DNA of 20,000 nucleotides from an uncultured virus (IMG/VR IMGVR_UViG_3300017655_000263) (lineage: Duplodnaviria > Heunggongvirae > Uroviricota > Caudoviricetes): positions 54,945 through 74,944 of the IMG/VR virus record IMGVR_UViG_3300017655_000263; one strand, written 5' to 3'. The notes below the pieces were generated by a model, which had not been told where the DNA came from, ran no database searches, and saw nothing but the letters and a program-made list of their open reading frames with translations. Positions 1 through 20,000 of this stretch are shown one piece after another. Each line of letters begins with the position of its first letter. Position 1 is the first letter of the stretch. The translations under genes were made by a program, and so were the position numbers.

Positions 1-67
1 AGGATTTTGTTGCTCATAGTTTTAATGCCTTTCTATGAAATATTTATTAATTATTTAACCTAAATTT

Positions 68-96
68 AGTATATGACATATCATAATATATGTCAA
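68..96 (-). promoter_or_regulatory. sigma70-type promoter P1 (TTGACA-17-TATACT)
   Basis: Minus strand TATTGACA tatattatgatatgtca TATACT, upstream of an SD/ATG at 17 that runs off the window; the -35/spacer contains an inverted repeat (TGACATAT..ATATGTCA). Confidence 0.75.
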
Positions 97-189
97 TAGG
101 GCAATTTCTCATATATAAAACCCCATTAATTTTCCCCTCACCACAGCAATAGTTCCGCCCCAAATGCCTATATGATGCTCCAACAGCAT

Positions 190-226
190 AAAAGAATAGG
201 GACGCCTCAACACGAGAGACGCCCCT
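190..226 (-). terminator. Rho-independent terminator
   Basis: Minus AGGGGCGTCTC-tcgtgtt-GAGGCGTCCCT followed by ATTCTTTT. Confidence 0.7.
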
Positions 227-309
227 TGACACTAGGCTGCTTGGGCCTCCTCATCAAGCTCCAACCACCCGTAGATGGTCTGCGCACCTCTCGATAAGGC
301 GAGACTGGT

Positions 310-726
310 TCACTTGGGGTTCAGTTCAAGCCAAAGGAGGGCTGCGGCTTCGACAATGTTGTCTCTGGACTCTTGGGGACAACTCATCGGCTCTTCTAGC
401 TGCCTTTCAGAATTAGCAATTCTCAAAGTCCAATCGGTGTCGATTACGTCCCAAAAAACGCTTAGGTCAAAGCCGGACCAACCGTTATCCCATTCGTCAA
501 GATGAGCGTAGGGCTTCAACTGATCCAGAATCTCGGTCAGGATGGGGGCGGCACACTGAGGACGGAGCGGTCGTATGGAACCATCAGTCAACATGTTGAA
601 GTCTGTACGCAATACCCAGGTTCCAGGACGACTCAAGGGATCTATCCACTTGAAGGTACAGTGTTGAGGGAAACCAGCTTCTTTCAGCTTCTGGCACGTC
701 TCTAGGGTTGGTACATGGTTTTTCAT
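310..726 (-). CDS. phage-type hypothetical protein
   Basis: 138 aa ORF; pattern TLETCQKLKEAGFPQ...APILTEIL...VEAAALLWL resembles a common uncharacterised phage family. Confidence 0.75.
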   Translation of the reverse strand: MKNHVPTLETCQKLKEAGFPQHCTFKWIDPLSRPGTWVLRTDFNMLTDGSIRPLRPQCAAPILTEILDQLKPYAHLDEWDNGWSGFDLSVFWDVIDTDWTLRIANSERQLEEPMSCPQESRDNIVEAAALLWLELNPK

Positions 727-780
727 AGTAAGTAGGGTGGGGAGTCGCTTAGCGGTGGACTCCCCAATAACCGTTTGTCT

Positions 781-996
781 CTACTTCTTGTCGCCCCAAA
801 GCCTCTGAGCTTGCTTTATCACATCAATGCGATCTTCCAGCTCGTACTCTCGCTCCTGGATATCGGCCAAGGTTGGCGTCAGATCTTGTTGCAGGGCTTG
901 GAGGTCCTTATCGAGTCGCTGCATAATGCGGATGGACTCGTTCAGGTTGGCACGGATCTTACCCAGTCGAAGGACTGCTCGCTCTTGGTTGAGCAT
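781..996 (-). CDS. small coiled-coil hypothetical protein
   Basis: GGAGG SD before ATG at 996 (MLNQERAVLR); heptad-like helical sequence. Confidence 0.65.
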   Translation of the reverse strand: MLNQERAVLRLGKIRANLNESIRIMQRLDKDLQALQQDLTPTLADIQEREYELEDRIDVIKQAQRLWGDKK

Positions 997-997
997 G

Positions 998-1327
998 TCA
1001 ATAGTCCTCCGCAAATAAAATCGTGATCGCCACACCATCCTCTAAAACCCAGACCTGCCTGCCGTGGAAGTCGAATGTGTACATTCGCTCTTCTTCAGGC
1101 AATTCCTCAGCGGTCAGAATCCACTCCAGCCAACCATCCCAAACCTTTTGCAGGTCAGCATGAGTCAAGCTTTCCGCAATAGCTGCGGTCATCACCAGTC
1201 GCTTGGGTGGATGGGAGTTGTAACAGCGGTTATCGAACGGCTCCTGCAACACACCATCGGCCAACGCCTGGTCTACCGAATACGAATGGATAACAAAATC
1301 CCAGTCTCCGTTTTGCTTGTCGCTCAC
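998..1327 (-). CDS. hypothetical protein, DUF6573-like
   Basis: N-terminal YSVDQALADGVL and C-terminal ITILFAEDY resemble the family's YTRAQAIEDGVL...ITIMLPEED signature; AGGAG SD. Confidence 0.6.
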   Translation of the reverse strand: MSDKQNGDWDFVIHSYSVDQALADGVLQEPFDNRCYNSHPPKRLVMTAAIAESLTHADLQKVWDGWLEWILTAEELPEEERMYTFDFHGRQVWVLEDGVAITILFAEDY

Positions 1328-1411
1328 GGATAGCTCCTAGCCTCTCTCGCTACTCAGAAAATGGTCTGAGCACCGATGAAGCCAGGAGGGATAACTAGGA
1401 TCTAGTCATTT

Positions 1412-1984
1412 TCAGCTTCCGAAATTCAGCCCCTTGGTGGGCAATAGTCGGCCGCGGAGCATGGTATTTAGCTCCTCAATTACCCTGTCTCGAACTAATT
1501 CATCTTCCTTGATATAGGCCAAGGTCATATGCGCTTTATAGCCCGGGAAAGTGTTGATGTGGGGGAGGAACTTCAGACGCTCGTTACACTCCTGGAGTTC
1601 CGGGGTGATAACAAGGTGGGCGACGATACAGTAGTAGGGTTCGTCTGCCTTGGGACTATCAAAATAGCCAACCTCGTCGATTTGCACGGTGGGCGGACAC
1701 ACATTGCCGCTATTGAGCACCTGCAATATGTGCTTCTGCATCTCGGGACCACTTCGCAATAGGCCATAGAGCAAGGTTACGTGTGGTTCTCCAGCAACTA
1801 TTCCCGTGGCATAGCTGGCCGGATCTTCATCAACATAGACCTCCTCCGGCTTGATGGCCTCGCTGACTCGCTTCCCCAGGTCTTCCGGGTCGATATCAAG
1901 CATGATGCAGCCGAGTCGGCCGATGTCATAACCCAAATTCTCATACATCGATATGAATTGATACGCACTGATTTGTTTCTCCAT
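1412..1984 (-). CDS. 2H phosphoesterase (Acb1/T4 gp57B-like or LigT-like)
   Basis: Two HxT motifs, EPHVTLLYGL and YKAHMTLAYIK; GGAGG SD. Confidence 0.8.
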   Translation of the reverse strand: MEKQISAYQFISMYENLGYDIGRLGCIMLDIDPEDLGKRVSEAIKPEEVYVDEDPASYATGIVAGEPHVTLLYGLLRSGPEMQKHILQVLNSGNVCPPTVQIDEVGYFDSPKADEPYYCIVAHLVITPELQECNERLKFLPHINTFPGYKAHMTLAYIKEDELVRDRVIEELNTMLRGRLLPTKGLNFGS

Positions 1985-2066
1985 CTACCTCCTTGGTGAG
2001 TACTTGTCTTTCCGGCTGCCATCTGCTGCCTCCCAGAATCGAGGGACATGAGATGAATCCGGATAT

Positions 2067-2387
2067 TTAGTTATCGTCCCGCCAAAATGGTCTTTCGTAG
2101 AGGTCGGGATCATATCTCACGTCATGCCGACCACAACCCGAGCATACAAAGAGGTGAAATCCGCACTCTGGCGTCCACCAAAACCACTTTCTCTTCCCAT
2201 CAATCTCGCTGTAGTTGTGAGCTCCCTTGAGCTTCTTGCACCACTTGGCCGTGGATCGGTTGACCTTGCTTGGCATAGATGTACTGGCAGATTTTTTCTC
2301 TCGTTGCTGGACGGCCTTGGGTGTACTCCAATTGATGAGTTTCTTTGACATGATCCTCCGAAATGGGTTGGGGATAGTTTTCGGCAT
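2067..2387 (-). CDS. basic hypothetical protein with possible Zn-binding motif
   Basis: 106 aa, Lys-rich, WCKKLKGAH...CSGCGRH. Confidence 0.6.
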   Translation of the reverse strand: MPKTIPNPFRRIMSKKLINWSTPKAVQQREKKSASTSMPSKVNRSTAKWCKKLKGAHNYSEIDGKRKWFWWTPECGFHLFVCSGCGRHDVRYDPDLYERPFWRDDN

Positions 2388-2404
2388 CCCCTATGCCGTT
2401 ACCT

Positions 2405-2926
2405 CTATTCTTCAGCAACGACTCCCAATGCAGTAAGAAAGTCACCAATCTGGGACTTCTTGATTTTCGTATTGCCTCCTCGACCATAGAACTTGGCTCC
2501 ACTCAGGTTGGCTCCACTCAGGTTGGCTCCACTCAGGTTGGCTCCACTCAGGTTGGCCTTACTCAGGTCGGCTTCATACAAGTTGGCTCCATACAGGTCG
2601 GCTTCACGCAGGTTGGCTCCACTCAGGTCGGCTCCACTCAGGTCGGCTTCATACAAGTTGGCTCCATACAGGTCGGCTTCACGCAAGTCGGCTTCACGCA
2701 AGTCGGCTTCATACAGGTCGGCTCCATACAGGTTGGCTTTACTGCTCAAGACCGCTTCTATCACTGTTCTTTTATCCGTCTCGGCCAGAATCGAGCCATC
2801 TCTTTTATAGAGGGTTACCCCTTTAGTCTTCTCAGAATCCTTAGCCTGAATATGCCGCTGCAACTCTTCAATTTTCCTCTTAGCTTCCTCAACACTTAGA
2901 TCACTGGGTTTTGGTTGTATAAACAT
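2405..2926 (-). CDS. pentapeptide repeat protein
   Basis: About 16 tandem A(D/N)Lxx repeats; 15-bp DNA periodicity at ~2493-2740. Confidence 0.92.
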   Translation of the reverse strand: MFIQPKPSDLSVEEAKRKIEELQRHIQAKDSEKTKGVTLYKRDGSILAETDKRTVIEAVLSSKANLYGADLYEADLREADLREADLYGANLYEADLSGADLSGANLREADLYGANLYEADLSKANLSGANLSGANLSGANLSGAKFYGRGGNTKIKKSQIGDFLTALGVVAEE

Positions 2927-2984
2927 CTTATGAGTCTCCTAAAGAAATGGAGGAGTTTAGCGGCACCCCTCAGGCCGTTGTCTC

Positions 2985-3179
2985 TTAATATGGTGGCATT
3001 GCCTCATCCCCAATATCGCCGTTCTGCTCGCTGTAATAGTCGTCATAGCGGCGGTCGTGGTCATCCTGCTCTTCGTCGTCCAATTCGTCGGTCATTCCAG
3101 ACCAGTCTTCAGGTTCGTCGTCCCGGTAGTGCTCTTCCGCTCCGTCAAGCCAAGGCCTAGACCAGTAAGGGATGCTCAT
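2985..3179 (-). CDS. small highly acidic protein
   Basis: 64 aa, 23 Asp/Glu; ATGA overlap with the upstream ORF. Confidence 0.6.
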   Translation of the reverse strand: MSIPYWSRPWLDGAEEHYRDDEPEDWSGMTDELDDEEQDDHDRRYDDYYSEQNGDIGDEAMPPY

Positions 3180-3280
3180 ACGTCATCGCCTGCAATTCTC
3201 CTGGTATGCTCATCGATCCGGTAGCGGGTATCCCAGCGCAGGAAGCGCCAGATTGCCTTTAGTCTCTCTCGCAATCGCAT
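3176..3280 (-). CDS. 34-aa small protein (not in ORF track)
   Basis: AGGAG SD then ATG: MRLRERLKAIWRFLRWDTRYRIDEHTRRIAGDDV*; its stop overlaps the next start. Confidence 0.5.
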   Translation of the reverse strand: MRLRERLKAIWRFLRWDTRYRIDEHTRRIAGDDV

Positions 3281-3358
3281 AGTCTACTCCTAGCCTTTTG
3301 CCTCGATACCCAAAAGGTTGAGTACCGAAGTAGGGGCCAGGAGTCGTCATGTGGAGCA

Positions 3359-3565
3359 CTACTTCCTGGATTTAGCAGCGATAACCACAATCCCAATAAT
3401 CAGAGCAACTAGAAGGACAACGATTAGGCCGCCGTAAAGAGGCAGCAGGACTAACCACCAGGGCCAGTCAATATACCCAGTCAGCTTTAGTCCAATAAAT
3501 AGAACACCTAATAGTGTAAGTAGACCTGGGCCTCCGTAAGATAGCCCTGACTTAGATTCACCCAT
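3359..3565 (-). CDS. small two-helix membrane protein of phage type
   Basis: LLTLLGVLFIGLKLTGYIDWPWWLVLLPLY motif; AGGAGG SD; immediately behind promoter P2. Confidence 0.8.
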   Translation of the reverse strand: MGESKSGLSYGGPGLLTLLGVLFIGLKLTGYIDWPWWLVLLPLYGGLIVVLLVALIIGIVVIAAKSRK

Positions 3566-3587
3566 ATACCTCCTGTGTAATATCTTC

Positions 3588-3616
3588 CTTATACGCTCAT
3601 ATTTACATTATGTCAA
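3588..3616 (-). promoter_or_regulatory. promoter P2 (TTGACA-17-TATAAG)
   Basis: Minus TATTGACAtaatgtaaatatgagcgTATAAG. Confidence 0.75.
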
Positions 3617-3619
3617 TAT

Positions 3620-4152
3620 CTAATCACCTTGCAGGATGCACAATATCTTCTTGTACGCTTCCTCGACCCGTTCCTGATGAAAAACAATATTCCTGATAAA
3701 TTCATCATCATAGATGCTCTTGGAGTAATAGGAGACATCTAACGAGTATTTGGACTTCACCCCAGGGAAGAATCTCCTATATAATAACTGGGTTATCCAT
3801 TCACACTCGAACTCTTTTCTCATCTCGGATATTTCACTATTCGACACTCTGTTATGACCAAGCACGAAGTGACTCAACTCATGAAAAAGAGTCCAGGCTC
3901 TACTTTCGGCAGATACATTCTTACTAATCAGAATCGTCTCTGTAAGTATCGTTCTCTGTCCATTTGAATCCTCCTTGAATAAGGCGCTTACTGTACCGCT
4001 GGGCTTTGTAGGTGGAATGTCTGTCAATCTCACAGGGATATTTGCCTGTTTAAGTAGAGGTTCCCACTTATCCCAGAGAAGTCGCGCTCTGATATCTACA
4101 TGGTCTTCTGCAATTGAACTCGCGCACATTTCTGGCACATCCTTATTCACAA
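3620..4152 (-). CDS. ImmA/IrrE-like HExxH metallo-endopeptidase domain protein (start uncertain)
   Basis: AWTLFHELSHFVLGH plus downstream EFECE; the open frame extends to 4291 but overlaps the J-domain gene there. Confidence 0.7.
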
Positions 4153-4226
4153 TGGGTTCAAGGGATCTCCTTGCTGGAGTATACGGAAAGAAAGAAGGGG
4201 CGTCTCGAGTGGAAACGCCCCTGTGT

Positions 4227-4808
4227 TTAATAAGAAGTCTTGGCCTCGTTATAAGCCTCAACCACAAGCTTGAACATGTGGGTGTTGCCACCCTTGTCGG
4301 GGTGGTAAATCTTCACCATGCGTCGATATGCCGACTCAATCTCGTCCAGCGTTGCTTCGGGTGACACATCCAGGATGGTCCACCATCCGCTAGAGACTGA
4401 ACTACTATCTCCGGGAGGAAGAGCAGCAAAGCCGCGGAAAGCAGCGTCGACCATCTCTTTGGCCCCCCAACGATCCAACCCTCGTAAAGCCCCTACAGTT
4501 AACTCAAGAGCGTGGACATTGTCCTCAAGAAAAACCCACTTATCACAAGGCAGGCACCGTTGCTCACCATGAAGAGTGAAATAAACAGCGACACCGGTGT
4601 CGTGGATTTTTGGCTGTCTGGCAGAGATTTCGCCGTTCTTATTCAGAGCGGCATTAGAGCTAATGATAATGTCACTCGCTCCAAGTCGTTCGAGTTCTCG
4701 GGTCAGACCATTCCTGGCCTGGACCAATCCAGTTTGAAACTTGGAATATTGGGGATTCTGCTCCCGTGGCCAACCATCCGGCCACTGCAAGGGATAAGCT
4801 TCAGTCAC
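4227..4808 (-). CDS. J-domain (DnaJ-like) protein of prophage type
   Basis: C-terminal WWTILDV...YRRMVKIYHPDKGG J domain; N-terminal AYPLQWPDGWPR motif. Confidence 0.9.
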   Translation of the reverse strand: MTEAYPLQWPDGWPREQNPQYSKFQTGLVQARNGLTRELERLGASDIIISSNAALNKNGEISARQPKIHDTGVAVYFTLHGEQRCLPCDKWVFLEDNVHALELTVGALRGLDRWGAKEMVDAAFRGFAALPPGDSSSVSSGWWTILDVSPEATLDEIESAYRRMVKIYHPDKGGNTHMFKLVVEAYNEAKTSY

Positions 4809-4862
4809 TTGTGACCATCCTTTCTAGAGAGCTAAAAGAGGTTCTCTTTTCTGTTCTTGGAG

Positions 4863-5162
4863 TCAAAATAATCCAGGTTGGCTCACTTCTATTTCGGGAT
4901 GCAAGATCTCTTCGAACAGCTTTTCCAGCGAGAAGATATACAGGCAGGGTACGCCACCCACCATTGTCACAGCTACCTGCCGACTCTTGAGCTTGACACT
5001 CTCTCCGTTGAACCAGGCATAGTTGCCGACGTTGGCACTGAGGTGAAGTGATCCGATACTCATGATGCCCGACGCTGTGTACTCGACCGTATCACCCCTG
5101 AGTGCGTATGGACTCAACCAACGCTTTACTTCCTGTTTGGCAATTGTCTCCAAAATGCCCAT
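4863..5162 (-). CDS. hypothetical protein
   Basis: GGAGGGTG SD before ATG at 5162 (MGILETIAKQ). Confidence 0.65.
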   Translation of the reverse strand: MGILETIAKQEVKRWLSPYALRGDTVEYTASGIMSIGSLHLSANVGNYAWFNGESVKLKSRQVAVTMVGGVPCLYIFSLEKLFEEILHPEIEVSQPGLF

Positions 5163-5164
5163 TA

Positions 5165-5750
5165 TCACCCTCCGTATTAGAACCAATCCCGATGACTAGC
5201 TCTAGGCGAAGGGTGACGTTAGAACGCCGTATATCCTTTCATCAGAATTAGAGGGAGAGCAGCCAAGTAGCCACCCTCCCTCACGTCTCTCCACGAGACC
5301 CTGCCGGATCAACGGACACGAACCGCATGGTTCAAACAACGCCCGGAGATTCTTGTCTCCTCTCCGAGTCTCGCAAGAAAACGGAGACCTCCTGGCCCAG
5401 CTGGGGGAGCAATGGCCGGAGGTCTCCTCTTGCTCACGAAACCTTCAATCGCTCATCGAAGAGCTGGGACGCTTGGAGCATGGATAAGACCCCTTCGCCA
5501 AAAGCCAGCCTCTTCGATCAACGATCGAGGCTCAATCCGTCTCAGAAGAACAGGAGATGTGAGAAAAATTAGCAAAAACCCACACCTAAAGGCCTGTCCT
5601 TCTGGGAAGAATCGAGACTATCCCCTCAACTCATCGCAGGAAGTTTAAAACCGACGCCGAAGACGCCGACGCCAGCATATTGGGTATTTTGCTGCTTCCA
5701 ACGAAGGTTGAGAGGTTAAATCGATACCCCAGCCGAAGCTGAGGGGACAA
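5165..5750 (-). ncRNA. candidate large structured RNA domain
   Basis: Many helices whose mismatches become G-U pairs on the minus strand (5543-5604, 5373-5433, 5251-5282, long-range 5491-5508 with 5196-5213); cUUCGg loops at 5651-5670 and 5727-5746; no minus-strand ORF of 60 aa or more. Confidence 0.6.
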
Positions 5751-5762
5751 TCTCGATCATTT

Positions 5763-5971
5763 GTCATGAATCTCAGTGAGGGGGCAGGAGTTGCCGAGAT
5801 GCCATTTACGCACATACGCTGAGAGGTACGCTATTGCAACTCGTAAAGTCACCTGCATTACTGGATCTCCGTCCCCAGCACCGCGGCCGAAGCTTGACCT
5901 CGCCGGCTCGAGCCGGCATGAGTTGCGGCGTGTCTATCTGCTTTGCACCACCCCTCACTTAGATTCATGAC
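5763..5971 (-). ncRNA. tRNA(Leu)-like RNA with expanded anticodon and T loops
   Basis: 21-bp closing stem with 1 mismatch; TGAGGGG TG GTG..TAGA CAC G CCGC..GCGG, long variable arm, GCAGG TG[56 nt]CAACT CCTGC CCCCTCA. Confidence 0.55.
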
Positions 5972-5976
5972 TGTCA

Positions 5977-6192
5977 TCATCAAACCAACCCAGGGACTCT
6001 AGGATTCGAACCTAGGTGGACATTATTGATCCAGGCAATTTCGTTTCATTTCCATCTGCCTGTAGGTTGGAACTCCCTCAGATTGGAACTCGATCTAGCC
6101 GCCCTATAGATTCTCCCTACCAATCGTTACAAAGAATCCAAAGCTCACACTCGCCATCCCTGTGAATGTACCCCTGGGTCGGATTGATGACG
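5977..6192 (-). ncRNA. second tRNA-like RNA with canonical T arm
   Basis: Perfect T arm CTAGG-TTCGAAT-CCTAG (5999-6015) next to a long closing stem, CCGACCCAGGGG/TCCCTGGGTTGG plus TCATCAA/TTGATGA. Confidence 0.5.
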
Positions 6193-6220
6193 TATTTGCT
6201 TGTTCATGTGCTATACATTA

Positions 6221-6249
6221 CTTATACGCCTAATGCAATACTATGTCAA
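6221..6249 (-). promoter_or_regulatory. promoter P3 (TTGACA-17-TATAAG) upstream of the non-coding cluster
   Basis: Minus GTATTGACAtagtattgcattaggcgTATAAG. Confidence 0.75.
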
Positions 6250-6275
6250 TACATCAATTTAGGCCCTGGACAGAA

Positions 6276-6299
6276 GAAAACCCCACCAAGAGGTGGGGC
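6276..6299 (-). terminator. Rho-independent terminator after relE
   Basis: Minus GCCCCACC-tctt-GGTGGGGT TTTC. Confidence 0.75.
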
Positions 6300-6306
6300 T
6301 GTGAGC

Positions 6307-6570
6307 CTACTTATAGACTTGTCGGCGATGAGCAATCTTGATCACGGCAATAATCAGTACGTCATTCTCGAACTCGCAGATAATCCGGTAGTCACCGACG
6401 CGGTAGCGCCAAAGACCTAAAAAGTCTGCTGTTAGGGCCTTTCCTCGCACTCGCGGGTTCTCAAGGCTACTAACCTCTTCGAGATATTTGATGATTCTTT
6501 CTTGCCAGGTGCGATCGATCTTGCGCAGCGCCTTCCGGGCTGCCGGTTCAAATTCAACTCGCCAAACCAA
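6307..6570 (-). CDS. relE: RelE/ParE-family toxin
   Basis: WRVEFEPAARKALRKI...GLWRYRVGDYRIIC...IAHRRQVY; probable TTG start overlapping the antitoxin end. Confidence 0.9.
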   Translation of the reverse strand: MVWRVEFEPAARKALRKIDRTWQERIIKYLEEVSSLENPRVRGKALTADFLGLWRYRVGDYRIICEFENDVLIIAVIKIAHRRQVYK

Positions 6571-6781
6571 GCTCTCTCTTGACCTCCTCGAACGGAATCC
6601 TCTGGTTGCCTTCGGCGAGGATCGCCTGAGCATCCCTGATGTCTTCCTGGTCCTCTAGCCATTCAAGCAAGGCTTCCTGAGCAAGACTCTGCTTGTCACG
6701 ACCTGTTAAGTGGGCGAGTTCAGTCAGCTCATCGTCGATTTCGCTATCGATAAGGAGGGTTACTTTTCGTGTTGTTGCCAT
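6554..6781 (-). CDS. ribbon-helix-helix antitoxin (RelB/CopG-like)
   Basis: MATTRKVTLLIDSE...LEDQEDIRDA...IPFEEVKRELGL directly upstream of and overlapping relE; AAGGA SD. Confidence 0.85.
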   Translation of the reverse strand: MATTRKVTLLIDSEIDDELTELAHLTGRDKQSLAQEALLEWLEDQEDIRDAQAILAEGNQRIPFEEVKRELGLAS

Positions 6782-6830
6782 GTAGTGCCATCCTTTCGAG
6801 GTCACGCCTCCTTCTAATAGTAGCATCGGA

Positions 6831-7067
6831 TTAGAACAGTGAAGGCTGTTGCGGCTTCTCATCCATCTCCGCCAACTGGCGGGTGTGGTAAGCAATGTGA
6901 TTGCGTATCAACTGCATGGAAGTCACCAAAGCAAGCTGGTCGTCTCCACCGAAAGCGATCTCCCTGTCATAGTGACTCAAGGACTCAACACCACGCTCCT
7001 GCATGTCTGCAAGCCGCTGCCTACGTTCTTCGAGTTTGGCTACAATGTCCTCTCTGGTCTCTTTCAC
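6831..7067 (-). CDS. hypothetical protein
   Basis: 78 aa helical ORF in the gene run, ending QQPSLF. Confidence 0.6.
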   Translation of the reverse strand: MKETREDIVAKLEERRQRLADMQERGVESLSHYDREIAFGGDDQLALVTSMQLIRNHIAYHTRQLAEMDEKPQQPSLF

Positions 7068-7155
7068 TGCATCACCCTTCTAGCTGTGGTCGACCGACAA
7101 TCGATCAACCCCAGGCAGCGGATGACGCTGCCTACGCTTCCGTTTGCTTACCGGC

Positions 7156-7524
7156 TTAGGAGTCCTGCGTATCCGACTCGACTGGACTTATTATCGAGTC
7201 GATAGCCTGTATCATTTGGGCCTTGAGACGTGGGTCTTGCCTGAATGAGTTGACTGCTTTATCTACTGAGCCAGATAGCTCACCGACAAGCAGCTTGGCA
7301 ACCTTATGCCTGAACTCAATCCTTAGTTGATTCTTGAACTCATCATCAAGCACCACCTCCTTGAGAACGTCCTTCAGAACTGCCTCAAACTCTGGGGATA
7401 CTTCAGCCATTACTTTATTCACGACTTCTCTTGCAGGGCTGCTATATTCGTTCGTCAGCCTATCCCTGAGAGCCGATACAAGAATGTCGCGCATATCTTC
7501 TTTACTTATCAATACTTCTTTCAC
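7156..7524 (-). CDS. hypothetical protein
   Basis: 122 aa, GGAGG SD, GTG start. Confidence 0.75.
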   Translation of the reverse strand: MKEVLISKEDMRDILVSALRDRLTNEYSSPAREVVNKVMAEVSPEFEAVLKDVLKEVVLDDEFKNQLRIEFRHKVAKLLVGELSGSVDKAVNSFRQDPRLKAQMIQAIDSIISPVESDTQDS

Positions 7525-7541
7525 TGTCCTCCATTCTGCGG

Positions 7542-7862
7542 CTAGGCCGCAATGTCCTTGTAATAGGCGTTTGCCTCTTCCTCCGTACTGAACAGCTTAT
7601 CTGCTGGCCGAACGATCAACCCATCACTCTCGACGACGGTCACCACCCAGCGGCCCTTGAAGATATCGGAAAGATAGGGCTTGTCGACGCGCTCCACCAC
7701 AAACTCTCGTGGCTGGTCTTTGTGCTCCTGGATCTTCTGGCGAAGCGCTGCGAGCTCCTCTGGCGTCTTGGGCTTTCGGTTGCGCAACGCCTCGTTGCTA
7801 CGGTCGACTTCGGCCTGGCGCTGCTCGTAGAACTTCTTGGCGGAGACGTTGGGGATGTTCAT
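7542..7862 (-). CDS. hypothetical protein
   Basis: AAGGAG SD before ATG at 7862 (MNIPNVSAKK); ATGA overlap with the upstream gene. Confidence 0.7.
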   Translation of the reverse strand: MNIPNVSAKKFYEQRQAEVDRSNEALRNRKPKTPEELAALRQKIQEHKDQPREFVVERVDKPYLSDIFKGRWVVTVVESDGLIVRPADKLFSTEEEANAYYKDIAA

Positions 7863-8260
7863 AAAGTCTCCTTGGTGATGATTCCTTGCTTGAATAGCTT
7901 GATGGCGAGCTTGCATGCGGCGTCTTCCGGAGCCATTGCTTCACTTCCGATACCACAAGGGGAACCATCTAAATTGTTGTACTCCAATACCCAAGATCCA
8001 TCGTCAAAAGGAATTATCTGTAGGCTCTGGTTTCCCAATATGAGCACTGGCAACTTCCTCAACAAATATCCTAGGTCATAGGCCGGGCTGTATGTGATGC
8101 AACCCATGGTGCCATAGCCAATTTTATTGAAGTGGATAGGCTTCCTGACTCCGCAATCAGAGGCATTTCTGGAGTTCGTAATAATCACTAATTCGTGTCC
8201 AGGATCCCATCCGCTCAAGTAAAACAGCTCTTCACCTAGCTCTAGGGAGGCGTGATTCAT
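7859..8260 (-). CDS. phage-type hypothetical protein
   Basis: SLELGEEL...PAYDLGYLLRKLP...PEDAACKLAIKL; similar layout to 310..726. Confidence 0.75.
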   Translation of the reverse strand: MNHASLELGEELFYLSGWDPGHELVIITNSRNASDCGVRKPIHFNKIGYGTMGCITYSPAYDLGYLLRKLPVLILGNQSLQIIPFDDGSWVLEYNNLDGSPCGIGSEAMAPEDAACKLAIKLFKQGIITKETL

Positions 8261-8451
8261 GCTTCCCCCACTCTAACCTTGCGCACCATAGGTGCGTTCT
8301 GGGTCTGCTGGAGAATGTCTTCCATCTTATTGACCGTGTCGACGTAGTCGTTACCGGTGAGCGCCTGCAGCTTCTCCAGGGCTGTTTGGGCGACCCAGGC
8401 CAGCTGATGCGCCCTGGTATTTCTGATGCGTTGTGCCTCATTTGCTGCCAT
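8257..8451 (-). CDS. hypothetical protein
   Basis: First gene after P4, AAGGGGG SD, ATGA coupling to the next gene. Confidence 0.7.
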   Translation of the reverse strand: MAANEAQRIRNTRAHQLAWVAQTALEKLQALTGNDYVDTVNKMEDILQQTQNAPMVRKVRVGEA

Positions 8452-8481
8452 GTAATTATCCCCCTTATTGGTTATACATCT

Positions 8482-8510
8482 ATATTATTACTATTATATT
8501 ATTATGTCAA
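8482..8510 (-). promoter_or_regulatory. promoter P4 (TTGACA-17-TAATAT)
   Basis: Minus GTATTGACAtaataatataatagtaaTAATAT; the -35 overlaps the stop codon of the upstream gene. Confidence 0.75.
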
Positions 8511-8854
8511 TACACAAATTCATCACCTGCTGCTTCCGCCCTCGCCTTCGTCTCCATCCGTGTCTGCCACGCCCTCACTCTAGGCAGATACACCTTCTTC
8601 AACCATTTGTAGTGCCTTCCCCGCCGCTCAAGAGCCTCGGTGAGGATCTCTCCCCATAGTTTCCTGACTTCATCTTTTGCTTCGTCGGTTTCGGCAGCGC
8701 CATATTGCGCGTAGGCCATTTGCAAGCTGCCCATATGCAGGCGATCAAGCCAGTCCTGGCGGTGTTCTGCATCTCGTGGGGTGGTGGGTGGGGCTAGTGG
8801 TGCTGTAGCCTGGTGCTTGGCCATGATGGCCGCAACGTTGATTGTTCCGTGCAT
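8507..8854 (-). CDS. hypothetical protein
   Basis: 115 aa, AAGGGGG SD. Confidence 0.7.
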   Translation of the reverse strand: MHGTINVAAIMAKHQATAPLAPPTTPRDAEHRQDWLDRLHMGSLQMAYAQYGAAETDEAKDEVRKLWGEILTEALERRGRHYKWLKKVYLPRVRAWQTRMETKARAEAAGDEFVY

Positions 8855-8913
8855 AATCCCCCTTTACTGTGAAAGCCTCCGTCGCCGTGGGTACGGGTCG
8901 GGAGGCTTTCGTT

Positions 8914-9219
8914 CTATGCTGACTCTTCGGATAGTGTGCAAACGTCATAGAGCATCTTAGGAATCTCTAGGAGGAAGCCATCCTCGGAGACAAGATTATA
9001 GAAGTGTGTCTCTTTGGTTTCCGTCCGTCCTGTGCTGAGACCGTAGGAAAGAATATCTATCTCTTCTGTATTAACACTGTGACACTTGGCAACGGCTAAG
9101 AAGAGTGAATACATATTCTGATTCGTCATGACGGTGCCCTGATACCTGATAAGCCCCTTCAGATGTTTCTCCACCCGTCCCCGACTCATCGGACTCAATT
9201 TACTGGTGTCAAATAACAT
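8914..9219 (-). CDS. hypothetical protein
   Basis: 101 aa, preceded by a family-A leader with GGAG SD. Confidence 0.7.
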   Translation of the reverse strand: MLFDTSKLSPMSRGRVEKHLKGLIRYQGTVMTNQNMYSLFLAVAKCHSVNTEEIDILSYGLSTGRTETKETHFYNLVSEDGFLLEIPKMLYDVCTLSEESA

Positions 9220-9309
9220 TCATCTCCATTTCTGCCCAATTCAGGCATATCTCTTTTGAACCGCTCTCCCCTCCTCCTTACCCATCCAGACATCTAAAAA
9301 TCTAAACAC

Positions 9310-9636
9310 CTAGACATTCGTATGTTTTTCTGGAATGGCGACTCTCACAACCAGGTCAATCTCTGTGACCACGCCCAGCGCTTTCAAGGCATCATAGGCG
9401 GTAACATCTATCTCGGAGACATCTCGTAGCCGGCAGGCTGTCAATCCGTCTCCAAAGGCCGTAAGAGGAAGGTTGTCACTGTAGTCCCAGTCATGGCCGT
9501 CATCATCACCACAGTCGTATTCGTGGGACTGGGCAATGGTTTTGGCTTGCTCCATGTCATAGGCCCGGATAAGAGCTTGGTAGCTATGCTGGTGGGCTCC
9601 GTCCTGGCAAATGAAGTCTGCTAGGTAATGTTTCAT
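9310..9636 (-). CDS. acidic hypothetical protein
   Basis: 108 aa, preceded by a family-A leader. Confidence 0.75.
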   Translation of the reverse strand: MKHYLADFICQDGAHQHSYQALIRAYDMEQAKTIAQSHEYDCGDDDGHDWDYSDNLPLTAFGDGLTACRLRDVSEIDVTAYDALKALGVVTEIDLVVRVAIPEKHTNV

Positions 9637-9695
9637 GCAACTCCGTTTCTGCCCCTGAGGGCATATGGCTTTTCCTATCTCTCTCCTCTCCTGCT

Positions 9696-10085
9696 CTACC
9701 GATTCAGTACGTCAGTCAGACTCTCCCCATAGTTGTCGCAGACCTCTTGGAACAGCTTATAAGTGAGGTCGCTGGCCCCTGTTGGCATAGAGACGAACAG
9801 CTCAAGGCGGTCGTCTTCAGATAAATGGTGCTGCCAGCTCTCATCTCCGCTACGGAATTCCTCCATCAGCCATGTAATAAATGTCGCTGGGTTCTGCTCA
9901 AATAATCCACTGAAGTCGGGAATAGATTCATCGCCGGCCTCGATATTCTTGATAAGCCAGTCAAGCTTCCCAAGCTCGGCATTAGCCTCCTTGTCGCCCA
10001 TTGCGCCCATGTCCCCGTCTATGCCCTCGTATGTGTATTTGAGAGCATTCAGGATGGTTTCTAGTTCGTCCTTACTGAATTGCAT
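9696..10085 (-). CDS. acidic hypothetical protein
   Basis: 129 aa, preceded by a family-A leader with GGAGG SD. Confidence 0.75.
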   Translation of the reverse strand: MQFSKDELETILNALKYTYEGIDGDMGAMGDKEANAELGKLDWLIKNIEAGDESIPDFSGLFEQNPATFITWLMEEFRSGDESWQHHLSEDDRLELFVSMPTGASDLTYKLFQEVCDNYGESLTDVLNR

Positions 10086-10141
10086 GCGCCTCCGTTTCTA
10101 CCCATATGGGTATGTGCCTTATGGCTGTCTCTCTCCTCCTC

Positions 10142-10432
10142 TCAAGCCGTCAACAGCTCTGGATTGTCTTGAGCCGTCCCAATCACTCGCCCATACTCCA
10201 TACGCATTGACCTCAGTGAACGACCGTTTTCTCTCGTAATCCTGTCGCTGTTTCCCGCTCTAAACTCAACTCGATAGCCTGTATCAAGCCTGAAATCTTC
10301 ACCTTGTTCCACCACTTGATGAACATGACGGTAGCCGTCGCCGTTTATCCATGTAATCGAAAACTCAAGCACGTCACCGGTAAAGACCTCAGTCCCAGTC
10401 TTATCTCTGAACCCTGTATTTACTCGCTGCAT
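10142..10432 (-). CDS. YopX-family-like protein
   Basis: TGFRDKTGTEVFTGDVL and VIGTAQDNPELL match YopX signatures (TGLKDKNGKEIYEGDI...VIGNIYENPELL); ATG at 10432. Confidence 0.8.
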   Translation of the reverse strand: MQRVNTGFRDKTGTEVFTGDVLEFSITWINGDGYRHVHQVVEQGEDFRLDTGYRVEFRAGNSDRITRENGRSLRSMRMEYGRVIGTAQDNPELLTA

Positions 10433-10515
10433 AGACCCCCGTTCTAGCCTCTCGGCCGTATCGCTTATGCACTTCCGCCACTGGTACGAGCGCCCACCCG
10501 CTCGCCCACAACACA

Positions 10516-10713
10516 CTATTCTGGCTGAGCTTCCAGCTTCTCTAATACTTCGTCGCGTAATTTTTGAAGTTCTTCATACCTCTGGGATAGCTCTGCAGCC
10601 CTGTTGGCTATGGCCAGCCCCTCGTTTGTCAGGAAGACCGTCATGTCAGCAATAGCATCCATTCGCTTCTGATAGATGTCGGCTTCCATCTTCAATGATT
10701 CTTTATCATTCAT
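10516..10713 (-). CDS. small coiled-coil hypothetical protein
   Basis: GAGGTG SD, first gene behind P5. Confidence 0.7.
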   Translation of the reverse strand: MNDKESLKMEADIYQKRMDAIADMTVFLTNEGLAIANRAAELSQRYEELQKLRDEVLEKLEAQPE

Positions 10714-10773
10714 ACTTATCACCTCTTTTCTATTCGATTGTTCATGTGCTGTATCTCTTTTGGATACATATAT

Positions 10774-10802
10774 ATCATATCAATATTATACTATTATGTC
10801 AA
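10774..10802 (-). promoter_or_regulatory. promoter P5 (TTGACA-17-TATGAT)
   Basis: Minus GTATTGACAtaatagtataatattgaTATGAT. Confidence 0.75.
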
Positions 10803-11170
10803 TACACCAAATCTTGTATCTCTCATTAGCCTTGCCCATATTTTCACACTATAGGTTTAGTCCCGCACCCCAATATTCAGACAGCATCCTCCTGCTGGAT
10901 CAAAAGAACAGATAGCAGAGCTGTCAAAAGAAGGAGCGAAGCGGCTTTTGATTGCTCTGATAAAATTACATCTCTCCAGCAGGTGGTTGCGACGGAGTCT
11001 CCACTCCCCACACTCGCAAGCCCTCTGGTATCTCCTCCACGACTTCACGGTGGCGTGACGATGAGGCGCGGCTTTGCCGTGACTGCTCGGTAGCCACCCG
11101 CTCCGGGCGTTTAGGAGGTTGTGCGATCACGCAAGGCCGACTTTACGCATGCGGAGAAACCTTGACCACA

Positions 11171-11209
11171 GAAAAGCCCCCTGGGCGGCAAATCATCCAG
11201 AGGGCTTTC
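11171..11209 (-). terminator. probable terminator hairpin
   Basis: Minus AAAGCCCTCTGG...CCAGGGGGCTTTTC downstream of the 11255 gene. Confidence 0.55.
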
Positions 11210-11254
11210 AGATTAGGCATATCACTTGGGCGGTGTCTCTCTACCTTCATCCTG

Positions 11255-11557
11255 CTAGTTCGAAGTCATGGGCTCAAAGGAGTGAGGTGTTCCATCCCGG
11301 TTGGCGTAGATGGTAAAGGTTCCATCACCCCAATCTCTCACAGCATGGCGGCCACTACTGTCTCGCTTCACAAGGACTACATCCCCGACCTTGGCGTCTC
11401 TGGCCAAGCCATACTCTCCCCAGATAGTTTTGGGTCGCACGATCATCTCCAGCTTGACGGTCTTTTCCGTCAGCCCCACGATCTTCCAGTCACCCGCATG
11501 CGACACGCTCCCGTCGCCGGAAGTTACCCGACTGATATAAGACATTCCTTTAGTCAT
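11255..11557 (-). CDS. hypothetical protein (beta-rich)
   Basis: 100 aa, preceded by a family-A leader. Confidence 0.7.
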   Translation of the reverse strand: MTKGMSYISRVTSGDGSVSHAGDWKIVGLTEKTVKLEMIVRPKTIWGEYGLARDAKVGDVVLVKRDSSGRHAVRDWGDGTFTIYANRDGTPHSFEPMTSN

Positions 11558-11614
11558 TTTTCCCCATATCTAGCCTCTCGGCCGTGTGCCTTATGGCTGC
11601 CTCTCTCCCTCTCC

Positions 11615-11812
11615 TTAGGTCTCCACGGTAATCACAATCAGCACCTGTTGTGCATTCTGGAATCGGATCATATGCGACTCACCCAATGTGTCACGCTTCT
11701 CGACGTAGTCACCTGGCACGGGTAAAAACCCCTGCTCCTTCATCAGGTCCATCATGGCCTCAACCACCTCGGCCACTGCCTGGGTCTCAAGTTTTGGATC
11801 CATGTTCATCAC
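11615..11812 (-). CDS. hypothetical protein
   Basis: AGGAGGTG SD, 65 aa. Confidence 0.7.
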   Translation of the reverse strand: MMNMDPKLETQAVAEVVEAMMDLMKEQGFLPVPGDYVEKRDTLGESHMIRFQNAQQVLIVITVET

Positions 11813-12189
11813 CTCCTAGGGATTGATTGTGTGTACTTTCTGTACTGCTCCTCTCACTAATTCCATCCCCCTTTTCGACTCCACTGAGTTGGCAAAAACC
11901 GCAGTACCCAACGACCACCACGACACCCCCGGATCGCCGCTCTAGCCCCTGTAAAGACCGCCCCAGCCCATCATTTTTGCCAACGGACTACCACTGATCA
12001 TGAGAAGAACAGAAAGAACACACCCCGCTCGCAAGCCCTCTGGTATCGATTATTTCGACTCTTCGACAGTTCGACTAACACTCACCCCGACCCTTCAGGA
12101 TCTCCAATTACTTCACACGCTCCCTGGAGCGATTGCGGATGAGCAATCGCGTATCGGCCATGAAGGCAGGAGCAACCGCAGCGGAGCGC

Positions 12190-12217
12190 TTTATACAGGC
12201 GGATTAGCCTGTGTCAA
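12190..12217 (-). promoter_or_regulatory. promoter embedded in a palindrome (TTGACA-16-TATAAA)
   Basis: Minus gcgcTTGACAcaggctaatccgcctgTATAAAgcgc. Confidence 0.55.
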
Positions 12218-12395
12218 GCGCATAACCACGAACCGTGAAGGTCGGCAGGTACCAGCCCCGGGGGGCTTGGGCTTGGCCCAAGGCCGTACAGCGGGCCTTG
12301 AAAACACAGGCTCAGCAGGTCGAGAGACCAGACAGCCACTCGGGACGAGAGCGCAGGCTTGCCAAGCGACAGCTAAAGCAGGTAGTGCGACTATG

Positions 12396-12427
12396 AAAAA
12401 AGGGACGCCCTTGCAAGCGCCCCTTTC
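12396..12427 (-). terminator. Rho-independent terminator
   Basis: Minus AAAGGGGCGC-ttgcaagg-GCGTCCCTTT TTT after the 12436 stop. Confidence 0.7.
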
Positions 12428-12435
12428 AAGTCAGG

Positions 12436-12966
12436 CTAATTGTGGAAGACTGAAAACGGAACTGTATCCCAGGTTTCCGCCGGCTCTTCAACCTTCTCAC
12501 GCTCCTCATGGAGTTCACGCGCAATTTTCTTGTCTAGCTCATGTAACTCACAGCCATAATGCATCCTTGGATATGGCATAAACTGGTGGCAGAAGCACAG
12601 CCACTCCGGCCACTCACCAACGAGGTCCTCTGGACTATATTCAGGACCAGTATCTGCCATCGGCGTATACCCCCTCAATCCCCCACATTCGAGACACTTC
12701 TCATCTATATCAGACATACAGATAGAACACCCATGACCTAAAAGCTTGATCTTGTGCCTTCGCAGCTCTGGATACGTAATAGTGACAACCGCTGAATTTG
12801 GACGAAAGATGTCAGGATCCGTAAAGAAGCAGCTTCGTTGCTCACCTTCCAGATCGAACGAATCAACCACGTATCCCATCTTCTCCATACGGTCCCCAAA
12901 CTCTCTTGCATGGAATATCTGACGCTCGTCTATCACTTCCAGATATTGTTGAAATAAACTATCCAT
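12436..12966 (-). CDS. Cys-rich hypothetical protein (possible Zn finger)
   Basis: CSIC, CLEC, CFC and HYGC motifs; GGAGG SD. Confidence 0.7.
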   Translation of the reverse strand: MDSLFQQYLEVIDERQIFHAREFGDRMEKMGYVVDSFDLEGEQRSCFFTDPDIFRPNSAVVTITYPELRRHKIKLLGHGCSICMSDIDEKCLECGGLRGYTPMADTGPEYSPEDLVGEWPEWLCFCHQFMPYPRMHYGCELHELDKKIARELHEEREKVEEPAETWDTVPFSVFHN

Positions 12967-13698
12967 AGAGATCTATCCTCCAAGATTATTGTGTGTGCTT
13001 TCTGCACGCTCTCCTGTCACCAAGTAATCCTTTGCGACCAGCAATCAATAATTTATTTATGACATGTAGCAGCCTCTATCTGGGAGAGCAAGCCGTCGCA
13101 TGTCCAGACACGGCCAGCCAACACCCGCACCTGACCTATCGCAACCCTCGACATTGAGGTGCTTGCCGGAGTCATTCGGGATAATGAGGAGAGCAGGAAG
13201 CACACCCCCTCCGGGAGCGAAACAGCTCCGACTCCACCACCAACGTCTTGCTTTGGTGTGCTATTCAAGCACGCCATTGCAAGAAGGACTCGGGAAACCT
13301 CCCAGGCCACATACCACCGCCACCTCGGACGGAAGAGGTAGCTTTGCTGCCTCGCTGTACAACGGTTGGGAGCGGCTCCACCCAAACCCGACCTCACCAC
13401 CCTGCTTCCTCGAAAGCAATTCACCCCCGCGGGATAACAACCACCTTCACCATCGGATCCCCGATTCATGGCCACTTCAAACCTCTACGCCTCCAGCAAC
13501 GCAGGCGCTTGAGGATGATGCACAGGCATCATCCGAATGAGCCGGTCACGGCACATCAGCATCCAGCATGGACAGACCACGCTGACCCGAGAGCCCCTGG
13601 CTCAATAGCCCACGGCAACAAACAAGGACGCCTCCAACGGAACCGCCCTTCACCAAAGACTCTTCGATTCTCATCCACCCTCTTCACCAGAACCCTGT

Positions 13699-14835
13699 TC
13701 AAAACAAGGAGTAGTCGGGCCCGATTTCCGGCAATCCCAGAAGATGGACATCGAGCCGCTTCTTGTGGGGATAGGCCAACATCGGATTCCGCCATACCTC
13801 ACCCATGATGGCGTTCGGGGTGTCGTGCACATCTTCCCTGGAGGCGTACCAGTAGGCGCTGGACCCCTGGGCTTTATGCGTGGTCGCAATCATCTTCTCT
13901 ACCCGGTTTGGATTGGTTGTGATCGTCAAAACCCTTGGTGCTTCAAACAAATTCACTTCCTCCGGCGTGAATCCGAGGGTCAGGTAGAACGGGTCTCTCG
14001 GATATTCGATGGCGAAATAGTTACCATAGCGGCGGATTTTGGAATACCAGTCCCGTCCCCCTTTACCGCCACTCTTGATCGTCTCCGTCCCGCGATCGAT
14101 CTCCAGGAACAGGGGAAAGATTCTGACATCAGGATCATCCTCACTCCCGGTTACCACTTGCACCAAGCAGAAACCGTCAGGGATAAACCCCTTGAACCGG
14201 GTCCGCTTCGAGAGCAGGTCATCGTCAAACCAGTTCAGCACCTTGGCGGCGCCGGTTCTGTCTGTGCCCCGGATGAGCGCGATGATGGCATCGTTGATCT
14301 CCAGCTGGTGATCAATACTCTGGTCGGCGAACTGACGCAGTCGCGGCGTCCACCGGATCTCATCAACGAGGTCGGATCTTTCCTCGAGCATTGCCCGCAC
14401 TATCCTGGTCCCCTCCTTGGTCAGAATGTTGACCGGTGCCCGGACGATGTTTCCTGTGGTCTTGCCCGTCGCCTTGTCCCTGGTCCGGCTGGTCTGGAAG
14501 ACCATCATCCTCTCGATCAGCCTCGACTCGAACAGGCGCTTCAACGACAGGTCGGCGGCGTCCTTCGCCCCCGCTTCGCTGTAGATCTTCTTGTGACTGT
14601 TTATCGTCCCCCGGAACAGCAGATCCGCTATCTGGAGATTGGTGAGGAAGCGGTGCCTGTTCAAGGCCAGCAATATATCCTCCCCGGCCCGGATCGCCTG
14701 CAAGGGCCACACCTTGGCCACCAGCTCCTCCTTGAGGACGACGCGGCCCTGGCGTGACTTCTTCTCCCGCTTCGTCGTCGAGGAAGAATCCTCCTTCATC
14801 GTCTGCTGTATCGTCGTCGGGGAAGCCATAGTCAT
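13699..14835 (-). CDS. replication-relaxation family protein (Replic_Relax / MOBC-like relaxase)
   Basis: LNRHRFLTNLQIADLLF HTH-like region, DHQLEIND, IPDGFCLV and LFLEIDRGTE PD-(D/E)xK-type motifs. Confidence 0.85.
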   Translation of the reverse strand: MTMASPTTIQQTMKEDSSSTTKREKKSRQGRVVLKEELVAKVWPLQAIRAGEDILLALNRHRFLTNLQIADLLFRGTINSHKKIYSEAGAKDAADLSLKRLFESRLIERMMVFQTSRTRDKATGKTTGNIVRAPVNILTKEGTRIVRAMLEERSDLVDEIRWTPRLRQFADQSIDHQLEINDAIIALIRGTDRTGAAKVLNWFDDDLLSKRTRFKGFIPDGFCLVQVVTGSEDDPDVRIFPLFLEIDRGTETIKSGGKGGRDWYSKIRRYGNYFAIEYPRDPFYLTLGFTPEEVNLFEAPRVLTITTNPNRVEKMIATTHKAQGSSAYWYASREDVHDTPNAIMGEVWRNPMLAYPHKKRLDVHLLGLPEIGPDYSLF

Positions 14836-16141
14836 ACCCTTCTATTGAATCATGCCGGGTGACCAGATACCGGTGGGAATTGGCGATCACCCGGGATAAC
14901 TGCCCATCCACCACCTCCCCCAGATGCGGCGTGATCCTGACCGTCACACCCTGGTTCTCCACCATCGGATCCTTCTTCTTATGCAGATACGCAACAACGT
15001 GACGAATACCCGTATCTTCATTGGCCGGCGGCTGCAACAACCTGGCGTGGTAGTTCGGCAGGTTCATCAATACCCTGGCTTCCTCCTGCCCAAAGCGATG
15101 GATGATCGAGGCCCGGTCCGCGGCCGCGATTCGGAAGTAGACCTTGGCGGGTTGCGAGGAGAGAGACGCATTCAACCGTCGATTCCCGATCTGTTCGAAA
15201 TTCTGGTGAGCCAGGACGGGGATGACCTTTGCAGCCCGCAGCTTGTCGATCGAGTGGACAAAGGTCTCGGACGCCAGCTGGTCGAATTCATCGGCCAGCA
15301 GGCGCCAGGAACGATCGTCAGGCCCTACATCCATCCGGGCCGCGGCCGCATTGACGAACATGGCCATGATCACATTGCCCAGCCGGCGAGACTGCCGATG
15401 CGGGGTACCCTCTCTCGATGAGACCAAATCGCAGATGACGATCTTGCCGGCATCGAGCCATTCCTGCAGCAAGAAGGTGTTTTGAGGGTGCTTGAGACAG
15501 GCACCAACCGGATCCCCGATCAGGAACTCCCGCAACCGCACCGCGGTCGACGCCACGGCATCCCGCTGGACCCGGTTATTGTTCTGGTCCCCCCGGTTCT
15601 GCGCCTCGAAGTCGGTCCAGAAATAGATGATGTCCGGGTCGAGCGTGTCCTGTTCGATTGCCTGCCGGATCAATCGCCGACGCTCCTCGGGACGCACCAG
15701 GATATCCAGGACCGTTTTCAGGGTGGGAGCATCATCCTCCAGGGCCAGCCAGAGTCCCATTGTCAGGTACTGCTTCACCTGCGTCATGGTCTCGACAAAC
15801 ACCCCGGTACGATCGAACATCTCCAGGACGTTATCGACCACCAGTGTTGGATTGCCATGCAACGGGTTGATTCCCCAGGTCATCCCTTTGGGCGAAAGTC
15901 CCGGAGCCACATAGACCACCCGCTCCGGATATTTCGTCCGCGAGGCAATGGTTTTGGCCAGATGGCCGTCCTTGAGATCGAGAACCAGTACCCCATCCCC
16001 CTGATCCGCCGCCTGCTCGCACAGGCCACCAAGGAAGAAGGACTTGCCTGTTCCAGGGTTACCAATGGTGTGAATGCTCCACTGGGGATCCCGAACCTCG
16101 ACCACCTCTTCGTTCTCGTTCATGCCGATTTCAATAGCCAT
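14363..16141 (-). CDS. VirD4/TrwB-like type IV coupling ATPase
   Basis: Walker A GNPGTGKS, VLVLDLK, INPL, Walker B LLADEFDQ, LAHQNFEQ. Confidence 0.85.
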   Translation of the reverse strand: MAIEIGMNENEEVVEVRDPQWSIHTIGNPGTGKSFFLGGLCEQAADQGDGVLVLDLKDGHLAKTIASRTKYPERVVYVAPGLSPKGMTWGINPLHGNPTLVVDNVLEMFDRTGVFVETMTQVKQYLTMGLWLALEDDAPTLKTVLDILVRPEERRRLIRQAIEQDTLDPDIIYFWTDFEAQNRGDQNNNRVQRDAVASTAVRLREFLIGDPVGACLKHPQNTFLLQEWLDAGKIVICDLVSSREGTPHRQSRRLGNVIMAMFVNAAAARMDVGPDDRSWRLLADEFDQLASETFVHSIDKLRAAKVIPVLAHQNFEQIGNRRLNASLSSQPAKVYFRIAAADRASIIHRFGQEEARVLMNLPNYHARLLQPPANEDTGIRHVVAYLHKKKDPMVENQGVTVRITPHLGEVVDGQLSRVIANSHRYLVTRHDSIEGYDYGFPDDDTADDEGGFFLDDEAGEEVTPGPRRPQGGAGGQGVALAGDPGRGGYIAGLEQAPLPHQSPDSGSAVPGDDKQSQEDLQRSGGEGRRRPVVEAPVRVEADREDDGLPDQPDQGQGDGQDHRKHRPGTGQHSDQGGDQDSAGNARGKIRPR

Positions 16142-16219
16142 CAGTGATCTCCTTGCCTATGGGGATTGCCTGTCAGGATCGCCCGGCCCGATAGTCAACC
16201 GGGCCGGGTCAGCACTTCA

Positions 16220-17212
16220 CTAGTCTTCATCCTCATAGGTCGTCAGCCGGCGCATCTGCTCATCCAGCAGCTTGGCTGCTGCCTCCACCCTGCGGAGGAA
16301 GTTGGGTGCCAGGGCAACCTGATCCTCCGGTGACTTCCCCTCCATCAAGGGGGCGAATTCCTCGATTATGGTATTGATCGTCTTCACCGTCTGCCTTGCG
16401 CCCATGTCGCCCTTGATCATCTCCAGGTTGTTATTGTCAGCCCTCATCCGGCGCAGTTCCTTCACCAGTGTCATGTCTCGCTCGAAGTCGTGGTCCATCT
16501 GCTTCATCTGCCTTTCATGATCATATCCGGCCTGCAACGACTCCATATATCGCTGGTGCTCGAGGTTCGCGTACTTGTTGGCTACCTCACCTCGTTGGTC
16601 CGCGGCGTAGACCTCAAGCCGGAGGTCCTCCAGTGCCTGGACCCGGCCATGCTGGCGGTCGATGCCGTCGATGTCGTTCCGATAGCCCGCCATCTGGACA
16701 TCAATGACCTGCTGGGTCTTGTTGGCCTGGTAGATGCTGCGCTTCTCCCGCAGGGCCGACAGTTCCTCAACCAGCCGGTACATGTCCGACTTGGTGGCGG
16801 GATTAACAATCCGGAAGTTCATGAAGAACGTCGCGAGCCAGGCACGGAGTCCACCAAGCCCCTGGTTGCCGTAGAGACCGCGGAAGGCGTCCCTGGTGGC
16901 CGCTACGGCCAGTCCGCCCCGCTCACCCGTTCGCTGGATCTGGCGAATCAGGCGGCGCTCTTCCTCGGCGAAGATCATCATCTGTGGATCCTCATCCTCG
17001 GGTTCCAAGATCTCGTATTGACCTGTCCGGGGATTGAAGCGTTGGCGATTCCCATTGGGATCCACCAGTGTGGTGCCACCTGATACCCGCCTCGTATTCC
17101 GGGAATTAGGGAACGACACCAGGCTGGAATCCTCGTCCCAGTCACTGCCGAAATCGTCATCCCAGTCGCTTGCAACGAATTTCACCTTCTTGTCGAATTT
17201 TGGAGCTGCCAT
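16220..17212 (-). CDS. coiled-coil hypothetical protein, first gene of the mobilisation operon
   Basis: GAAAGG SD before MAAPKF at 17212; long helical C-terminal half. Confidence 0.75.
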   Translation of the reverse strand: MAAPKFDKKVKFVASDWDDDFGSDWDEDSSLVSFPNSRNTRRVSGGTTLVDPNGNRQRFNPRTGQYEILEPEDEDPQMMIFAEEERRLIRQIQRTGERGGLAVAATRDAFRGLYGNQGLGGLRAWLATFFMNFRIVNPATKSDMYRLVEELSALREKRSIYQANKTQQVIDVQMAGYRNDIDGIDRQHGRVQALEDLRLEVYAADQRGEVANKYANLEHQRYMESLQAGYDHERQMKQMDHDFERDMTLVKELRRMRADNNNLEMIKGDMGARQTVKTINTIIEEFAPLMEGKSPEDQVALAPNFLRRVEAAAKLLDEQMRRLTTYEDED

Positions 17213-17532
17213 GGTTTGTGACCTTTCTGTGCTTTGACGAATGGAAAAACGGGAGGTACCACAAGTAGACCGATTGCTCACTAACCGCATGCTCACAGCG
17301 AGGATGCGGGCAGAATATTCGGGCTGCCACGTGCATATTTTTTGGAGTCGGGAATACAACAGCGCATGACTATCACCTTTCCATGGTCATCAGAGACCAT
17401 GAACTACCGTTCAGGCGATCACCCAATGTGATCGTTGATGTTGCCGAAAAAGGTGGCAACGAAGGCAGTTAAGAAGGTGACAGAGGCTGTCACAAAGTGT
17501 GGCCCGAAGGCCACGAGAGGGTTACATGACCC

Positions 17533-17561
17533 AAAATAGCATCACAGGATGGATACGTCAA
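17533..17561 (-). promoter_or_regulatory. candidate promoter of the mobilisation operon (TTGACG-17-TATTTT, extended TG)
   Basis: Minus TTGACGtatccatcctgtgaTGcTATTTT. Confidence 0.5.
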
Positions 17562-18056
17562 GCCGTTATGGATGCCTGTTTCGCATTCAGGGAAAGTCGC
17601 TCTCAATAATCAGCGTAATTGCGTTGCATGCACTCCAGACACACTACCGGTAAAGGTTTCACCTTAGCGTTTACCGGTATCTCTAACCGATGTATGGAAC
17701 ATTGAGAGGTACAATAGATAAGACGACGTTCCTCGGCGTGATCGATTCCCTTACCTGACCCATGATCGCCCCTGCTCCTTCTGCACCGACAGAGGCTCCC
17801 GGCAGGCTCCGGTCTTGGGCACCGCTGACCTGAAACGTTGGCCATCCTGATTCGATTCAGGGTGTCGTCATTGTCTGGACGTTGATGAGGTGGCGCGGTT
17901 AGCACACAAATGTCCAGGTGTCTCCGCGATTTCAGGGGGGGGCGATTACGTCTGAGGAAGTGGTCAACTATTTCCCGCCAGGTACATTATCTGCCTGGTG
18001 AATTACAGTCTTTGAAAGCGCCCGTGAGCCATCAAGGCATCAGGATGTCTTGATGG

Positions 18057-18965
18057 CTATCCAGATTGCTGGTCCTTGAGACCAAGCATGTCTTCGACGA
18101 TTTTGAACCAATAGGGCATCCGGTTTTTCTTCGTTCCCCACATTCCCCCATCGCCGGCTTGCTTGCTGATCGATGCCGATTTTTCCTTGGTCTTGGCTCG
18201 GGCAGCTAGGAGCACATCAATAAACTCATCGATGTCCAGACCGCTGCGATCGCAGAGATTGACGGCGCGGCTGAGTGAGGATGACAGTTTGGCCTCATCC
18301 CCGAATTCTCGCGCAAAGTCTTCGATGTACGGTTGGAGCGCGCGCCGGGTCTCCGAGTAATTAATTCTGACCACCCGACCATTCGAAAATTCGAGATCTC
18401 TTTCTCTAACTTCTGTTTGTTGTTTAACTGTTTCTTGTGTGTCCACGCCTGTGGACAGGGGCTGTCTACCACCGTGGACAGGGGTGTCTATACCTGTGGA
18501 CAGGGGGTGTCCACGCCTGTGGACAGGGGTGTCTACACCTGTGGACAGGGGGTAATCTCCCACATCGGGCACTTCATCCTGGTTATCCAGGGGATCACCG
18601 GCCATGCGTAACCGGTAGGTGGTGGGGGTGGATCCCCGCACCGTGTCCGAGTTGCGATAGCGGATCAGAATGCCTTTTTTGCGTAGGCTCAGGAGGGCTT
18701 TGGTAACCCCGGACTTGGAGAGTCCGGTTCCCCGATCCAGCTGCTTCCCGTCTTTGGTGGTGATCCCTTCGGAGAGCTGACGGAGGGAAATGTTGTCGGA
18801 GTCCTTTTTGAAACCGAAGGTGCGGCGGATGATATAGAGCAGCACCTTGATTTCTATCTCGGAGAGATCGGGCAAGAGGTAGTCGAACAGGGCGTCGGGC
18901 ACCTGGGTATAGTTGGGACTGGAGAATCCCTCGAAGGTTTTTGACTTGAGTTCGTCTTCAGCCAT
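18057..18965 (-). CDS. replication initiator (phage O-like N-terminal HTH)
   Basis: PNYTQVPDALFD..LSEIEIKVLLYIIRRTFGFKK..ISLRQL..GTGLSKSGV..L; internal iterons; next to par genes. Confidence 0.8.
   Translation of the reverse strand: MAEDELKSKTFEGFSSPNYTQVPDALFDYLLPDLSEIEIKVLLYIIRRTFGFKKDSDNISLRQLSEGITTKDGKQLDRGTGLSKSGVTKALLSLRKKGILIRYRNSDTVRGSTPTTYRLRMAGDPLDNQDEVPDVGDYPLSTGVDTPVHRRGHPLSTGIDTPVHGGRQPLSTGVDTQETVKQQTEVRERDLEFSNGRVVRINYSETRRALQPYIEDFAREFGDEAKLSSSLSRAVNLCDRSGLDIDEFIDVLLAARAKTKEKSASISKQAGDGGMWGTKKNRMPYWFKIVEDMLGLKDQQSG
18440..18552. repeat. five iterons, probable replication origin
   Basis: TGTCYAY-N4-GTGGACAGGGG at 18440, 18463, 18485, 18508 and 18530; T-rich tract at ~18400-18439. 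Confidence 0.85.
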
Positions 18966-19149
18966 GCTTGCCGCCTGGAGTTAGGATTAGTGTGCTTCTA
19001 GTCAGCCATCAAGAATGGGCGCGCAGAGTACTCAACAAGCACAGCACCACGTATTGTCTCCCAGCTGGTAACAGAGTATATGACACTGCGTTAAAAGTCA
19101 TGATCTCATGACAAGTTGGACATACCGTGAGCCCCGAGGGTAGTAGTGA

Positions 19150-19422
19150 CTATTTAACCTCTTCGGCTGCGGCGAGGTATTCAACAGCCTCACTCACCAG
19201 ATCCGAGTAGTCCGTCTTTTTGCCAGTATCCAAATATCTCTTCAGCTGGATTTTCATCAGAAGCTGGGGAGTGGTATCTGGCAGGTGATACGTTCGTTTG
19301 GTTTTGGGTTGGATTTCTATAATCTCATCAGTTTCATCTTCATCAGGAGACTTCTGCCAAAACTCATCCGCGGCCGGCTTATTCGTCTGGCGGGAGGCGA
19401 CAGGTGATGGTTTACGGGCCAT
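19150..19422 (-). CDS. small partition partner (ParG/RHH-like)
   Basis: 90 aa directly downstream of parA; KRTYHL beta strand followed by helices (SDLVSEAVEYL). Confidence 0.65.
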   Translation of the reverse strand: MARKPSPVASRQTNKPAADEFWQKSPDEDETDEIIEIQPKTKRTYHLPDTTPQLLMKIQLKRYLDTGKKTDYSDLVSEAVEYLAAAEEVK

Positions 19423-19424
19423 GA

Positions 19425-20000
19425 CTAGAACTCCTTGGCAATCGTGGCATAGGCTTTAGTTGCGGGGGACACCGGGTTGAACTCCCGGAGCGGTTGCCCG
19501 GCTGCCACGCTGTCTCTCACCGCGACGGCTTCTGGTATCGGCGGCTCGAAGAGATGAACCTCTGGCCAGTCCGTCCGGGCTTTCTCCAGTACCGCGGCGG
19601 CATGATTGGTTCGGTTCATCCTGGTGGGTAGAATACCGAGCAGGTGTAACTTGGGGTTGATCTCCATCCTGGCATTCGTGATGGAGTCCAGGAGTAGCTG
19701 CACCCCCAACAGGGAGTAGAACTCCACAGCCATGGGAATGAGAACCTCTGTGGCGGCCGAGAAGGCGTTGACGGTGAGATTGCCAAGGCTGGGTGGGCAA
19801 TCGATCAAAACGACGTCGTAGCGGCCCTGGACGGTCTCCAGCGCCTGCTTGAGACGGTCTTCCCGACGTGGAGCACCAAACAAGACCCCCTCGATGGTGG
19901 CCAGCCGGATATTGGCAGGTGCCAGGTCGAGATTTTCCCTGACCTGCAGGATGATGTCAGCGAGCGAGGTCTCGCGCAAGAGAACTTCAGATATTTCGTG
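19425..20000 (-). CDS. parA: ParA/Soj family ATPase (5' truncated by the window)
   Basis: LDLAPAN, YDVVLIDCPPSLGNLTVNAFSAA, LLGILPT motifs. Confidence 0.95.
   Translation of the reverse strand, partial: HEISEVLLRETSLADIILQVRENLDLAPANIRLATIEGVLFGAPRREDRLKQALETVQGRYDVVLIDCPPSLGNLTVNAFSAATEVLIPMAVEFYSLLGVQLLLDSITNARMEINPKLHLLGILPTRMNRTNHAAAVLEKARTDWPEVHLFEPPIPEAVAVRDSVAAGQPLREFNPVSPATKAYATIAKEF

Follow-up and report, generated by a model that had tools for sequence, protein, structure and literature searches.

Genomic context of the gene-free stretch

The window analyzed here, i.e. the whole 20-kb (20,000-nt) stretch of DNA under study, forms the right-hand end of a viral record of 74.9 kb, and positions refer to this window unless they are marked as genome. 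On its minus strand, about 1.05 kb (5164-6249) between an upstream terminator and the next gene is free of genes. The cluster flagged there in a preliminary description of the DNA corresponds to genome 60109-61193, and its features are collected in Table 1.

Table 1. Features of the cluster and of its immediate neighbors, in the direction of minus-strand transcription
Feature	Position	Strand	Description
ParE/RelE-type gene (ParE_toxin)	6307-6633	-	upstream neighbor of the cluster
Intrinsic-terminator-like hairpin	6279-6300	-	9-pair stem with 6 G-C pairs, then a T-rich tail
Promoter P3	6213-6249	-	TTGACA at 6249-6244, 17-nt spacer, TATAAG at 6226-6221, then conserved TAAKRTAT
Unit 1	5975-6192	-	21-bp closing stem, multi-branched core, T-arm beside the 3' strand; 5' strand with AAUCCGACC
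T-arm	5999-6015	-	CUAGG-UUCGAAU-CCUAG, perfect; 1-2 bases before the 3' handle strand of unit 1
Unit 2	5763-5971	-	closed by a 21-bp stem that is a paralogue of the unit 1 stem; interior poorly defined
Element X'	5611-5757	-	Y-shaped; outer stem, cUUCGg hairpin, linker, CCUCUCAAC...GUUGAGGGG hairpin with long tip
Long hairpin with U-rich loop	5543-5604	-	in MFE and centroid structures; unchanged in the 96% relative
Multi-branched domain	5311-5541	-	two imperfect hairpins of ~28-30 bp, many G-U pairs; within the stretch of z = -10.0
Three short hairpins	5233-5299	-	include GAGGGAGGGUGGCU...GCUCUCCCUC at 5282-5251
Last hairpin	5164-5217	-	UCACCCUUC predicted to pair with GGAGGGUGA, the ribosome-binding site of P0001
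P0001, 99-aa gene	4863-5162	-	directly downstream of the cluster; start codon 5162-5160; function unassigned

Upstream of the cluster, an antitoxin/ParE-RelE pair is ended by the terminator-like hairpin, in agreement with the terminator that the preliminary description had placed behind the upstream gene. The strong promoter P3 proposed there is likewise borne out by its two hexamers and their 17-nt spacing. The same block, TTGACA-17-TATAAGTAAG.TAT, is found in four copies in the 75-kb record, all on the minus strand; P3 is one of them, and another sits directly before the Y-RNA/rsr operon described below. P3 was found by reading the sequence and is absent from the list of a consensus promoter scan because the rule of that scan requires T at the last -10 position. 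Among the changes listed for the 96% relative, five fall at 6233-6239, all in the P3 spacer, and none is listed in either hexamer. Between the cluster and the next gene, the terminator scan yielded no terminator.

The longest open reading frame in 5165-6249 encodes 56 aa on the minus strand, and the longest one inside the stretch on the plus strand encodes 81 aa. Four ORFs from the stretch gave no Pfam or PHROG match, and the 81-aa plus-strand ORF had no homologue in a search of 5.8 billion proteins. A hidden protein gene was rejected on these grounds, which agrees with the earlier view that no convincing minus-strand gene is present. The gene behind the cluster, P0001, has four homologues (P0002-P0005) at 65-77% identity in a large protein collection and no family match, and its AlphaFold model, built from 5 sequences, is poor (pLDDT 50). 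P0001 is neighbored by a gene with a DnaJ domain, and both belong to the operon after the cluster.

A phage-plasmid with a Ro60 operon

The record contains phage genes for capsid, portal and protease together with plasmid genes for ParA, a Rep-O-like protein, a relaxase and a coupling protein, which confirms the phage-plasmid nature that had been proposed. An orthologue of Ro60 (Rsr, with TROVE and vWA_Ro60 domains) is encoded outside the 20-kb window, at genome 47092-48573, on the same strand as the cluster and 11.5 kb from it. An RNA ligase gene (PF09414) follows rsr, and a LigT-type 2H enzyme, a metallophosphoesterase and an R2K ATP-grasp protein are encoded elsewhere in the record.

The 540 nt before rsr hold three tandem Y-RNA-like units that share one handle. 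Two of the three match Rfam YrlA in the tRNA-like domain, with 42.3 and 40.5 bits and E ~1e-7 against a cut-off of 69, and ARAGORN calls parts of these rsr-adjacent units as odd tRNAs. A Y-shaped element, here termed X, follows the last Y RNA and precedes the start codon of rsr. Such arrays are already known: according to the passages on Y RNAs in Chen et al. 2014 (PMC4201824), Y RNAs come as polycistronic precursors with several kinds per species, and the candidates reported in those passages are only those within 4 kb of rsr. In jumbo phages, TROVE proteins and a tRNA-like partner are assigned to phage RNA-repair kits in the relevant part of a review (PMC7824862), and a Thermus phage Ro60 is described as binding two Y-like RNAs whose genes lie upstream of its own (PMC12135203).

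Folding strength and strand

The minimum free energy (MFE) of the cluster is -465 kcal/mol on the minus strand versus -366 kcal/mol on the plus strand. Compared with dinucleotide shuffles, the minus strand gives z-scores of -4.7 for unit 1, -4.3 for unit 2 and -10.0 for the 595 nt at 5165-5759, and the plus strand gives -2.9, -3.9 and -3.8 for the same three parts. Folding beyond shuffled controls, a check that had been named beforehand, is thus found on the minus strand. Over the whole record, the three lowest-energy of 747 sliding 300-nt windows all lie at 5157-5656, and among the five longest inverted repeats in the 20-kb window all but one fall in the cluster. The structure is more than chance would produce.

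The minus-strand MFE structure contains 57 G-U pairs and no A.C 1x1 mismatch, versus 19 G-U pairs and 8 A.C/C.A mismatches in that of the plus strand. CTTCGG occurs three times on the minus strand of the cluster, and two of the three form clean cUUCGg hairpin loops. Both observations uphold what the preliminary description had read from the letters, i.e. mismatches that resolve as G-U pairs and cUUCGg loops on the minus strand. Its broader claim, that the structure belongs to the promoter's strand, stands for 5165-5759 and for unit 1, as judged by the z-scores, but the strand bias as such is not unique to the cluster: the minus strand is G-rich across the whole window, some coding 300-nt windows show an equal raw bias, and unit 2 is unbiased in its z-score (-4.3 versus -3.9). 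Therefore, the strand argument rests on the z-scores of the third part and of unit 1. That the structure reads best on the promoter's strand is supported, and the bias stems in part from the G-richness of the minus strand.

The hairpins could instead act at the DNA level, in single strands, as a leading-region single-strand promoter or priming site, or as an origin. The relaxase and coupling protein genes lie 8 kb upstream, all genes run in one direction, and the inverted repeats are shared by both strands; when energy parameters for DNA are used, folding still favors the minus strand (-202 versus -169 kcal/mol). However, a leading-region single-strand promoter is expected to fold in the template strand, where C.A mismatches would take the place of the 57 G-U pairs, and the strand that folds better here is the sense strand. 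The T-arm and the UUCG loops are, moreover, RNA motifs, an ordinary double-strand promoter precedes them, and a contig from an RNA library covers part of the stretch. We regard a DNA-level element as very unlikely.

Paralogous handles of units 1 and 2

Three self-closed units had been proposed for the cluster. Units 1 and 2 are indeed closed by stems, whereas the third part (~5750-5165) is a row of separate hairpins. The closing inverted repeat comprises 19 nt at 89% in unit 1 (6190-6172/5995-5977) and 21 nt at 95% in unit 2 (5971-5951/5783-5763). When the two stems are placed in register, 12 pairs are the same; of the others, 3 differ on one side only and 6 on both, and five of these six remain Watson-Crick. 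Each closing stem contains one non-canonical position, U.U in unit 1 and A.G in unit 2. The stems of the two units are paralogous handles round unrelated interiors.

The interiors differ also in how well they are defined. The MFE structure of unit 1 places a T-arm beside the 3' strand of the handle, and a D-arm (GCUCA...GAGC) was not found in this unit; the interior of unit 2 has no stable centroid, and no T-arm was found there. The earlier notion of two tRNA-like modules can accordingly be retained for unit 1 by virtue of its T-arm, but not for unit 2, which lacks any tRNA feature, and both ARAGORN and the Rfam tRNA model come out empty.

Element X' and the hairpins before P0001

The last ~590 nt (5750-5165) appear in the MFE and centroid structures as a series of separate hairpins, beginning with the Y-shaped element X'. 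The outer inverted repeat of X' (5757-5737/5631-5611) is 21 nt long at 86%, and the element folds with z = -6.0. At the other end of the series, the last hairpin covers the ribosome-binding site of P0001, GGAGGG, in the predicted structure.

This arrangement raises the alternative that the entire kilobase serves as a long 5' leader that is processed, i.e. a cis-acting untranslated region of the P0001/DnaJ operon that governs stability, RNase III processing and translation with no action in trans. The pairing of the last hairpin with the ribosome-binding site would fit such a leader, as would the lack of a terminator before the next gene and the equal placement of element X just before rsr; in addition, the near-perfect long stems resemble the RNase III sites of phage early transcripts. 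On the other hand, a leader needs far less than a kilobase that contains a T-arm and two closed modules paralogous to each other, and the exchange of unit 1 with the rest kept, as seen in the relative described below, looks like a swap of cargo and not like the tuning of a leader. Weighing these points, we find a purely cis-acting leader rather unlikely.

Features shared with the Y-RNA/rsr operon

The cluster and the Y-RNA/rsr operon have four features in common, namely promoter type, T-arm, a closing-stem 10-mer and the Y-shaped element X/X'. The T-arm 11-mer GGTTCGA[ATG]TCC occurs four times in the 150 kb formed by both strands of the record, three times in the Y RNAs before rsr and once in unit 1, where about 0.0003 occurrences would be expected by chance in the stretch. 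The record has two copies of the 10-mer AGUGAGGGGU against 0.14 expected, and they lie in the 5' handle strands of Y RNA b and of unit 2.

Elements X and X' have the same layout, in which an outer stem is followed by a cUUCGg hairpin, a linker and CCUCUCAAC...GUUGAGGGG. Their outer stems, compared in register over 21 positions, are the same at 9, changed on one side at 6 and changed on both sides at another 6, five of which are still paired; the UUCG hairpin adds one further compensatory pair. The strict core of X, CCTCTCAAC followed within a gap of at most 150 nt by GTTGAGGGG, is met in the record only in X and X', and the looser CCTCTCA[AG]C alone has four sites, one of them in unit 2. Element X' is a paralogue of X. 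Both operons thus have the order promoter, closed RNA modules, X and protein genes.

The likeness does not extend along whole units. A covariance model built from the three units before rsr (R1) scores its training units with 103-146 bits, and its only match in the window is the T-arm at 6016-5999, with 8.4 bits and E = 2; membership of the cluster in the element's own Y-RNA family was rejected on this basis. The Ro60 motif is given in the passages of Chen et al. 2014 (PMC4201824) as GNCGAA, or CGAA in a bulge, of the GGUCCGA type. Unit 1 offers AAUCCGACC (UCCGAC) beside the U.U mismatch and unit 2 offers UCUAAG with the A.G mismatch, so that the published motif is at best partly present in unit 1; the local YrlA-like units are also without it.

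Comparison with known RNA families

ARAGORN, named among the checks in the preliminary description, calls no tRNA in the window. Rfam gives no match in the cluster at curated cut-offs; at E<=10, eight weak matches to unrelated families appear in 4800-6500, none of them to tRNA, YrlA, Y_RNA, tmRNA, GOLLD or ROOL, and unit 1 alone (5960-6200) gives no match at E<=10. The earlier statement that the RNA could not be assigned to a known class, GOLLD and ROOL included, is in keeping with these results.

Several candidate classes were rejected in turn. A tRNA or tmRNA is at variance with the empty ARAGORN and Rfam (E<=10) results, and GOLLD and ROOL have no Rfam match even at E<=10. No reverse-transcriptase domain is present among the 89 ORFs scanned, which speaks against a retron, and Rfam shows no group I or group II intron, riboswitch or ribozyme. 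Membership in YrlA (RF02553) was rejected because no match is found at E<=10, the arms are not permuted, and the cluster lies 11.5 kb from rsr as compared with the 4-kb criterion.

The closest likeness in construction is to Yrn1 and Yrn2 of Deinococcus radiodurans, as they are described in the relevant passages of Chen et al. 2014 (PMC4201824). In both cases a long stem is formed from the RNA's own ends, a non-permuted T-arm stands beside the 3' strand (the arms of Deinococcus Yrn1 are in non-permuted order), several RNAs share a precursor, and the Ro60 gene resides in the same genome on the same strand. Unlike Yrn1 and Yrn2, to which it has no sequence match, unit 1 is ~218 nt long and carries three extra hairpins instead of one anticodon-like arm; the cluster is also 11.5 kb from rsr, the GGUCCGA-type motif is partial (UCCGAC), and binding by Rsr is conjectural here. 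The layout of unit 1 thus matches that of Yrn1 as a likeness of construction, not of membership.

The cluster shares its T-arm sequence and its promoter type with YrlA (RF02553), including the three local units, and unit 2 adds the AGUGAGGGGU motif in its stem. In contrast to YrlA, unit 1 has neither a D-arm nor a closed acceptor hairpin, and its order is not that of T-arm, acceptor hairpin and D-arm. GOLLD and ROOL are large structured RNAs of phages and mobile elements; the cluster resembles them in being large, ornate and driven by a promoter, and in its place on a mobile element among neighbors related to tRNAs, but it is a row of separate closed modules instead of one globular fold. The processing stalks of rRNA operons and the RNase III sites of phage early transcripts are stems of ~20 bp that flank modules in polycistronic transcripts. 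Units 1 and 2 likewise have ~20-bp stems made of module-flanking sequence in a predicted polycistronic transcript, where cleavage is conjectural.

Relatives and sequence conservation

The only diverged relative found, from a leachate metagenome, is colinear over 4303-7000 at ~95-96% identity. Within 5165-5856 it has 22 changes in 692 positions (3.2%) versus 89 in 1534 in the two flanks (5.8%; Fisher p = 0.008), and the RNA stretch is about half as diverged as its flanks in this relative. The 328 nt at 5857-6184, which comprise unit 1 and the 5' part of unit 2, are replaced by 422 nt that are <80% alike. Measured against the MFE structure, the 23 substitutions in 5150-5860 of this single close relative fall on unpaired bases in 10 cases, keep a pair in 5 and break one in 8. 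Among the five that keep a pair are three adjacent substitutions at 5260-5262, all of which stay paired via G-U on the minus strand; taken together, the outcome is mixed.

Beyond this relative, the searches returned little. The stretch had no blastn match in plasmid and phage collections and matched only itself in its own record. At 17 viral loci with a neighboring DnaJ-domain gene, blastn gave only short matches at E>=1.9 and nhmmer, by which the preliminary description had proposed to look for homologues, gave none. At 15 viral loci with a relative of Rsr (<=52% identity), no blastn match to the stretch was obtained at E<=0.1; Rfam was run on 5 of these 15 viral loci and on 6 of 14 genome loci with Rsr relatives at the same level of identity. 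The whole records of the 32 related viral loci contain chance matches of 14-28 nt only. P0001, searched together with its alignment, had no relative among viral and metagenome contigs. A DNA pattern of the unit-1 T-arm and stem had no match, and one of the X core had seven, none in the context of X and five resembling terminator hairpins. The 5' half of X had no match in metagenomes, nor had a 25-mer of the third part. Judged by sequence, the cluster appears to be an orphan, and by its kind it seems to fall with the Y-like RNAs of mobile elements.

An orphan absent from 32 related viral records and from plasmid and phage collections might be expected of functionless sequence, i.e. palindromes or decaying, selfish repeats left by duplicated Y-RNA or tRNA genes, and the ill-defined interior of unit 2 would also suit such remnants. 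Remnants would hardly, however, show about half the divergence of the flanking genes, as the stretch does in the relative, or keep stems paired through compensatory changes between paralogues at a folding z of -10; we consider this possibility the least probable of all.

The exchange of a cassette between close relatives would fit an arms race, and the surroundings of the cluster invite the same thought: the cluster lies downstream of the relaxase in a block of small genes that all run one way, and this block also contains an ArdC-like anti-restriction domain, a pentapeptide-repeat protein and toxin-antitoxin genes, and the element carries an RNA-repair kit. The modules, tRNA-like or dsRNA-like, might accordingly be anti-defense decoys independent of Ro60 that soak up host nucleases or RNA sensors on entry. 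Against this, the cluster matches no known family of decoys, it has no target that could be named, and the motifs shared with the Y-RNA operon favor Ro60. Decoys of this sort are, in our judgment, unlikely.

Interpretation

We consider it very probable that the stretch is a real promoter-driven array of structured non-coding RNAs. In favor of RNA stands the covariation between paralogues within one record, with 5 pairs between units 1 and 2 and 5 + 1 between X and X'; to be set against it are the 8 of 23 substitutions that break MFE pairs in the relative, the lack of strand bias in unit 2 and the unstable interior of that unit.

More tentatively, we favor the reading that these are accessory handle-and-cargo RNAs of the Ro60/RNA-repair system, released by their stems from a precursor, with the last hairpin gating the next gene. 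One minus-strand precursor would start at P3 and comprise the RNA modules followed by P0001 and its downstream genes. Units 1 and 2 would be RNAs in which a handle, the paralogous 21-bp stem formed from their own ends, carries a cargo, the differing interiors. The long near-perfect stems may serve as handles for a protein or as RNase III-type processing stalks by which the modules are released, and the last hairpin may couple the translation of P0001 to the fate of the RNA. Their most likely role, as we infer, would be to act in trans as accessory partners or scaffolds of the element's Ro60 (Rsr) quality-control and repair system.

The association with Ro60 is suggested by the presence of Rsr, RNA ligase and a LigT-type enzyme in the record and by the T-arm 11-mer, AGUGAGGGGU and X, which are otherwise confined to the rsr operon. 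Pointing the other way are the R1 match, which is limited to the T-arm, the distance of 11.5 kb from rsr, the unclear Ro60 motif and the empty results for Rfam YrlA, tRNA and Y_RNA.

A bolder version, which we put forward as doubtful, is that the cluster represents a new modular handle-and-cargo class together with a new structured RNA of ~450 nt, which would extend the Ro60/RNA-repair machinery beyond the Y RNAs adjacent to rsr. A conserved 21-bp handle with exchangeable cargo, as the replacement of 328 nt by 422 nt in the 96% relative would indicate, is part of that proposal. It is also conceivable, because the ends of each module come to lie side by side and RNA-ligase genes are nearby, that the modules might be cut out and circularized.

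To our knowledge, bacterial and phage Y RNAs have been sought only right beside rsr. If the accessory role in the Ro60 system is true, mobile elements with Ro60 would keep further and larger partner RNAs away from rsr under the same promoter type, and the set of RNAs engaged in RNA quality control and repair would be wider than thought. This set may be tuned by the exchange of cassettes, as expected in a conflict between phage and host. The cluster is also a compact case that lends itself to testing, in that a single promoter, modules of three kinds and a candidate protein partner reside together on one element.

Coverage in metatranscriptome and other runs

In a soil metatranscriptome, one contig of 227 nt is exactly 5933-6159, touching units 1 and 2, and is the only cover of 4300-7000 in that library. 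With a depth of 2.4 and DNA carry-over possible, it is a hint of abundant RNA. Two further runs cover parts of the stretch, and their sequence is identical.

Y-RNA-like array and element X upstream of rsr

Three tandem Y-RNA-like units directly precede rsr, the gene for the Ro60 orthologue, and all three share a common handle. Two of the three match the tRNA-like domain of YrlA in Rfam, with scores of 42.3 and 40.5 bits that both fall below the cut-off, and ARAGORN reads parts of the units as a tRNA-Asn and an odd tRNA. Element X, a Y-shaped structured element that separates the last Y RNA from the rsr start codon, has a folding z of -3.2, and two mutually exclusive folds are possible around CCCUUCA, CCUCUCAAC and GUUGAGGGG. 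Element X may act in the regulation of rsr or as the marker of a processing site.

The promoter block TTGACA-17-TATAAGTAAG.TAT is present in four copies in the record, all of them on the minus strand.

Coordinates of the features (L019 and L021 are stretches of the same record with their own numbering)
Feature	Position	Strand
Y-RNA-like units (3, tandem)	L021:12700-13138 = genome 48700-49138	minus
Element X	L021:12600-12698	minus
Promoter block copies	genome 31209, 49166, 52073, 61170 (last = window 6226)	minus
LigT/2H phosphoesterase	window 1412-1984	minus
RNA ligase (PF09414)	L021:9083-10357	minus
CBASS-like set	L019:502-4993	plus

Rsr homologues of approximately 50% identity occur in metagenome-assembled genomes at three loci (L047, L055 and L057), where arrays of about 20-30 tRNA genes, which resemble the large tRNA regions of phages or prophages, stand upstream of the rsr match on the same strand.

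RNA-repair genes and other loci

The RNA-repair kit of the element is composed of the LigT/2H phosphoesterase, the PF09414 RNA ligase, a metallophosphoesterase and an R2K ATP-grasp protein. The CBASS-like set at the left end of the record comprises a DncV-like cyclase, an E1/E2 fusion, a JAB protein and a SAVED-domain effector, and may belong to either the element or the host.

A leachate-metagenome relative (96% identity) carries, in place of window 5857-6184 (328 nt; unit 1 and the 5' part of unit 2, the first two closed modules of the gene-free structured RNA cluster), 422 letters that are less than 80% alike, with colinearity kept on either side.

Strand-biased folding was also observed in 300-nt windows at window 13357-13756, 11757-12157 and 10157-10557, where the minus strand folds 34-45 kcal/mol better than the plus strand; an inverted repeat lies at window 11829-11850/12002-12023. 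One of these 300-nt windows, located directly downstream of the relaxase gene, could be an oriT or another RNA.
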